64,000 nucleotides of DNA from Dehalococcoidia bacterium (GTDB lineage: Bacteria > Chloroflexota > Dehalococcoidia > DSTF01 > JACRBR01): NCBI GenBank assembly GCA_041494685.1, contig JBGQBE010000006.1, positions 16,064 through 80,063 of the forward strand. The letters are read 5' to 3'. This document shows positions 1-64,000 of the stretch, piece after piece. The stretch's first letter is position 1; every line of letters begins with the position of its first letter. Both the position numbers and the translations under genes were made by a program. The notes beneath the pieces were generated by a model that saw only the letters and a list, made by a program, of their open reading frames with translations, did not search any database and was not told the origin of the DNA.

Positions 1-1006
1 TCCAGTCATCGTGGCGGACGGTGCGCGCGCCAAGTTCGGCGGTGATCTGGAGCAGCGCGTTGCGCGGGTCGCCTTCGATGCCGATGTCGATGCCGCGGTT
101 GCGGCCGAGTTCGGTGGGGTCGATGTCGATCGAGATCACCTTCGCGTTGGGGTTGACGCTGCGGCCGTAGCGCAAGCGGAAGTCGATCATCGTGCCGGAG
201 AAGAGGACGACGTCGGCCTCGCCGAAGGCGGTGCGCCGCGTGCGGCTCATGAACTGCGGGTGGTCCTGGTGCACCATGCCGCGGCCCATGTCGTTGAGGT
301 AGATCGGCGCGCCGACCTTCTCTGCCAGCTCTTGCAGCGCGCCGCCGGCGTCGGCCCAGTAGACGCCGGTACCGCCCATGACGGCGGGGCGCTCGGCGGT
401 CGCCAGGAGCTGCGCCGCCTGCTTGATCAGCGCGAAGTCGCCCTGCGTGCGGCCCTCGGTGCGGTAGCCGGTGGGCAGCGGCACGTCGCTCTCTTCGACG
501 CGGCCGAAGAGGATGTCGGACGGGATCTCCAGGAAGACGGGGCCGTAGCGGCCCGTGAGCGCGATGCGGAACGCTTGCGCGAGGTAGTCGGGGATGCGGC
601 GGGTGAAGGGGATGGTGGCGGCCCACTTGGTGATGGGCTTCATCATCTCGACGGTGCCGGGGATCTCCTGCAGGGCGCCCATCAGCGACGTGCCGAGCGG
701 CGCCGCGCCGCCGATGACGAGCATCGGGGAAGCATTCTGGTAGGCGGTCGCGACGGCGGTGACGACGTCGGTGACGCCGGGCCCGGCCGTGACGACGGCG
801 ACGCCGCACTTGCGGGTGAGACGGCCGTAGCCCTCGGCGGCGTGGCCGGCGGACTGCTCGTGGCGGGTGTCGATGACGCGGATGCCCTCGTCAAGGCAGC
901 CGTCGTAGATGTTCTGGACGTGGCCGCCGGAGAGGGTGAAGATCGTGTCGATCCCCTCGCGCTTGAGCATGCGCGCGATGAGGTCGCCGCCATCGATCTG
1001 GGCCAT
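1..1006 (-). CDS. thiamine-pyrophosphate-dependent enzyme, acetolactate-synthase-like (N-terminal ~335 aa; gene continues past window start)
   Basis: Frame absent from ORF track because it runs off the window edge; ATG at 1006..1004 preceded by GGAG; translation MAQIDGGDLIARMLKREGIDTIFTLSGGHVQNIYDGCLDEGIRVIDTRHEQSAGHAAEGYGRLT...VVTAGPGVTDVV...MLVIGG matches the TPP-enzyme N-terminal and central domains. Confidence 0.8.
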   Translation of the reverse strand, partial: MAQIDGGDLIARMLKREGIDTIFTLSGGHVQNIYDGCLDEGIRVIDTRHEQSAGHAAEGYGRLTRKCGVAVVTAGPGVTDVVTAVATAYQNASPMLVIGGAAPLGTSLMGALQEIPGTVEMMKPITKWAATIPFTRRIPDYLAQAFRIALTGRYGPVFLEIPSDILFGRVEESDVPLPTGYRTEGRTQGDFALIKQAAQLLATAERPAVMGGTGVYWADAGGALQELAEKVGAPIYLNDMGRGMVHQDHPQFMSRTRRTAFGEADVVLFSGTMIDFRLRYGRSVNPNAKVISIDIDPTELGRNRGIDIGIEGDPRNALLQITAELGARTVRHDDW

Positions 1007-1179
1007 GGGATCGCTCCTTGTGCTGGGCGCGCCGGGAGGGCGCGGCTGGTCCGGGATGGGCGCCGGTGGCGCATCGTGAGTGTACGAGGGGCGGGCGCTG
1101 GACGCGAGAGGGGCGGGGTGTACCGGGAAGCGGATTTGTGGTTTCGGGAAGTCTCCGGACCGTTTCCGCAGCACAAAGA

Positions 1180-1221
1180 GGCATGTCTACTTCCCGTTTC
1201 CGTTCGTGTGTCCTTATAATG
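1180..1221 (+). promoter_or_regulatory. candidate sigma70-type promoter upstream of mreB (perfect TATAAT hexamer)
   Basis: TATAAT at ~1215..1220 in a ~70% GC background, ~70 nt upstream of the mreB start; -35 is weak (TTCCCG). Confidence 0.3.
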
Positions 1222-1289
1222 CCCCACGCTGCGCCCTGCGCACCGGTGCGGCGGCGCCCATCTATCCCGGAACCGAAGGAACGGACGCG

Positions 1290-2351
1290 TTGATCAACCC
1301 CCTGACCGCGCTGCTCGGGCTCTTCTCCCACGATGTGGGGATCGACCTTGGCACAGCGAATACGCTCGTCTTGGTGAAGGGGCGCGGCATCGTCATCGAC
1401 GAGCCGTCAGTCGTGGCCATCGACCGGCAGACGAAGAAGATCCTGGCGATCGGCGCGGAAGCCAAGCGGATGGTGGGACGGACGCCGTCCAGCATCGTGG
1501 CGGTACGGCCATTGAAGGACGGCGTGATCTCGGACTTCGAGGTGACGGAACGGATGCTCCAATACTTCATCCGCTCGGTCCACGACCGGTTCGGGTTCGG
1601 TATCCCGCGGCCCCGGGTGGTCATCGGCATCCCCAGCGGCGTGACGGAAGTGGAGAAGCGCGCGGTGCACGACGCGGCGCTGAACGCCGGCGCCCGCTCC
1701 GCGTACCTGATCGAGGAGCCGATGGCGGCGGCGATCGGCGCCGGGCTGCCGATCATGGAGCCGAACGGCTGCATGATCGTGGACATCGGCGGCGGCACGA
1801 CGGAGGTCGCGGTGATCGCGCTGGGCGGCGTCGTGGTGAGCACGTCGATCCGCACGGCGGGCGACGAGATGGACCAGGAGATCATGGCCTACGCGCGCCA
1901 GGTGCATAACATGCTGATCGGCGAGCGCACGGCGGAAGAGATCAAGATGGAGGCGGGCTCAGCGTACCCGCTGGACGAAGAAGGCACCGTCGAGATCCGC
2001 GGCCGCGACCTGGCGACGGGGCTGCCGAAGTCGGTCGAGGTGAGCACGGTGGAGATCCGCGACGCGCTCTCGGGCAGCATCAACGCCGTGATCGACGCGG
2101 TGCGGTCCACGATCGAAGTGACGCCGCCGGAGCTGGTGGCGGACCTGATGTACCGCGGCATCGCGCTGGCGGGCGGCGGGGCGATGCTGCGCGGGCTGGA
2201 CCGGCGGCTGGCGCAGGAGACCCGCTTCCCCGTGTACGTGGCCGAGGACCCGCTGCTCTGCGTGGTGAAGGGCACGGGCGAGGTGCTGGAAGAAGCGAAG
2301 ATGCTGCAGAAGGTGCAGTCGGCGCTCGCGACGCGCAAGCCGCCGCGGTAA
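1290..2351 (+). CDS. mreB: rod-shape determining protein MreB (actin homologue)
   Basis: ...LLGLFSHDVGIDLGTANTLVLVKGRGIVIDEPSVVAI...PSGVTEVEKRAV...IVDIGGGTTEVAVI...; ORF track 1080..2351 carries an N-terminal shadow extension; probable TTG start at ~1290 after a GAAGGAA RBS (start uncertain). Confidence 0.9.
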   Translation: MINPLTALLGLFSHDVGIDLGTANTLVLVKGRGIVIDEPSVVAIDRQTKKILAIGAEAKRMVGRTPSSIVAVRPLKDGVISDFEVTERMLQYFIRSVHDRFGFGIPRPRVVIGIPSGVTEVEKRAVHDAALNAGARSAYLIEEPMAAAIGAGLPIMEPNGCMIVDIGGGTTEVAVIALGGVVVSTSIRTAGDEMDQEIMAYARQVHNMLIGERTAEEIKMEAGSAYPLDEEGTVEIRGRDLATGLPKSVEVSTVEIRDALSGSINAVIDAVRSTIEVTPPELVADLMYRGIALAGGGAMLRGLDRRLAQETRFPVYVAEDPLLCVVKGTGEVLEEAKMLQKVQSALATRKPPR

Positions 2352-2586
2352 CACCGGGGCCGCTGCACGCCAGAAGGCACCCGCTCTTTGGCCCGGCGAA
2401 CCTGACCCCTCCTCTTCCCGAAGCGGAGGTGCGATCCTGTGTGCGCCGCTGCAGGTGCTGGCCTTGGATCGCTCGTGATTCCGCCCAGTGCCCCGACGGG
2501 CGCCTTGCGAGGGCGAGCCGTTACGAGCGATGCTGGCGATCATGGATCACGTACGACGCACGTATCGCGCCGGCTGGCAGCAGTTG

Positions 2587-3186
2587 ATGCGCGCGCCCGC
2601 CGCGGCGATCGCCGCGGCGCTGCTGCTCTGCGGCTCGCTGATCGCGGCGGCGTGCGCGAGCACGGCGGAGTCGCCGGAGCACACGCCCGCGCCGGCGGCG
2701 ACGCCCACGAGCGCGACGCGCAGCACGGGCATCGCGGCGCTTGACGCGATCATCGCGGCGGCCGTGCGCGGCGACACGGCGGCGCTGCAGGCGGCGATCC
2801 AGTACACACCGACGGCATGCGTCACCACGCAGGAGGGCATCGGCGCGCCGCCGCTCTGCCGCGCCGGCGAGGCGGATGGTACGAAGGTGGACGTGATCCC
2901 GCTGGCGCAATGCGAGGGATTCTTCGCGCGCGCCGACGAGTGGCGGCTGGACGCGGGCGCGGCGTCGCTGTACGGCGTGTACCGCGCGAGCGCGGCGGAA
3001 CAGTTCCCGCCGGGGAAGTACTGGGCCATCTTCGGGCGGAGCGACGCAAACAACCCATCGCCGGCGTTCGCGATCGTCATGAACGACGACCACATCGTGG
3101 GGATCCACTTCGGCTGCGCGATGAAGCCGGCGCAGATGGTGGAGTTCGAGCGGCTGACCGACGTGGTGGTGGCGCCTCCGCCGTAG
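2587..3186 (+). CDS. hypothetical secreted/lipoprotein (signal peptide MRAPAAAIAAALLLCGSLIAAACAS)
   Basis: Strong GC3 codon bias in this frame, signal peptide, no recognisable domain; alternative starts at 2488/2530/2545 are in frame. Confidence 0.45.
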   Translation: MRAPAAAIAAALLLCGSLIAAACASTAESPEHTPAPAATPTSATRSTGIAALDAIIAAAVRGDTAALQAAIQYTPTACVTTQEGIGAPPLCRAGEADGTKVDVIPLAQCEGFFARADEWRLDAGAASLYGVYRASAAEQFPPGKYWAIFGRSDANNPSPAFAIVMNDDHIVGIHFGCAMKPAQMVEFERLTDVVVAPPP

Positions 3187-3212
3187 CCGCGCAGACCAGC
3201 CGCACCGGGCCG

Positions 3213-3878
3213 CTACCCCGCGGCCGCGCCGCCGCTCGCCCGCTTCTCGCCGCCCCTGCCAATGCGCGGCTCCGTCCCCGCCAGCAGCCGCCCGATGTTC
3301 GCGCGGTGCCGGAAGACGATGATGGCTGCAGCGCCGGTCGCGTACACCGCGTAGGCCGGCGGGCTGATCGCCATGACGGCCAGGATAATGAAGAAGAGCG
3401 CCATCAGGATCGTCATCAGGATCGTCATCATTGACATGATCCGCGTGGTCGCGACGATCACGGCCGCCACGGGCAGCATCGCCACCGCGGCCAGCGGGTT
3501 CATCGCCAGCGCGGCGCCGTAGCCGCTGGCCACGGCCTTGCCGCCGCGGAAGCCGGCGTACACCGGCCAGACGTGGCCGCACACCGCGGCGAAGGCGCCG
3601 GCCGCAGCGCACCAGGCGCGCTCGTCGTGGTCCAGGCCGGCCGCGTGTCCCAGCAGGAGGCCCAGGTAGAACGGCGCGATCCCTTTCGCGATGTCCAGCA
3701 CGATCACCAGCACGCCCGCCTTCGCACCCGCCGTGCGGATGACGTTCGTCGCGCCCGTCGCGCCGCTGCCGTAGTCGCGGATGTCCACGCCGCGCGTGAT
3801 CCGCCCCACGATCAACCCGAACTGGATCGACCCGATCAGGTACCCGATGACCGCGCTGACGGGAATCGCCCACCACAT
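3213..3878 (-). CDS. plsY: glycerol-3-phosphate acyltransferase PlsY
   Basis: MWWAIPVSAVIGYLIGSIQFGLIVGRI...DIRDYGSGATGATNVIRTAGAKAGVLVIVLDIAKG; GSG(A/N)xGATN motif; ATG at 3878 after GGAGG; ORF track N-terminal extension (to 4265) is R-rich shadow. Confidence 0.85.
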   Translation of the reverse strand: MWWAIPVSAVIGYLIGSIQFGLIVGRITRGVDIRDYGSGATGATNVIRTAGAKAGVLVIVLDIAKGIAPFYLGLLLGHAAGLDHDERAWCAAAGAFAAVCGHVWPVYAGFRGGKAVASGYGAALAMNPLAAVAMLPVAAVIVATTRIMSMMTILMTILMALFFIILAVMAISPPAYAVYATGAAAIIVFRHRANIGRLLAGTEPRIGRGGEKRASGGAAAG

Positions 3879-4018
3879 CGTCCTGCCTCCTCGCTGGCTC
3901 CAGCTTACCGCGCACAGCGTACCCGCCGAGCGACAGAAGCGGGAACCGCGCGGCGCACGGACAAAGGCCGCGGGTGCGTACTGCGCCCGCGGCCTCGTGA
4001 ACTCCCGCGCCGTCCCGG

Positions 4019-6328
4019 CTACGGCGCCCGCCGGCTCCCCGGCAGGTATCCTCCGCTGCCCGTGTCCGGTCCCGCGATCGATCCGCCCGGCGACGGCGCA
4101 CCCGGTCCCGTGTCCGGTCCTCCGTTCCAGTCGGGCGCGCACCCGGCCGCGGGGCAGTCGAAGCGCATGTTCAGCGTGCCCGTCGCGCCGCTGTAGCCGC
4201 CCGCCTGCACGTAGTAGACCGTGTTCGCGGCCAACTCCGCCGTCAGGCTCCCGGCGTCGCTGCACGCCAGCGGCGTCAGCGCGCCGGGGGGTGACATGCC
4301 GTCCATCCGGTACAACGCCATCACTGCTCGGAAGTCACTACCGGCCGCGTCGACCGTCAGCGTCCCGCCACGCTCTCCCGTCGTTGAGCGGTACCACACC
4401 GTTGCGCCGATGTCGCCGCACGGTTGCGCCTCGCCCACCTCCAGCGTCGCCCCGCGCGTGTCAGCGCTGGTCGCATAGGCCGATGGCGAGATCCATTCCG
4501 CGCTGCGGCTGTTGTCGTTATGCGGCGGGCACAATGGGTCGCACTTCCCCTGCACCATCAGCTGGCCGCCAACGCCGTGGACGCCGCCGATCTGGACCCA
4601 CACCTGCGTGTTCGCCTTCACCGCCACCGCCACACGCGCCCGCCCGCCGCTGCCCGGCGCGTCGCACGCCAGCCGCTGCGCCGCCGCGCCCGGTGGTGAC
4701 GATGGCGGCGCGTCGTACACGGCGATCGCCGTGTCGAAATCGCTCTGCGCCGTGTCGAGGACGACGCGCGCGTCGACTTCCGCGTACAGCGTGAACCACA
4801 CGGTGCGGCCCATGGCACCGCAGTCCAGCGCCTCACCCGTCTCCGTCGTCGCGCCGCGCGTGTCGGCCCCGGTGTCGAACGGCTGGTTGCCCGACACGTA
4901 CAATCCGTTTGGCTGCGCCGAACTGTCGCCCCACGGCGGACAGAACTCCGGCAGGCAGTTCCCTGACAGTTGGAGCATGCCCGCGGCCCCGTCGTGCCCG
5001 CCCACTTGCACGAAGTAGTGCTTCAGCGCCTGTGTCGCGAAGGTGACGCGCGCCTGCGCTCCGCCCGCGTCGTCTACGCACTTCAGTGTGCGCAGATCGC
5101 TGAACGCCCGCGACCCGTCCTCCGGCGCCTCGTACACCGCGATGACCGTGTCGAAGCTGCTGGCCGCCGTGTCGAGCATCACGCTGGTGTCACCCGGCAT
5201 CGACAGGTCGTACCAGGTCGTCCGCCCGATGCCGCCGCACGGCTGCGGCTCTCCCGCCTGCGTCGTCGCGCCGACGGTCGAGATCTGATCTTCCCACGGT
5301 CCCGACCCGAACGTGCTTGCACCGTCCAGGTTGTCGTTGTACGGCGGACATCCCGGCTTGCACGCCATGTTCAGCACCAGCCGCCTGTGCGCACCGCCCG
5401 CGCCGCCCGCCTGGATCCAGAACGTCTGGTTGCCCTCGAGGTGCACCGACAGGCTCGATGCCTTGCCGCCGCCGCTGTTGTCGTCGCACGCCAGCGGCGT
5501 CAGCCCGCCCGGAGGTGAGATCGAGACGTCGTTGTAGGCGAAGACCGCCAGCGTCGTGTCGAAGTCGCTGCCGCTCGTGTCCAGCGCCAGGGTCATGCTG
5601 CTCGCGGCGTAGAACGAGTACCACACGGTAGCGCCCGCATTTCCGCATGCTCGCGACTCGCCCGGCTCCAGTGTCGCTGCCGTCGTGTCGGCGCGGTACT
5701 CCACGGCCGGCCGGTACGCGTCCAGGTACGTGTAGGTGCTCATCGCCAGGTCGTCGTTGCCCGGCTTGCACGCCGGGTCGCACGCCGCGTGCAGCTCCAG
5801 CTGCCCGGTCGCGCCCGCCTTGCCCCCGATCTGGATGAAGTACTGCTCGCTCGGCGTCACCGCCAGCGTCAGCGCCGATGTCTGGCCGCCGCCGCTATTG
5901 TCGTCGCAGCCCGCGCTCACCAGGTTCTGTCCGGGCGGCGACGGCACGAAGCCTGTCGCCGTGTAGACCGTCAGCACGGTGTCGAAGTCGCTGCCCGCCG
6001 TCGTGATCGTGATCGTGCCCGGCTGCTCCGGCCGGTACGCGTACCACACCGTCGCGCCCGTCGCCGCGCACGGCGCACTTTCGCCGTCCTCCAGTGTCGC
6101 GCCGGCCGTCGACTGGCTGGCGTCGTACGGCAGCGCGTCGCCGAACTCGGTCTGGCGGATGTCCGTGCCGCGGTTGAAGTTGTCGTTGCCCGGCGGGTCC
6201 GCGGCGTGCGCCGCTGGCGCCCGCCACGGCGCCGTATCGCGGAACGCGGCGAAGAGCGCCGCCACCAGGATGGCGAGCGCGATCGAGAGGATTGCCGCAG
6301 CCGTACGGGATGTGTGTGTGTTGTGCAT
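4019..6328 (-). CDS. large secreted protein with six tandem PPC-like (pre-peptidase C-terminal) beta-sandwich repeats
   Basis: Signal/anchor MHNTHTSRTAAAILSIALAILVAALFAAF (ATG 6328 after GAGGTGG). Six ~115-aa repeats, each with PxNDNF..A..I, DTxGATxExGE(P)xPCG, TVWY, GSDFDT(V/A)LAVY, LACDDNSGGG, YFIQ(V/A)GG..GATGxL motifs, bounded by CxPxC spacers. Confidence 0.8.
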   Translation of the reverse strand: MHNTHTSRTAAAILSIALAILVAALFAAFRDTAPWRAPAAHAADPPGNDNFNRGTDIRQTEFGDALPYDASQSTAGATLEDGESAPCAATGATVWYAYRPEQPGTITITTAGSDFDTVLTVYTATGFVPSPPGQNLVSAGCDDNSGGGQTSALTLAVTPSEQYFIQIGGKAGATGQLELHAACDPACKPGNDDLAMSTYTYLDAYRPAVEYRADTTAATLEPGESRACGNAGATVWYSFYAASSMTLALDTSGSDFDTTLAVFAYNDVSISPPGGLTPLACDDNSGGGKASSLSVHLEGNQTFWIQAGGAGGAHRRLVLNMACKPGCPPYNDNLDGASTFGSGPWEDQISTVGATTQAGEPQPCGGIGRTTWYDLSMPGDTSVMLDTAASSFDTVIAVYEAPEDGSRAFSDLRTLKCVDDAGGAQARVTFATQALKHYFVQVGGHDGAAGMLQLSGNCLPEFCPPWGDSSAQPNGLYVSGNQPFDTGADTRGATTETGEALDCGAMGRTVWFTLYAEVDARVVLDTAQSDFDTAIAVYDAPPSSPPGAAAQRLACDAPGSGGRARVAVAVKANTQVWVQIGGVHGVGGQLMVQGKCDPLCPPHNDNSRSAEWISPSAYATSADTRGATLEVGEAQPCGDIGATVWYRSTTGERGGTLTVDAAGSDFRAVMALYRMDGMSPPGALTPLACSDAGSLTAELAANTVYYVQAGGYSGATGTLNMRFDCPAAGCAPDWNGGPDTGPGAPSPGGSIAGPDTGSGGYLPGSRRAP

Positions 6329-6374
6329 GTACCACCTCTTGCGCCCGGTGGTACTCATACAACGCTCCAGCCTG

Positions 6375-6402
6375 TAAAAAGGTGAACGGCTCAACAGCCG
6401 TT
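6375..6402 (-). terminator. rho-independent terminator of the lipoprotein gene 6391..7848
   Basis: On the minus strand, hairpin AACGGCTgttgAGCCGTT (7-bp stem) overlaps the stop codon and is followed by CACCTTTTTA. Confidence 0.55.
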
Positions 6403-7848
6403 GTGTTCCGCTGCCGGGCACACCGCGTAGAACGCCGCCGCGCCCCGCTGCCAGCCGTCCCGCGTTCGCGCGTCCAGCGCCGCCGCGCCGTCTTTCCGCC
6501 AGCGATAGACCGGCGCCGTGCGCACCGCGCCGCCCGCGGCCGCCGCGTACGCGTAGAACGCCGCCGGGCCGCCGCCCGCCGCGTCGAGCGTGTAGTCCCC
6601 GTCGCGCTCGTACACCGCCGCCAGCCCGGGCGCCGGCCCGGCCGACGCGTAGAACGCCACGCCGCCGTCACCGTAGCCGTCGCCGGGCGACGCCGCCGCG
6701 TAGCGCGGCGCTCCGCTGTCCGGCAGCCACTCGTGGATCGCCACGCCCAGGTGCAGTTCCACGAGCGTCACGTCGTACGGCTGCTGGCTCGAAAACGTCA
6801 GATACACCGTCGCCAGATCCTGCGTCAGCTCGTGGTGCAGCTCCGCGCTGTAGCAGTATGGGTACACGTCCTGTACCAGGGGCCGGCAGTCGAACCACGC
6901 CGTCGGTGCGGACCACGGCCCCCACGGCTGCGGCGCCGTGCGCACCTCCACGCTCGCCATCGACGCGCTCACCACCGCCAGCCACTGCCCGCTCGCCGCG
7001 TCGAAGCTGACGTTCGCCCCGTTGTCCGCCGGGAACGCCGTCGCCGGCGACGTCCAGAGCGGCTGCGCATCCTGCGCACGCGGCGACCACGCCGTGCCGG
7101 TCCAGTAGGTGTAGGCCGCCGCCTCGCCCATCCGCGCGATCGGCGCGCGCGCGGCGTAGTTGTTGCCCCCGTCAGTGTGCAGGAACACGACCACGTCGTC
7201 GCCCACTCGCACCGGCGACCGCGCGCCCGACACCCGCGACCCGAAGCCGCTGCGCTCGTCCCAGATCGTCTCTACCTCGCGCGTGCCGTTCGTCGTGCCC
7301 GCCGCCATCCGCCCCATGCCGACGCCGCTCACGTACCACGCGAACGGCGACGTCCGCGTCACCTTCACCATGTAGAACGCGATGCTGCCATCGTCCAGCG
7401 CCAGCACGCCATCTGGCCACGCCGTCGTCTCGCTCAGCCGCGGGAACATCGGCTCGGCGAGGCCGCCCGCCTTCTTGAAGTCGAGCTTCACGCAGTCGTG
7501 CGCATCAACGTCCGCCGACGTCGCGATCGCCGCCGGGATCACCTCCTGCCGGCCGCCGGGGCCGTCGCGCAGGGTATCGCCGAAGAACCAGTAGTCGCGC
7601 CCGCCCACGGCCACGCTGGGCGCGCCGTCCGCGCCGCGCACTTGCGCCACTACCGAGTCCGGGTTGTCGGCTACGAGACGGCAGACCGTGCGCATCGCCA
7701 CGACGACGGGTGCGGTGCTCTCGGTCGCGGCGTCAGGGCGTGTGGTTGGACCCGCGGCGTGCCCACCGGGCGAGTTGGAACACGCCGCGAGCCACGCGGC
7801 GACGACGCACAGCGCGAACGCCATCCGGGGAGCGGGATGTCGTGTCAT
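6391..7848 (-). CDS. secreted lipoprotein, beta-propeller/glycosyl-hydrolase-like (possibly DUF4185-like; family uncertain)
   Basis: Lipoprotein signal MTRHPAPRMAFALCVVAAWLAACSNS (ATG 7848 after GGAAGGGGGA); YWFFGDT motif; W/Y-rich mature region; coding-like codon bias. Confidence 0.6.
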   Translation of the reverse strand: MTRHPAPRMAFALCVVAAWLAACSNSPGGHAAGPTTRPDAATESTAPVVVAMRTVCRLVADNPDSVVAQVRGADGAPSVAVGGRDYWFFGDTLRDGPGGRQEVIPAAIATSADVDAHDCVKLDFKKAGGLAEPMFPRLSETTAWPDGVLALDDGSIAFYMVKVTRTSPFAWYVSGVGMGRMAAGTTNGTREVETIWDERSGFGSRVSGARSPVRVGDDVVVFLHTDGGNNYAARAPIARMGEAAAYTYWTGTAWSPRAQDAQPLWTSPATAFPADNGANVSFDAASGQWLAVVSASMASVEVRTAPQPWGPWSAPTAWFDCRPLVQDVYPYCYSAELHHELTQDLATVYLTFSSQQPYDVTLVELHLGVAIHEWLPDSGAPRYAAASPGDGYGDGGVAFYASAGPAPGLAAVYERDGDYTLDAAGGGPAAFYAYAAAAGGAVRTAPVYRWRKDGAAALDARTRDGWQRGAAAFYAVCPAAEHNGC

Positions 7849-7922
7849 GATCCCCCTTCCGGGCAGAGCCTCGTCGTACGATAAACGCCCCACATGCGAA
7901 AAAGGTAAACCACGCGCTGATC

Positions 7923-9725
7923 TTGCGCCGGCCCGCCGCGCCACTGCCCTGTTCGACAGCCGCCGCCGCTGCTGTTAGACTCGGCCCCATGACCACTCCC
8001 GCCGCGCAGGACAGGACGTCCGCGCCCGCCGCGGACGCGCCGCGACGCCGCCGCTGGCGCGCTCGACCCCGCGCCGACGCCGTCCCCCAGGGCGACTGGC
8101 CGGATCTCGCGGCCCGTATCCTCAGCCTCCGTGGCATCACCGACGCCGGCGCTGCCGCCGCGTTCCTGGCGCCGGCCGGCCCCGCGCCCGACCCCTATGC
8201 CCTGCCCGCCCTCCACGCCGCCGTCGAGCGCCTGCTCCACGCGGTCGAGACGCGGGAGACCGTCGCCGTCTATGGCGACTTCGACGTGGACGGCATCACG
8301 TCCGCCGCCCAGCTCGCGCAGGCGCTCTCGGCGCTCGGCGCCGCGCCCGTGCCCTACATCCCGGACCGCTTCAGCGAGGGCTACGGCCTCAACATCCCCG
8401 CCATCGAGCGGCTCCACCACGATGGCGCGACGCTGCTGGTCACGGCCGACTGCGGCACGAGCTCCGTCGACGAGATCGCCCGCGCCCGCGAGATCGGCAT
8501 GGACGTGGTCGTGCTCGACCATCACACCGTGCCGCCCGTCCTGCCCGATGCGAACATCCTGGTGAACCCCAAGCTGCCCGGCGCCACGCCCGGCGGCTTG
8601 CTCGAACTCGCCACCGCCGGCCTCGCGTTCCACGTCGCCGCCGCACTGCACGAGGCCGCCGGCCGCCCGTTCGACGCCGACGCTTACCTCGACATCGCCG
8701 CGCTCGGCACCGTCTGCGACATGGCGCCGCTGGCCGACGAGAACCGCCGCCTGCTGCGCGCCGGCCTGCCCGCGCTCGCCCGCACGAAACGCCCCGGCCT
8801 GCGCGCGCTGATGGACGTCGCCCGCATCAACGCGCCGTCCGTCTCCGCGGAGGACATCGGCTACAAGCTGGGGCCGCGGCTCAACGCCGCCGGCCGCATC
8901 GCCCACGCGAAACTCGCGCTGGAGCTGCTGATGACGCAGGACGAAGAGCGCGGCCGCGAACTGGCGATGCAGCTCGACGCGCTGAACCGCGAGCGGCAGG
9001 ACCGCACGCAGCAGGCCGTCAACCTGGCCGTCCGGTTGGTCGAGGAGCGCGCCGGCGCGGAGTTGCCGCCGCTGATCATGGTCGGCCACGCCGACTTCTC
9101 GTCAGGCGTGGTCGGTCTCATCGCGTCTAAGCTCGTCGACCTGTACGGCCGCCCCGCGGTCGTCTACGAGATCGGGCCGGAGACGAGCCGCGCCAGCTGC
9201 CGCAGCATCGACGAGTTCCACATCACCGACGCGCTGCGCGTCCGTCCGGAGCTGTTCGAGCGTTTCGGCGGCCACCGCGCCGCCGCCGGCTTCACCGCCC
9301 GCAACGACCGCATCGAAGACGTGCGCGCGCTTCTCGTCCAAGAGGCCGGGCGCGCGCTCGCCGGCCGCGACCTGGCGCCGGTGCTGGAGATCGACTGCAA
9401 CCTGCCGCTGCGCTCGCTGCGCGGCGAAGAGATCCGCTGGCTCGCGCGCATCGGCCCGTTCGGCGTCGGCAACCCGGAGCCGACCTTCCTCGCCCGCAAC
9501 GTCACCGTCGTCGACGCGCGCCTCGTCGGCAACGGCGAGAAGCACCTGAAGCTGCGCCTGCGCGATGGCGGCCTCACCTGGTCCGCCATCGCCTTCGGCC
9601 TCGGAGCGTTCGCCTGCCAGCCCGGCGACCGCGTCGACGTCGTCTACTGCCTCAACAACGACGCGCGCCCCGACGCCCCCCTGGAGATCCGCGTCGAGGA
9701 CATCCGCCCCGCGGAGCCGGCGTAG
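7923..9725 (+). CDS. recJ: single-stranded-DNA-specific exonuclease RecJ (DHH/DHHA1)
   Basis: ...ILSLRGITDAGAAAAFL...VAVYGDFDVDGITSAA...LLVTADCGTSSVDEIARAREIGMDVVVLDHH...; TTG start at 7923 per ORF track; alternative ATG at 7989. Confidence 0.9.
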   Translation: MRRPAAPLPCSTAAAAAVRLGPMTTPAAQDRTSAPAADAPRRRRWRARPRADAVPQGDWPDLAARILSLRGITDAGAAAAFLAPAGPAPDPYALPALHAAVERLLHAVETRETVAVYGDFDVDGITSAAQLAQALSALGAAPVPYIPDRFSEGYGLNIPAIERLHHDGATLLVTADCGTSSVDEIARAREIGMDVVVLDHHTVPPVLPDANILVNPKLPGATPGGLLELATAGLAFHVAAALHEAAGRPFDADAYLDIAALGTVCDMAPLADENRRLLRAGLPALARTKRPGLRALMDVARINAPSVSAEDIGYKLGPRLNAAGRIAHAKLALELLMTQDEERGRELAMQLDALNRERQDRTQQAVNLAVRLVEERAGAELPPLIMVGHADFSSGVVGLIASKLVDLYGRPAVVYEIGPETSRASCRSIDEFHITDALRVRPELFERFGGHRAAAGFTARNDRIEDVRALLVQEAGRALAGRDLAPVLEIDCNLPLRSLRGEEIRWLARIGPFGVGNPEPTFLARNVTVVDARLVGNGEKHLKLRLRDGGLTWSAIAFGLGAFACQPGDRVDVVYCLNNDARPDAPLEIRVEDIRPAEPA

Positions 9726-9862
9726 CTGCTCGGCATGGGCACACCGCGCGGCCGAAGGTGACGCACTGGAGCTGACACGCGTATGGGCACGTCAACGGAG
9801 CGGGGAGCGAACAAGGGCGCTCTTAGGCATATGTGCCATGCCGGCCCGGAAAGCGAGTCCTG

Positions 9863-11152
9863 ATGACGGCGTCATTTCGCCGCTACCGGCGCTGGTTGAT
9901 CGCCATCGCCATTCCCTGCTTCGTGGTGTCCGTCGCGGCGAATTGCCGCGACACTTCGTCGCCCACCGCGCCGACAGATGCCTCTGTCACTGAGCAGGCG
10001 TCAGCCACACCCCAGCCAACGGCCACAGATGAGCCGACCGCGACGCCAACGGCAATCGACCGCAGCCGGCTGCCGGTGCAGTTGCATATCCCGGGCGCTC
10101 CGGACGAAAGCGGGACGCCGGTCGCCGCATCACCCACCGACTTCGGTGATTACCTTCACGTCGTCGATCTGGCTGAAGGAACGGCGCGCCTCGTTGGGAG
10201 CGCTCGGCTCGCGGCCAAGCCCGACTCGTTCAACCGGCCGCTTCTGTCACCTGATCACACCCACATCGCCTATCCTTCGCGGCGCAGCATCGTCGTGATC
10301 GAGGTCGCGACCGGACGCGAGCAGGCGTTCCCGCTCCCGGCAGCTCCGCCTTCAGCGACCCCTTGCGGCCCCATTGGCATCGGGCTGTCGTGGGCGCCGG
10401 ATTCGGCGAGCCTCGCCATCAACACTGAGGACGCGCTACTCGTGCTGGACAGAGTCTCCGGTTCGTATCGCGAGATTGTCCACAATACCGGAACGCCGGG
10501 GGCGTGCGCGGTCGCCTGGTCGCCCGACGCAGAATGGATCGTGTTCTCAAACCACTTCGCCCTCCTCCGCGTTCGTCCGGACGGCTCCGATCGACTCGAG
10601 GGCTCTACATACTACGGCGGCCCGTCCGGATTCATTTGGGCCCCCGACTCAACACGGTTCTTCTTCAGCGGCATCGGCGGCGGAACGAGCCAGAGTTCGT
10701 TTGTCTCGGACCCGGACCTCCGTGTGCAGGGTATCCCGGATCTGCCGCTCATCCAGGCGCTTTCCACGTCGGGCACCAGGGTCGCCTACCACCACTCTGA
10801 GCACGACGAGAAATGGAACTGGACCTCGTACATCGAGACACGAGATGTTGACGGCACAAACAGCCGAACCCTTGTCACGAGCCGTAACAGCGGCAGCGTC
10901 GCCTACACCTTGCTCTGGTCCGCGGATGACGCGTTCATCGCGTACCCGCAGCGCGTGAGCGGCGGTGGCGCGGCCCCCTGGGGCAGCGTCCGCGTCGTCA
11001 ACTCGACCACCGGCGAGGACCTGACGGCCGCATTGGGGCCTGCCTCGATCAGGTTCAGCGAGTGGAGTTGGGTGGTATGTGACGTCAATGTCGTCGGCTG
11101 GCTTTCTACGACAAGTCTGGTCACGTGGACCACGTGCGAGACGAGCATCTGA
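9863..11152 (+). CDS. TolB-like/PD40 beta-propeller repeat protein with N-terminal signal/anchor
   Basis: MTASFRRYRRWLIAIAIPCFVVSVAANC; repeated (S/A)PD..(I/V)(A/V)(F/Y) blades (LSPDHTHIAY, SWAPDSASLAI, AWSPDAEWIVF, IWAPDSTRFFF, LWSADDAFIAY); GC clearly lower (~60%) than neighbours. Confidence 0.7.
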   Translation: MTASFRRYRRWLIAIAIPCFVVSVAANCRDTSSPTAPTDASVTEQASATPQPTATDEPTATPTAIDRSRLPVQLHIPGAPDESGTPVAASPTDFGDYLHVVDLAEGTARLVGSARLAAKPDSFNRPLLSPDHTHIAYPSRRSIVVIEVATGREQAFPLPAAPPSATPCGPIGIGLSWAPDSASLAINTEDALLVLDRVSGSYREIVHNTGTPGACAVAWSPDAEWIVFSNHFALLRVRPDGSDRLEGSTYYGGPSGFIWAPDSTRFFFSGIGGGTSQSSFVSDPDLRVQGIPDLPLIQALSTSGTRVAYHHSEHDEKWNWTSYIETRDVDGTNSRTLVTSRNSGSVAYTLLWSADDAFIAYPQRVSGGGAAPWGSVRVVNSTTGEDLTAALGPASIRFSEWSWVVCDVNVVGWLSTTSLVTWTTCETSI

Positions 11153-11168
11153 CGAATCAAGCCGGACC

Positions 11169-12026
11169 CTACGTGAACAGCGGGGTCATGGCGCGCTGCT
11201 CGACGAGGGCGCGCATGGCGGCGTCGTCCGGGCGCACGGTGAAGCGGTGCGCGGCGTCGAGGATCTTCTCGAGCAGGCCCAGGTCGCTGGCCGTGTTGAG
11301 GAAGACGCCTGGGCGGCCGAGCACCCAGTGGACGGCGCGGTCGATCTCCGCCTGCTCCGTCAGCGGCTCGTACCACGTGCCGTGCGTGTGCTCCTTCTCG
11401 TTCCACGGGCCCAGCGTGATGCCCTTGATCGTCTGCATGGCGATACCGCGCTCGGCGCAGACGCGCGACAGCGCCTCGAAGTCCGCGGCGTACTGCGGGT
11501 TCTGCATCATCACGTAGTTGTAGGGCAGCAGCACGGAGTCGAACGGGAAGCGTTCGAGGCTGCGGAGGTGCATCGCCGCCACGGTGACGCCGTGGCCGGT
11601 GACGCCGATGAAGCGCGTCAGCCCGGCGTCGCGCGCCTCGACCGCCGCTTCGAGCGCGCCGCCGGGCGCGAACGCCGTCTCCCACTCCTGCTCGTCGACC
11701 AGGTTGTGCAACTGGATCAGGTCGAGGTGGTCGGTCTGCAGGCGCTCGAGCGACTTGCGGATGCCGGCGCGTGCGCCGTCGGCGATGCGCTCGCCGGTCT
11801 TGGTGGCGAGGAAGAAGCGGTCGCGGTGGCCCGGCATCCACGCGCCAACGCGCCGCTCGGAGCGGCCGTAGGCGGCGGCGGTGTCGATGTGGTTGAGGCC
11901 GTTGGCGAGCACCATCGCGAGCGCGCGTTCGCCGTCCTCTTCGGACGCGCCCCAGAGCGCGGCGGCGCCGAAGATGATGCGCGTGCTGTCGTGGCCGGTC
12001 TTGCCGAAGGGCTGCGTCGGGATCAT
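11169..12026 (-). CDS. aldo/keto reductase family oxidoreductase
   Basis: [26 protein letters not shown]...[12 protein letters not shown]...LDLIQLHN; ATG at 12026 after GAGGGAAGG; upstream part of track ORF (to 12443) is S/R-rich shadow. Confidence 0.8.
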
Positions 12027-12066
12027 GTGCGTGCCAGCCTTCCCTCGTCGATCGCCGTCCGCGCCG

Positions 12067-13074
12067 CTAGACGCGGTACGGGTGCGGTCCGAACTCCGCC
12101 TCATAGAACGGGGCGACGCTGTCGCCGCGGCGGATGATGCGGTTGATCTGCTTGCGGTCGTCGTCGGTGATCTCGACGGCGAGCGCGCCCAGGTTGTCGG
12201 TGTACTGCTCCATCGTGCGCGGGCCGATGATCGGGCTGGTGACGCCGGGCTGGCGCAGCACCCAGGCGAGCGCGAGCTGCGAGAGCGTGCAGCCCTTCTC
12301 CTGCGCGATCGGTTGCAGGCCGTCGACGACGTCGTAGATGCGGTCGTTGAGGCGGCGGCGGTAGATCGGGTTGCTGGCGTCGGCGAAGCGCGCGCCCTCC
12401 GGCGGCTCCTCGCCGCGCTTGTACTTGCCGGTGAGCAGGCCACCGCCGAGCGGGCTCCACGGGATGACCGCCATGCCGTACGTCTGCGCCATCGGCAACA
12501 GCTCGCGTTCGATGCGGCGGTCCAGCAGGTTGTAGGGCGGCTGTTCGCAGATGAAGCGGTTGAGTCCCAGCTCCTTCGACACGGCGAACGACTCGACGAT
12601 CTGCCAGGCGGCGAAGGTGCTGCTGCCGAGGTAGCGCACCTTTCCGGCGCGCACGAGGTCGTCGAGCGCGCGCAGCGTCTCGTCGATCGGGATGTCGGGC
12701 TGCGGTCGGTGGATCTGGTAGAGGTCGATGTAGTCGGTCTGGAGGCGCCGCAGCGAGGCCTCGCACTGCTGGATGATATGACGGCGACTGTTGCCCTGCA
12801 TGTTGGGGTCGGCGCCGCTCATGACGCCGTGGACCTTCGTGGCGAGGACGATCTTGTCGCGCTTGCCGTTGCGCTTCAGCGCCTCGCCCGTCACCTCTTC
12901 GCTGCGGCCGACGGAGTAGACGTTGGCCGTGTCGATGAAGTTGATGCCGTCATCGATCGCCTTGTCGATGATGTCGTACGAGTCGCCGGGCGGCGTCTTG
13001 CCGCCGAACATCATGCAACCCAGGCAGAGTGCGCTGACCTTGACGCCGGTGCGTCCGAGCGATCGGTATTCCAT
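12067..13074 (-). CDS. aldo/keto reductase (Tas/IolS-like)
   Basis: [25 protein letters not shown]...[15 protein letters not shown]...[19 protein letters not shown]...[11 protein letters not shown]; canonical AKR motifs. Confidence 0.9.
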
Positions 13075-13241
13075 GTCGGTCCTCCTTCAGCGCCGCGAGG
13101 GCGCGTGCGTGCGGTGAGGGTACGCGGCGTCGCGCCGCGTGGATCGATCATAGGCGAGGGCGCGGGCGGGCGGAAGCGGGATGCCGGCGACCGGGTGGGC
13201 GCGGCGGGCGGTGCCGATGCGCATCAGATGCGCGCACCCTG

Positions 13242-14114
13242 CTACGGCAGTACCTTCAGCGACCAGACGGGATGGATCTCGTTGTGGCCGTGGACGGTGT
13301 CCGTGACCCAGGGGCCGGTGACGCGGATGCGCTCGCCTTCGACCGGGACGGGCAGGGCCGCGCGGTCGAGCGGGACGATCTCGAGGTGCAGCCAGCCGTG
13401 CATGTTCTGGCGGTTTACGTCGTTGAGCAGGCGCTGGTCGCCGGGGGCGAGCTCGAGGTTGAACGAGAGGTCGCCGTCGTTCTCGCGATCATCCGGCCGC
13501 TCGACCTCGCGCACGGTGGCTTCGATCGTCACGCAAGGTTCCAGCACCTTGAGCCGCGACGGGAGGTAGACGCCGGCGAGGACATCGCCCTCCACGCAGC
13601 CGTCGGCGCGGAAGACGCGCGGCTTCGCGGGCGGCGGGCCGAGTCCGCCGGCGGCGAGCGCGGTCTGCAGGAAATGGTCGGCGAGGCGCCACTGCCCGTC
13701 TTCGAGCTGCATGAACGCGACGTCGGTGAGAGGGAACTGCTTGCCCTGGTAGCCGATGCTCAGCGTGAGGTCGAACTGCGCCTGCGTGCCGTTGACCGCG
13801 GGCTCGCCCGCTGTATCGATCGTGATGCGGAAGTTGGGGTCGCCGCCGACGAGCTTCGTCACGAGCGCCTGCACCTGCGCGCTGGAGAGATCCTTCTTCG
13901 CTTCAGACGAGAGACGCGCATACACGCCGGCGGCGTCGCGAGCGTTGATCGCGTCGAGCAGGATCTTGAAGCTCTCGACCGGGCCCTCGGCGGGGGCTTT
14001 CGGCGACGCCACCGCGGCCGGAGTCGCCGCCGGCTTCGTCGAATAGCTCGACGAACCGCAGGCGACGCCTGTTATGGCGATGGCGCAGATCATGGCGCCG
14101 CAGCCCCACGTCAT
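13242..14114 (-). CDS. hypothetical secreted/lipoprotein
   Basis: MTWGCGAMICAIAITGVACGSSS signal; start overlaps the stop of the upstream UPF0104 gene (ATGA); no recognisable domain. Confidence 0.55.
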   Translation of the reverse strand: MTWGCGAMICAIAITGVACGSSSYSTKPAATPAAVASPKAPAEGPVESFKILLDAINARDAAGVYARLSSEAKKDLSSAQVQALVTKLVGGDPNFRITIDTAGEPAVNGTQAQFDLTLSIGYQGKQFPLTDVAFMQLEDGQWRLADHFLQTALAAGGLGPPPAKPRVFRADGCVEGDVLAGVYLPSRLKVLEPCVTIEATVREVERPDDRENDGDLSFNLELAPGDQRLLNDVNRQNMHGWLHLEIVPLDRAALPVPVEGERIRVTGPWVTDTVHGHNEIHPVWSLKVLP

Positions 14115-15133
14115 CGCTTCGCCGCCACGGCGTCAGGGCGCGCCGCGGACGCCGGCAGGGCTGTCGCACCGAGAGCGGCGGCGCCGTAGCCGAGGCGCGC
14201 CGCCATCTCGATTGCGAGGAGACCGGCGCCGTTCACGGCGATCAGCAGCAGGCCGAGCGCGAAGCCGGCCGATGCGCCCTGCGCCGCCGTGGCGCCGGCG
14301 TGCTTGAGCAGGCCCGAGAAGCTCGACTCGCGCACGCCGAGGCCGCCGAGCGTGATCGGGAGCAGCACGGCAACGGCGGCGACCCACGTGATGAATGCCC
14401 AGTACCACCACGAGACGTGGATGCCGAGCGCGCGGCCGGCGAGGGCGATGGTCGAGATGTAGAGGGCCTGGATGGCGACCGAGAAGACGGACATCTGGTA
14501 GACGGCGATCAGCTCGCGGCGATGGGCGAGGAGGTTGCGCAGGAAGTGGTCGTGGCGCACGGCGGGGAACGGCATGCGCGGCAGCACGAGGGCCAGCAGC
14601 AGCGCGGCGGCGCCGCCGGCGGCGAACGCGAGCAGGCCGATGGCCGCCTCGCCGTAGTAGAACGCGGCGCCCAGCGCGCCGAGGCACGTCATAGCCCCGT
14701 AGCCGGTGGCACGCTCGTAGAGCACGCTCATCGTGACGTCGGCGGCGCGGGCGTTGGCCTCGCGCTGGATGCGGTAGACGCGATAGACGTCGCCACCGAC
14801 GGCGGTGGGCAGGACGTTGCTGAGCAGGTTGCCGACGCAGTAGGCGCGGACGACGTGCGCGAGCGGCGCGTGGACGTCGCGGGCGCGCATGAGCAGCACC
14901 CACTTCACGACGACCAGCGCCTGCACGACGAGCATGAGCGCGAGGGCGGCTGCGAGGAGCCCGATGTTGGCGTGGCGGAAGGTATCGGCGAGGTCGCCGG
15001 GGGACAGCTTGAAGACGAGCCCGGCGACCACTGCCAGCGTGGCGATCAGGCGGATCGCAGCGAAGGCGCGGCCGCGCAACAGGCCGGAGCCGCCGTCAGG
15101 TGCGTCTGCGTTTACGTCTGTGGCCAAGGACAC
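14111..15133 (-). CDS. UPF0104 / lysylphosphatidylglycerol-synthase-TM-like (flippase-like) membrane protein
   Basis: Multi-TM protein ...LSPGDLADTFRHANIGLLAAALALMLVVQALVVVKWVLLMRAR...VGNLLSNVLPTAVGGDVYRVYRI...; start overlaps the rodA 3' end by ~38 nt (start uncertain). Confidence 0.7.
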   Translation of the reverse strand: MSLATDVNADAPDGGSGLLRGRAFAAIRLIATLAVVAGLVFKLSPGDLADTFRHANIGLLAAALALMLVVQALVVVKWVLLMRARDVHAPLAHVVRAYCVGNLLSNVLPTAVGGDVYRVYRIQREANARAADVTMSVLYERATGYGAMTCLGALGAAFYYGEAAIGLLAFAAGGAAALLLALVLPRMPFPAVRHDHFLRNLLAHRRELIAVYQMSVFSVAIQALYISTIALAGRALGIHVSWWYWAFITWVAAVAVLLPITLGGLGVRESSFSGLLKHAGATAAQGASAGFALGLLLIAVNGAGLLAIEMAARLGYGAAALGATALPASAARPDAVAAKR

Positions 15134-16211
15134 TCTGCACGATACCTAAGGCGCCCAACACCGTGATCAGCGAACTGCCGCCCTGGCTGACCAGGGGCAG
15201 CGGGACGCCGGTCACCGGTACCAGTCTAATGTTTACGCCGATGTTCACAAAGACGTGGTACAGGATCAGTACCATGATGCCCACGGCGATGAGGCGGCCG
15301 AAGACGTCGTCGGCGAGGCCGGCGACACGCACGCAGCGGAAGAGCAGCATGATGAAGAGGCCGAAGAGCAGCATCGCGCCGATGAAGCCGAGCTCCTCCG
15401 CCCCGACGCTGAAGACGTAGTCGGTGGTCTGCGTGCGCAGGTAGTCGAGCTGCGTCTGCGTGCCATGCGTGAAGCCCTTGCCGAAGAGACCGCCCGAGCC
15501 GATGCTGATCTCCGCCTGGAGGATGTTGAAGCCGGCGCCGAGCGGGTCCTTCTCCGGATGCAGCCAGGAGTCGATGCGGCTTCGCTGGTAGTCGTGCGAG
15601 ATGGCGTAGATCGCGCCCGGCATCAGGGCCAGCACCATCATCGCGAAGCCGGCAAGGTGCAACGGGCGCGCGCCGGCGACGACCACCATGCCGAGCCAGA
15701 TGACGCCGAAGACCATGGCCGAGCCGAGGTCGGGCTCGACCAGCACCAGCGCGGCGGGGACAAGAGCGATCAGTAGCGAGCCGACGAAGACGCGCAGCGA
15801 GTTCATGCGCTGCTCGTTATCGGAGAAGAACTTCGCGAGCATGATGACGGTGCAGACCTTCGCGATCTCGGACGGCTGCACCTGCGTGCCGCCGACGACG
15901 ATCCAGCGGCGCGAGCCGTAGGCGCTGGCGCCGACGGCGAGCACGAAGAGGAGGCCGGCGATCGAGAGGATATAGAGCGCGAGGCTCGCCGGGGCGAAGA
16001 GGCGGTAATCGATGCGCGAGAGCAGCGCCATCGTGACGAGGCCGACGGCGGCGAAGGCGAGCTGACGCGAGACGGGGTGCGAGAGCGCCTGCGCCCCCGA
16101 CCCGTACGTCGCGAGGCTGCCGCTGTAGATCAGCATCGCGCCGCAGGCGGTGAGCGCGAGCGCGGCGAACAGCATGATGAAGTCGAACTCGCGCGTGGGC
16201 GTGTTGCGCAT
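15096..16211 (-). CDS. rodA: rod shape-determining protein RodA (SEDS family peptidoglycan glycosyltransferase)
   Basis: MRNTPTREFDFIMLFAALALTACGAMLIYS...GSRRWIVVGGTQVQPSEIAKV...PVTGVPLPLVSQGGSSLI; ATG 16211, 2 nt after the mrdA stop; track extension to 16502 is shadow. Confidence 0.9.
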   Translation of the reverse strand: MRNTPTREFDFIMLFAALALTACGAMLIYSGSLATYGSGAQALSHPVSRQLAFAAVGLVTMALLSRIDYRLFAPASLALYILSIAGLLFVLAVGASAYGSRRWIVVGGTQVQPSEIAKVCTVIMLAKFFSDNEQRMNSLRVFVGSLLIALVPAALVLVEPDLGSAMVFGVIWLGMVVVAGARPLHLAGFAMMVLALMPGAIYAISHDYQRSRIDSWLHPEKDPLGAGFNILQAEISIGSGGLFGKGFTHGTQTQLDYLRTQTTDYVFSVGAEELGFIGAMLLFGLFIMLLFRCVRVAGLADDVFGRLIAVGIMVLILYHVFVNIGVNIRLVPVTGVPLPLVSQGGSSLITVLGALGIVQSVLGHRRKRRRT

Positions 16212-16213
16212 GT

Positions 16214-18151
16214 TCACGGCGTCACCCCGCTGGTTGCGGGCGCGGCGCCGGCCGCCTGCTGGCCGCCGCGCGTGAAGTAGTAGTGGAGGATCTGCGCCGC
16301 CAGCGGGGCGGCGTTGGTCGCGCCGATGCCGTGCTCCAGAAACACGGTGATGGCGACCTGCGGGTTGTTCGCGGGTGCGAAGCCGCTGAACCAGCCGTGC
16401 GTGTCGTAGCTGCCGTCGGGGTGGCGCTCGCCGAACTCGGCCGTGCCGGTCTTGCCGCCGATCGCGAGGTCGTCGAGGTGCGCGGGGTTCGCGCTGCCCC
16501 ACGCGACGGCCTGGCCCATCGCGTCGCGCAGGATGGCGAAGTTCTCCGGGCTGACGGGGATGTGGCTTTCGATCTTCGGGTCGTTCCCGACGATCACGTG
16601 GCCCTGCTGGTCGCGCACTTCGCGGACGACGCGCGGCGTGAGCAACGTGCCACCGTTCGCGACGGCTGCGGTCACGCGCACCATCTGGATCGGCGTGGCG
16701 GCGACGAAGCCCTGGCCGATGCCCATGTTGTACGTGTCGCCCAGCCGCCAGTCGTCACCAAAGGTCGCCCTCTTCCAGGCCGGGCTCGGCAGAATGCCGT
16801 CGGCCTCGCCGGCGATATCGATGCCCGTCGGGCGGCCGATACCGAAGTAGCCGGCGTAGCGCACAAGGCGGTCGATACCGAGGCCGTCGAAGTTCTGGCC
16901 GAATGCGTGGTAGCCGCCGGAGAGATAGTAGAAGTAGACGTCGGAGGACATCGCGACGCCCCCGTAGAAGTTGAGCGTCCCCAGCGTGCGCCAGTCGCGG
17001 AACGTGTAGAGGATCGACGGGTTGTACTCGTTCGGGATCTGGATGTAGCCGTTGCTGGTGATCGTCGTGCCGGGGTTGGCGACACCCTCCTGCAGCGCGG
17101 CGGAGCCGGTGATCTGCTTGAAGATCGATCCGGGCGCGTACTGCTCCGAGAGCGCGTGGTTGACCAGTGGCTTCTTGGGGTCGTCGAGATACTGTTGCAG
17201 GCGCGCCTCGTCGACCTTGCCCGAGAGGGCGTTGTCGTCGTATTGCGGCAGCGAGACGAGCGCGAGCACCTCGCCGGTGTGGACGTCCATGACGATGGCG
17301 GCGGCTTGCTGGCCGGGCGCGGCGGCTTGCACGAGCTCCGTCGCCTTCTTCTGCAGATCGAGGTCGATCGAGAGGACGAGGTCGTTGCCGGGCTTCGCGG
17401 GCTCCTCGTCGAGGGTGCGGATCTCGCGGCCGGAGGCGTCCTTCTCGATCTCCTTGCGGCCGGGCGTGCCGCGCAGGTAGCTCTCGTACGCCGACTCCAC
17501 GCCCGCCTTGCCGATGCGGTCGCTGGCGATGTAGCCCTTGTCCTTCAGCGTTGCGAAGTCCTCGGCGTCGACGCGGCCGGTATAACCCAGCACGTCCGCG
17601 AGCAGGCTGCCAGCGATGTACTTGCGCACGGGCAGCGTGACGATCTGGACGCCGGGCATCTTCGGCAACTGCTCGCGCAGGCTGAAGGTCGTGGTCGCGT
17701 CGAGGCTGTCCTTGAGAATGACGGGCGTGAACGGGTCGTTGGACTGGCGCGCCGCCTCGATCTTCATGAGCGATTCCATGGCCGGCACGCCCAGCATCTT
17801 CTCGATGTCGCCGGCGATCTCGAGTTCGCGGGCCTTCGGAAGGTCGGCGGCGACGACGGCGGCGGAGAAGCTGGGCACGTTCTGCACGAGGGGCACGCCG
17901 TTGCGGTCGGTGATCAGGCCGCGCGACGGGATGACGGGCTCGATGCGGAGCTGGTTGAACTGGGCGCGCTCCTGGAACTGGGAGCCCTGCACCAGCTGCA
18001 GGCGGGCGAGCTGGATGCCGAGCACGACGAACGCCAGCAGCACGCCGATGCGGAGCGCCCACAGCTTGCGCGTGAGCTCGGCCTTCGGGTCGGGCGTCTC
18101 CGTCTTCTCCGAACGCCAGCGGCGCCGGTTGCCGGTGCTCAGCAGTCCCAT
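16214..18151 (-). CDS. mrdA: penicillin-binding protein 2 (elongasome transpeptidase)
   Basis: 645 aa; N-terminal TM, dimerisation and transpeptidase domains (...APGSIFK..., ...GGKTGTAEF...). Confidence 0.9.
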   Translation of the reverse strand: MGLLSTGNRRRWRSEKTETPDPKAELTRKLWALRIGVLLAFVVLGIQLARLQLVQGSQFQERAQFNQLRIEPVIPSRGLITDRNGVPLVQNVPSFSAAVVAADLPKARELEIAGDIEKMLGVPAMESLMKIEAARQSNDPFTPVILKDSLDATTTFSLREQLPKMPGVQIVTLPVRKYIAGSLLADVLGYTGRVDAEDFATLKDKGYIASDRIGKAGVESAYESYLRGTPGRKEIEKDASGREIRTLDEEPAKPGNDLVLSIDLDLQKKATELVQAAAPGQQAAAIVMDVHTGEVLALVSLPQYDDNALSGKVDEARLQQYLDDPKKPLVNHALSEQYAPGSIFKQITGSAALQEGVANPGTTITSNGYIQIPNEYNPSILYTFRDWRTLGTLNFYGGVAMSSDVYFYYLSGGYHAFGQNFDGLGIDRLVRYAGYFGIGRPTGIDIAGEADGILPSPAWKRATFGDDWRLGDTYNMGIGQGFVAATPIQMVRVTAAVANGGTLLTPRVVREVRDQQGHVIVGNDPKIESHIPVSPENFAILRDAMGQAVAWGSANPAHLDDLAIGGKTGTAEFGERHPDGSYDTHGWFSGFAPANNPQVAITVFLEHGIGATNAAPLAAQILHYYFTRGGQQAAGAAPATSGVTP

Positions 18152-18167
18152 AGGATGCTCACGGACA

Positions 18168-18668
18168 TCAGTACGACAGCCTCCTGCGTGTGGCGTTGGG
18201 CTTTGCGAACCGCATGACCAGGTAGATCGGCGGTGTCAGCATCACATTGACGATCGCGGCCGGCAGCACCGCGCGCGTGAAGGCCGTGGTGAGATCGAGC
18301 ACGCCGCCGGTCGCCATGACGTGGAGCAGCATGATGGTCTCATAGGCAAGCGACGCCGCGAGCACGAGCGCGAGCGTGAGCAATGCATCGCTGTGGATGA
18401 CGTGCAGCTCGCGCAGCAGGCCGAGGCCGGCGATCGGCAGCAGGCCGAGCAGCACGAGGCCGGGCGTCTGCAACCCGACGAGGCCGAGCGTGATGCCGGC
18501 CACGGCGATCATCGGCAGCACGTCGTCCAGGCCGCGCACGACGAGCCACGCGACCAGCAGCACGAGCATGAGGTTCGGCGCGACGCCGACGATCTTGAAC
18601 TGTTCGACGCTGGACGCCTGCAGAAGCGCCAGGACGAAGACGATGAACCCGCCGACCCAGTATCGCAT
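18168..18668 (-). CDS. mreD: rod shape-determining protein MreD
   Basis: MRYWVGGFIVFVLALLQASSVEQFKIVGVAPNLMLVLLVAWLVV... polytopic 166 aa; ATG overlaps the mreC stop (TGATG); track extension to 19001 is R-rich shadow. Confidence 0.8.
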   Translation of the reverse strand: MRYWVGGFIVFVLALLQASSVEQFKIVGVAPNLMLVLLVAWLVVRGLDDVLPMIAVAGITLGLVGLQTPGLVLLGLLPIAGLGLLRELHVIHSDALLTLALVLAASLAYETIMLLHVMATGGVLDLTTAFTRAVLPAAIVNVMLTPPIYLVMRFAKPNATRRRLSY

Positions 18669-19492
18669 CAGGGCGTCTCCAGCCGCTTCGGCTCGAAGGA
18701 CATCAGCACGAGCACGTGATCGAGCTTGGTGAGGCTGGCGAGGTGATCGACCTGCACGGACTGGAAGAGTTCCTGGTCGTTCTTCTGCACCGTCGAGACG
18801 CGGCCGATAGCAATGCCGGGCGGGTAGCCGCCGCCGATGCCGGAGGTGACGACGAAGTCGCCCTGTTTCACCGCGGCGCCCTGCCCCACGAACTCCATGT
18901 TCATCGCCCCGTTGTAGTTGCCGGCAACGACGCCTTCCGCGCGCGACTCCTGCACCATCGCGCTGACCGCGCTCTTCGGATCGGTGATCAGCGTCACCCA
19001 CGCGTAGCCGTCGAGCACCTTCGATACGGTGCCGACCAGGCTGCGGCCCTCCGTGACGACGATCATCCCTTCCCTGATGCCGTCGCCGCGGCCGCGGTCG
19101 ATCGCGACGAGCGAGCGGAGGTTACCGGAATCACGGGAGACGACGCTGGCGGCGAGGAAGGTGTCGTTGGGGAACTGCTGCCGGACCTTGTTGAGGTCCT
19201 GCGCGTTCTGCTGCGCCGCCGCGTCTTCGCGTGCGCGCGCGAGATCGTTGGTGAGGCGTTCGTTCTCGTCGTGCAGGCGCTTGTTCTCGGCGGAGAGGCC
19301 GCGGGCGTCGGTGATGGCGTTGACCCAGTCGGCGATCGGGCGCGTCGCGTTGTGCATCACCGACTGGATGGGCGCGGTGACGCCGAGCGTGAGGTTCTCG
19401 ACCGGATCGAGCAGCGTGAGACGGCTCGCCACCATGAGCACGAATGCCGCGATGGCGATGAAGCCGGTCCAGGCTAGCGTGCGCGCGGTCAT
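18668..19492 (-). CDS. mreC: rod shape-determining protein MreC
   Basis: N-terminal TM, coiled coil (AENKRLHDENERLTNDLARARED) and beta-rich C-domain (GMIVVTEGRSLVGTVSKV...VVTSGIGGGYPPGIAIGRV). Confidence 0.9.
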   Translation of the reverse strand: MTARTLAWTGFIAIAAFVLMVASRLTLLDPVENLTLGVTAPIQSVMHNATRPIADWVNAITDARGLSAENKRLHDENERLTNDLARAREDAAAQQNAQDLNKVRQQFPNDTFLAASVVSRDSGNLRSLVAIDRGRGDGIREGMIVVTEGRSLVGTVSKVLDGYAWVTLITDPKSAVSAMVQESRAEGVVAGNYNGAMNMEFVGQGAAVKQGDFVVTSGIGGGYPPGIAIGRVSTVQKNDQELFQSVQVDHLASLTKLDHVLVLMSFEPKRLETP

Positions 19493-19595
19493 CAGAACGA
19501 CGCTCCTCCCGGCGCGGCGGTGCCGAAAGCATTATGTGAAGACGCGGTCTGGCCCCGCCGTCCGCCTTCGAGGGTTGAGGAGTGGTGTGAGTCAG

Positions 19596-19606
19596 CAGCG
19601 AGTATA
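19596..19606 (-). promoter_or_regulatory. candidate -10 element (TATACT) of the mreCD-mrdA-rodA operon promoter
   Basis: AT-rich hexamer on the minus strand ~100 nt upstream of mreC in an otherwise GC-rich 190-nt intergenic region; weak -35. Confidence 0.2.
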
Positions 19607-19681
19607 GACGATCGACCGCGCGCGCGCGACGCGGCGGCACCCGAAATTCGCGCATGTCCACCAACTCATGCGCCGGACCGA

Positions 19682-20179
19682 TCAGTGTGACGACTTCGGA
19701 TGCTCCGTCACGCCGGCGAGCAGCTCGACGGCGTGCGGCAGGACGCCGAGCACCGCGCTCAAGCTCTCGCGCACGGCCTTCTCACTGCCCGGCAGGTTCA
19801 CGATGAGCGTCCCGCCGCGCGTGACGGCGACGCCGCGGCTGAGCATCGCGCGCGGCGTGTGGCGCATGCCCTCGGCGCGCATCGCTTCGGCAATGCCCGG
19901 CACGAGGCGGTGCGCTATGTCGAGCGTGGCCTCCGGCGTGACGTCCCGCGCGGCGAGGCCGGTGCCGCCCGTCGTGAGCAGCAGGTCGAGCCCGCCTTCG
20001 TCGCACCAGGCGGCGAGCGTGGCCGCGATCTGCTGCCGTTCGTCCGGGACGATCTCGTAGCGCTCGACCGTGGCGTCGATCGTGGCCAGCAGCTCGCGGA
20101 TGGCGGGGCCGCTGGTGTCGGCGCGTTCGCCGCGGCTGCCGGCGTCGCTGACGGTGAGGATGGCTGCGCGGATGGGCAT
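19682..20179 (-). CDS. mog: molybdopterin adenylyltransferase MogA/MoaB
   Basis: MPIRAAILTVSDAGSRGERADTSGPAIRELL...DLLLTTGGTGLAARDVTPEAT...; ATG 20179; track extension to 20326 is shadow. Confidence 0.85.
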   Translation of the reverse strand: MPIRAAILTVSDAGSRGERADTSGPAIRELLATIDATVERYEIVPDERQQIAATLAAWCDEGGLDLLLTTGGTGLAARDVTPEATLDIAHRLVPGIAEAMRAEGMRHTPRAMLSRGVAVTRGGTLIVNLPGSEKAVRESLSAVLGVLPHAVELLAGVTEHPKSSH

Positions 20180-20311
20180 GGGGCGATGGTAGCAGGCGCG
20201 GCGGCGCGGGGTTAGGGCGGTGGGTGTCGCCAGCGGCGCGTCCCCGCCTCCGACATCCGGTCTCTGGCTGCCCAATCCACGGTCCAGTGGGGAATTGTTT
20301 TGTCTACGCGC

Positions 20312-20339
20312 TTGACATCTGCACATTCGATGGTAATCT
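20312..20339 (+). promoter_or_regulatory. dcw cluster promoter (Pmra): -35 TTGACA, ~16-nt spacer, -10 TAATCT
   Basis: TTGACA at 20312..20317 and TAATCT at 20334..20339, ~65 nt upstream of mraZ; divergent from mog. Confidence 0.5.
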
Positions 20340-20375
20340 GTGGGAGTTCGTGGGAAATCTGGCTACGGATGGACC
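20340..20375 (+). promoter_or_regulatory. putative MraZ operator: direct GTGGGA repeats with 10-bp periodicity
   Basis: GTGGGAgttcGTGGGAaatcTGGctacggaTGGac, immediately downstream of the -10 and upstream of mraZ. Confidence 0.45.
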
Positions 20376-20405
20376 CGATGAGCGTCCGGCAGGACACGCG
20401 ATCCA

Positions 20406-20843
20406 GTGTATTTTCTCGGAACCTTCGACTATGCGATGGACGAGAGGGGGCGGGTGCCGCTCCCTCCACGCTATCGCGACCTGTTCCGGGAAGGGGTCGT
20501 GCTCAGCCAGGGTTCCCCGGACACCTGCGTGCGGGTCTCGACGACGAGCGCGTTCGGCGACCAGGCGCGGGAGCACACGGTGGAGTCGCCGCTGCACCGG
20601 CGCGGACGGGTCCTGCGCCGGGCGCTGTTCTCCCGGACGTGGGAGACGGAGCTGGACCGGCAAAGCCGCGTATTGATCCCGCAGCAGCTTCGGGAGTACG
20701 CGGGGCTGTCGGGCAAGGTGCTGGTTGTGGGCACGGGAGACTGGCTGGAGATCTGGGCGCCGGAGACGTACGCGACAGAGATGGCGCGCGTCGACCAGGA
20801 GTTGCCGGGCGCCCAGGAATCGATCGAGCCACGGGACGCATGA
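20406..20843 (+). CDS. mraZ: transcriptional regulator MraZ
   Basis: [27 protein letters not shown]... two MraZ/SpoVT-AbrB repeats; GTG start. Confidence 0.9.
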
Positions 20844-21781
20844 TTATGTCGATTACCAAGCACGTCCCGGTGATGCTGCCAGAAGTGCTGGAAGCCCTGG
20901 CCGTGCGACCGGGCGGCCGTTATGTCGATTGTACGCTCGGCGGCGCCGGCCACGCGGAGGCCATCCTGGAGCGCTCGCAGCCCGGCGGCACGCTCGTCGG
21001 CATCGACGCTGACCCGGCGGCGATCGAGCGCGGCACGGAGCGGCTGGCCAGGTTCGAGGGCGCCTTCCGCCTGGTGCAGGGGAACTTCCGCCAGGTCGGC
21101 GAGATCTGCCGCCAGATGGAGTTCGCGCCGGTACACGGCGTGCTGATGGACCTGGGGCTCTCCTCGTTCCAGCTGGACGAGGGCGAAGGGTTCAGCTTCC
21201 GGCGGGAGACGCCGCTGGACATGCGCTTCGGCGGTACGACCCTGACCGCCGAGGACATCGTGAACAACTACAGCGAGGCCGAACTGGCCGACCTGATCTT
21301 CAAGTATGGAGAGGACCCGGCGAGCAGAAGGATCGCCCGCTTTATCGTCGCGGCACGTCCGGTACGGACCACCGCCCAACTAGCCAAAGCCGTCGAGCAG
21401 GCCGTGGGTAGGAGAGCCAATCTGAAAACCCACCCCGCCACCAGGACGTTCCAGGCTCTCCGCATCGCGGTCAACCAAGAGCTAGACTCTCTAGCCGCCG
21501 CGCTTCCTCAGGCCCACGGCCTGCTCGGCTTTGGAGCACGTCTCGCCGTGCTCAGTTACCACTCGCTCGAGGACCGCATCGTGAAGGAGTACATCCGCCG
21601 CGAGTCGCGGGACTGCATCTGCCCGCCCGGGCTGCCGGAGTGCCGCTGCGGACACAAGGCCACCCTGCGGCCTGTGACGCGCGGCGCCCTGACGCCCGGC
21701 CTCAACGAGATCGCCGCCAACCCGCGGGCGCGCAGCGCGAAGCTTCGCGCCGCGGAGCGTATCGCTGACCACGCAGCCTAG
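20840..21781 (+). CDS. rsmH: 16S rRNA (cytosine1402-N4)-methyltransferase RsmH (MraW)
   Basis: [20 protein letters not shown]...[15 protein letters not shown]...[18 protein letters not shown]...; ATG overlaps the mraZ stop (ATGA); track ORF from 20300 is an in-frame shadow extension. Confidence 0.9.
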
Positions 21782-21790
21782 GAGGCGCAC

Positions 21791-22243
21791 ATGGCCGCGC
21801 TTCACAGGCCCGCCCTGCCACTGCCGCGCAAGCTGGGCGTGCCCGGCCTCGGCAAGGTCCGCTCCGGCCGCCTGCTGCTCTGGGGCGCCATCGCACTGAT
21901 CGTGGTGCTGGCGCTGCTGCAGGTGAACCAGTTCAGCCGGCTGACGAGCACGGGCTACCAGATCGACGAGCTCAACACGCAGCGCGCGGCACGAGAAGCG
22001 GAGAACCACGACCTGGCGGCGCAGGTCGCGCAGTTGTCGTCGCTGGCGCGGGTGGACTGGGAGGCGCGCGTGCGGCTGCACATGGAGCCCGCGCAGCAGA
22101 CGCTGTACGTCGCGGTGAATCAGCCGGTGCCGCAGCAACAGCTCCTGCCGACGCGCTACTTGCCGCCGCAGGGGCCACCGGCGGCGGCGCCCGCCGGGCA
22201 GCGGTCGCTCTGGAAGCGGGCGCTGGACCTGCTGCCGTTCTAA
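21791..22243 (+). CDS. ftsL: cell division protein FtsL-like (single TM plus coiled coil)
   Basis: 150 aa, TM LLLWGAIALIVVLALL followed by a coiled-coil region; canonical position between rsmH and ftsI. Confidence 0.7.
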   Translation: MAALHRPALPLPRKLGVPGLGKVRSGRLLLWGAIALIVVLALLQVNQFSRLTSTGYQIDELNTQRAAREAENHDLAAQVAQLSSLARVDWEARVRLHMEPAQQTLYVAVNQPVPQQQLLPTRYLPPQGPPAAAPAGQRSLWKRALDLLPF

Positions 22244-22315
22244 CGGCGGCGTAATCGGGCGAGGGATCGTGCGCGGCCGCCGCGACGGGCGCGCACGAGG
22301 ACTGCGAGGGATCGC

Positions 22316-24049
22316 ATGTTCGGGCAACGCGGCCATATGAACGCGCGTCTGACGGTGCTTGCGCTGCTCTTCGCGCTGGCCTGCGCCGGCCTCACCGCGC
22401 GCGTGGTCTACATCCAGATCGTCAACGGCAAGCACTACCAGAACGAAGCGCACGACGAGCACTTCGGGCAGCAGGAGGTGCGCGCCGATCGCGGCGCGAT
22501 CCTGGACCGCAACGGATATCCGCTGGCGACGACGGTGGACGCGTACGACGTGTACGTGAACCGCCCGGACTGGCAGGACCTCAACGCGGCGTTCAGCGCC
22601 GCCAGCGTCATCGCGCCGATCATCGGGCAGAAGCCGGATGACCTGGTGAATGCGGTGCGGCAGGAGAAGACCGGGCTGTACCTGGCGTACGGCGGCCTGG
22701 ACTTCGACAAGGGAACCTCGCTGCACGACCTGAAGGCGCCGGGGCTGCGGCTCGTGCAGACGACCAAGCGCTTCTACCCGGAGGGCGACCTGGCGTCGAC
22801 GCTGCTGGGGTTCGTCGGGCGCGACCACGTGGGGCTGACGGGCGTGGAGGCGGACTTCGACCACGAACTCGGCGGCGTGCCGGGCACGATCTACTTCGAG
22901 CACGACAGCATCGGCAACCAGATCGCCCTGGGCAGCGAGCGCGTCGGGCAGAAGCCGCAGCCGGGCGGCAACATCCGGCTGACGATCGACCGCTACATCC
23001 AGCATCTGGTCGAGGGCGAGCTGGACACGCAGATCCACAAGACCGGCGCGCTGGGCGGCACGATCATCGTGATGGACCCCCACACCGGCGCGGTGATGGC
23101 GATGGCGAGCGAGCCGGGATTCCGGCTGTCGCAACTGGACCTGAACCACGCGAACCAGGCGCTCTTCCGCAACCGCGCGGTGACGGACCTCTACGAGCCG
23201 GGGTCGGTGTTCAAGACGCTGACCGCGGCGATGGCGGTCAATGAGGGGCTCGTGACGCCTGAGTCGACGTACAACGACACGGGCGTGGCGCGAATCGGCG
23301 ACAGCACGATCCATAACTGGGACTTCAGCGTAAACGGCATCACGACGGTGACGCAGGTGTTGCAGCACAGCCTCAACACGGGCGCCGTCTGGATGAGCGG
23401 GCTGATCGGGCCGGACAAGTTCTACGAGTACATGAAGGCGTTCGGGCTCGGCTCGAAGACGGGCGTCGGGCTGGGGGGCGATCCGGAAGGACTGGTGCGG
23501 ACGAACGCCGACAGGGCGTGGTCGCCGGTGGACCTGGCGACGAACAGCTTCGGACAGGGGATCGCCGCCACGCCGCTGCAGGTGATCACGGCGATCGCGT
23601 CGCTGGCGAACGGCGGGAAGCTGATGCGGCCGTATATCGTGCAGCAGATAGACACGCCGGAGGGGACGCGCTCGTTCAGCCCGGTGGTAGTGCGGCAGGT
23701 GGTGACGGAGCAAACAGCGAACACGGTGGCCGACATGATGAACCAGGTCGTCGAGGGCATCCCCGGAAACCTGGCGGCGATCAAGGGCTACCATGTCGCC
23801 GGCAAGACCGGCACGACGACCGGGGCGACGCTGGCTGACGGCACGGTGCACGACGGGAACGTAGCTTCGTTCATTGGCTTTGGGCCGACGGTCAACCCGA
23901 AGATGATCATGCTCGTGAAGCTGGACTTCAAGGAAGACAAGCTGGGCGGCATGGTATCGGCCCCGGTCTTCCACGACCTCGCGCCCAGCATCCTCGCGTA
24001 CCTGGGCGTGCGGCCGGATGGCCCGCAGCTCGTACGAACGGGCCGCTAG
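22316..24049 (+). CDS. ftsI: peptidoglycan D,D-transpeptidase FtsI (class B PBP)
   Basis: TM MNARLTVLALLFALACAGL; SVFK, HSLN, KTGT motifs. Confidence 0.9.
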   Translation: MFGQRGHMNARLTVLALLFALACAGLTARVVYIQIVNGKHYQNEAHDEHFGQQEVRADRGAILDRNGYPLATTVDAYDVYVNRPDWQDLNAAFSAASVIAPIIGQKPDDLVNAVRQEKTGLYLAYGGLDFDKGTSLHDLKAPGLRLVQTTKRFYPEGDLASTLLGFVGRDHVGLTGVEADFDHELGGVPGTIYFEHDSIGNQIALGSERVGQKPQPGGNIRLTIDRYIQHLVEGELDTQIHKTGALGGTIIVMDPHTGAVMAMASEPGFRLSQLDLNHANQALFRNRAVTDLYEPGSVFKTLTAAMAVNEGLVTPESTYNDTGVARIGDSTIHNWDFSVNGITTVTQVLQHSLNTGAVWMSGLIGPDKFYEYMKAFGLGSKTGVGLGGDPEGLVRTNADRAWSPVDLATNSFGQGIAATPLQVITAIASLANGGKLMRPYIVQQIDTPEGTRSFSPVVVRQVVTEQTANTVADMMNQVVEGIPGNLAAIKGYHVAGKTGTTTGATLADGTVHDGNVASFIGFGPTVNPKMIMLVKLDFKEDKLGGMVSAPVFHDLAPSILAYLGVRPDGPQLVRTGR

Positions 24050-24146
24050 GCATCGCCCGCCAGAGCGCCGGATCGCACACCGGCCGCGCGCGGAGCAATC
24101 GGGTAACGGGACAGCGCAGCATGCCCGAGGCAGGCGGGCGCCGCTG

Positions 24147-25508
24147 ATGATTACTGCGAAGGAACTGGCTACGACGCTGCGTCCGGCGCTGATCCGCGCG
24201 CCCGCGGTGGGGCCGCTGCGGTTTCGCCACGCCGTCGTGGACTCGCGCAAGGCGCACCGGGGCGACCTCTTCATCGCGCTGAAGGGCGAGCACGTCGACG
24301 GACACGACTACGTCGCGGACGCGACGGCGCGCGGCGCGGCCGGTGCCATCGTCGCACGGCTGCTGGACGTGGACATCGCGCAGTACGTGGTGGCAAGCCC
24401 GCTGGCGGCGCTGCAGGACCTGGCGCGCATGCGGCGGCTCTCGCGGCCGCGGCTGAAGGTCGTGGGCGTCACGGGCAGCGTCGGCAAGACGACGACGAAG
24501 GAGCTGGTGGCGGCGGTGCTGGCGACGCGCTACCCGGTGCTGAAGAGCGAAGGCAACATGAACAGCGAGATCGGCATGCCGCTGGTGCTGCTGGAGCTGA
24601 CGCAGCGGCATCGGCGCGCCGTGCTGGAGATGGGCATGTGGGCGCCCGGCGAGATCGAGTTCCTCGTCGAGATGGCGCAACCGGAGATCGGCGTGGTCAC
24701 GAACGTCGGGCCGTCGCACATGGAGCGCATGGGTACGCTGGACGCGATTGAGAAGGAGAAGGGCGACCTGGTGGCGCTGCTGCCGGAGGACGGCGTCGCG
24801 GTGCTGAACGCGGACGACCCGCGCGTGAAACGGATGGCGGAGCGCACGCAGGCGCACGTGCTCACCTACGGGCTTGGCGACGACGCGGACGTGCGCGCGG
24901 AGGACGTCGAGGGGCACGGGCTCTCCGGCGTGAGCTTCACGCTGGCGCACGGCGGCGACCGCGCGAAGGTGTACTCGCGGCTGCCGGGCCGGGCAATGGT
25001 GTCGAACGCGCTGGCCGCGGCGGCGGTCGGCCTGGTGGACGGGCTGTCGGTCGAGGAAGTGGCGAACGCGCTGACGGAAGCGCAGATCCCTTCGCGGCTG
25101 CACCAGTGCGCGGGCGTGAACGGTTCGATCCTCCTGGACGACAGCTACAACGCCAGCCCCGCTTCGATGATCGCGGCACTGGAACTGCTGGGCGAGGTGC
25201 CCGGACGCAAGATCGCGGTGCTGGGCGATATGCGCGAGTTGGGCGCGGCGGAGGCCGAGGGGCACCGGGAGGTCGGGCGGCGCGCGGCGGAGCTGGCGGA
25301 CGTCATCTACGCGGTGGGCGACCTGGGGCGCTGGATCGGCGACGCCGCCATCCATGCGGGCCACGGCGACGTGCACATCGTGCTGGACAAGGCGGAGATC
25401 GCGCCGTCGCTGGCGCCGCAGCTGGGGCCGGGCGACGTAGTGCTGCTCAAGGCCTCTCGGGCGCTGGAGTTGGAGACGGTGCGCGACGAGTTGAAGGAGC
25501 AGGCATGA
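24147..25508 (+). CDS. murF: UDP-N-acetylmuramoyl-tripeptide--D-alanyl-D-alanine ligase MurF
   Basis: MITAKELATTL...GVTGSVGKTTTKE...DDSYNASPASM; track ORF from 24018 carries a low-complexity extension. Confidence 0.85.
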   Translation: MITAKELATTLRPALIRAPAVGPLRFRHAVVDSRKAHRGDLFIALKGEHVDGHDYVADATARGAAGAIVARLLDVDIAQYVVASPLAALQDLARMRRLSRPRLKVVGVTGSVGKTTTKELVAAVLATRYPVLKSEGNMNSEIGMPLVLLELTQRHRRAVLEMGMWAPGEIEFLVEMAQPEIGVVTNVGPSHMERMGTLDAIEKEKGDLVALLPEDGVAVLNADDPRVKRMAERTQAHVLTYGLGDDADVRAEDVEGHGLSGVSFTLAHGGDRAKVYSRLPGRAMVSNALAAAAVGLVDGLSVEEVANALTEAQIPSRLHQCAGVNGSILLDDSYNASPASMIAALELLGEVPGRKIAVLGDMRELGAAEAEGHREVGRRAAELADVIYAVGDLGRWIGDAAIHAGHGDVHIVLDKAEIAPSLAPQLGPGDVVLLKASRALELETVRDELKEQA

Positions 25509-26473
25509 GCTACGCGCTGATCACGGGCGTCATCGCGGCGATCGTGGCGGTAGCGGCGGGCTATCCGTTCGTGGCGTTCCTGCGCGGCCGGAAGATCGGC
25601 AAGGCGATCAGCAGCGACGGGCCGGAGTCGCACATGCTGAAGCAGGGCACGCCCACGATGGGCGGACTGCTGATCGTCGGCGTGACGGTCGCCGCCGGGC
25701 TGGTCTTCGCGGTGCCGAAGGACCGCAACGTGCTGCTGCCCGTGATCGTGGCGCTGATCATGGGGGCGATCGGCTGGTACGACGACCTCGGGACGCTCGT
25801 GGACCGGGCGCAGCGTGAGGCGCACGACCGCACGGGGATGATCCTGAAGCTCGTGGGCTTCGCCGGGGTCGGCGTGATCTCCGGCTGGATCCTCTACGAC
25901 CGCATCGGCGCGCCGACGTTGCTCGTGCCGCACTCCGGAAGCTACGACATCGGCCCCGTATACGTGGTGATCGTGGTCCTGGTGATGATGTCGATGAACA
26001 GCGCGTTCGGCGTCACGGACGGGCTGGACATGCTGGAGGGCAGCATGTCGGCGGTGGCGTTCACCGCGTTCGGCGCGATCGCGCTGATGCAGGGGCAGAC
26101 GGGCGTGGCCGCGTTCTGCTTCGTCACGGTTGGGGCGCTCTGCGGCTTCCTGTGGTTCAACGCTTACCCGGCGCGCATCTTCATGGGCGAGTCCGGCGCG
26201 CTGCCGCTCGGCGCAACGCTGACGATTGTGGCGTTCATGACCGGGTGGTGGCTGCTGCTGCCGGTGATCGGCGTGATGTTCGTGGTGGAGATCCTGTCAT
26301 CGGTGATCCAGATAGGTTCGTACCGGCTGCGAGGCGGCAAACGGGTGTTCCGCATGGCGCCGATCCACCACCACTTCGAGAAGCTGGGGATGCCGGAAAC
26401 GCAGGTGACGGTGCGGTTCCTGCTGGTCACGGTGGCCGGCGCGCTGGCTGGCGTAGCGCTGGCCGGGTGGTGA
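25505..26473 (+). CDS. mraY: phospho-N-acetylmuramoyl-pentapeptide transferase MraY
   Basis: MSYALITGVIAAIVAVAAGYPFVAFLR...KQGTPTMGG...; ATG overlaps the murF stop (ATGA); track ORF from 25106 is a shadow extension. Confidence 0.9.
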   Translation: MSYALITGVIAAIVAVAAGYPFVAFLRGRKIGKAISSDGPESHMLKQGTPTMGGLLIVGVTVAAGLVFAVPKDRNVLLPVIVALIMGAIGWYDDLGTLVDRAQREAHDRTGMILKLVGFAGVGVISGWILYDRIGAPTLLVPHSGSYDIGPVYVVIVVLVMMSMNSAFGVTDGLDMLEGSMSAVAFTAFGAIALMQGQTGVAAFCFVTVGALCGFLWFNAYPARIFMGESGALPLGATLTIVAFMTGWWLLLPVIGVMFVVEILSSVIQIGSYRLRGGKRVFRMAPIHHHFEKLGMPETQVTVRFLLVTVAGALAGVALAGW

Positions 26474-26517
26474 TTTTGGGGTTGCGACTATCTTGACAAC
26501 AGAATTGATAACGTGAT

Positions 26518-27918
26518 ATGACAGGTGAACGAGACTTCCTGGTGGGGAAACGGGTGACCGTTATCGGTCTCGGCATTGAAGGCGTGGACATGGCGCGCTA
26601 CGCGGCAACGCACGGCGCGCGCGTCACCGTCTCCGATACGAAATCTCCCGCAGCCCTCACCGCTCGTCTGCAGCAGCTAGAGGGCCTTCCCATCGAATAC
26701 GCGCTCGGCAGCCACGACATCGAAGCCATCGCGACGAGCGACGTGGTCTTCGTCTCCCAGAGCGTGCCCCTGGATCAGCCCGCCATGGTCGAGGCGCGGC
26801 GGCGGGGCGTGCCGATCGAGTCGATGCTCCATTACTTCGTGTCGCGTTGCCCGGGACCGATGCTCGGCATCACCGGCAGCAGCGGCAAGACCACGACCAC
26901 CAGCCTCGTCGCGGCGATCATGGCCGCGGACGGCCGCCCCTACCGCGTCGGCGGGAACATCGGCGCCGGGCTGCTAGGGCTGCTCGACGGCATCGACGAG
27001 CGGACGTGGACGGTGCTGGAGATCAGCCACAACCAGCTTCAGCTGGCGGACCGCAGCCCGCACATCGCGGCGGTGTTGAACGTGACGCCGAACCACCTGG
27101 ACCAGTTCACGTGGGAGCAGTACATCGCGCTGAAGCAGAACCTGGTGCGGTACCAGACGGCTGATGATTATGTCGTGCTGAATCTCGACAAAGACATCTC
27201 CGCCGCGATGGCCGCGCTGACGCCCGCGCAGCCGTACTTCTTCACGCTCGGCGCCTCGGTGCCAGGCAACGGCGCCTTTGTGCGCGACGGAGCGATCTTC
27301 CTGCGCCGTGAGAGTGTCGAGGAGATGGTGCTGCCCGTGGACGACGTCCCGCTGCGCGGCATGCACAACGTCGAGAACGTGCTGGCGGCGACGGCGCTCG
27401 GCGCGCTCGCCGGCGTGAAGCTGGACGACATCGCGCGGGCGGTCCGCGGCTTCCAGGCGGTGCCACACCGGCTGGAAGAGGTCGCGATCATCGACGGCGT
27501 CTGTTACGTCAACGACAGCATCGCCTCGACGCCGGAGCGGACGCTGGCGGGGATGCGCTCGTTCGACGAGCGGCTGGTGCTGCTGCTGGGCGGCAAGGAC
27601 AAGGACCTCCCGAAGGACGAGCTGGCGCAGGAAGCGCTGCGGCGTTGCGACGGCATCGTCTTCTTCGGCAAGGACGGGCCGCTGCTGGAAGCGGCGATCG
27701 AGGCGAACGTGGCGACCGTGGCGTACGAGGAGCGGCCGCCGACGGTGCGCGTGGCAACGCTGGCCGAGGCCGTCGCGACGGCCCGCGACATGGCGTCGCC
27801 AGGCGATGTCGTGCTGCTCTCGCCGGCGTGCACGAGCTTCGACGCCTACAACAACTTCGAGGAGCGCGGCGAAGAGTTCCGCCGCCTGGTGCGCGCGATG
27901 CGGACGGAGGGGCGCTGA
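26518..27918 (+). CDS. murD: UDP-N-acetylmuramoylalanine--D-glutamate ligase MurD
   Basis: ...VTVIGLGIEGVDMARY...GITGSSGKTTTTSLVAAIM...NHLD... Confidence 0.9.
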   Translation: MTGERDFLVGKRVTVIGLGIEGVDMARYAATHGARVTVSDTKSPAALTARLQQLEGLPIEYALGSHDIEAIATSDVVFVSQSVPLDQPAMVEARRRGVPIESMLHYFVSRCPGPMLGITGSSGKTTTTSLVAAIMAADGRPYRVGGNIGAGLLGLLDGIDERTWTVLEISHNQLQLADRSPHIAAVLNVTPNHLDQFTWEQYIALKQNLVRYQTADDYVVLNLDKDISAAMAALTPAQPYFFTLGASVPGNGAFVRDGAIFLRRESVEEMVLPVDDVPLRGMHNVENVLAATALGALAGVKLDDIARAVRGFQAVPHRLEEVAIIDGVCYVNDSIASTPERTLAGMRSFDERLVLLLGGKDKDLPKDELAQEALRRCDGIVFFGKDGPLLEAAIEANVATVAYEERPPTVRVATLAEAVATARDMASPGDVVLLSPACTSFDAYNNFEERGEEFRRLVRAMRTEGR

Positions 27919-29189
27919 TGGCAGTCACCGCGCACCCGTCTCGCCTGCGCACCGGCAGCCCCGACTACATGATCCTGGCGGTCGTCGGCGCGCTCGTCGT
28001 GCTGGGCGTGCTGGCCGTGTACAGCTCCAGCTTCGCGCTGGGCCTGGTGGAGTTCGGCGACGCCAACTACTACGTGCTGCGGCAGGTGTTCTTCGCGATG
28101 GCGGGCGCGGCGGTGATGTACGCGCTCATGAAGAGCGACTACCGCAAGCTGCGGGTGATCAGCCCGCTGCTGATGCTGGCGGCGATCTTCGGGCTGGTGG
28201 CGGTGCTGGTGCCGGGCATCGGCTTGGACCGCAACGGCGCGCAGCGCTGGATCGCCGTCGGCGGGCCGGTGCCGCCGATCCAGCCGAGCGAATTCGCGAA
28301 GCTGGCGCTGATCGTCTACGTCTCGGCGTGGCTGGCGGGGCGCGGCGACAATGTGAAGGTGTTCTGGCTGGGCTTTTTCCCGTGCGTCCTGCTGGTCGGC
28401 TTCGTCGCGGGGCTGGTGATGCTGGAGCCCGACATGGGCACGTCGATCGTGCTGGTGCTGACGGCGATGACGCTGGTGTTCGTCGCGGGCGCGTCGCTGC
28501 GGCACGTGGCGGCGTTCGCGTGCATCGCCGGCCTCGTGGCGACGATGCTGATCTTCGCCGGGGAGTACCGCACGGACCGCGTGTTCGCCTTCACGAGCGC
28601 CGAGACCGACCCGGCCGGGCGCGGCTACCAGACGCTGCAACTGCTGATCGCGCTGGGCAGCGGCCGCATCCACGGGCTCGGGCTCGGCGCCAGCCGGCAG
28701 AAGTTCTTCTACGTGCCGGGCGCGCACACGGACGGCATCTTCGCCATCATCGGCGAGGAGCTGGGGTTCATCGGCGCGGCGATCGTCATCGTGCTGTTCG
28801 CTGTGCTGGTGATCCGCGGCTTCCGGGTAATCCTGCGGGCGCGCGACGACTTCGGCTCGCTGCTGGCGGTGGGCGTGATCTCGTGGATCTCCTACCAGGC
28901 GATCATCAACGTCGGCGGCATCACGCGCACCGTGCCGCTGACGGGCATCCCGTTGCCGTTCCTGAGCTACGGCGGCTCGGCGCTGCTCTCGATGCTGGCG
29001 GGCATCGGCATCCTGCTGAGCGTGTCGCGCTACGGCGTGGATGCAAAGTCGATCGGCAAGAAGCCAAAGCCGGTCGACGACTCCGACAAGATCGTGCATC
29101 CGGCGCGGAAGACGACGAACAGGACGCGCCGCGTGGACGCGCGCGCGATGCTGCGCGACGCCTGGCCGGCGCGGAAGGGAGCGCGGTGA
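27918..29189 (+). CDS. ftsW: cell division protein FtsW (SEDS family)
   Basis: MAVTAHPSRLRTGSPDYMILAVVGALVVLGVLAVYSSS...QPSEFAKLALIVY...LTGIPLPFLSYGGSALL; start overlaps the murD stop (TGATG). Confidence 0.9.
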   Translation: MAVTAHPSRLRTGSPDYMILAVVGALVVLGVLAVYSSSFALGLVEFGDANYYVLRQVFFAMAGAAVMYALMKSDYRKLRVISPLLMLAAIFGLVAVLVPGIGLDRNGAQRWIAVGGPVPPIQPSEFAKLALIVYVSAWLAGRGDNVKVFWLGFFPCVLLVGFVAGLVMLEPDMGTSIVLVLTAMTLVFVAGASLRHVAAFACIAGLVATMLIFAGEYRTDRVFAFTSAETDPAGRGYQTLQLLIALGSGRIHGLGLGASRQKFFYVPGAHTDGIFAIIGEELGFIGAAIVIVLFAVLVIRGFRVILRARDDFGSLLAVGVISWISYQAIINVGGITRTVPLTGIPLPFLSYGGSALLSMLAGIGILLSVSRYGVDAKSIGKKPKPVDDSDKIVHPARKTTNRTRRVDARAMLRDAWPARKGAR

Positions 29190-30283
29190 GGGTGATCTTT
29201 GCGGGCGGCGGCACCGGCGGCCACGTGTACCCCAGCCTCTCCGTCGCCCGCGCGCTGGACGCGGCGGCGCGGGAACGCGGCGACACGCTGGAGGCGCTGT
29301 ACATCGGCATCCGCGGCCGCGTGGACGAAACGATCGTGCCGGCGCAGGGGATGACGTTCCGCGCCGTGTCGGCGGGTCCCATGCGCGTGGGATCGCCGCT
29401 GGAGCTGGCAAACAACCTGCTTCGGCTGGCGCGCGGCGTCGTGCAGTCGGCGGGGATCATCCGCAGCTTCCGGCCGCAGGTGGTGTTCGCGACGGGCGGC
29501 TACGCCAGCGTACCGGTCGGCGTGGCGGCGCGGCTGCTGCGAGTGCCGCTGGTGGTGTACCTGCCGGACGTGACGCCGGGCTGGGCGGTGCGCCTGCTCT
29601 CGCGTCTGGCGACGAAGATGACGACCACGTCCGAGCGCGCGCTGGAGTACCTGCCGAAGCAGAAGACGGCGATCGTCGGGTACCCGGTGCGCGACGAGTT
29701 CTGGAGCGTCAGCCGCGAATCGGCGCGCGCGCGGCTGGGCCTGCCGGCCAAGGGCAAGGTGCTGCTGATCACGGCGGGCAGCCTGGGCGCGCAGCGGATC
29801 AACCGCGCGATCGCGCCGGCGCTGCCGCGGCTGCTGGAGCGCTGCGACGTGCTGCACGTCACCGGCGCGGCTGACGAGGCGTGGGCGAACGAGCAGCGCG
29901 CGGCGCTGACGCCCGCGCAGCAGGCGCGCTACCACGTGCGCGGCTACATGGACGAGATGCCGGCGGCGATGGCGGCGGCGGACCTGGCGGTGAGCCGCGC
30001 CGGTGCCTCGACGCTGGGCGAGCTACCCGCGGCGGGGCTGCCGGCCGTGCTGGTGCCGGGCGAATACGAGGGCTGGTCGCAGGCGCCGAACGCGGAGTAC
30101 CTGCAGTCGCTGGGCGCCGGCGTGATGCTGCGCAACAGCGAGCTGGCGCATCTGCCCGAGCGCGTGTTGACGCTGCTGTCGGACGACGCGCGGCTCGCAA
30201 GCATGCGGGCGGCGATGCGCACGCTGGCGCGGCCGGACGCCGCGCGGGAGCTGGCGCGCATCGTGCGGGAGGTGGCGGCGTGA
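29186..30283 (+). CDS. murG: UDP-GlcNAc--lipid I N-acetylglucosaminyltransferase MurG
   Basis: (M)RVIFAGGGTGGHVYPSLSVARAL...; GTG start overlapping the ftsW stop (GTGA); lies in the track's 27806..30283 composite ORF. Confidence 0.85.
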   Translation: MRVIFAGGGTGGHVYPSLSVARALDAAARERGDTLEALYIGIRGRVDETIVPAQGMTFRAVSAGPMRVGSPLELANNLLRLARGVVQSAGIIRSFRPQVVFATGGYASVPVGVAARLLRVPLVVYLPDVTPGWAVRLLSRLATKMTTTSERALEYLPKQKTAIVGYPVRDEFWSVSRESARARLGLPAKGKVLLITAGSLGAQRINRAIAPALPRLLERCDVLHVTGAADEAWANEQRAALTPAQQARYHVRGYMDEMPAAMAAADLAVSRAGASTLGELPAAGLPAVLVPGEYEGWSQAPNAEYLQSLGAGVMLRNSELAHLPERVLTLLSDDARLASMRAAMRTLARPDAARELARIVREVAA

Positions 30284-31677
30284 CCGAAGGCGCCACCGCG
30301 AAGTTGCCGGAGCGCATCCACATCATCGGCGTGGCGGGGAAGCACATGTCCGCGATCGCGCGCGTGCTGAAGGCGTGGGGGCACGACGTACGCGGCAGCG
30401 ACCAGTACTCGACGCCGCCGATGCAGGAGCTGGCGGCGTTGGGCGTGCGCATCTACACGGGCCACCGGCCGGAAAACGTGGGCGATGCGCAGCTCGTCGT
30501 GTTCACGTCGGCGGCGCGGCAGGACAACGTGGAGATCGTGGAGGCGCACGGGCGCGGCATCGAGGTCATCAAGCGCGACGAGATGGTGGCGCGGATGATG
30601 CAAGGTCGCTTCGGCGTGGCGGTGGCGGGCGCGCACGGCAAGACGACGACGAGTTCGCTGATGGCGCACATGCTGGTGGAGGCGGGGCTGGACCCGATGT
30701 ACCTGATCGGCGGCATCGTGCGGAACCTGGGCCTGAACGCGGCGCCGGGCTCGGGCCGCTACATCGTCGTGGAGGCCGACGAGTACGACCGGGCGTTCCT
30801 GGCCTACCACCCGGACGTGGCAGTGGTGACGAACATCGACCCGGAACACCTGGACGTGTTCGGCACGATCGAAGAGATGCAGCGCTGCTTTGCTGAGTTC
30901 ATGGGCAACGTGCCGGAGAGCGGTCACATCGTCGCCTGCACGGACAGCCCGCGCGTGGCGCAGACGGTGGCTGCGGGCGGCTTCGCGGCGCGCGACATCC
31001 AGACGTACGGGCTCGACGCGCCGGCGGCGTGGCGCGCGCACAGCATCACGCAGACGCCCGAGGGGCAGCGCTTCGAGGTGGAGTGCGGAGGCAAGGGCTT
31101 CGGCACCTTCACGATCTTGCTGCCGGGGCGGCACAACGTCGCCAACGCGCTCGCGGGCATCGTCGCGGGGAACGCGATGGGGCTGGAGACGCCGGTGATC
31201 CGCCGTGCGCTGGCCACCTTCCAGGGCGCGGTGCGGCGGTTCGAATACGTCGACGAAGTGGCGGGCGTCACGGTGATGGACGACTTCTCGCACCACCCGA
31301 CGGAGATCCGGGCGCTGGTGGACACGGCGCTGGTGCGCTTCCCGGACCGGCGGCTGGTCGTGCTGTTCCAGCCGAACACGTACTCGCGCAGCAAGTACCT
31401 GCGTGACGAATGGCGGCGCTGCTTCGAACGCGTGGACACGCTGTACGTGTCCGACACCTATGCGGCGCGCGAGACGCCCGAGGCGGGACTCACGAGCGAG
31501 CAGTTCATCAACATCATCGAGACGCCGCGCGCGGTGTACGCGGGCGCGACGGAGGAGGCCGCGGCGGCGGTCGCGGAGGTGCTGCGGCCCGGCGACGTGT
31601 TCTTCACGGTCGGCGCGGGCGATATCGACCGCGCCGACGCGATCGTGATCGAGCGGCTACGGAGCAGGGGCGCGTGA
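30280..31677 (+). CDS. murC: UDP-N-acetylmuramate--L-alanine ligase MurC
   Basis: (M)TEGATAKLPERIHIIGVAGKHMSAIARVL...AGAHGKTTTSSLMAH...; GTG start overlapping the murG stop. Confidence 0.9.
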   Translation: MTEGATAKLPERIHIIGVAGKHMSAIARVLKAWGHDVRGSDQYSTPPMQELAALGVRIYTGHRPENVGDAQLVVFTSAARQDNVEIVEAHGRGIEVIKRDEMVARMMQGRFGVAVAGAHGKTTTSSLMAHMLVEAGLDPMYLIGGIVRNLGLNAAPGSGRYIVVEADEYDRAFLAYHPDVAVVTNIDPEHLDVFGTIEEMQRCFAEFMGNVPESGHIVACTDSPRVAQTVAAGGFAARDIQTYGLDAPAAWRAHSITQTPEGQRFEVECGGKGFGTFTILLPGRHNVANALAGIVAGNAMGLETPVIRRALATFQGAVRRFEYVDEVAGVTVMDDFSHHPTEIRALVDTALVRFPDRRLVVLFQPNTYSRSKYLRDEWRRCFERVDTLYVSDTYAARETPEAGLTSEQFINIIETPRAVYAGATEEAAAAVAEVLRPGDVFFTVGAGDIDRADAIVIERLRSRGA

Positions 31678-32657
31678 GCGGGGCGGACGTGATCGCCGGG
31701 GCGCTGGCGCGCGGCGGCGATGGAAAGCAGGAGATGGACGACCGGCTGATCGCACGGCTGCGGGCCATTGCGCCGCTGAAGACGGGGGAGCCGCTGTCGC
31801 GGCACACCACGTTCGGCATCGGCGGGCCGGCCGACGTCTTCGTGACGGTGCGCAACGCGCGCGAGCTCGCGGAGGCGGTGCTCGCGGCGCGCGAGAGCGC
31901 CGTGCCCGCGTTCGTGCTGGGCGCCGGTAGCAACATCCTCGTCGGCGACCTGGGCATCCGCGGCGTCGTGATCGACAACGAGGCGCGTGGCATCGAGGGG
32001 CCGCGTGAGCTGGCCGGCGAGTACGTGCTGCGCGCGGAGTCGGGCGTCGCCTTTGCGACGCTGGCGCGCAACCTGACGAAGCGCGGCTACAGCGGCGTCG
32101 AGTGGGCGTGCGGCATCCCGGGCACGCTGGGCGGCGCGGCCGTCTACAACGCGGGCGCGTACGGCGGCTGCCTGGCCGACGTGCTGCGCCGCGTCACGGT
32201 GCTGGACGCGGAGGGCCGCGAGCGCGAGCTGGACGCGGCGGAGCTGGGGCTGCGCTACCGCAGCAGCGCCTTCACGCGCGGCGAGCTGCCCGGGACGGTC
32301 GTGCTGAGCCTCGAGATCACGGTGACGCCGGGCGACAGCGTCGGCCTGCAGCGGACGATCGCCGAATACGACGCGCAGCGGCTGGACGCGCAGCCGCGGG
32401 GCCGCAACTCCGGCAGCACGTTCAAGAACCCGCCCGGGCAGCAGGCGTGGGAGCTGATCGAAAGCGTCGGGCTGCGCGGCCATCGCATCGGCGACGCGCG
32501 GATCAGCGAGAAGCACTGCAACTTCATCGAGAACCTGGGCGAGGCGAGCGCGGCCGACGTACACGCCTTGATGCGCGAGGTGCAGCGCCGCGTACAGGAG
32601 CAGTTCGGCATCGCGCTGGAGAACGAGGTGGAGCTGGTGGGCGAGGGGTTCGCATGA
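31674..32657 (+). CDS. murB: UDP-N-acetylenolpyruvoylglucosamine reductase MurB
   Basis: ...PLKTGEPLSRHTTFGIGGPADVFV...VLGAGSNILVGD...; GTG start overlapping the murC stop; alternative ATG at 31734. Confidence 0.85.
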   Translation: MSGADVIAGALARGGDGKQEMDDRLIARLRAIAPLKTGEPLSRHTTFGIGGPADVFVTVRNARELAEAVLAARESAVPAFVLGAGSNILVGDLGIRGVVIDNEARGIEGPRELAGEYVLRAESGVAFATLARNLTKRGYSGVEWACGIPGTLGGAAVYNAGAYGGCLADVLRRVTVLDAEGRERELDAAELGLRYRSSAFTRGELPGTVVLSLEITVTPGDSVGLQRTIAEYDAQRLDAQPRGRNSGSTFKNPPGQQAWELIESVGLRGHRIGDARISEKHCNFIENLGEASAADVHALMREVQRRVQEQFGIALENEVELVGEGFA

Positions 32658-33724
32658 CGGAGAAGCTGCGCCTGGGCGTGGTCTTCGGCGGGCAGTCGGT
32701 GGAGCACGAAGTCTCCGTCGTGTCCGCGATGGAGCTGCTCCAGGCGGCGGACCCCGCGCGCTTCGAGACGGTGCCGTTCGGCGTGACGCGCGTCGGCCGC
32801 TGGCTGACGCCGGCGGAGACGCGCGCGCAACTCGCCCGCGAGGAGCCGCTCTTCCGCAAGCGGATGGAGGCGGATGTGCCGCCGCTGCTGCAGCGCGACG
32901 AGGTGCTGCGCGAGCTGCGCGGCGTGGACGTGGTGTTCCCGCTGGTACACGGCGTGAACGGTGAGGACGGCACGCTACAGGGGATGCTCGAGATGTTCGG
33001 CATCGCCTACGCGGGCTGCGGCGTCGCGGCGAGCGCGGTGGGCATGGACAAGGCGCTGCAGAAGCGCATCCTGGCGCAGGCCGGACTGGACGTCGCGCGC
33101 TTCTCGACCGTGGGCGCGCGGGGCTGGGCGGAGCACGGGGCCGACGTGGTGCAGTCGGTGGAGCGGTCGTACGGGTACCCCTGCTTCGTGAAGCCGGCCA
33201 ACGGCGGCAGCAGCGTCGGCGTCAGCAAGGTGCGCTCACGCGAGGACTTCGACGGCGCGATGCAAGCAGCGTTCGACGTGGACCGCAAGGTGCTGATCGA
33301 AGAGGCGGTGGCCGGGCGCGAGGTCGAGTGCGGCGTGCTGGGCAACGACGCGAAGGAGACGTCGCCGATCGGCGAGATCGTGACGAGCGGCGAGTTCTAC
33401 GACTACGGCGCGAAGTACCTGGACGAGAGCGCACGCATCGTCGCGCCGGCGGACGTGCCGGCGGGCATCGCGGCGACGCTGCAGGCGCGGGCGGTCGAGG
33501 CGTTCGACGCGATCGACGGCGCCGGCTTCGCGCGGGTGGACTTCTTCCTGACGCCGGAGGGGCGTCCGATCGTCAACGAGATCAACACGCTGCCGGGATT
33601 CCGCCCGGTCAGCATGTTCCCGCGGCTGTGGGCGGTGGCGGGCGTGACCTACCGCGAGTTGATCAGCCGCATCGTGGACCTGGCGGTCGAGCGGTTCCGT
33701 GAAGGGAGGCAGCGCGGTGGCTAG
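32654..33724 (+). CDS. ddl: D-alanine--D-alanine ligase
   Basis: MTEKLRLGVVFGGQSVEHEVSVVSA...FPLVHGVNGEDGTLQGMLE...NEINTLPGF; ATG overlaps the murB stop (ATGA). Confidence 0.9.
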   Translation: MTEKLRLGVVFGGQSVEHEVSVVSAMELLQAADPARFETVPFGVTRVGRWLTPAETRAQLAREEPLFRKRMEADVPPLLQRDEVLRELRGVDVVFPLVHGVNGEDGTLQGMLEMFGIAYAGCGVAASAVGMDKALQKRILAQAGLDVARFSTVGARGWAEHGADVVQSVERSYGYPCFVKPANGGSSVGVSKVRSREDFDGAMQAAFDVDRKVLIEEAVAGREVECGVLGNDAKETSPIGEIVTSGEFYDYGAKYLDESARIVAPADVPAGIAATLQARAVEAFDAIDGAGFARVDFFLTPEGRPIVNEINTLPGFRPVSMFPRLWAVAGVTYRELISRIVDLAVERFREGRQRGG

Positions 33725-34577
33725 CACCGGCACTCCTTCCAGGTGGCCGTACCGCGCGGCCAAGCCGGGGCGCTCGCGCCGCGTCATCAAGACGCGCGAC
33801 ACGTCCGCGCCGCGCGGCGTGCACCGGCCGGCGCCGCCGGAGCCGCGCTTCCGCATCACCCGGAAGCAGGCGCGGCTGGCGCTGGCGTTCGCGGTGCTGG
33901 CGATGCTGGGGTCGGCCGCCTGGTGGGGCTACCACGCGCCGTGGGTGACCGTGCAGCACGTGACGATCAGCGGCACGTTGCAGGTCCCACCGTCGCAGGT
34001 GAGGGATGCGGCGGCACTCGACGGGGAGAGCGTCTTCGGGCTGGACCTGCGGGGCGCGCAGCAGCGCGTCGCGGCGCTGCCCATGGTACGCACCGCGACC
34101 GTGCGCAAGGACGGCTGGAACGTCGTCGTGATCGACGTGCAGGAGCGCACGGCGTGGGGTTCCTGGCAGATGAACGGCGTCAACGTGCCGATCGACGCAG
34201 AAGGCTACGTGCTGGGCGGACCGCCGGCGCCCGATGGCTCGCCCGTGATCATCGAGGTGGGGCCGCAGCGCGTGCTGAACGCGGGCGACCGCATCGACCC
34301 CGGCGCGGTGGACCTGGCGGCGCGTCTGGTGAAAGAGTCGCAGTCGGCATTCGGGCGGAACGTGCTGGCGCTGGTCTACCGGCAGGACAACGGGCTGACC
34401 GCGGTGCTGGGCGGCAGCGACGTGGACGGCGCGCCGATCTGGGCGACGTTCGGCGATTCGCGCGACTACGAGTTCAAGGTGGCCGCGCTGTACGTGCTTA
34501 TCCAGCAGGCGCAAGAACAGGAGCTGGCGTTGAACGCGGTGGACCTGCGTTTCGGCGACCGGTTGAGCTTCAGGTAG
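33717..34577 (+). CDS. ftsQ: cell division protein FtsQ (POTRA)
   Basis: TM LALAFAVLAMLGSAAWWGY followed by a POTRA/beta domain; GTG 33717 seven nt after AAGGGAGG; track start 33699 is an alternative. Confidence 0.8.
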   Translation: MASTGTPSRWPYRAAKPGRSRRVIKTRDTSAPRGVHRPAPPEPRFRITRKQARLALAFAVLAMLGSAAWWGYHAPWVTVQHVTISGTLQVPPSQVRDAAALDGESVFGLDLRGAQQRVAALPMVRTATVRKDGWNVVVIDVQERTAWGSWQMNGVNVPIDAEGYVLGGPPAPDGSPVIIEVGPQRVLNAGDRIDPGAVDLAARLVKESQSAFGRNVLALVYRQDNGLTAVLGGSDVDGAPIWATFGDSRDYEFKVAALYVLIQQAQEQELALNAVDLRFGDRLSFR

Positions 34578-34592
34578 AAGCAGGAGGCAGCC

Positions 34593-35834
34593 ATGAGCCG
34601 TGGGGGAACGTTCGCCTCAATCGACATCGGCACGACGAAGATCTGTACCGTCGTGGGAGAGGTGCACGAGGATGACATGCGCATCCTCGGCGTGGGCGTC
34701 GCGCCGTCGGAGGGGCTCTCGCGCGGCATGGTGGAGAACATCCGCGACGCGACGGAGAGCATCCGGTCGTCCGTCGAGAAGGCGGAGCGCTCGAGCGGGA
34801 CGCGCATCCTCTCGGCGCACGTCGGCATCGCGGGACAGCACATCGCCTGCCTCAACAACCGGGGGATCGTGGCGATCCCGGACCGGACGCGGCCGATCAT
34901 GCCGGACGACGTGACGCGGGTGCTGGACGGGGCGCGGGTGGTGAGCATCCCGACGAACCGGCAGATCATCCACGTGATCCCGCGCTACTACGTCGTGGAC
35001 GGGCAGGACAACGTGTCCGACCCGGTGGGGATGTTCGGTTCGCGGCTGGACGTGGAGACGCACATCGTCACGGGCGTGGACAGCGCGATCCAGAACCTGA
35101 CGAAGTGCGTCGAGAACGTGGGCGTGCAGGTGGACGGCCTGATCCTGGAGCCGCTGGCCGCCGCCGAGGCGGTGCTGGACGCGGAGGAGAAGGAGCAGGG
35201 CGTGGTGCTCGTCGACATCGGCGGCGGCACGACGGACATCGCACTGTTCATCGAGGGCAGCGTGTACCACACGGCGGTGCTGCCGGTGGGCAGCAACCAC
35301 GTGACGCGCGACATCGTCGTGGGGCTGCGCGCGCCGTACCAGGCGGCGGAAGACGCGAAGCGGAAGTGGGGGCACGCGATCCCCAGCATGGTGGACGCCC
35401 GCGAGGAGATCACGATCGAGGCGTTCGGCTCCGAAGGATCGAAGACGGAGCTGCGGCGCCGCCTGTGCGAGATCGCGCAGGCCCGCATGGAAGAAGTGCT
35501 GGAGATGGTGACGGCAGAGGTGAAGCGGGTCGTCCACGACGACATCGTCAGCGCGGGCATCGTGCTGACGGGCGGCGGGGCGAAGCTGGCGGGCATCGAC
35601 CTGCTGGCGGAGCAGGTGACGGGGTGGCCGGCGCGCGTCGGGATGCCGCGCAACCTGCACGGCCTGACGGACCTGCTCATCGACCCGGCGTACGCGACGA
35701 GCGTCGGGCTGCTGCAGTGGGCGGTAAACGAAGCCGAGGCCAGCTCGTGGCACCGGCCGGCGCGTGCGTCGTTCGACGTGGGGAGCATCTGGCGCCGCGT
35801 CGGCAACTGGGCGCGGGTGTTGCTGCCGGAGTAG
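34593..35834 (+). CDS. ftsA: cell division protein FtsA
   Basis: MSRGGTFASIDIGTTKICTVVGEV...LVDIGGGTTDIALF...; AGGAGG RBS. Confidence 0.95.
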   Translation: MSRGGTFASIDIGTTKICTVVGEVHEDDMRILGVGVAPSEGLSRGMVENIRDATESIRSSVEKAERSSGTRILSAHVGIAGQHIACLNNRGIVAIPDRTRPIMPDDVTRVLDGARVVSIPTNRQIIHVIPRYYVVDGQDNVSDPVGMFGSRLDVETHIVTGVDSAIQNLTKCVENVGVQVDGLILEPLAAAEAVLDAEEKEQGVVLVDIGGGTTDIALFIEGSVYHTAVLPVGSNHVTRDIVVGLRAPYQAAEDAKRKWGHAIPSMVDAREEITIEAFGSEGSKTELRRRLCEIAQARMEEVLEMVTAEVKRVVHDDIVSAGIVLTGGGAKLAGIDLLAEQVTGWPARVGMPRNLHGLTDLLIDPAYATSVGLLQWAVNEAEASSWHRPARASFDVGSIWRRVGNWARVLLPE

Positions 35835-35970
35835 GAGTCAGCGGTTAGCGGTCGGGGACGGAGCTGGCGGAGGAGGCAGGGATTAGGGGCTGGGGACTGG
35901 CGGTGAGCGCCGTGGCGTTCGCCACCAATCACCAGAAACCAATCACGAGGCGACCAGCGGAGGAGGCTGA

Positions 35971-37179
35971 ATGCCTGAATACCAGCAGACGGTGATGTTC
36001 GAAGCGGAAGTGCGAGAGCTGAAGCAGGAAGAAGAGCGTAGGGAGGCCATCATGAGCAGGGGGTACACGGACGGACTGCCACCGATCAAGGTCGTCGGCG
36101 TGGGCGGCGGCGGCTGCAACGCCGTCAACCGCATGATCGCCGAGAAGGTGCCGGGGGTGCAATTCGTGGCGGTGAACACGGACGCGCAGGCGCTGCAGCA
36201 GTCGCAGGCGGAGGTGAAGATCCGCATCGGCGACAAGCTGACGAAGGGGCTGGGCGTCGGCGGCGACCCGAACCGCGGCCTGCGGGCGGCGGAGGAGAGC
36301 CGCGACGAGCTGCTGGAGGCCGTGCGCGGCTGTGAGATGGTGTTCGTGACGGCCGGCATGGGCGGCGGCACGGGCACGGGCGCGGCGCCCATGGTGGCCG
36401 AGGTGGCGAAGGAGGCCGGCGCGCTGACGATCGGCGTCGTCACGAAGCCGTTCGGCTTCGAGGGCGCGAAGCGGCGCGCGCAGGCGGAAGAGGGCATCCA
36501 GCGCCTGCAGGACAAGGTCGACACGCTGATCATCATCCCGAACGACCGGCTGCTCCAGATCTGCGACGAGAAGGCCACGGTCGAGGACGCGTTCCGCACG
36601 GCGGACAACATCCTGCTCCAGGGCATCCGCGGCATCAGCGAGATCATCACGCTGCCCGGGGAGATCAACCTGGACTTCGCGGACGTGCGGAAGATCATGT
36701 CGGACGCGGGTCCGGCGCTGATGGCGATCGGCCGGGCGAGCGGCGCGAACCGGGCGGCGGACGCGGCGATGATGGCGATCAGCAGCCCGCTGCTGGAGGT
36801 GTCGATCGACGGCGCGCGCGGCGTGCTGTTCAACATCAGCGGCGGCAAGAACCTGGGGCTGCACGAGATCAACGCGGCGGCGCAGGTGATCCAGGACGTG
36901 GTGGACCCGAACGCGGAGATCATCTTCGGCACGGCGATCGACCCGTCGCTGGGCGACGAGGTGCAGATCACGCTGATCGCGACCGGGTTCGCGCGACCCG
37001 TGGCGGTGCACCCGATCCCGGAGCAGTACCGCAAGCGGAACCCGGACGACGACGCGGGCACGGACGGCGACGAGCCGGCCGAGCAGGAGCCCGCACACGC
37101 GCAGGCGCAGGCGGCGACGCCGGACCCGCGCGACACCGAGCTACCGACGTTCCTGCGCCGCACCGTCGCGGCGCGCTAA
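35971..37179 (+). CDS. ftsZ: cell division GTPase FtsZ
   Basis: [17 protein letters not shown]...; GGGTGTG tubulin signature; GGAGGAGG RBS. Confidence 0.95.
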
Positions 37180-37255
37180 GGGGCGTTTGTAGGAAGTTGG
37201 AGGAAAGGAGGAGCCTGTCTAGCCAGTCGGTCCCGGAGTAGAGGTGCTTCGGGAA

Positions 37256-37322
37256 CTTTCCCCCACCAGGGAAAGAACAGGGCCGTGAGCGTCGTAATTG
37301 GGAGATGACGACGCTCACGGCC
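37256..37322 (+). terminator. two consecutive GC-rich stem-loops downstream of ftsZ (likely dcw-cluster terminator region; no U-tract)
   Basis: CTTTCCCccaccaGGGAAAG (37256..37275) and the perfect 15-bp stem GGCCGTGAGCGTCGTaattgggagatgACGACGCTCACGGCC (37281..37322). Confidence 0.45.
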
Positions 37323-37543
37323 TACCCATCTCCCCGAGAGGAGAAGAGAAGCGGCCCGACCCGGTGGAGCGGCATGGGCAGACGCCACAAGACCGGGAGC
37401 CTGGGCCACGGGGGGAATTGTAGCGGTTTCGGCAGTAGTTATGTAGTGGGGCGAGGTCGTCAGCCGGCCAGCTCGTCAGCGGGTCAGCCGATCGGCTGGT
37501 TAGCCTGTCGACCAGTCTTCAGTCTCCATCACCAGGTGACCAG

Positions 37544-37606
37544 CACTACATCTAGCGCCACGTTCACTCAGAAGCCGTTGACAAGCACTAGATGTAGTGC
37601 TAACCT
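37544..37606 (+). promoter_or_regulatory. two NrdR boxes overlapping a sigma70-like promoter (-35 TTGACA 37578..37583, -10 TAACCT 37601..37606) upstream of nrdR
   Basis: Box1 CACTACATCTAGCG (37544..37557) and box2 CACTAGATGTAGTG (37586..37599) match the NrdR-box palindrome aCACwAtATaTwGTGt; centres 42 bp apart; box2 lies in the -35/-10 spacer. Confidence 0.6.
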
Positions 37607-37686
37607 CTGCTACCAGCGCAGCCCTTGATCTGTGAAGGCGCTTGACCGATTGATCAGGGGCGAGCGGTCCGAGGGATACGAGAACC

Positions 37687-38334
37687 ATGCAGTGCCCATT
37701 CTGCAGCAACCCCGACTCCCGCGTGGTGGACTCCCGCGACGTTGACGGCGCGATCCGCCGCCGGCGCGAGTGCCTGAACCCGGCGTGCGCGTCGCGTTTC
37801 ACCACGTACGAGCGGGTGCAGGCGGTGGCGATCTACGTCGTGAAGAAGGACGGGCGCCGCGAAGAGTTCTCGCGCGAGAAGCTGCTGGGCGGGCTGCGGA
37901 GAGCCTGCGAGAAGCGGCCGCTGGCCGCGGGCGCGGTCGAGGCGCTGGCCGCGGACATCGAGTCCGCGCTGTACGCGTCGAACGCGGCGGAGGTGCCGTC
38001 CAGCGTTGTGGGTGAACTGGTGATCGAGCGGCTGCGCGACCTGGACCCGGTCGCCTACGTACGGTTCGCCAGCGTGTACCGCCAGTTCGCCGATGTCGAT
38101 TCGTTCCGGGAAGAACTGGAGGCGCTGGCTTCCGGCACGCGGCCCGCACAGGCCCAACTGCCGTTGCTGGACGCGGAGTTCTCCCCCACCTCTCTTCGGC
38201 TGCGACCGGCCGCACCGAATTCACGAACCCGTACCCGCCGCCCGGTGCGGCCGGTGCAGACTCCTGTCTCCATTGCGGAGCAGGCTGCGCCGCGGGGGCC
38301 GTCGAAGAGGGCGAAGAACGCGCGCCAGGCGTAG
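37687..38334 (+). CDS. nrdR: transcriptional repressor NrdR (zinc ribbon + ATP-cone) with an unusual ~55-aa low-complexity C-terminal extension
   Basis: MQCPFCSNPDSRVVDSRDVDGAIRRRRECLNPACASRFTTYERV...VVKKDGRREEFSREKLLGGLRRACEKRP... then tail ...RPAAPNSRTRTRRPVRPVQTPVSIAEQAAPRGPSKRAKNARQA. Confidence 0.9.
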   Translation: MQCPFCSNPDSRVVDSRDVDGAIRRRRECLNPACASRFTTYERVQAVAIYVVKKDGRREEFSREKLLGGLRRACEKRPLAAGAVEALAADIESALYASNAAEVPSSVVGELVIERLRDLDPVAYVRFASVYRQFADVDSFREELEALASGTRPAQAQLPLLDAEFSPTSLRLRPAAPNSRTRTRRPVRPVQTPVSIAEQAAPRGPSKRAKNARQA

Positions 38335-38373
38335 GACAGCCCGCCGCGGCGGGAGTGCAAGGAGAGCAATCGC

Positions 38374-38763
38374 GTGCGCATGGAAGGCAAGCTGACGAAC
38401 GCAGGCGGCGAGTTCATCGCCAGCGGCCCGTGTGAGGTGAACCGGGACCGCGGCGAGGTGACGATGTGGCCCTCGTGGGAGTTGCACATGCTGGAGCGCG
38501 AGCGCGGCGCCCTGACGCTGGAGCTTGAGGACGGCACGCAGCTGGCGATCAGCGACAAGCATTTGACGTTCAAGCTGCGCGGCCCGGCCGAGCAGCGGAT
38601 CTCCGTGTACCGGCTGCGCGTGATCGAGCGCGTGCCGGAGCACCTGGCCACGGGGTACGCCGCACCGGCGCAGGATGCGCCGGCCGCGGCGGCCGACGCG
38701 GAAGACGCCGCGGCCGTGCCCGACAACGTGGTGCGCATGGAGCGCACACAGCCTTCCCAATAG
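38374..38763 (+). CDS. hypothetical protein (129 aa), nrdR-nrdJ operon member
   Basis: GTG start 7 nt after GGAGAG; strong GC3 bias; MRMEGKLTNAGGEFIASGPCEVNRDRGEVTMWPSWELHMLERERGALTLELEDGTQLAISDKHLTFKLRGP...; no recognised domain. Confidence 0.55.
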   Translation: MRMEGKLTNAGGEFIASGPCEVNRDRGEVTMWPSWELHMLERERGALTLELEDGTQLAISDKHLTFKLRGPAEQRISVYRLRVIERVPEHLATGYAAPAQDAPAAAADAEDAAAVPDNVVRMERTQPSQ

Positions 38764-38802
38764 CAGCACGGCCCGCGATGTGCGGGGCGCAGGAGGCAGG
38801 GA

Positions 38803-39093
38803 GTGCCGAACGTCGAGCTCTTCATGGATGAAGTCGTGACCGGACTCCGGCGGCGTCTCGCGCTGCTGGGCGACAGCGGCGACCGCCGCGCGATCGAGGA
38901 TGGCATCGCGCTGCTGACCCGCTACCGTCTGCGCGGCATGGATGAAGCGCGGTTTGAGATGCTGCTCTCGACCCTGCGCGCGGGGCGCACGCCGGACGGT
39001 CAGCCCGTGCTGAAGCCGGCCCTGCTGGCCGGAGAGCTGGCGCGGCGGTGGGACGCCTTCGCCGGAGGCACCGCCTACCCGGCACGGAACTAG
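38803..39093 (+). CDS. hypothetical protein (96 aa), nrdR-nrdJ operon member
   Basis: GTG start after AGGAGG; GC3 bias; predicted helical MPNVELFMDEVVTGLRRRLALLGDSGDRRAIEDGIALLTRYRLRGMDEARFEMLLSTLRAG... Confidence 0.55.
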   Translation: MPNVELFMDEVVTGLRRRLALLGDSGDRRAIEDGIALLTRYRLRGMDEARFEMLLSTLRAGRTPDGQPVLKPALLAGELARRWDAFAGGTAYPARN

Positions 39094-39193
39094 AAGCAGC
39101 AAGCACGGCGCCGTCCAATCGCTGCGGGGCGAGGGCGGCGCCGATGTATTGCGGGGAAGCGTGGACTTAGCGCTTCGATAGGTGGGAGGAAAC

Positions 39194-39463
39194 TTGAGCG
39201 CGACTGTTGCAATGGACCCGGCGTTAAATCAGGCTGTGGCTGACCTGAGCGCGGACGTGATCGCGTTCCTGCAACAGGTCCACGACGGCGTCGCCGAGGA
39301 CGTGCGCGCGACCGCCGCATACCACCAGCGGAGACTGCGGGAGTTCGTGCGCGCCACGGGTGTGACGCTCAACGACCTCCCCGCATGGCAGGCGAACAGC
39401 ACGGCATGGCGCGCCATCGCGAGGCTCGCCAGTCCGGTGATGACGGCAACACAGGCAGGCTAG
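39194..39463 (+). CDS. hypothetical protein (~89 aa), nrdR-nrdJ operon member
   Basis: TTG start 4 nt after GGTGGGAGG (track start 39182; alternative ATG 39212); (M)SATVAMDPALNQAVADLSADVIAFLQQVHDGVAEDVRATAAYHQRRLREFVRATG... Confidence 0.5.
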   Translation: MSATVAMDPALNQAVADLSADVIAFLQQVHDGVAEDVRATAAYHQRRLREFVRATGVTLNDLPAWQANSTAWRAIARLASPVMTATQAG

Positions 39464-39485
39464 CAAGCGAAAGGAATCCCGCGTC

Positions 39486-42272
39486 ATGGTCCTCCAGGCC
39501 GAGCCCGAAGCCCGCAGATCGCTGAACGGAACCGCATGCACCGTCGAGCGCTTCTTCACGCGCTCCGGGGATGATCCGTTCAACGATCTCGCGTGGGAAT
39601 ACCGGACGGCCGTCATCGCCGACGAGACGGGCAACGCGTTCTTCGAGCAGAAGGACGTGGAGATCCCGAAGGCGTGGTCGCAGACCGCGACCAACGTCGT
39701 CGTGTCGAAGTACTTCCGCGGCCCGCTCGGCACCGACCGGCGCGAGCGCAGCGTGAAGCAGATGATCGGCCGCGTGTCCGACACGATCACCCGCTGGGGC
39801 GTGAAGGACGACTATTTCGAGAGCGCTGAAGAGGCGCAGACGTTCCATGACGAGCTGACGCACCTGCTGGTCCACCAGAAGATGGCGTTCAACAGCCCGG
39901 TGTGGTTCAACGTCGGCGTCGAAGAGAAGCCGCAGTGCTCGGCGTGCTTCATCCTCTCCGTGGACGACACGATGGAGTCGATCCTCGACTGGTGCAAGAC
40001 GGAGGGCATGATCTTCAAGGGCGGATCGGGCAGCGGCATCAACCTGTCGCCGATCCGGTCCAGCAAGGAGCAGCTGTCCGCCGGCGGCCAGGCAAGCGGG
40101 CCGATCTCCTTCATGCGCGGCGCGGACTCGATCGCCGGATCGATCAAGTCGGGCGGCAAGACGCGGCGCGCGGCGAAGATGGTGGTGCTGAACGTCGACC
40201 ACCCGGACGTCGAGGAGTTCATCGACTGCAAGGTGAACGAGGAGCGGAAGGCGCTGGCGCTGGGCGAGGCCGGCTGGGACATGTCGTTGAACGGCGACGC
40301 CTGGTCGTCGATCCAGTTCCAGAACGCCAACAACTCCATCCGCGTGTCCGACGAATTCATGCGCTCGGCGGTCGAAGGCCGCCCCTGGCAGCTTCGATCG
40401 GTGCGAGATGGCTCGGTAGCGAACGAAGTCAACGCCCGCGATCTGCTGAACCGGATGGCGGCCGCGGCGTGGGCCTGCGGCGACCCCGGCATGCAGTACG
40501 ACACGACGATCAACGACTGGCACACGTGCGCGAACACGGCGCGGATCAACGCGAGCAACCCGTGCTCGGAGTACATGCACGTGGACAACAGCGCGTGCAA
40601 TCTGGCGTCGCTCAACCTGATGAAGTTCATCGATGACGACGGCGTCTTCGACTCCGAGTCGTTCCGACGCGCGGTGACGGTGACGATCTGGGCGCAGGAG
40701 ATCATCGTCGGCAACTCCAGCTATCCGACGCCGAAGATCGCGGCGAACACGATCGCGATGCGTCAGCTCGGCCTCGGCTACGCGAACCTCGGCGCGCTGC
40801 TGATGTCGCTGGGACTTCCGTACGACTCCGACGCGGGCCGCGCGTACGCCGCGGCGATCACCGCGCTGATGACGGGACACGCGTACGCGACGTCCGCCGC
40901 GATCGCGCAGCGGGTCGGCCCGTTCGACGCCTTCCACCTGAATCGCGAGCCGATGTTGCGGGTAGTTGCGAAACATCGTGACGCTTCGCGTACAATACAG
41001 ACGGCGCATGTGCCGTCGGCGTTGATCGGCGCAGCGCAGCAAGCGTGGGATGACGCGTTGGAGTCTGGACAGAAGTTTGGTTACCGCAACGCGCAGGCGA
41101 CGGTGCTGGCACCGACCGGGACGATCGCGTTCATGATGGACTGCGACACCACGGGCGTGGAGCCGGACATCGCGCTGGTGAAGTACAAGAAGCTCGTCGG
41201 CGGCGGCATGATCAAGATCGTCAACCAGACGGTGCCGCGCGCGTTGAAGCGCCTGGGCTACGGTGCGCCGGAAGTCGAGCAGATCGTGAAGCACATCGAC
41301 GCCACCGGCACGATCGAGGGCGCGCCCGGCCTGCGCGACGAGGACCTGGCGGTCTTCGACTGCGCGTTCAAGGCGGAGAACGGCAAGCGCTCGATCCACC
41401 ACATGGGCCACATCAAGATGATGGGCGCAACGCAGCCGTTCATCTCCGGCGCGATCAGCAAGACGGTGAACCTGCCGAACGAGGCGACCGTCGAGGACGT
41501 GGCGGACACGTACGTGGAAGCGTGGCGGCACGGCGTCAAGGCAATCGCCATCTACCGCGACGGCTCGAAGACGGTGCAGCCGCTCTCGACGTCGAAGTCG
41601 TCATCCGGGACGGGCGCCGCGGCGGCGGAGCCGGCGCAGCCCGTGCGGCGGAAGATGCCGGACACCCGAAGCTCGCTGACGCATAAATTTTGCATCGAGG
41701 GCCACGACGGCTACATCACCGTCGGGCTGTACGACGACGGCACGCCAGGGGAGATCTTCCTCTCGATGGCGAAGCAGGGCTCGACGGTGAGCGGCCTGAT
41801 GGAGGCGTTCGGCCGGGCGATCTCGTACACGCTCCAGTACGGCGTGCCGGTGCAGGACCTGGTGCGGAACTTCGCGCACATGCGGTTCGAGCCGATGGGC
41901 CGGACGGAGAACCGGGACATCCCGGTGGCGCAGTCGATCATCGACTACGTGTTCCGCTGGCTTGCGAGCCGCTACATGTCGCCCGGCGACGCGTACGAAG
42001 TCGGCGTGATGACGCCGGAGATCAAGGCCGCGCTGGCGGCCGGACAGTACCCGCTGCCATTGGCGGGAGCGGTCGCGCCGGTGGCGGGTGGCAGCGAGAG
42101 CGCGCCAGCCGCGACGCTGGGCGCGGGGACGGCCGTGCCGGCGATGTACCAGGCGCCGCGTGCCAACGGGCACGCCGATGCGCCTGCGTGCGCCAGCTGC
42201 GGCTGGATCATGATTCGGTCGGGGACGTGTTACCGCTGTGAGAACTGCGGTAGCACGAGTGGCTGCTCCTAA
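39486..42272 (+). CDS. nrdJ: adenosylcobalamin-dependent (class II) ribonucleoside-diphosphate reductase NrdJ
   Basis: 928 aa; ...FEQKDVEIPKAWSQTATNVVVSKYFRG...PQCSACFILSVDDTMESILDWCKTEGMIFKGGSGSGINLSPIRS...; C-terminal Cys-rich zinc ribbon CASCGWIMIRSGTCYRCENCG. Confidence 0.95.
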   Translation: MVLQAEPEARRSLNGTACTVERFFTRSGDDPFNDLAWEYRTAVIADETGNAFFEQKDVEIPKAWSQTATNVVVSKYFRGPLGTDRRERSVKQMIGRVSDTITRWGVKDDYFESAEEAQTFHDELTHLLVHQKMAFNSPVWFNVGVEEKPQCSACFILSVDDTMESILDWCKTEGMIFKGGSGSGINLSPIRSSKEQLSAGGQASGPISFMRGADSIAGSIKSGGKTRRAAKMVVLNVDHPDVEEFIDCKVNEERKALALGEAGWDMSLNGDAWSSIQFQNANNSIRVSDEFMRSAVEGRPWQLRSVRDGSVANEVNARDLLNRMAAAAWACGDPGMQYDTTINDWHTCANTARINASNPCSEYMHVDNSACNLASLNLMKFIDDDGVFDSESFRRAVTVTIWAQEIIVGNSSYPTPKIAANTIAMRQLGLGYANLGALLMSLGLPYDSDAGRAYAAAITALMTGHAYATSAAIAQRVGPFDAFHLNREPMLRVVAKHRDASRTIQTAHVPSALIGAAQQAWDDALESGQKFGYRNAQATVLAPTGTIAFMMDCDTTGVEPDIALVKYKKLVGGGMIKIVNQTVPRALKRLGYGAPEVEQIVKHIDATGTIEGAPGLRDEDLAVFDCAFKAENGKRSIHHMGHIKMMGATQPFISGAISKTVNLPNEATVEDVADTYVEAWRHGVKAIAIYRDGSKTVQPLSTSKSSSGTGAAAAEPAQPVRRKMPDTRSSLTHKFCIEGHDGYITVGLYDDGTPGEIFLSMAKQGSTVSGLMEAFGRAISYTLQYGVPVQDLVRNFAHMRFEPMGRTENRDIPVAQSIIDYVFRWLASRYMSPGDAYEVGVMTPEIKAALAAGQYPLPLAGAVAPVAGGSESAPAATLGAGTAVPAMYQAPRANGHADAPACASCGWIMIRSGTCYRCENCGSTSGCS

Positions 42273-42316
42273 CGGTAGGGGCAAACAGGTCAAGGAAGAC
42301 AGGAGGCAGGGAAAGA

Positions 42317-42565
42317 ATGGCTGTAGCAGCGAAGAAGCCGGCAGCGAAGAAGCCGGCCGCCAAGAAGAAGCCAGCGGCCAAGAAGGCTGCGGCGAAGAAG
42401 CCGGCCGCCAAGAAGGCTGCCCCCAAGAAGAAGCCGGCGGCGAAGAAGCCGGCCGCCAAGAAGAAGCCGGCCGCCAAGAAGGCTGCCCCCAAGAAGGCAG
42501 CAGCGGCGAAGTCCCGAACCGCCAAGAAGCCGGCCGCGAAGCGCAAGCCGGCGGCGAAGAAGTAA
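42317..42565 (+). CDS. histone H1/AlgP-like lysine-alanine-rich nucleoid-associated protein (KAPA/AKKPAAKK repeats)
   Basis: MAVAAKKPAAKKPAAKKKPAAKKAAAKKPAAKK... 82 aa; strong RBS GGAGG; DNA is a tandem 24-30-nt repeat; the opposite-strand ORF (AAGFF repeats) is its shadow. Confidence 0.8.
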   Translation: MAVAAKKPAAKKPAAKKKPAAKKAAAKKPAAKKAAPKKKPAAKKPAAKKKPAAKKAAPKKAAAAKSRTAKKPAAKRKPAAKK

Positions 42566-42573
42566 ATGGCTCG

Positions 42574-42666
42574 GGTGGCGGCAGTCCCCGGCCGCCACCC
42601 GCACGCCTTCTCCCCGACAGGCGTGTAAGACATGTGGTCTGGCCCCGAGGTTCGGGGCCAGACCAC
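42574..42666 (+). terminator. two GC-rich hairpins after the histone-like gene (likely terminator; no U-tract)
   Basis: GGTGGCGGCagtccccgGCCGCCACC (42574..42599) and the perfect 15-bp stem GTGGTCTGGCCCCGAggttCGGGGCCAGACCAC (42634..42666). Confidence 0.45.
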
Positions 42667-42709
42667 ACCCTCACAGCGGGGCAGCCGGCAAGCACAGGGA
42701 GCCATCCCC

Positions 42710-42868
42710 ATGCCGTTGTTCATCGCCCTCAGCGCCCTCGTCGCCATCTCCACCGCCATCCTGCTGCACCAGTACCGGCATCGCGCCTTCGACGCGTCCG
42801 CGTCCGAAGACACCGCGGCCGCGGACGCTGAGGGCGGCGCCGGCGCGACGACCTCCCGCGCCGCCTGA
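42710..42868 (+). CDS. hypothetical small membrane protein (52 aa)
   Basis: MPLFIALSALVAISTAILLHQYRHRAF...; AGGGAG RBS 8 nt upstream; weak evidence. Confidence 0.3.
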   Translation: MPLFIALSALVAISTAILLHQYRHRAFDASASEDTAAADAEGGAGATTSRAA

Positions 42869-42979
42869 GACGGGCGCTTCCTCACAGGCGCCTCACAGCG
42901 CGCGCATCCGTCCGAAAAATCCACATAATATCCGCGCTCTCGCGCCGCCCGCTGGGGTAGTATCTGCACACGACGAAGC

Positions 42980-43052
42980 AACCCGCCGAAGGGTCAGGTG
43001 GCGTCCTGAGCAGGGACGCTCCCCGCCGCCCCCTTCGGCGGGTTTTGCTCTC
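42980..43052 (+). promoter_or_regulatory. structured RNA leader / terminator-like element upstream of the modE-like-tupABC operon (possible riboswitch-like attenuator)
   Basis: 14-bp closing stem AACCCGCCGAAGGG...CCCTTCGGCGGGTT enclosing two hairpins (TCAGGtggcgtCCTGA; GGGAcgcTCCC), followed by TTTTGCTCT; AT-rich -10-like CATAAT/TAATAT at 42924..42932 upstream. Confidence 0.4.
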
Positions 43053-43104
43053 CCCCCGCGAGCGCCCCTGTAACGAGTCACCCGTTCGCTGTAACCTTCC
43101 CCGC

Positions 43105-43440
43105 ATGGAGCCACGCGCCAAGGTCTGGGTGGAGAAGGACGGCCGCATCGTCCTGAGCGACTATCGCGTGCGGCTGCTCGCGCTGATCGACGAGACCGGC
43201 TCGCTGTCCGAGGCGGCAGGACGGATGCAGCTCTCGTACCGGCGGGCGTGGGGCAAGGTGAAAGAGATCGAGCAGAACCTGGGAGCCAAGCTCGTCGAGA
43301 GCGCCACCGGCGGCGCCGGCGGCGGCGGCTCGAAGCTGACGCCCGAGGGGCGGCGGCTGGTCGAGACGTACGAGCGCTTCCGTACGGCGGCGGAGCAGGA
43401 CCTGACGCGCGACTTCACACGCGCATTCCGGGGCGACTGA
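43105..43440 (+). CDS. ModE-like N-terminal winged-helix (molybdate/tungstate-responsive) transcriptional regulator, standalone DNA-binding domain
   Basis: MEPRAKVWVEKDGRIVLSDYRVRLLALIDETGSLSEAAGRMQLSYRRAWGKVKEIEQNLGAKLVESATGG...KLTPEGRRLVETYERF; track ORF from 43045 has a short extension. Confidence 0.75.
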   Translation: MEPRAKVWVEKDGRIVLSDYRVRLLALIDETGSLSEAAGRMQLSYRRAWGKVKEIEQNLGAKLVESATGGAGGGGSKLTPEGRRLVETYERFRTAAEQDLTRDFTRAFRGD

Positions 43441-43507
43441 GCGGCCCGGGCCAGCTGACAGCCCACAGCGCTTCTCATTCGTGCTAGACGGTGGCTCGCG
43501 GCGGCGC

Positions 43508-43525
43508 TATGCTCGCGGGAGCATA
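43508..43525 (+). promoter_or_regulatory. 18-bp palindrome TATGCTCgcggGAGCATA upstream of tupA (candidate operator)
   Basis: 7-bp perfect arms ~30 nt upstream of the tupA start, downstream of the modE-like gene. Confidence 0.35.
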
Positions 43526-43553
43526 TCCGATTGCAGTTGAGGGAGGAGCCCCC

Positions 43554-44471
43554 GTGAGACTACGGACGATGGCGCTGGCGGCGGTTGCGCTGCTGGCACT
43601 GATAACAGCGGCCGCGTGCGGCGGCGACAGCAAGAGCAGCGCGACGGCGACACCCGCCGCGACGAGCGGACCGACCACCGCGCCGACGCCGGCGATCACG
43701 AAGGCGAGCGGCACGCTGATCCTGGCGACCACGACGAGCACGCAGGACAGCGGCCTGCTGGACCTGCTCGTACCGATGTTCCAGGACCAGTACGGGTACA
43801 CCGTGAAGACCGTCGCCGTCGGCTCCGGGCAGGCGATCCAGCAAGCGTCCAACGGCGACGCCGACGTGGTGCTGGTGCACTCGCCGGCGGCGGAGCAGAA
43901 GATGGTCGATGCGGGCGAAGGCATCGAGCGGACGCTCGTCATGCACAACGACTTCATCATCGTCGGGCCGAAGGACGACCCGGCGGGCGTGGCCGCGGCG
44001 AAGACGACGAACGAAGCGATGCAGGCGATCGCGACGAAGGGTGCTCATTTCATCAGCCGCGGCGACAATTCCGGCACGAACGCGCTGGAGCTGACCCTCT
44101 GGAAGGCGATCAGCGTGACGCCGAAGGGGCAGCCGTGGTACGAGGAGTCGGGGCAGGGGATGGGCGCGACGCTGCAGATCGCGAACCAGAAGAACGCGTA
44201 CACGATCAGCGATCGGGCGACGTTCCTGGCGCAGAAGTCGCAGCTTTCGCTGCAGATCCTGTTCCAGAAGGACAGGGCGCTGCTGAATGTCTACCACGTG
44301 ATCGTCGTGAACCCGGCGAAGCACCCGAACATCAACCTGGCGGCCGCGCGCGCGTTCGCGGCGTTCCTGGTGCGGCCGGACGTGCAGGCGGCCATCGGCA
44401 ACTTCGGCGTGGACAAGGCGGGCGAGCCGCTGTTCGTCGCGGACGCCGGCAAGCCCGACCCGACGAAGTAA
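43554..44471 (+). CDS. tupA: tungstate/molybdate ABC transporter substrate-binding lipoprotein, TupA-like
   Basis: GTG start 5 nt after GGAGGGAGGAG; signal MALAAVALLALITAAACGG; TupA signature LILATTTSTQDSGLLDLL. Confidence 0.8.
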   Translation: MRLRTMALAAVALLALITAAACGGDSKSSATATPAATSGPTTAPTPAITKASGTLILATTTSTQDSGLLDLLVPMFQDQYGYTVKTVAVGSGQAIQQASNGDADVVLVHSPAAEQKMVDAGEGIERTLVMHNDFIIVGPKDDPAGVAAAKTTNEAMQAIATKGAHFISRGDNSGTNALELTLWKAISVTPKGQPWYEESGQGMGATLQIANQKNAYTISDRATFLAQKSQLSLQILFQKDRALLNVYHVIVVNPAKHPNINLAAARAFAAFLVRPDVQAAIGNFGVDKAGEPLFVADAGKPDPTK

Positions 44472-44558
44472 GTCGCGGCAGGGCCGCGTTCGTAGTACGT
44501 TGCGGCGGCCGGAGCGATTCCGGCCGCCTGTACTAGCCGGGCTGTTCGGAGGGACGCC

Positions 44559-45329
44559 GTGGAGCTGATCTGGGAGGGCCTGCGCGACGCGCTGCGCATG
44601 CTGGCGCACAACGAGGGCCACGTCTACGAGATCGCGTGGCGGTCGGTCTACGTGTCCGGCACGGCGACGATCATCAGCCTCCTGCTGGGCGTCGGCGCCG
44701 GGGCAGTGATCGCCTTCCGGCGGTTCCCGGGGCGGCTGGTCGTGCTGACGCTCGTGAACACGGGCATGGGCTTCCCGCCCGTCGTCGTCGGACTCGTGGT
44801 GGCGATCCTGCTCTGGCGGAGCGGGCCGCTGGGCGACCTCGGCTGGATCTACACGCCGCGGGCGATGATCATCGCGCAGGTCGTGATCGCGACGCCGGTG
44901 ATCGTCGGATTCACCGCTGCGTCGCTGGCGGCGCTGCCGGCGAAGCTGCGGCTGCAGGTATACGCGCTCGGCGCTTCCCGGCTGCAGATGCTGTGGATCG
45001 TGCTGCAGGAGGTGCGGCTGCCGCTGCTGGCGGCGATCATGGCGGGCTTCGGCGCGGCGATCTCGGAAGTGGGCGCCTCGGTGATGGTGGGCGGCAACAT
45101 CTCGGGGCAGACGCGCGTGCTGACCGGCGCGATCCTGCTGGAGCAGAGCAAGGGCAACTTCGGCATCGCGCTGGCACTGAGCATCGTATTGCTGGCGATG
45201 ATGGTGGCGGTGAACGCCCTGTTCACCTGGGTGCAGTTCAGCGCGCGGCGTGACCGCTGGCGCGCAGCGGGAGACGACGCGCACGACGGCGGCGCGCGGC
45301 CGATCTCATCACCATGGCTGCCGCGCTGA
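44559..45329 (+). CDS. tupB: tungstate/molybdate ABC transporter permease
   Basis: Polytopic ABC permease (...RLQMLWIVLQEVRLPLLAAIMAGFGAAISEVGASVMVGGNI...); assigned by family and operon context. Confidence 0.75.
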   Translation: MELIWEGLRDALRMLAHNEGHVYEIAWRSVYVSGTATIISLLLGVGAGAVIAFRRFPGRLVVLTLVNTGMGFPPVVVGLVVAILLWRSGPLGDLGWIYTPRAMIIAQVVIATPVIVGFTAASLAALPAKLRLQVYALGASRLQMLWIVLQEVRLPLLAAIMAGFGAAISEVGASVMVGGNISGQTRVLTGAILLEQSKGNFGIALALSIVLLAMMVAVNALFTWVQFSARRDRWRAAGDDAHDGGARPISSPWLPR

Positions 45330-46402
45330 CCGTGCCAAAGCTGGCCGTGCGCGGGCTGATCGTACGACGCGACGGCCGCGCGATCGTCGACGTGCCGTCG
45401 CTGGACGTGCGCGCGGGCGAGGTGCTGGCGGTGATCGGGCCGAACGGCGCGGGCAAGAGCACGCTGCTGCTGCACCTGGCGCTGCTGGAGCGCCCGGATG
45501 CCGGCGAGGTGCTGTTCGCGGGCGCGCCGGCGCGCCGGCGCGATCTCGCGCTGCGGCGGCGGATGGCGGTGGTCTTCCAGGAGCCGCTGCTGTTGGACCG
45601 CGGCGTCCTGGCGAACGTCGAGACGGGGCTGCGCCTGCGCGGCGTGCCGCACAACGAGCGGCGGCAGCGAGCGCTGCGCTGGCTGGCACGCTTCGGCGTC
45701 GATGCGCTGGCGGGGCGGGCCGCCCACACGCTGAGCGGCGGCGAGGCGCAGCGCGTGAGCCTGGCGCGAGCGTTCGCGCTGCAACCGGAGGTGCTGCTGC
45801 TCGACGAGCCGTTCAGTGCGCTGGACACGCCGACGCGCGAGGCGATCACCGGCGACCTGGCCGGCGCGCTGCGGGAGACGCACGTGACGACGGTCATCGT
45901 GACGCACGACCACGACGAAGCCGCGCGGCTGGGCGAACGCGTCGCGGTGCTCATCGGCGGCCAGATCCGGCAGACGGGGACGCCGGCGGAGGTTTTCGGC
46001 GCGCCGGCGGACGAGGACGTTGCGGCGTTCGTCGGCATCGAAACGATCTTCCTGGCGACCGTCACCTCGCGGGCTGACGGCATGGTGACGCTGGCGGCGG
46101 GCGCGCACACGATCGAGACCGTGGACGCGGGCAGCTTCGGCGCGGCGCTGGTGTGCCTGCGGCCCGAGGACATCAGCATCTCCGCGCCTGGCGAGCGGCC
46201 GGCGGACAGCGCGCGCAACCGGCTCGCGGGCCGCGTGCGGCGGGTCGTGCGCACGGGCGCGGACGCGCGCGTGGAGGTGGACTGCGGCGTCGTGGTGACC
46301 GCGCGCGTGACGCGGCGGTCGCTCGACGAGCTGGCGATCGCCGAGGGCGCCGAGGTGGTGGCGTCGTTCAAGGCGACGGCGGTGCACCTGATCCCGAAGT
46401 AG
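45314..46402 (+). CDS. tupC: tungstate/molybdate ABC transporter ATP-binding protein with C-terminal TOBE/Mop domain
   Basis: Walker A GPNGAGKST, signature LSGGEAQRV, Walker B LLLDEPFSALD; C-terminal TOBE region. Confidence 0.85.
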   Translation: MAAALTVPKLAVRGLIVRRDGRAIVDVPSLDVRAGEVLAVIGPNGAGKSTLLLHLALLERPDAGEVLFAGAPARRRDLALRRRMAVVFQEPLLLDRGVLANVETGLRLRGVPHNERRQRALRWLARFGVDALAGRAAHTLSGGEAQRVSLARAFALQPEVLLLDEPFSALDTPTREAITGDLAGALRETHVTTVIVTHDHDEAARLGERVAVLIGGQIRQTGTPAEVFGAPADEDVAAFVGIETIFLATVTSRADGMVTLAAGAHTIETVDAGSFGAALVCLRPEDISISAPGERPADSARNRLAGRVRRVVRTGADARVEVDCGVVVTARVTRRSLDELAIAEGAEVVASFKATAVHLIPK

Positions 46403-46406
46403 GCGG

Positions 46407-47084
46407 TCAGCGCGGCCGGCGCAGCGTGGCGACCAGATCGACGTCGTCGGAGATGATGGCGTCCACGCCCATCGCGAGCAGCTCCTCGGCGCGGTGGCGC
46501 GTGTTCACCGTCCACGCGAACACTTCCAGGCCCTCGCTGTGCAGCCGTCGGATGACGTCCGGCGATAGCAGCGTGTGCCGGATCGAGACGCCGGCGGGCC
46601 GGACGCCGCTGCGGCGGAGCAGCCCGTCGATCGCCGAGCGCCTGCCAATCGAGTAGTACATGCGCATCTCAGTGCCGGCGGCAGCGAGCTGGTCGAGCAG
46701 CTTCCACTGCCGCGACGAGACGAGCGTGCGCGGCATCATCGACTCGTTGTCGTGATAGAGCTGGAGGACGGAGTCAGCGGCGCGCGGCGTGGCGGACTTG
46801 ATGTCGAGGAAGAGCTCGGCGCGAAAGTTGATCTGGCGCAACAGCTCCGGCAGGTCGAGGTGCCCCAGGCCGAAGCGGATATACCACTTGTCGTACACGA
46901 CGGGCAGCGCCGGCAGCTTGCGCTCGTGGCGCAGCGTCAGGCGGCCGCGGTCGTGCCAGAAGTCGCACTCGATGGCATCGACGCCGGCCGCGAGCGCCTG
47001 TTCCAGGTGATGCAGGTTGTTGCCAGCGCGATGGGCGATCGCGTAGAACCCGCGGTCGGAGCGGGAGGCGGCGGCACGGTTCAC
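46407..47084 (-). CDS. glycerophosphodiester phosphodiesterase (GDPD family)
   Basis: FYAIAHRAGNNLHHLEQALAAGVDAIECDFW...; track ORF extends to 47201, but that S-rich N-terminus overlaps yjbQ; probable GTG start ~47084 (uncertain). Confidence 0.7.
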   Translation of the reverse strand: MNRAAASRSDRGFYAIAHRAGNNLHHLEQALAAGVDAIECDFWHDRGRLTLRHERKLPALPVVYDKWYIRFGLGHLDLPELLRQINFRAELFLDIKSATPRAADSVLQLYHDNESMMPRTLVSSRQWKLLDQLAAAGTEMRMYYSIGRRSAIDGLLRRSGVRPAGVSIRHTLLSPDVIRRLHSEGLEVFAWTVNTRHRAEELLAMGVDAIISDDVDLVATLRRPR

Positions 47085-47100
47085 CCGGGTGCGGCTGCGG

Positions 47101-47607
47101 TCAGGCGGTACCGACAACGTTGACCAGCACACGGCGCAGGCGCGGGTGGTCGAGCTCGACCAGGAAGACGCGCTGCCAGGTGCCCAGGGCGATGCGGCCA
47201 TCGATGATCGGGATGGTCTCGCTGGCGCTCAGGAACAGGTGCTGGACGTGGGCGTGGCCGTTCGCGCACTCATCCTCGTTCATGTTGACGGTGCGGCGGG
47301 TGAAGTCGTTGTGCTCGTAGTAGGCGGCGGGCGGCGCGAACTGGCGCAGCACGCGGGCCATATCGCGCAGCAGAAGCGGCTCGTGCTCGTTGATCTTGAT
47401 GGCGGCGGTGGTGTGCTGAGAGAAGGCGGTTACCTGGCCGAACTGGACGCCGGACGCATCGACGATGCGGACGATGTCATCGGTTATGTCGATGAACTCG
47501 GGAGCTCCGGTCGTTTCGTACTCGATAGCCTCACAGAGGACTTGCGTCGCCGGAGCATCGGCCCGGGCCACAATCTCGCGCCGGGCTTCCACAACTGATC
47601 GTTCCAT
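47101..47607 (-). CDS. yjbQ: secondary thiamine-phosphate synthase enzyme YjbQ (UPF0047)
   Basis: MERSVVEARREIV...EFIDITDDIVRIV...GQVTAFSQHTTAAIKINEHEP...; ATG after GAAGGCGG. Confidence 0.8.
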   Translation of the reverse strand: MERSVVEARREIVARADAPATQVLCEAIEYETTGAPEFIDITDDIVRIVDASGVQFGQVTAFSQHTTAAIKINEHEPLLLRDMARVLRQFAPPAAYYEHNDFTRRTVNMNEDECANGHAHVQHLFLSASETIPIIDGRIALGTWQRVFLVELDHPRLRRVLVNVVGTA

Positions 47608-47754
47608 CACACCGCCTTCACACAGAGGATCGCCCAATCTGCCGACATTCTGGGGGAGGCCCCTTCTAAGCGCAATTCTGGCCGCGCATAAGGCGAGCCT
47701 GAGCGCCGTATCTATGGGATTGCGCCCATCCCCTGGGGTCAGCAGCTACGCGAC

Positions 47755-47780
47755 GAGGGCCTGATCCGGATCAGGCCCTC
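47755..47780 (-). terminator. perfect 26-bp palindromic hairpin downstream of the cupredoxin gene
   Basis: GAGGGCCTGATCCGGATCAGGCCCTC; bidirectionally foldable; no clear U-tract. Confidence 0.4.
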
Positions 47781-47809
47781 GTGTCTGGTAGTTGGATCCG
47801 GTGCGGCGG

Positions 47810-48385
47810 CTACTTTACGGTAAGCGTGCCCGACATGGTGGCGACGTGTACATCGCACTGGAAGTAGTAGCTGCCGGCCTCCAGCGTCACGTCGAGCTCG
47901 TCCTTGGCCGGCCCGACGTTGATCGGCGTCATGCCCATGTCCTTCCCGGTCGTATCCTTGCCCAGATAGAGGTGGAAGTTGTGGGGCAGGCCGCCGTCCT
48001 TGTTCTCGAAGATGATCTTGACGGCGCCCGGCGACGCCGTAAGCGTGCTCTTGTCGAAGAGCGTGTTGGACGCCGTGATCGTCAGGCTCGTGCCACCGGT
48101 GGACGGCGAGCCCCCGGCGGCGGGCGTGCCGCTGGCAGCCGTCGGCGTACCCGCCGCGGCGGTGGGAGTACCGGCGACGGACGGGGTGCCGGCGGCGGTC
48201 GGAGTGCCGGCCGGCTTCGTGGCAGCGGCCGTCGCCGAGGCGGGCTGCGTGCCCGACGCGGGCGTGATCTTGAACTTGGTGACCGGCGTGGGGTCCGCGG
48301 GCTCGCCGCTGCTGCAGGCCACGGCGCCCAGCATCAGGCCCGCCAGCAACAGCAGCGCCGCCGCGGTGATTCCCTTCATTCTCAT
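47810..48385 (-). CDS. lipoprotein cupredoxin (type-1 blue copper protein, plastocyanin/amicyanin-like)
   Basis: MRMKGITAAALLLLAGLMLGAVACSS lipobox; A/P/T-rich linker; T1 Cu ligands H..C..H..M (HNFHL...CDVHVATM); GAGGGAGG RBS. Confidence 0.8.
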   Translation of the reverse strand: MRMKGITAAALLLLAGLMLGAVACSSGEPADPTPVTKFKITPASGTQPASATAAATKPAGTPTAAGTPSVAGTPTAAAGTPTAASGTPAAGGSPSTGGTSLTITASNTLFDKSTLTASPGAVKIIFENKDGGLPHNFHLYLGKDTTGKDMGMTPINVGPAKDELDVTLEAGSYYFQCDVHVATMSGTLTVK

Positions 48386-48552
48386 CAGGCCTCCCTCTTG
48401 GCTCCCGCACCCGTCTCACGTTGGGCGCTTCACATGTGTGTCGGAATCGTATCGGCGTTGCCGTCCGAGAACAAAGGTACCGTACGCCCGTGTTTGGGGA
48501 CGTTCGGCACGTTGTGCGTCGGCGGCCAGCCGGGCACGAGCGCCGCGAGGCG

Positions 48553-48945
48553 CTACAGGGGCTGGCGTCCGGCGAAGCCGGCGTCGATCTCGTGCCACCA
48601 GGCGATGCGGTCCTCGCCGGCGCGCCAGCAGAGGTACACGACGCGGCCGTCGCGCTCACTGGGAAAGTCGAGCAGGCCCTCGTCGACGCCCTTGAGTTCG
48701 ACGCCCCAGCCGTTGACGCGGAGCAGCCGCTCGTTGAGCTGATCGACGAGCTCTTCAGCGCGGCGGCGCTGCCCCGCGAGAGCGCTCTCGTCCTTCACGT
48801 GGCCGTTGCCCGTGGACGATTCGGCCACGTGCGTCATCTGCGCGCGGAGGGCGTCGAGTTCGCGCTTGGCGGCCTGCATCGCTAGCAGTTCGTCGCGCAC
48901 CTGCGGCAGCAGGGCTTCGGCCTGTTCGAGCGTGAAGAGGATCAT
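48553..48945 (-). CDS. conserved hypothetical protein (possibly DUF2203 family)
   Basis: MILFTLEQAEALLPQVRDELLAMQAAKRELDAL...GWGVELKGVDEGLLDFPSERDGRVVYLCWRAGEDRIAWWHEIDAGFAGRQPL. Confidence 0.55.
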   Translation of the reverse strand: MILFTLEQAEALLPQVRDELLAMQAAKRELDALRAQMTHVAESSTGNGHVKDESALAGQRRRAEELVDQLNERLLRVNGWGVELKGVDEGLLDFPSERDGRVVYLCWRAGEDRIAWWHEIDAGFAGRQPL

Positions 48946-48986
48946 GCAGGTCCGATCTGGCTACGCCGCTGCCACCGCGGCTGACG

Positions 48987-50336
48987 CTATGTCTCGCTGA
49001 CGCCCGTGAACTCCCACTGCGCGATCTTGAGCGCGGGCACGCTGCGCACCCCGCCGCCGATATCGCCGAGCACGAGCGCGGCGGCGCGCCCCACCATATC
49101 GACGTGGTTCAGCGCGGCGACGTAGTCCTGGGTGAAGCGCAGGTTGCGGACGGGCGCGACGACCTGGCCGTCTTCGATCAGGAACGTGCCATCGCGGGTC
49201 ATGCCCGTGGTAACGACGTTGAGCGGGTGCACCGTGCGGGTGTACCAGAAGCGGCTAACCCAGATGCCGTGCTTCGTCGCGCGGACCATGTCGTCGACGG
49301 TGGCGTCGCCCGTGCCCATGAACATGTGCAACGGCAGCGGGCCGATCGTGTTGCCCGCCGGCAGCGCGTGGCCGGTCGAGCGCGTGTCGCCGCCCTGCTT
49401 GCCGGCGTAGTAGCTGTCCCAGACGACCTCGCGCGCGATGCCGTGGTCGATGAAGTCGACGCGGCGCTTCGGCACGCCCTCGAAGTCGAACGGCGATGGG
49501 ATGCCCGCCGGCGAGAGGCCGTCGTCCCAGATGCTGACGTTCTCGCCCATGACGCGCTCGCCCAGGCGGCCGGCCATGAAGCTGCGCTTCTCGGTGTACG
49601 GCAACGCGCCGAACGAGAGGTACGAGAAGAAGTCGAGCAGGTCGGCCACGGCGTAGGGCTCCAGGATCACCTCGTACACGCCGGGCTCGACGGTGCGCGG
49701 GTCCACGCCGCGCAGCGCGCGGTCCACGGCCTCGCGGGCGACGGCGTCGCCGTCGATGTCGCCGGCGTCCTTGCTGACGCGCGCCGCGTAGCCGCTGGAG
49801 GTCTCAGACATGACGACGGTGTTGATGTCGGCCTGGGTCTCGCGGTGGCGGGCGAAGACGCCGAGCGAGTTGGCGACGGCGTGCTCCGTAGCGGCGGTCT
49901 GGAACGCGCCGGCGGCGGTGAGCCCGGCGCGCGAGGCGGCGTCGCAAATCTGCGCGACGACGGACGCGCGCTCCTCGGGGCCGCAGCGCGCGGTGGCGTC
50001 GGCGAAGGCCGCGGCCCCGGCGACGGGCCGGGGGCGCGGCAGCGAGCGGAAGTCCTCGTTCTCGCGCTGGTGTTGCGCCAGGTCGAACGCCTTCGCCGCG
50101 AGGCGGCGCAGCGCCTCCTCGTCAATCTCGTTGGACGAGGCGATGCCGATCTTCTGGCCGATGACGGCGCGGATCGTGACACCTACGTCGGTCTGCTCGA
50201 CGTTCTGGTGGATGTAGTTGTTGGCGAACCGCGTGAGCGACGAGTGGGTTGCGGAGACGGCGACCTCGGTCTGGTCAGCGCGGCTGGCGGCCAGCACGGT
50301 CTGCGCGATGCGCGTGATCTCGGATTCGCCCAGCAT
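48987..50336 (-). CDS. TldD/PmbA family metalloprotease
   Basis: MLGESEITRIAQTVLAASRADQTEVAVSATHSSLTRFANNYIHQNVEQTDVGVTIRAVIGQKIGIASSNE...; track start 50381 is an alternative. Confidence 0.8.
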   Translation of the reverse strand: MLGESEITRIAQTVLAASRADQTEVAVSATHSSLTRFANNYIHQNVEQTDVGVTIRAVIGQKIGIASSNEIDEEALRRLAAKAFDLAQHQRENEDFRSLPRPRPVAGAAAFADATARCGPEERASVVAQICDAASRAGLTAAGAFQTAATEHAVANSLGVFARHRETQADINTVVMSETSSGYAARVSKDAGDIDGDAVAREAVDRALRGVDPRTVEPGVYEVILEPYAVADLLDFFSYLSFGALPYTEKRSFMAGRLGERVMGENVSIWDDGLSPAGIPSPFDFEGVPKRRVDFIDHGIAREVVWDSYYAGKQGGDTRSTGHALPAGNTIGPLPLHMFMGTGDATVDDMVRATKHGIWVSRFWYTRTVHPLNVVTTGMTRDGTFLIEDGQVVAPVRNLRFTQDYVAALNHVDMVGRAAALVLGDIGGGVRSVPALKIAQWEFTGVSET

Positions 50337-50389
50337 GGGGCAACTATAGCGGCTGGGCCGCGGAGGCTGGAGGCCGGGCACGGTTCAGT

Positions 50390-51085
50390 TCAGTCGGCGC
50401 GGGCGAAGGTAAGGCAGCGGACGTCGCGGGCGCCCGCCGCGAGCAGCGCCGACGCGCAGGCATCGAGCGTGGCGCCGGTGGTGACGACGTCGTCCACCAG
50501 GAGGACGCGGCGGCCTTCGACGCGGCGCGCGTCAGCGGCAAACGCGCCGGCGACGATGGCGCGGCGCTCATCACGGTGCATCGTCCGCGCCAGCGGTGCG
50601 GTGTCGCGGATGCGGCGGGCAGCGCGCGCCTCGCACGGCAGCCCGGCCACCGCGGCGATCCGGCGGGCGATAGCCGCGGACTGATTGTAGCCGCGCGACC
50701 GCTCGCGAGAGGGGTGCAGCGGTACCGGCGCGACGAGGTCAGCCCCCGGCACGCCGCAGCGCGCGGCGACGAGCGCGGCCATCGGCTCCGCCAGCGACGT
50801 CAGCCCCTCGTACTTCAACTCGTGCACCAGGCGGCGCGCCCCCTCCTCCATCACGAAGGCGGCGCGGATCGACGCGAACGCCGGTGGCGCATCAACGCAG
50901 TGGCGGCAGACGGGGCCGAAGGGCAGCGGCATCCAGCAGCGCTCGCAGCGGCGGCCGACTGCGGCGGGCAGTGCCACGGCGCAGGCGTCGCAGAGCAACG
51001 CGCCGCCGCGGTCGCAGAGGGCGCACCGCGGCGGGAAGAGCAGGTCGAGCGCGGCGCGGGAGGCGCGTTCGATAACGTTCGGCAT
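50390..51085 (-). CDS. comF: ComF family protein (zinc finger + phosphoribosyltransferase domain)
   Basis: MPNVIERASRAALDLLFPPRCALCDRGGALLCDAC...; PRT motif VLLVDDVVTTGATL; track extension to 51412 is R-rich shadow. Confidence 0.8.
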   Translation of the reverse strand: MPNVIERASRAALDLLFPPRCALCDRGGALLCDACAVALPAAVGRRCERCWMPLPFGPVCRHCVDAPPAFASIRAAFVMEEGARRLVHELKYEGLTSLAEPMAALVAARCGVPGADLVAPVPLHPSRERSRGYNQSAAIARRIAAVAGLPCEARAARRIRDTAPLARTMHRDERRAIVAGAFAADARRVEGRRVLLVDDVVTTGATLDACASALLAAGARDVRCLTFARAD

Positions 51086-51196
51086 CGTGCGGCGAGTATA
51101 CGCCCGCGAACGCGGCGCGTGAACCCCGCGCGGCGGGAATGCGGCATGGCGGGCGCTCGCTACAATGGGCCTGCTGCGAGAGAGACAGGAGCGGGC

Positions 51197-51457
51197 ATGA
51201 CGACGGTGAGCATCCGCCTGTACGCCGGGCTGCAGGGCCTGATCGGCGCACGCGACATCAGCATGGAGCTGCCGCCGGGCGCGACGGTCGGCACGCTGCG
51301 CGAGCGGCTGGGCGAGTTGTACCCGGCCGTGCTGGCGTTCCTGCCGACGCTGGTGTGCGCGGTGGACGAGGAGTACGTGCCGCCTGAGCACGTGCTGCGG
51401 GACGGCGACCACGTGGCGCTGATCCCGCCGGTGAGCGGAGGCTGCGCATGTTCGTGA
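51197..51457 (+). CDS. moaD: molybdopterin synthase sulfur-carrier subunit MoaD (C-terminal GG followed by CACS)
   Basis: MTTVSIRLYAGLQGLIGARD...VALIPPVSGGCACS; AGGAG RBS; overlaps the moaE start. Confidence 0.8.
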   Translation: MTTVSIRLYAGLQGLIGARDISMELPPGATVGTLRERLGELYPAVLAFLPTLVCAVDEEYVPPEHVLRDGDHVALIPPVSGGCACS

Positions 51458-51885
51458 TCACGGAGCAGCCGCTGGATCCGGCGCCGCTGGTGGAGTCGGT
51501 CCGGCGCGACGAGAGCGGCGCCGTCGCGCTGTTCTACGGCATGGTGCGGAACGAGAACATGGGCCGGGCGGTGCGGTACCTGGAGTACGACGCTTACCCG
51601 GAGATGGCGCTGAAGAAGATGCGCGAGGTAGCGGACGAGGTGCGCGCGAAGTTCGACGTGACGGGCGTGGGCGTGATGCACCGGACGGGGCGGCTCGAGA
51701 TCGGCGAGACGAGCCTGCTGGTGGCGGTGTCGTCGGCGCACCGCGCGGCGTCGTTCGAAGCGTGCCACTACGCGGTGGACCGCATCAAGCAGATCGTGCC
51801 GGTGTGGAAGAAGGAAGTCTGGGAGGACGGCGAAGAGTGGATCGAGGGCCACGTGCCGGAGATCCCGGGGACGGCGTCGCCCTAA
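51448..51885 (+). CDS. moaE: molybdopterin synthase catalytic subunit MoaE
   Basis: MFVITEQPLDPAPLVESVRRDESGAVALFYGMVRNEN...VPVWKKEVWEDGEEW. Confidence 0.85.
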   Translation: MFVITEQPLDPAPLVESVRRDESGAVALFYGMVRNENMGRAVRYLEYDAYPEMALKKMREVADEVRAKFDVTGVGVMHRTGRLEIGETSLLVAVSSAHRAASFEACHYAVDRIKQIVPVWKKEVWEDGEEWIEGHVPEIPGTASP

Positions 51886-52370
51886 CCGCGCCCGCGCGCC
51901 TGCCAGGCGGCGTACGTCGCCGCTACCTGCTCGATGTGCTCCTCGACGTGGTCGCTGTAGATGCGCAGCCAGTCGGCCGCGGTGTACCGGCCCGATTCGC
52001 TGTGCGTGCCGGCCGCGGCCCACGCCTCTTCGGGCAGGCGGCGCAGGATCGGCACTGTGTTCGCGCGGACGGCCTCGACCGCCGCCAGCGCCGCCTCGAG
52101 CGGATGGCTTTGGTAGCCGAGCACCACGGCCCAGTTCATCGGGTCGTAGCCCAGGATCACGGGCTCCTTCTCGGCGACGAGGTAGCGGATGCGTGCGGCG
52201 GCGTTCGTCTCGGAGTCGGCGCAGTGGCAGGCGATCTCGTGGACGGAGAACTCCTCCGGAGATGGCCGCCAGGCACGCGCCTCGGCGGGCACGCGGGCGA
52301 CGGCATCGCGCAAGCGCTGCGCGCCGGTGGCGTACCGCTCGATGCGGCGCTGGCGCTCGTCGGCGGTCAT
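51882..52370 (-). CDS. DinB/YfiT-like (DinB_2) family protein
   Basis: 162 aa four-helix-bundle signature ...EFSVHEIACHCADSE...DHVEEHIEQ... Confidence 0.7.
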   Translation of the reverse strand: MTADERQRRIERYATGAQRLRDAVARVPAEARAWRPSPEEFSVHEIACHCADSETNAAARIRYLVAEKEPVILGYDPMNWAVVLGYQSHPLEAALAAVEAVRANTVPILRRLPEEAWAAAGTHSESGRYTAADWLRIYSDHVEEHIEQVAATYAAWQARGRG

Positions 52371-52496
52371 GCGTGCGAGTCCTTTCGTCGATCCAGGTGG
52401 CGCCGCGAGTGTATCAGCCGCCCGCGTAGCAGAAGTCCGGCACAGAACCGGCCACCTGACGCGCTGACAAGCGGACTGGCTGACCGGCTTATCCGC

Positions 52497-52886
52497 TCAC
52501 CCGGCGACGGCGGTGGATTCGCGCGCCTGCTCGAAGCAGCTGCTGCAGTACACCGGCCGGTCTAGCCGCGGCACAAACGGTACACTGGCGTCGCCGCCGC
52601 AGTTGGCGCAGGGGACCGTCGTGAGTTCGCGGCCGTTAGTGGCGCTGCGCTCACGGCGCCGGCTGGCGCGGCAGGTCGGGCAGCGCTGGGGTTCGTTCAA
52701 CAATCCTTTTTCCAGATAGAACCCCTGTTCGCCCGCCGTAAAGACGAACATCGACTCACAATCGCGGCAGGTCAATGACTTATCCTCGAAAGCCACCTTC
52801 GTTCCTCCTTGAGACAGGTGTGCGGCCCGCGTGGATGCCCACGGACCTTGGGCGCGAGTGTAGGCGAGCATCAAACTTGAAGTCAA
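52497..52886 (-). CDS. zinc-ribbon domain protein (two CxxC pairs), unknown function
   Basis: ...KVAFEDKSLTCRDCESMFVFTAGEQGFYLEKGLLNEPQRCPTCRASRR...CANCGG...CSSC; true start may be internal. Confidence 0.55.
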   Translation of the reverse strand: MTSSLMLAYTRAQGPWASTRAAHLSQGGTKVAFEDKSLTCRDCESMFVFTAGEQGFYLEKGLLNEPQRCPTCRASRRRERSATNGRELTTVPCANCGGDASVPFVPRLDRPVYCSSCFEQARESTAVAG

Positions 52887-52923
52887 GCATTTCGGTAGCG
52901 AACATCATAATTGCGCCTGCAGG

Positions 52924-53451
52924 ATGTCAATCGTGTCACCAGAACGGCTCGTAACCCCCCGGTTTTGCCTCGTGTGCGGCGGCTCGCTCGTCGAACGCTT
53001 CATCGCGTCCGAGGGGCGGCGAAGGTACCAGTGCGAGGCGTGCGAGTACATCCACTACGAGAACCCCAGGGTCGTGGCGGCCGTCATCATCGAGCACGGC
53101 GGCAGGCTCCTGCTGCAGCAGCGGGCGATGGAGCCGCGGACAGGCTTCTGGACGTTCCCGGGCGGCTTCCTCGAGGTCGGCGAGCGGCCACAGGACGGCG
53201 CAGTGCGCGAGGCGAACGAGGAGGTCGGGCTGGACGTGACGGTACGGTCGCTCCAGGGCGTCTACTGCCGGCCGGAAGTGGGCATCGTGCTCGTAGTGTA
53301 CGAGGGGACCAGTTCGACCGATGAGGCCGTCGTGGCGGACTGGGAGTCGACCGCGGTGCGCTGGTACGGCATCGACGAGATCCCGTGGCCGGAGCTGGCG
53401 TTCGTGACCACGGAGGCGGCGCTGCGGGACTGGGTCGCCGCGCACGGGTAG
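52924..53451 (+). CDS. NUDIX hydrolase with N-terminal zinc ribbon (NudC-like architecture)
   Basis: CLVCGGSL...YQCEACEY zinc ribbon; Nudix box [24 protein letters not shown]. Confidence 0.85.
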
Positions 53452-53462
53452 CGGGACGGCGG

Positions 53463-53490
53463 CCAGTCTCCAGTCTCCAGTCTCCAGTCT
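53463..53490 (+). repeat. heptanucleotide tandem repeat (CCAGTCT)x4 immediately upstream of/overlapping the trmD start
   Basis: ggCCAGTCTCCAGTCTCCAGTCTCCAGTCTCCATGagc; a related 17-mer occurs upstream of nrdR (37512..37530). Confidence 0.8.
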
Positions 53491-53492
53491 CC

Positions 53493-54638
53493 ATGAGCTA
53501 CCCTCACGGCATGCGGATCGACATCCTGACGCTGTTCCCGGAGATGTTCTCCGGGCCGTTTGACGCAAGCATCATCGCGCGGGCGCGGCAGAGCGGCGTG
53601 CTGGAGATCGCCCTCCACAATCCACGCGACTACACCGGCGACAAGCACCACGTCGTGGACGACTATGCGTACGGCGGCGGGCCCGGCATGGTGATGAAGC
53701 CGGAGCCGCTGTTCGACTGCGTGGACGCGGTGCGGGCGCTGGCCGCCCCGCGCGGCAAGGTCGTGCTGTTGACGCCGCAGGGCCGCCTGCTGGATCACGC
53801 GGTGGCGGCGGAGCTCGCGCGCGAAGAGCGGCTGATCGTGATCTGCGGCCACTACGAGGGCGTGGACGAGCGCGTGCGCGAGTTCCTGGCGGACGACGAG
53901 ATCAGCATCGGCGACTACGTGCTGTCCGGCGGCGAGCCGGCGGCGATCGTGCTGGTCGACGCGGTGGCGCGGCACCAGCCGGGCGTGCTGGGGTCGGAGG
54001 CGTCGCTGGAGGAGGAGTCACACGCGCAGGGGCTGCTGGAGTACCCGCAGTACACCCGGCCGCCGCTGTACCGCGAGATGGCGGTGCCGGAGATCCTGCT
54101 CTCGGGCCACCACGCCGAGATCGAGAAGTGGCGGCGCCAGCAGAGCGTGCTCCGCACGGCGCGGCGCCGCCCCGACCTGCTGGCGAAGGCGACGCTGACG
54201 GCGGCCGAGCGGCGGTTGGTCGAGGCGGAGCGCGGCGGCGAGGCGGCCGTGACGCCGGCGCTGCTGCGGGTCGTCATGCCGGTGAGCGACATCGAGCGCG
54301 CGGCGGCGTTCTACGCGGCGGCGCTCGGCACGCCGGGCGCGCGCGTCTCTCCGGGACGCCACGACTTCGACTGCGGCGGCGTCGTGCTGGCGTGTGTCGA
54401 TCCGCGCGCGGACGGCGAAGACCGCGACGCCCGGCCGAACGCCGAGCACGTCTGCTTCGCCGTGCCAGACCTGGCCGCGGCGTTCGAGCGCGTGCGCGGG
54501 GCTGGCTGCCAGTGGATCGAACGGCGCCCAAAGACGCGCGACGGCGGCGAGCGTTCGTTCCGCGCGCGGGACCCGTTCGGCAACCCGATCTGCTTCGTGG
54601 ACGAGCGCACGGCGCGCGGCGGCGGGCTGAAGGAGTAG
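53493..54638 (+). CDS. trmD: tRNA (guanine37-N1)-methyltransferase TrmD fused to a C-terminal glyoxalase/VOC domain
   Basis: (MSYPHG)[42 protein letters not shown]...[12 protein letters not shown]...YVLSGGE... then, without a stop, [23 protein letters not shown]...[22 protein letters not shown]...[13 protein letters not shown]; alternative ATG 53511. Confidence 0.85.
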
Positions 54639-54642
54639 CGGC

Positions 54643-55419
54643 ATGGGTACACGGCTGGCTGGCAAGGTCGCGATCGTGACGGGCGCGGGCGCGGCGGAAG
54701 ACGGCATCGGCAACGGGCGCGCGGCGGCGATCCTGTTCGCGCGGGAGGGCGCGAAGGTGCTGCTGGTGGACCGCAAGCCGGAGCTGGCGGAGCGCACGCG
54801 CGAGATGATCGCCGCGGAGGATGGCGAGTCAGCCGCGATGGCCGCGGACGTGACGAGCGCGGAGGACTGCGCCGCGATGGTGCGTGCGGCGATCGAGCGC
54901 TGGGGGCGGCTCGACATCCTGCAGAACAACGTCGGCATCGGCGGGCCGGGACGCGTGACCGACGTCGAGGAACGCGACTGGGAGCGCGTGATGCGGATCA
55001 ACGTGACGGGGATGATGCTGGCCGCGAAGCACGCGATCCCGGCGATGGTCGAGAGCGGCGGCGGCGCGATCGTCAACGTGTCGTCCATCGCGGCGGCGCG
55101 ACCGTGGCGGATGACGCCCTACGCGACGTCGAAGGGCGCGGTGGAGGCGCTGACGCGCGGCATGGCCGCCGACTACGCGCGCGACGGCATCCGCGTCAAC
55201 TGCATCGAGCCGGGGATGATGTACACGCCGCTGGTGTACGCGGGCGGCCGCATGAGCGCCGACGAGCGTGAGCGGCGGCGGAAGGCGGCGCCCCTGGGCA
55301 TCGAGGGGACGGGCTGGGACGTGGGGTACGCGTCGTTGTTCCTGGTGTCGGACGAGGCGAAGTTCATCACGGGCGTAGTGCTGCCGGTGGACGGCGGCGC
55401 GCTGCTGACTGTGCGGTAG
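54643..55419 (+). CDS. short-chain dehydrogenase/reductase (SDR)
   Basis: GKVAIVTGAGAAEDGIGNG Rossmann motif; NNVG; catalytic Y..K (YATSKGAV). Confidence 0.9.
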   Translation: MGTRLAGKVAIVTGAGAAEDGIGNGRAAAILFAREGAKVLLVDRKPELAERTREMIAAEDGESAAMAADVTSAEDCAAMVRAAIERWGRLDILQNNVGIGGPGRVTDVEERDWERVMRINVTGMMLAAKHAIPAMVESGGGAIVNVSSIAAARPWRMTPYATSKGAVEALTRGMAADYARDGIRVNCIEPGMMYTPLVYAGGRMSADERERRRKAAPLGIEGTGWDVGYASLFLVSDEAKFITGVVLPVDGGALLTVR

Positions 55420-55494
55420 GGATCAGGAGCGCAACGCATGCCAGGGCCGCATGACGCGGGGCGGCGGATCTTGGTACGCTGATGTGACAGCAGA

Positions 55495-55605
55495 TCGTTC
55501 TGCGGGAGCTGGGAGATGCCCGGCTGAGAGGGCCGCCGGCGCGGCCGACCGCCGAACCTGACCCGGGTAATGCCGGCGCAGGGAGTGGACACCGGCCCGC
55601 CTCGC
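55495..55605 (+). promoter_or_regulatory. TPP riboswitch (THI element) controlling the thiD-thiG-thiE-thiS-thiO operon
   Basis: Conserved CTGAGA (55523..55528) and ACCTGAcccGGgTAATGCCggCGcAGGGA (55555..55583), ~30 nt upstream of the thiD ATG. Confidence 0.85.
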
Positions 55606-55630
55606 GCCCGCCGCCCAAGGCGCACACCTC

Positions 55631-56518
55631 ATGACCAGCCCACCCGACTTCGAACAGGCGCCGCGCGCGCTCACGATCGCCGGCAGCGACTCCGGCGGCG
55701 GCGCCGGCATCCAGGCTGACCTCAAGACCTTTGCCGCGTTCGGCGTGTACGGCACGTCCGCGATCACTGCCGTGACGGCGCAGAACACCCGCGAGGTCAC
55801 CGACTGGCTGGCGATGCCGCCGGATCTGGTGGCGAAGCAGATCGACGCCGTGATGAGCGACATCGGCGCGGGCGCGGTGAAGACCGGGATGCTGGCGAAC
55901 GCCGGCATCATCGAGACGGTGGTGGCGAAGCTGCGCGAGCACGGCGTCGAGAACCTGGTGGTGGACCCGGTGATGGTCGCGAAGGGCGGCCACAAGCTGC
56001 TGGAGGACGACGCTGTGAGCGCGCTGATCCGCGAGCTGCTGCCGCTGGCGCTCGTCGTGACGCCGAACCTGCCGGAGGCCGAGGTGCTGACCGGCCACGC
56101 GATCCGCAACTGGGACGACGCGAAGACCGCCGCACAGGAGATCTCCGCGATGGGCGCGCGCAGCGTCGTGATCAAGGGCGGCCACTTCGAAAGCGATGCG
56201 AACGCGACGGACCTCTACTTCGACGCGCGCGGCTTCCGCGACTTCACGTCGGTGCGGATCGATTCGACGAGCACGCACGGGACCGGCTGCACGTTCGCGT
56301 CGGCGGTCGCGGCGGGGCTGGCGAAGGGGATGGCGACGGCGGACGCCGTGGCGCTGGCGAAGTCGTACGTGACGCTGGCGATCCAGCACGCCTACGCGAT
56401 CGGCCACGGGCACGGGCCGGTGCATCACTTCTACCGCTACTGGCAGCCGATGGGGCCGAGGTACAAGGCCGGCGCGCGCATCGTGCCGGCGTCGCCGCGG
56501 CCGGCGGAGGACGCATGA
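55631..56518 (+). CDS. thiD: hydroxymethylpyrimidine/phosphomethylpyrimidine kinase ThiD
   Basis: [41 protein letters not shown]... Confidence 0.9.
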
Positions 56519-56760
56519 ACCTGCTGTGGCGCCGCTACTCGCGCTCCGGCTACGCGCCGCCGTGGTTCTACGCGGCGCTGACGGTCGGGTTCGCGGCGTT
56601 CGCGGTGTGGGGCGCGGTGCAACACGACTGGGCCGTCGCGGCGATCGCGGCGGCGATGGCGCCGGTGACGGTCGGCGGGGCGGCGCTGATGCGACGGCTG
56701 GGCGCCGCGGCGGAGGCATCGCGGCGCGCGGTGGAAGCACGGAGGGACGAGCATGAGTGA
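56515..56760 (+). CDS. hypothetical small membrane protein (81 aa, 2 TM) embedded in the thi operon
   Basis: Start overlaps the thiD stop (ATGA) and its stop overlaps the thiG start (ATGA); [35 protein letters not shown]... Confidence 0.45.
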
Positions 56761-57547
56761 CACGCTGACGATCGCGGGAAAGCAGTTCTCATCGCGGCTG
56801 TTCCTGGGCACCGGCAAGTACGCCAGCCCGGAGCAGACGCTGGCGGCGCTGGAGGCGTCGGGCACCGAGATGGTGACGGTGGCGATCCGCCGGCTCGACC
56901 TGGACAACCCGAACGCGCGGACGGAACTGGACTACATCGACTGGTCGCGCTACACGGTGCTGCCGAACACCGCCGGCTGCAAGACGGTGGACGAGGCGCT
57001 GCTCACGGCACGCCTGGGCCGCTCGGTGACGGGCAGCAACTGGGTGAAGCTGGAAGTGATCCCGGACCCGAAGTACCTGCTGCCGGACCCGATCGGCACC
57101 CTGCGCGCGGCGGAGCAGTTGATCGCGGAGGGCTTCGTGGTGCTGCCGTACATCCACGCCGACCCGGTGCTGGCGAAGCACCTGGAGGAGGCGGGCTGCG
57201 CGACGGTGATGCCGCTGGGGTCGGCGATCGGCTCCGGCCAGGGGATCCTGACGCTGGACGAGATCAAGATCATCATCGAGAACGCGAAGGTGCCCGTCGT
57301 GGTGGACGCCGGCATCGGCGCGCCCAGTGACGCGGCGCTGGCGATGGAGGTCGGCGCGGACGCGGTGCTGGTGAACACGGCCGTGGCGAAGTCGCAGGAT
57401 CCGCCGCTCATGGCGGCGGCGATGAAGCTGGGCGTCGAGGCGGGGCGCGCCGCCCACCTTGCGGGGCGCATCGACCGCAAGCCGTACGCGTCGGCGAGCA
57501 GCCCGACGGAGGGCGTCGCGCAGGCCGCGCCCATCGCGCGGGCGTGA
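56753..57547 (+). CDS. thiG: thiazole synthase ThiG
   Basis: [27 protein letters not shown]...[14 protein letters not shown]... Confidence 0.9.
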
Positions 57548-58200
57548 TGGACGCCGACGGGCGGCGGGCGCGGCTCGCGCGCTATCTGCCGGTGGTGATG
57601 CTGGTGACCGACGCGTCGCGGCTGCGCGGCCGCACGATGGCCGGCGTGGTGCGCGCGGCGGTCGATGGCGGCGTCAACATCGTGCAGCTCCGTGAGACGG
57701 CGCTATCGCACGACGAGCGACTCGCGCTCGCCAGCGAGGTCCGCGACGCGGCAGCGGGGCGAGCGCTCCTGCTGGTCAACGATGACGCGGATGCGGCGAT
57801 CACGGCCGGCACGGACGGCCTGCACCTTCGATCCGACGACACGACCACGCGCCGTGGCGACATCCCCCAACACATCCTGATCTCGCGGGCGGTACACGGC
57901 GTCGAAGCGGCGGTCGCGGCAGAGCGCGACGGCGCGGACATGCTCGTGCTCGGCACCATCTTCGCGTCGGGGTCGCATCCGGGCGGCGCCACGATCGGCC
58001 TCGCCGGCGTGCGCGCCGTCTGCGACGCCGTGCGCGTGCCCGTGGTCGCGATCGGCGGCATCACGGCGGCGAACGCCGGCGGCGTGATGCGCGCGGGCGC
58101 GAGCGGCATCGCGGTGATCGGCGCCATCTTCGACGCGGAGGACGCGCGCGCGGCGGCGGCGGAACTGTGCGCGGCCGTGGAAACGGGGGCGCGCCCGTGA
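57544..58200 (+). CDS. thiE: thiamine-phosphate synthase ThiE
   Basis: ...[35 protein letters not shown]...; start overlaps the thiG stop. Confidence 0.85.
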
Positions 58201-58409
58201 CGCTGCGGATCACGGTCAACGGGAAAGATCGCGAGATCGAGGCGGAAGTCGCGCTGCCAGACTTCCTGCGCGCGCACGACATCAACCCGCGCCTGGTGGC
58301 CGTCGCGATCAACGGCGAGGTCATCCCGAAGGACCAGTACGCCGGCATCACCGTGCGCGACGGCGACGCGCTGGAGATCGTGCGCATGGTCGGCGGCGGC
58401 GCGTCGTGA
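58197..58409 (+). CDS. thiS: sulfur-carrier protein ThiS (C-terminal ...VGGGAS)
   Basis: (M)[23 protein letters not shown]...; GTG start overlapping the thiE stop (GTGA); track start 58167 is in frame. Confidence 0.75.
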   Translation: MTLRITVNGKDREIEAEVALPDFLRAHDINPRLVAVAINGEVIPKDQYAGITVRDGDALEIVRMVGGGAS

Positions 58410-59512
58410 GCGACGTCGTCGTCATCGGCGGCGGCATCGTCGGCTGCGCGTGCGCGTACGAGCTGGCGAAGGGCGGCGCGCGCGTGACGTTGCTGGAGTA
58501 CGGCAAGACCGGCATGCAGGCGACGAATGCCGCGGCCGGGATGCTGGCGCCGCTGATCGAGGCGGACGGCGTGGGGCCGATGCTGCGGTTCGGCGCGCAG
58601 GCGCTGCGCGAGTACGCGGACGGCGTCGCGGAGGTGGAGCGCGCGTGCGGCTTCGACGTCGAGTACCGCCCGCACGGCATCCTGAAGGCCGCGTTCGACG
58701 AAGCCGGCGCGGACAGGCTGCGCCGGCGTTTCGCGTGGCAGCGCACGCAGGGGTTTCCGATCGAGTGGCTGGACCGCGATCTTTGCCGCGAGCTGGAGCC
58801 TCGGCTGAGCCCGCGCGTCGCCGCCGGCGTGTTCTCGGCGTCCGAGGGATCGGTCAGCAACCAGCTGCTGGCGCTCGGGCTGGAGCGCGCGGCGGGCGCG
58901 CTGGGCGCTGATATCCGCGACCGCACGCCCGTCACCGGCTTCCGGACGCGCGCCGGGCGCGTCACGGCCGTGCGATCGGGCCACGCCGAGTTCGCGTGCG
59001 ACGCGGTGGTGCTGGCGGCGGGCGCGCGATCGGGCCAGATCGCCGCGAAGCTGCCCGCGCGCGTGCCGGTGCGGCCGGTGCGCGGACAGATGATCGCGCT
59101 GGGCGGCATGAGCGCGCCGATCCGGCACATCGTCTGGGGGCCGGACGGCTACCTGGTACCGCGCGCCAACGGCCTGGTATTCGCCGGCGCGACGGTGGAG
59201 GACGTGGGGTTCCGGCGCCACACCACGAAGGCGGGCCTGCGCCGGTTGCGGTCGATGGCAAACGCCCTGGTGCCGCAGCTCGCGGCGGCGGCGCTGCACT
59301 TCGACTGGGCCGGGCTGCGGCCCGGCACGCCGGACGCGCTGCCGATCATCGGGCCGCTGCCGGAGTGGGAGAACGTGGCGGCGGCGACGGGGCACTACCG
59401 CAACGGCATCCTGCTGGGGCCGCTGACGGGCAGAGTCGTCGTGCGCGGCGTGCTGGAGCGCGACTGGAGCGGCGTGCCTGCCGAGTTCGCGCCGTCGCGG
59501 TTCGGTGCCTGA
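58406..59512 (+). CDS. thiO: glycine oxidase ThiO (FAD-dependent)
   Basis: MSDVVVIGGGIVGCACAYELAKGGARVTLLE; GTG start overlapping the thiS stop. Confidence 0.85.
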   Translation: MSDVVVIGGGIVGCACAYELAKGGARVTLLEYGKTGMQATNAAAGMLAPLIEADGVGPMLRFGAQALREYADGVAEVERACGFDVEYRPHGILKAAFDEAGADRLRRRFAWQRTQGFPIEWLDRDLCRELEPRLSPRVAAGVFSASEGSVSNQLLALGLERAAGALGADIRDRTPVTGFRTRAGRVTAVRSGHAEFACDAVVLAAGARSGQIAAKLPARVPVRPVRGQMIALGGMSAPIRHIVWGPDGYLVPRANGLVFAGATVEDVGFRRHTTKAGLRRLRSMANALVPQLAAAALHFDWAGLRPGTPDALPIIGPLPEWENVAAATGHYRNGILLGPLTGRVVVRGVLERDWSGVPAEFAPSRFGA

Positions 59513-59527
59513 GCGTCACTTCGGACA

Positions 59528-59550
59528 AGCCCCGGCTCCCTGGCGGGGCT
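59528..59550 (+). terminator. hairpin downstream of thiO
   Basis: AGCCCCGgctccctggCGGGGCT; no U-tract. Confidence 0.35.
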
Positions 59551-59603
59551 ATCCAGCGTGGATCACATTCATTACACTGGCCCCGTTCAGGAGGAGGAGA
59601 TCC

Positions 59604-60170
59604 ATGCCAGAGTCCGCGGAAATCGGCATCTTTTTGCACATCCTGGGGGTGTTCGGGCTGGGGGGCGCGACAGCGATCTCGCTGGTCGTGTTCAGTATGG
59701 CGCGCCGGGCGCAGACCACGCAGGAGTTGAGGCACTGGATGGGCCTCGGTGCGCTGCTGGGCAAGTACTACGTGTTCCCGGCCGCAGGACTGTTGTTGCT
59801 GCTCACAGGCGGCTACCTGGTGGACAAGGTACACGAGGACTGGGGCACCGGCTGGATCGGCATATCCGCACTGGCGCTGATCGCGGCGGTAGCCGTCGGC
59901 TTCTTCGTGAACACGCCCCGGATGAAGGCGATCGGCATGGCCGCCGGGCCGGCGCCGGACGGCCCCGTGCCGGGTAACATTACGGCGCTGCTGAACGATC
60001 CTGTGTTGTTCGCCGGCATCCACGGCGCGACGATGGCGTCGATCGCGATCCTGTGGAACATGACGACGCGCCCGGGCGGGCTTGGCGCACTGCTGGCCAT
60101 CGTCGTCCTGGTGGGCATCGGCGTCGGCTCAGCGTATCCGGCGTACCAGCGGCAGCAGGCCCAGGCCTAG
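59604..60170 (+). CDS. integral membrane protein (DUF2269-like; family uncertain), paralogue 1
   Basis: MPESAEIGIFLHILGVFGLGGATAISL...; 4-TM; GGAGGAGGAG RBS; track start 59505 is an extension. Confidence 0.7.
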   Translation: MPESAEIGIFLHILGVFGLGGATAISLVVFSMARRAQTTQELRHWMGLGALLGKYYVFPAAGLLLLLTGGYLVDKVHEDWGTGWIGISALALIAAVAVGFFVNTPRMKAIGMAAGPAPDGPVPGNITALLNDPVLFAGIHGATMASIAILWNMTTRPGGLGALLAIVVLVGIGVGSAYPAYQRQQAQA

Positions 60171-60239
60171 CCGGGCAACGGACGGCAGGGCGCATCCATT
60201 ACACTGCCCCCACTCGCAGCACGTAGGAAGAGGAGAGCC

Positions 60240-60806
60240 ATGCCGGACAGTTGGGAAATCGCGATATTCATCCACGTCGTCGGGGTGTTCGGGTTCGGCG
60301 GAGCCGCCATCACAGAGCTGTTCGCGATGACGATGGCGCGCCGGGCGACGAAGGTTCAGGACGTGCGGCTGTGGTCCGGACTGGGCGTGATAGTCGGGCC
60401 CATCTTCCCGGCGTTGTCGCTGCTGCAGCTGCTGACGGGAGCCTACCTGGTGGACAAGCTCCACTACGAGTTCAGCGACGGCTGGGTCGGCTGGTCAGCG
60501 CTGGCGCTGATCGTCGCGACCATCATCGGCTTCGTGATCAACAAGCAGCGCATCGACGCGATGCACGCGGCGGCCGAAGCGGCGCCGGACGGGCCGCTTA
60601 CGCCTGAGATGGCCGCGCAGGTGATGGACCCGATCCTGTTTGGCAGCATGCACGCGCTGACGCTGACGGTGCTCGGGATCATGTGGAACATGACAACGAA
60701 GCCGGGTGGATTCGAAGCGTTCTGGGTCATCGCGCTGTTTGCCGTCATCGGCGCAGGCTCGGCATACCCGATGATCAAGCGGCAGCAGGAGATCCTCGGC
60801 GGCTGA
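60240..60806 (+). CDS. integral membrane protein, tandem paralogue 2 (~45% identical to 59604..60170)
   Basis: MPDSWEIAIFIHVVGVFGFGGAAITEL...ILWNMTTKPGG...GSAYP...QRQQE shared with paralogue 1. Confidence 0.7.
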   Translation: MPDSWEIAIFIHVVGVFGFGGAAITELFAMTMARRATKVQDVRLWSGLGVIVGPIFPALSLLQLLTGAYLVDKLHYEFSDGWVGWSALALIVATIIGFVINKQRIDAMHAAAEAAPDGPLTPEMAAQVMDPILFGSMHALTLTVLGIMWNMTTKPGGFEAFWVIALFAVIGAGSAYPMIKRQQEILGG

Positions 60807-61004
60807 CGGCGCCGCGGCAGACGACCTGACAGCAGGCAACAGACAACAGAGGACCGCGACCGCGGCAGGGGATCGCGGCTGTGGCCCGCAGCGTCTTTGC
60901 CGGGCGGGCCAAGGGAGTTCCCTGATCCGCCGCCGGCTCCAGCAGGGCGATCATCCTGCGGGTGAACCTCGCAGGATGCGCGGACGCCCGGTTCGCCGGA
61001 GCCG

Positions 61005-62783
61005 ATGGCCTCATTCGCAGCCGCTCTGTCCCGATCGCCGCTCGCGCGCCTCGACGCGCTGCGCCGCTACGCGCCCGCCCTGCTCTTCGCCGCCATCGGC
61101 GTCGAACTGCTGGTGCTGGGCACGTGGCTGCCCGACACGCTGGACGTCTGGTTTCACCCGGACACGACCGGCTACGGCGACTTCCCGGCGTTTTACGGCG
61201 CGGCCAAGCACATCAGCCTGAACGCGACCTACAGCCCCGCGCTCTCGGTGTTGATGCACCCGCTGACGTACTTCAGCCAGCGCGTCGCGTTCCAGATCTA
61301 CTTCGGCGTTAACGTCGCCTCGCTCCTGGGCGTCGCGGCGATCGCGCAATCGGCCGCACGCTCGCTGCCGGCGAAGCTCGCCATCGCGCTCGGCGTGCTG
61401 GCGCTGCCGCAGACGCACTGGGCGTTGCGCGTCGGTCACTTCACGGAGATCCTGTCGCTGGCGGCGCTGGCCGGCCTGCTCGTCTCGGAGCGGAGGCCGG
61501 TGCTGGCGGGACTGCTGCTGGGGATGCTCGCGCTCAAGCCGCAGTACCTGCCGGTGCCGCTGCTCTACCTGGCGTGGTCGCGCAACTGGCGCGCCGTGGC
61601 ATCGTGCGTCGGCATGCTGGCGCTGCTGGCCGTGTTCGGCGTCCTGGGGATGGCGATGAAGGAAGGCCACGACATCATCCCCTACATCGCGCATTACTAC
61701 AGCAGTTCCGTGAGCATCATCGCGTACCACGTGACGTTCGGCCAGCAGAAAGAGATGTACGTGCAGGGGTGGCAGTACTCCTGGTACGGCTTCCTCGTCA
61801 GCATCGGCGCCGAGCCGAACCCGCTGATCGCCGGCGACCTCCTGCTGCTCAGCCTCGGCGCCATGGTCCTCGCGTGGTGGAAGTGCACGCCGTCGGTCGC
61901 GAAGGCGGCGACGGTGCTGGGCATGCTGCTGCTGCAGCCCCATACCACGTTTTACAACTGGAGCATCCTGGCCGCGGGTGCCGCGCTGCTGCTGCGGTCC
62001 GACCTGCGCCCACGTGGCCTCGTGCCGGTGATTGTCGCCGGTCTGGCGCTGGCCGCGGTGGCGACGCAGAACGCCACGCCGTGGCCGATCCCCTACGACC
62101 GCTTCCGCCCGCCGGGCACGCGCGGCTTCTACTGGCTGCAGCCGGCGGCGCTCGCGACGCTGTTCGCGCTGGCGATCGCCGGCGCGCGACAGAATGCGGC
62201 CGCTTCGGACGCATCGGCCACCGTGGAGCGACTTCGGCGCTTCGAGCTGCCGCGCGGCCGCCTCGCGCCAGCGCCCCTCGCGGGCGCGGCGCTTGCGACG
62301 GTCTGCGCGGGATTCCTCGCGGCGGCCTACGTCAGCGGCAGCGGGCCGTTCCGTTCGCCGCAGTTTTTCAACGAAGCGCAGGTCATGCGCGCGCTGCCCG
62401 TAGACTTCCCCGTACCGGCGGAGGCCACCGTCGAACACGCCGGGGCCGGCTCGGTCCTGCCGTACCGCGTCGATTGGCAGACGGACGCCCCGACCAGCGA
62501 CGTAGCCGGCATCCTGCGTGAAAGGCTGGCCGACGGGAGCTGGCGCATCGTGGAGTCGCACGAGGACGGCACGGGGCTGACGCTCCGCACGTCGCGCGGC
62601 GCGAGTCCCGCCGGCGCGCCGATCGTGGCGGACGTGGCGATCACGCCGGAGGGACAGGGGAGCCGCGTGCGGCTCGAATTCACGACACTGCCGACGAGCA
62701 GCGTCCCCGGCTACCAGCGCTGGCTCGAAAGCATCGGCCTCATCGTCCACAACGTCGACCCCGGCGCGGACACCAGCCGCTGA
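61005..62783 (+). CDS. polytopic membrane glycosyltransferase-like protein (GT87/DUF2029-like) with C-terminal extracytoplasmic domain
   Basis: Multi-TM N-terminal 400 aa (...DFPAFYGAAKHISLNATYSP...LALKPQYLPVPLLYLAW...) plus ~190 aa soluble C-domain. Confidence 0.65.
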   Translation: MASFAAALSRSPLARLDALRRYAPALLFAAIGVELLVLGTWLPDTLDVWFHPDTTGYGDFPAFYGAAKHISLNATYSPALSVLMHPLTYFSQRVAFQIYFGVNVASLLGVAAIAQSAARSLPAKLAIALGVLALPQTHWALRVGHFTEILSLAALAGLLVSERRPVLAGLLLGMLALKPQYLPVPLLYLAWSRNWRAVASCVGMLALLAVFGVLGMAMKEGHDIIPYIAHYYSSSVSIIAYHVTFGQQKEMYVQGWQYSWYGFLVSIGAEPNPLIAGDLLLLSLGAMVLAWWKCTPSVAKAATVLGMLLLQPHTTFYNWSILAAGAALLLRSDLRPRGLVPVIVAGLALAAVATQNATPWPIPYDRFRPPGTRGFYWLQPAALATLFALAIAGARQNAAASDASATVERLRRFELPRGRLAPAPLAGAALATVCAGFLAAAYVSGSGPFRSPQFFNEAQVMRALPVDFPVPAEATVEHAGAGSVLPYRVDWQTDAPTSDVAGILRERLADGSWRIVESHEDGTGLTLRTSRGASPAGAPIVADVAITPEGQGSRVRLEFTTLPTSSVPGYQRWLESIGLIVHNVDPGADTSR

Positions 62784-62824
62784 CACGCACAGCCCACGGC
62801 GATCCGGCAGCGCGCGATGCGGCG

Positions 62825-62857
62825 GAAGGCCGGGGCCGTTCCCCGGCCCCGGCCTTC
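62825..62857. terminator. bidirectional GC-rich hairpin between convergent genes
   Basis: GAAGGCCGGGGCCgttccccGGCCCCGGCCTTC. Confidence 0.45.
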
Positions 62858-62877
62858 TCGCGTCCGTCGCGACTGCG

Positions 62878-63501
62878 CTAACGCGCGCGGCGGTGCGCCG
62901 AGCGCCACGACGTGGCAACGGCCGCCGCGACGACGAGCGCTCCCGCGGCGGCCAGCGCCGCAGGCATCCCGCCGAAGCCGATGGCCTCCGCCGCCGACGC
63001 GCCGTCGCCGGTGTTCGGCAGCTTCGCGCCGCCCGTCGTGGCGCCCGCCGCGGGGCCGCCGGTGCCGCGCCGGCCGAGGAAGATGTCCGCCGCGGCCTGC
63101 GCCAGCCCGGGCTCGTTCGGCGCGGCGAAGCTGACGGCCAGCACCGCGTTCTCGTTCCAGTACAGCACCTTGCCGTCGAACTCCTTCGTCGCGGCCTTCG
63201 GCTTCGGGCCGGAGCCGTTCACGGCGCTCCAGTCGTCCAACAGCTTGGCGCGGCTGTCGTAGACGATCAGCTCCACGGCGGCGCTCTGGCCACCCTTGGC
63301 GGCGGTGATCAGCACGCCATCCGCGTGCAGCGACGTGTGCCTGGCCGGCGTGGCGTTGACGGTCACCGTGTTGCCGGCCGACGTCAGCGCCGCCTTGTAC
63401 GCGTCGACGTCCGTGGCCGCCGCCGCGAGCGCAACGCTCGCCAGCACCAACGCGCCCGCGGCCAGCGCCGCGCCCGTGACCAGGGTGATAGTCCGCTTCA
63501 T
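62878..63501 (-). CDS. LPXTG-motif cell-surface protein (sortase substrate)
   Basis: Signal MKRTITLVTGAALAAGALVLASVALAAAATD; C-terminal LPNTG + hydrophobic stretch + RSAHRRAR tail; GGAGGAG RBS; track start 63519 is an alternative. Confidence 0.75.
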   Translation of the reverse strand: MKRTITLVTGAALAAGALVLASVALAAAATDVDAYKAALTSAGNTVTVNATPARHTSLHADGVLITAAKGGQSAAVELIVYDSRAKLLDDWSAVNGSGPKPKAATKEFDGKVLYWNENAVLAVSFAAPNEPGLAQAAADIFLGRRGTGGPAAGATTGGAKLPNTGDGASAAEAIGFGGMPAALAAAGALVVAAAVATSWRSAHRRAR

Positions 63502-63751
63502 GTCGTCTCCTCCGTCCATGTATGTCCGATGTCGTCTGGTTGATCTTCAGCCGTGTGGCGGGCGTCCCCCGCGGTCGTCAGCGCATGTCCCCCTCCGTGC
63601 TCTGTCCCTTGCAGCGGCGAGTATCGCGCGGCTGGCGCAGCCGCTGCCGGACGCGGCGGCTACGCGCGGCCTACGCTTCGTCGACGGAGCCGGACGGGCC
63701 GGGCGGGCGGATGTCGGAGGTCGGAGATCAGGAGGGCGGTCGGTCGGTCGG

Positions 63752-64000
63752 CTATCGCGCGGCGGCGGAGTGGCTGCCGGCCATCAACTCGGCCAGGTCG
63801 TCCGGGCGGAGGAAGGACGCTGGCGGCGGCGGGCCCCACGAGTAGAGCGAGCGCATCCCCTCGAACACCTCCGGCTTCCAGAGCTGGTCGTCCAGGATGA
63901 CGTCCAGGTCGCCGTAGTACTCGCTGAAGTTGCCGGCCGGGTCACGGAAGTACCAGAAGAAGTTGGAGCCGATGGGGTGGCGGCCAAAGCCCCAGACGTG
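63752..64000 (-). CDS. VOC-family (glyoxalase/extradiol dioxygenase-like) protein, C-terminal fragment; N-terminus beyond window
   Basis: Minus-strand translation ...HVWGFGRHPIGSNFFWYFRDPAGNFSEYYGDLDVILDDQLWKPEVFEGMRSLYSWGPPPP... with TAG at 63752..63754; not in ORF track because it runs off the edge. Confidence 0.5.
   Translation of the reverse strand, partial: HVWGFGRHPIGSNFFWYFRDPAGNFSEYYGDLDVILDDQLWKPEVFEGMRSLYSWGPPPPASFLRPDDLAELMAGSHSAAAR

Follow-up and report, generated by a model that had tools for sequence, protein, structure and literature searches.

A tRNA methyltransferase TrmD fused in frame to a VOC-fold domain in a narrow lineage of Dehalococcoidia

Organisation of the locus

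At this locus lies one gene in which the tRNA methyltransferase TrmD continues in frame into a domain of the VOC fold. According to the ORF listing of the window (the whole stretch of 64,000 nucleotides that was analysed), it is a single open reading frame on the plus strand, 53385..54638, without internal stop. Read from the upstream ATG at 53493 to 54638 it encodes 381 aa. Nearly all homologues start at MRIDIL, and L012, one of the nearest fused relatives, has no upstream ATG; the ATG at 53511 is therefore probably a better choice of start than the one at 53493, and the product would be 375 aa. The features of the gene and its surroundings are, in order:

52924..53451, plus strand: upstream neighbour, Zn-ribbon NUDIX hydrolase, a position kept in fused, split and VOC-less relatives
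53463..53493, plus strand: perfect 7-bp tandem repeat (CCAGTCT), 4.4 copies, in the trmD leader and abutting the upstream candidate ATG (TRF)
53511..54638, plus strand: trmD-VOC fusion gene from its likeliest start, MRIDIL, with 375 codons and a TAG stop (homologue N-termini; L012)
53511..54191, plus strand: predicted TrmD module, a SPOUT N-terminal domain and a helical C-terminal domain (NCBIfam, Pfam PF01746, solved TrmDs)
54192..54263, plus strand: linker, the native TrmD C-terminal tail and the putative one-time intergenic or overlap junction (EAAVTPA) (protein and DNA alignments)
54240..54251, plus strand: GAGG at 54240-54243, ribosome-binding-like and probably vestigial, and the putative old VOC start GTG at 54249-54251, now an internal Val (alignment)
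54264..54599, plus strand: VOC (glyoxalase/bleomycin-resistance fold) domain
54600..54638, plus strand: C-terminal tail of low conservation, ending in the TAG stop (alignment, dN/dS, pLDDT)
54643..55419, plus strand: downstream neighbour, a short-chain dehydrogenase (SDR) that begins 4 nt past the fusion stop and also follows the separate VOC gene in L014

The window contains no second trmD and no second VOC gene, and a promoter and terminator scan around the fusion gene gave nothing informative. At the position of the leader repeat L010 carries (CCAGCCT) x4, and L012 and L001 carry a degenerate CCTCC-rich tract.

The TrmD part

TrmD works as a homodimer and uses SAM to form m1G37 in tRNA; it is essential in bacteria and an antibacterial target. 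In the 381-aa protein the Pfam family tRNA_m1G_MT (PF01746) matches residues 30-227 with an E-value of 1.9e-63, and the NCBIfam TrmD equivalogs NF000648 (317 bits, cut-off 220) and TIGR00088 (304 bits, cut-off 195) match residues 7-233. Residues 1-240 match solved TrmD structures with E-values of 1e-75 to 1e-77, and none of these structures covers the C-terminal part. The SPOUT knot and AdoMet-binding motifs, including PGVLG, are invariant across the homologue alignments. Where the E. coli enzyme has its general base, Asp (D169), all members of the clade have Glu, a conservative change. From the equivalog-level similarity and the invariant motifs we infer that the N-terminal 230-240 residues are an ordinary m1G37 methyltransferase.

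Conservation of the fusion

The same architecture recurs in related genomes within the same gene neighbourhood. Assemblies from NCBI, JGI, ENA and Logan supply about 57 protein clusters, at 63-89% identity, in which a single protein of 365-430 aa combines the two Pfam domains. A protein identical to that of the window is present in the protein database, and its 90% cluster has a second member of 381 aa on another contig (107.9 kb). The closest fusions, 87-89% identical, are found in L010 (JGI), L011 (ENA) and L012 (JGI), and two further ones (L004, L005) are about 70% identical; all five have the gene order of the window. Together with L094 these loci share the order zf_Tbcl (minus strand), NUDIX, trmD-VOC, [SDR], thiD, thiS, thiG, thiE, thiO.

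Beyond this group the fusion is uncommon, as the initial annotation had supposed: an exhaustive search with HMMER through 1.84 billion 50%-identity representatives found P0029 as the only full-length match to the window protein. The TrmD-VOC fusion of the window thus appears to be a single, narrow family. Where source annotations are given they call these proteins just TrmD, and our full-text literature searches found no paper that describes a TrmD-VOC or TrmD-glyoxalase fusion.

By the Nei-Gojobori method, dN/dS among the window, L010 and L012 lies at 0.13-0.20 in the VOC part and at 0.19-0.31 in the TrmD part; for the C-terminal tail dN/dS exceeds 1, on very few sites. Conservation in independent assemblies together with these ratios indicates that the VOC domain is translated and constrained. 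As far as sequence comparison can tell, the fusion is real, kept by selection and restricted to one lineage.

The VOC domain

The initial annotation described TrmD as running in frame into a glyoxalase domain. The continuation is borne out by one stop-free ORF in which both domains score above curated cut-offs; a domain search of the C-terminal part finds Pfam Glyoxalase (PF00903) at residues 258-368, with an E-value of 4e-13 and 50 bits vs a cut-off of 20.6, and also Glyoxalase_6. Modelled with AlphaFold, the C-terminal 128 aa reach a pLDDT of 93 and adopt the paired beta-alpha-beta-beta-beta fold that is the topology of the VOC superfamily. In the full-length monomer model the pLDDT is good within each domain, but there is no confident packing between them (pTM 0.51); the C-terminal tail has a pLDDT below 50 in the models.

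The term glyoxalase stands for the fold and not for the enzyme, because the metal ligands of glyoxalase I are missing and its equivalog is far from matching. The canonical VOC metal positions (His5, Glu56, His74 and Glu122 of E. coli glyoxalase I) correspond to Arg6, Ala47/Cys48, His66 and Cys114, with ligands 2 and 4 placed by manual alignment, and Arg6 aligns to a His or Glu of 3ey8 and 3r4q. With the H/E/H/E positions otherwise occupied and TIGR00068 reaching 16 bits vs a cut-off of 120, glyoxalase I chemistry is not supported by the sequence, and we reject this identity. On the VOC domain every NCBIfam model stays under its cut-off, the highest scores, 17-19 bits, going to FosA/FosB, bleO and methylmalonyl-CoA epimerase. 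FosA/FosB and methylmalonyl-CoA epimerase were likewise rejected as identities, their scores being far under the cut-offs. The nearest structural neighbours, at 17-26% identity, are structural-genomics proteins and VOC proteins that bind or modify antibiotics.

The domain belongs to a widespread, strongly conserved and uncharacterised family of free-standing proteins of about 125 aa, which are 57-67% identical to it, occur in Bacteroidota and Dehalococcoidia among others, and are annotated just as "VOC family protein" or "PhnB-like". Apart from the members next to trmD in split relatives, their gene contexts vary and are unrelated to TrmD, and a search for a shared context among the free-standing members that would hint at function found none. 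One of these contexts is a nuo cluster, and another is a recurrent pairing with a 347-aa membrane-anchored protein that has no Pfam match.

Residue conservation was counted over 120 free-standing and 54 fused VOC domains, numbered within the domain:

Position: free-standing; fused; residue in the window
Y38: 120/120; 38/54; D
Y68: 120/120; 42/54; C
W98: 120/120; 43/54; G
Y104: 120/120; 44/54; R
F122: 119/120; 34/54; R
C48: 117/120; 18/54; C
H66: 109/120; 37/54; H

Six residues (R6, H37, C41, E100, D107, C114) are near-invariant in fused and free-standing domains alike. His66 is replaced by Pro in L010 and L012, the nearest relatives of the window. The mean net charge is -0.5 for the fused domains vs -3.9 for the free-standing ones, and it is 0 for the domain of the window. 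The fusion thus seems to have been accompanied by a relaxed or shifted constraint on the probable ligand pocket, with the fold as a whole still under purifying selection. In the window the ancestral ligand site may be altered, and the combination of lost aromatics with purifying selection fits a changed or structural role of the domain better than an unchanged one.

Origin of the fusion

Three states, fused, split with the two genes adjacent, and VOC-absent, coexist in one clade of TrmD proteins with 80-90% identity over the TrmD part. In a Dehalococcoidia MAG (L014, TrmD 80% identical) trmD ends with TAA, and 7 nt further the ATG of a 128-aa VOC gene follows in another frame, and then the SDR gene. 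In L095 and L096 (TrmD 82% identical) a 249-aa trmD shares the bases GTGA with the 130-aa VOC gene that follows, and a GGAGG lies within the last part of trmD; the arrangement has the appearance of a classic translationally coupled pair. In L001-L003 and L013 (TrmD 85-89% identical) TrmD has 244 aa and VOC is absent; neither tblastn nor hmmsearch found a VOC remnant downstream of these unfused trmD genes. A scan of GTDB genomes gave at least one close VOC-bearing locus (L014) and at least one close VOC-less locus (L013) among the matches listed.

Separate genes in relatives were named in the initial annotation as something that would speak against the fusion. Such genes exist in L014 and in L095/L096; the split relatives leave the fusion of the window standing and, read at the level of sequence, show its origin and the evolutionary lability of the fused state.

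The junction can be followed in the DNA alignment. Opposite the TAG that ends trmD in the unfused L001, the window has GCG, the second codon after ..RGG. One codon past that GCG is the GTG at 54249-54251, preceded by GAGG at a spacing of 5 nt. This GTG aligns with the Met/Val initiator of free-standing VOC genes (MPPRLYRV; (M)TTRLYRV, GTG-ACA-ACG in L095). The fused protein P0011 retains a Met at the old VOC start (..EGERMPPRLYRV). In most fused proteins the old start codon is mutated, being GCG in the sisters L010 and L012, so that in those genomes the VOC domain would be made solely as part of TrmD. Taken together, the junction alignments and the split relatives suggest that the fusion is explained by loss of the stop, or by a small indel, where stop and start overlapped or nearly did so.

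In neighbour-joining trees of the VOC domain the fused domains lie on one side, with a few VOCs from split genes (P0234, P0161 and others) among them, and the TrmD tree mixes fused with unfused forms. These trees have no bootstrap values, and their sequences were ranked by hit score, which biases the sample; neither the direction (fusion vs fission) nor the number of events follows from them.

Other extensions of TrmD

Numerous other TrmD representatives are extended at the C-terminus, and twenty of these were sampled. The extension is a Tm1570-type SPOUT domain in three, VOC-like in three and GNAT in two; six have no Pfam match, and DinB_2, HAD, M29 peptidase, aldose 1-epimerase, HisIE and HTH occur once each. 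Judging from this variety, the C-terminus of TrmD is tolerant of fusions.

The three VOC-like cases (P0337, P0351, P0379) are from Chlamydiales, their relatives being named "Chlamydiales bacterium". The TrmD of cultured Chlamydia (CT027, ~352 aa) presumably shares this extension. The Chlamydiales locus L093 has the order rpmE-prfA-prmC-ffh-rpsP-trmD-rplS-rnhB-..-gmk-..-metG. In a comparison of the Chlamydiales VOC-like domain with the VOC family of the window, hhalign gives a probability of 47%, over the first half only. Because both the VOC lineage and the genomic context differ, the Chlamydiales fusion is an independent event.

Function of the fused protein

Our preferred explanation, to which we give a probability of about 0.6, is that two neighbouring genes fused into a bifunctional protein, an ordinary TrmD carrying an independent VOC module whose role lies outside tRNA methylation. 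An ancestor within Dehalococcoidia would have had trmD followed by a small VOC gene, the two translationally coupled through a stop and a start that shared bases (GTGA) or lay a few nt from each other. Loss of the stop, or a small indel, at this junction would then have joined the frames and turned the old VOC start into an internal Val. In the resulting protein the C-terminal ~115 residues are predicted to fold as an independent VOC domain on a linker of ~25 residues. VOC proteins with a single domain form dimers, and for this reason the VOC domain of one subunit in a TrmD dimer most likely pairs with that of the other. Given the nearest structural neighbours of the fold (17-26% identity), the module most likely retains a small-molecule-binding role from the free-standing family, with no glyoxalase I chemistry. 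It would take no part in tRNA methylation, and the main effect of the fusion would be to fix co-expression at 1:1, possibly with some stabilisation of the dimer.

Two other explanations were weighed. The first base for doubt is that the window comes from a metagenome-assembled genome and that the split relatives differ by a small indel, so a single-base error could mimic a fusion; a frameshift, an assembly error or a missed stop that merged two genes is nevertheless effectively excluded by the 381-aa member of the same 90% cluster on the second contig of 107.9 kb, by the 87-89% identical fusions from separate JGI and ENA samples, by the ~57 fused clusters, by junctions that have diverged and lost the start codon, and by purifying selection over the regions that flank the junction. 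It is also rather improbable that the domain is an active metalloenzyme, glyoxalase I-like or of another metal-dependent kind (isomerase, epimerase, thiol transferase, dioxygenase), that is co-expressed with TrmD and detoxifies an electrophile. Membership of the VOC fold is clear, the polar residues R6, H37, C41, E100, D107 and C114 are almost invariant in fused and free-standing domains, the NCBIfam models of FosA/FosB, glyoxalase I and methylmalonyl-CoA epimerase are weakly similar to the domain, and neighbours of a detoxification type (DinB_2, NUDIX, SDR) are nearby. However, the metal positions hold Arg6, Cys48, His66 and Cys114 (the second and fourth placed manually) in place of His/Glu/His/Glu, Cys48 is kept in 18/54 and His66 in 37/54 of the fused domains with Pro at position 66 in the nearest relatives, and all equivalog scores are far under their cut-offs (glyoxalase I 16 vs 120).

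The VOC domain could also be an accessory module of TrmD, as a tRNA contact, a dimer clamp or a ligand sensor that tunes m1G37, in which case the fusion would be adaptive; this we hold to be unlikely. Several observations are in line with it. TrmD and VOC-like domains were joined independently in Chlamydiales, with weakly related VOCs and in the canonical ffh-rpsP-trmD-rplS context, which may be a hint that the pairing is non-random. The fused domains are less acidic, which could be an adaptation to a site beside tRNA, and they have lost invariant aromatics yet remain under purifying selection. The old start is gone in most fused proteins, L010 and L012 included, leaving VOC to be made with TrmD and in no other way, and bleomycin N-acetyltransferase (2zw4) is a precedent for a transferase that has a VOC domain as its binding module. 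On the other side, close relatives that have no VOC, or have it as a separate gene, make it dispensable for TrmD, many unrelated domains are fused to TrmD, the model has no confident inter-domain packing (pTM 0.51), and the VOC domain of the window, with a net charge of 0, is not basic. The far-reaching version, in which VOC was recruited convergently in Dehalococcoidia and Chlamydiales and contacts tRNA, clamps the dimer or senses a small molecule, thereby modulating m1G37 and the maintenance of the reading frame, is quite doubtful.

Under the bifunctional reading that we prefer, the locus is a clean example of how an overlapping stop/start gene pair may become a fusion protein, with all three states and the old start codon visible. 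If VOC does nothing for TrmD, this is a routine neighbour fusion and a caution against the functional reading of "Rosetta stone" fusions. If instead the recruitment reading is true, an essential tRNA-modifying enzyme and antibiotic target has gained a new regulatory or substrate-handling appendage. The parallel in Chlamydiales raises a testable question, namely whether a VOC fold is useful to TrmD, and natural TrmD variants with extra domains bear on how the C-terminal tRNA-binding half tolerates or exploits additions.

Comparison with known systems

The N-terminal 230-240 residues can be aligned over their full length with canonical TrmD (E. coli 1P9P, H. influenzae 1UAJ, S. aureus 3KY7), to which the window protein adds a C-terminal linker and VOC domain of ~140 residues. 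The clade of the window has Glu in place of the canonical general-base Asp (E. coli D169). The gene context differs as well: canonical trmD is part of an rpsP-rimM-trmD-rplS operon, whereas here the gene sits between a NUDIX gene and the genes of thiamine synthesis.

The free-standing VOC proteins (P0122; P0171, "VOC family protein"; P0235) match the fused domain over its whole length at 57-67% identity and are equally long. They have in common with it a core of R6, H37, C41, E100, D107-P-x-G-N and C114, and members with the same ..FTGGRFVP tail lie directly 3' of trmD in L014 and L095. They differ from it in being unfused and in the invariant Y38, Y68, W98 and Y104 (120/120), which are D, C, G and R in the window. 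Ligand-binding VOC proteins and VOC-transferase fusions (the bleomycin-binding proteins 1ECS/1JIE, EhpR 3SK1, TnmS1 5UMQ, bleomycin N-acetyltransferase 2ZW4) are just 17-21% identical. Much of the aromatic lining that is conserved in its own family is gone from the domain of the window.

A published fusion architecture is TrmD-Tm1570, which has been solved as a dimer (PDB 8B1N; bioRxiv 10.1101/2025.08.27.672562) and shows that TrmD can structurally accommodate a dimeric partner at its C-terminus. The protein of Calditerrivibrio nitroreducens (8B1N) is likewise a natural C-terminal fusion to TrmD (1-240), with a homodimeric partner, and the same architecture class occurs among the TrmD relatives found here (P0258, P0266, P0352). 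The window protein has the make-up of that class, a complete TrmD followed in frame by a complete globular domain and recurrent across genomes. The partners differ: in TrmD-Tm1570 it is a second SPOUT RNA methyltransferase, and in the window it is a VOC domain with no evident RNA-related role.

The long TrmD proteins of Chlamydiales (342-377 aa; P0351, P0401, P0411) have, as in the window, a Pfam-detectable Glyoxalase/Ble-like domain after TrmD, and long and short TrmD coexist there as fused and unfused forms do in the clade of the window. Their context, ffh-rpsP-trmD-rplS-rnhB, is unlike that of the window. Set against these systems, C-terminal fusions of TrmD are already known, and VOC appears to be a new partner that makes the present family a modest, lineage-specific variant.

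The TrmD domain and the flanks of the fusion gene

At the general-base position of TrmD, the Asp of E. coli (D169, ..EDSF..) is replaced by Glu (..EEESH..) across the clade of TrmD relatives of the window protein, and this Glu is common to every clade member, fused and unfused alike. The position in the fusion gene is:

Window ~54030-54038 (+): TrmD general-base region, residues E174-E175-S176 in the 381-aa form.

Directly 5' of trmD, a perfect 7-bp tandem repeat (CCAGTCT, 4.4 copies) is found at window 53463-53493. The sister genome at L010 carries (CCAGCCT) x4 at the equivalent position (5973-6003), a concerted change of the unit. In more distant relatives, the fused L012 (~5960-5985) and the unfused L001 (~5925-5975), a degenerate, CCTCC-rich pyrimidine tract occupies this place. 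The 7-bp repeat may serve as a leader or as a regulatory element; in the window, neither of the candidate trmD start codons has a Shine-Dalgarno sequence.

The downstream short-chain dehydrogenase (SDR) gene begins 4 nt beyond the fusion gene's stop codon (window 54636-54645), a further tightly packed junction within one operon. In L014, where trmD and VOC are separate genes, the same SDR gene comes after the VOC gene.

Other TrmD fusions

A divergent VOC-like C-terminal domain is present on Chlamydiales TrmDs of 342-377 aa (L093 4001-5080; P0337, P0351, P0379, P0401, P0411), which looks like an independent TrmD-VOC fusion. These long genes lie in the canonical context ffh-rpsP-trmD-rplS-rnhB, and short TrmDs of 222-240 aa are found alongside them within the order.

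The C-terminal partners of other TrmD representatives are DinB_2, GNAT, HAD, M29 peptidase, aldose 1-epimerase, HisIE and Tm1570-type SPOUT:

P0246, P0249, P0384, P0262, P0294, P0302, P0257, P0258, P0266, P0352: TrmD representatives with these C-terminal fusions.

The TrmD C-terminus appears to be a fusion hotspot; part of the non-VOC fusions may be gene-calling or assembly artefacts.

Three sequences that look suspect in the protein alignment were excluded from the analyses. The VOC domain of P0050 diverges from the others midway, and the protein ends in an unrelated C-terminal stretch, the pattern expected of a frameshift. P0053 and P0056 look like chimeric assemblies: their N-termini are divergent, yet are joined to C-terminal regions that are a close match to those of other fused clusters.

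Free-standing VOC genes

A subgroup of the free-standing VOC-family genes is consistently preceded, with a gap of ~14 nt, by a gene whose ~347-aa product is membrane-anchored at its N-terminus and matches nothing in Pfam:

L006 3946-5387; L097 1731-3175; also L098-L100: gene pair of ~347-aa protein and VOC.

This conserved pair could help in assigning a function to the VOC family.

A basic repeat protein in the window

Elsewhere in the window, just 3' of a 928-aa ORF (39486-42272) that by eye looks like a putative ribonucleotide reductase, there is one further ORF:

Window 42317-42565 (+): ~83-aa ORF, nearly all Lys/Ala/Pro repeats (KKPAAKK...).

Its coding sequence is a 15/33/66-bp tandem repeat array, and the product resembles a histone-H1-like basic protein.
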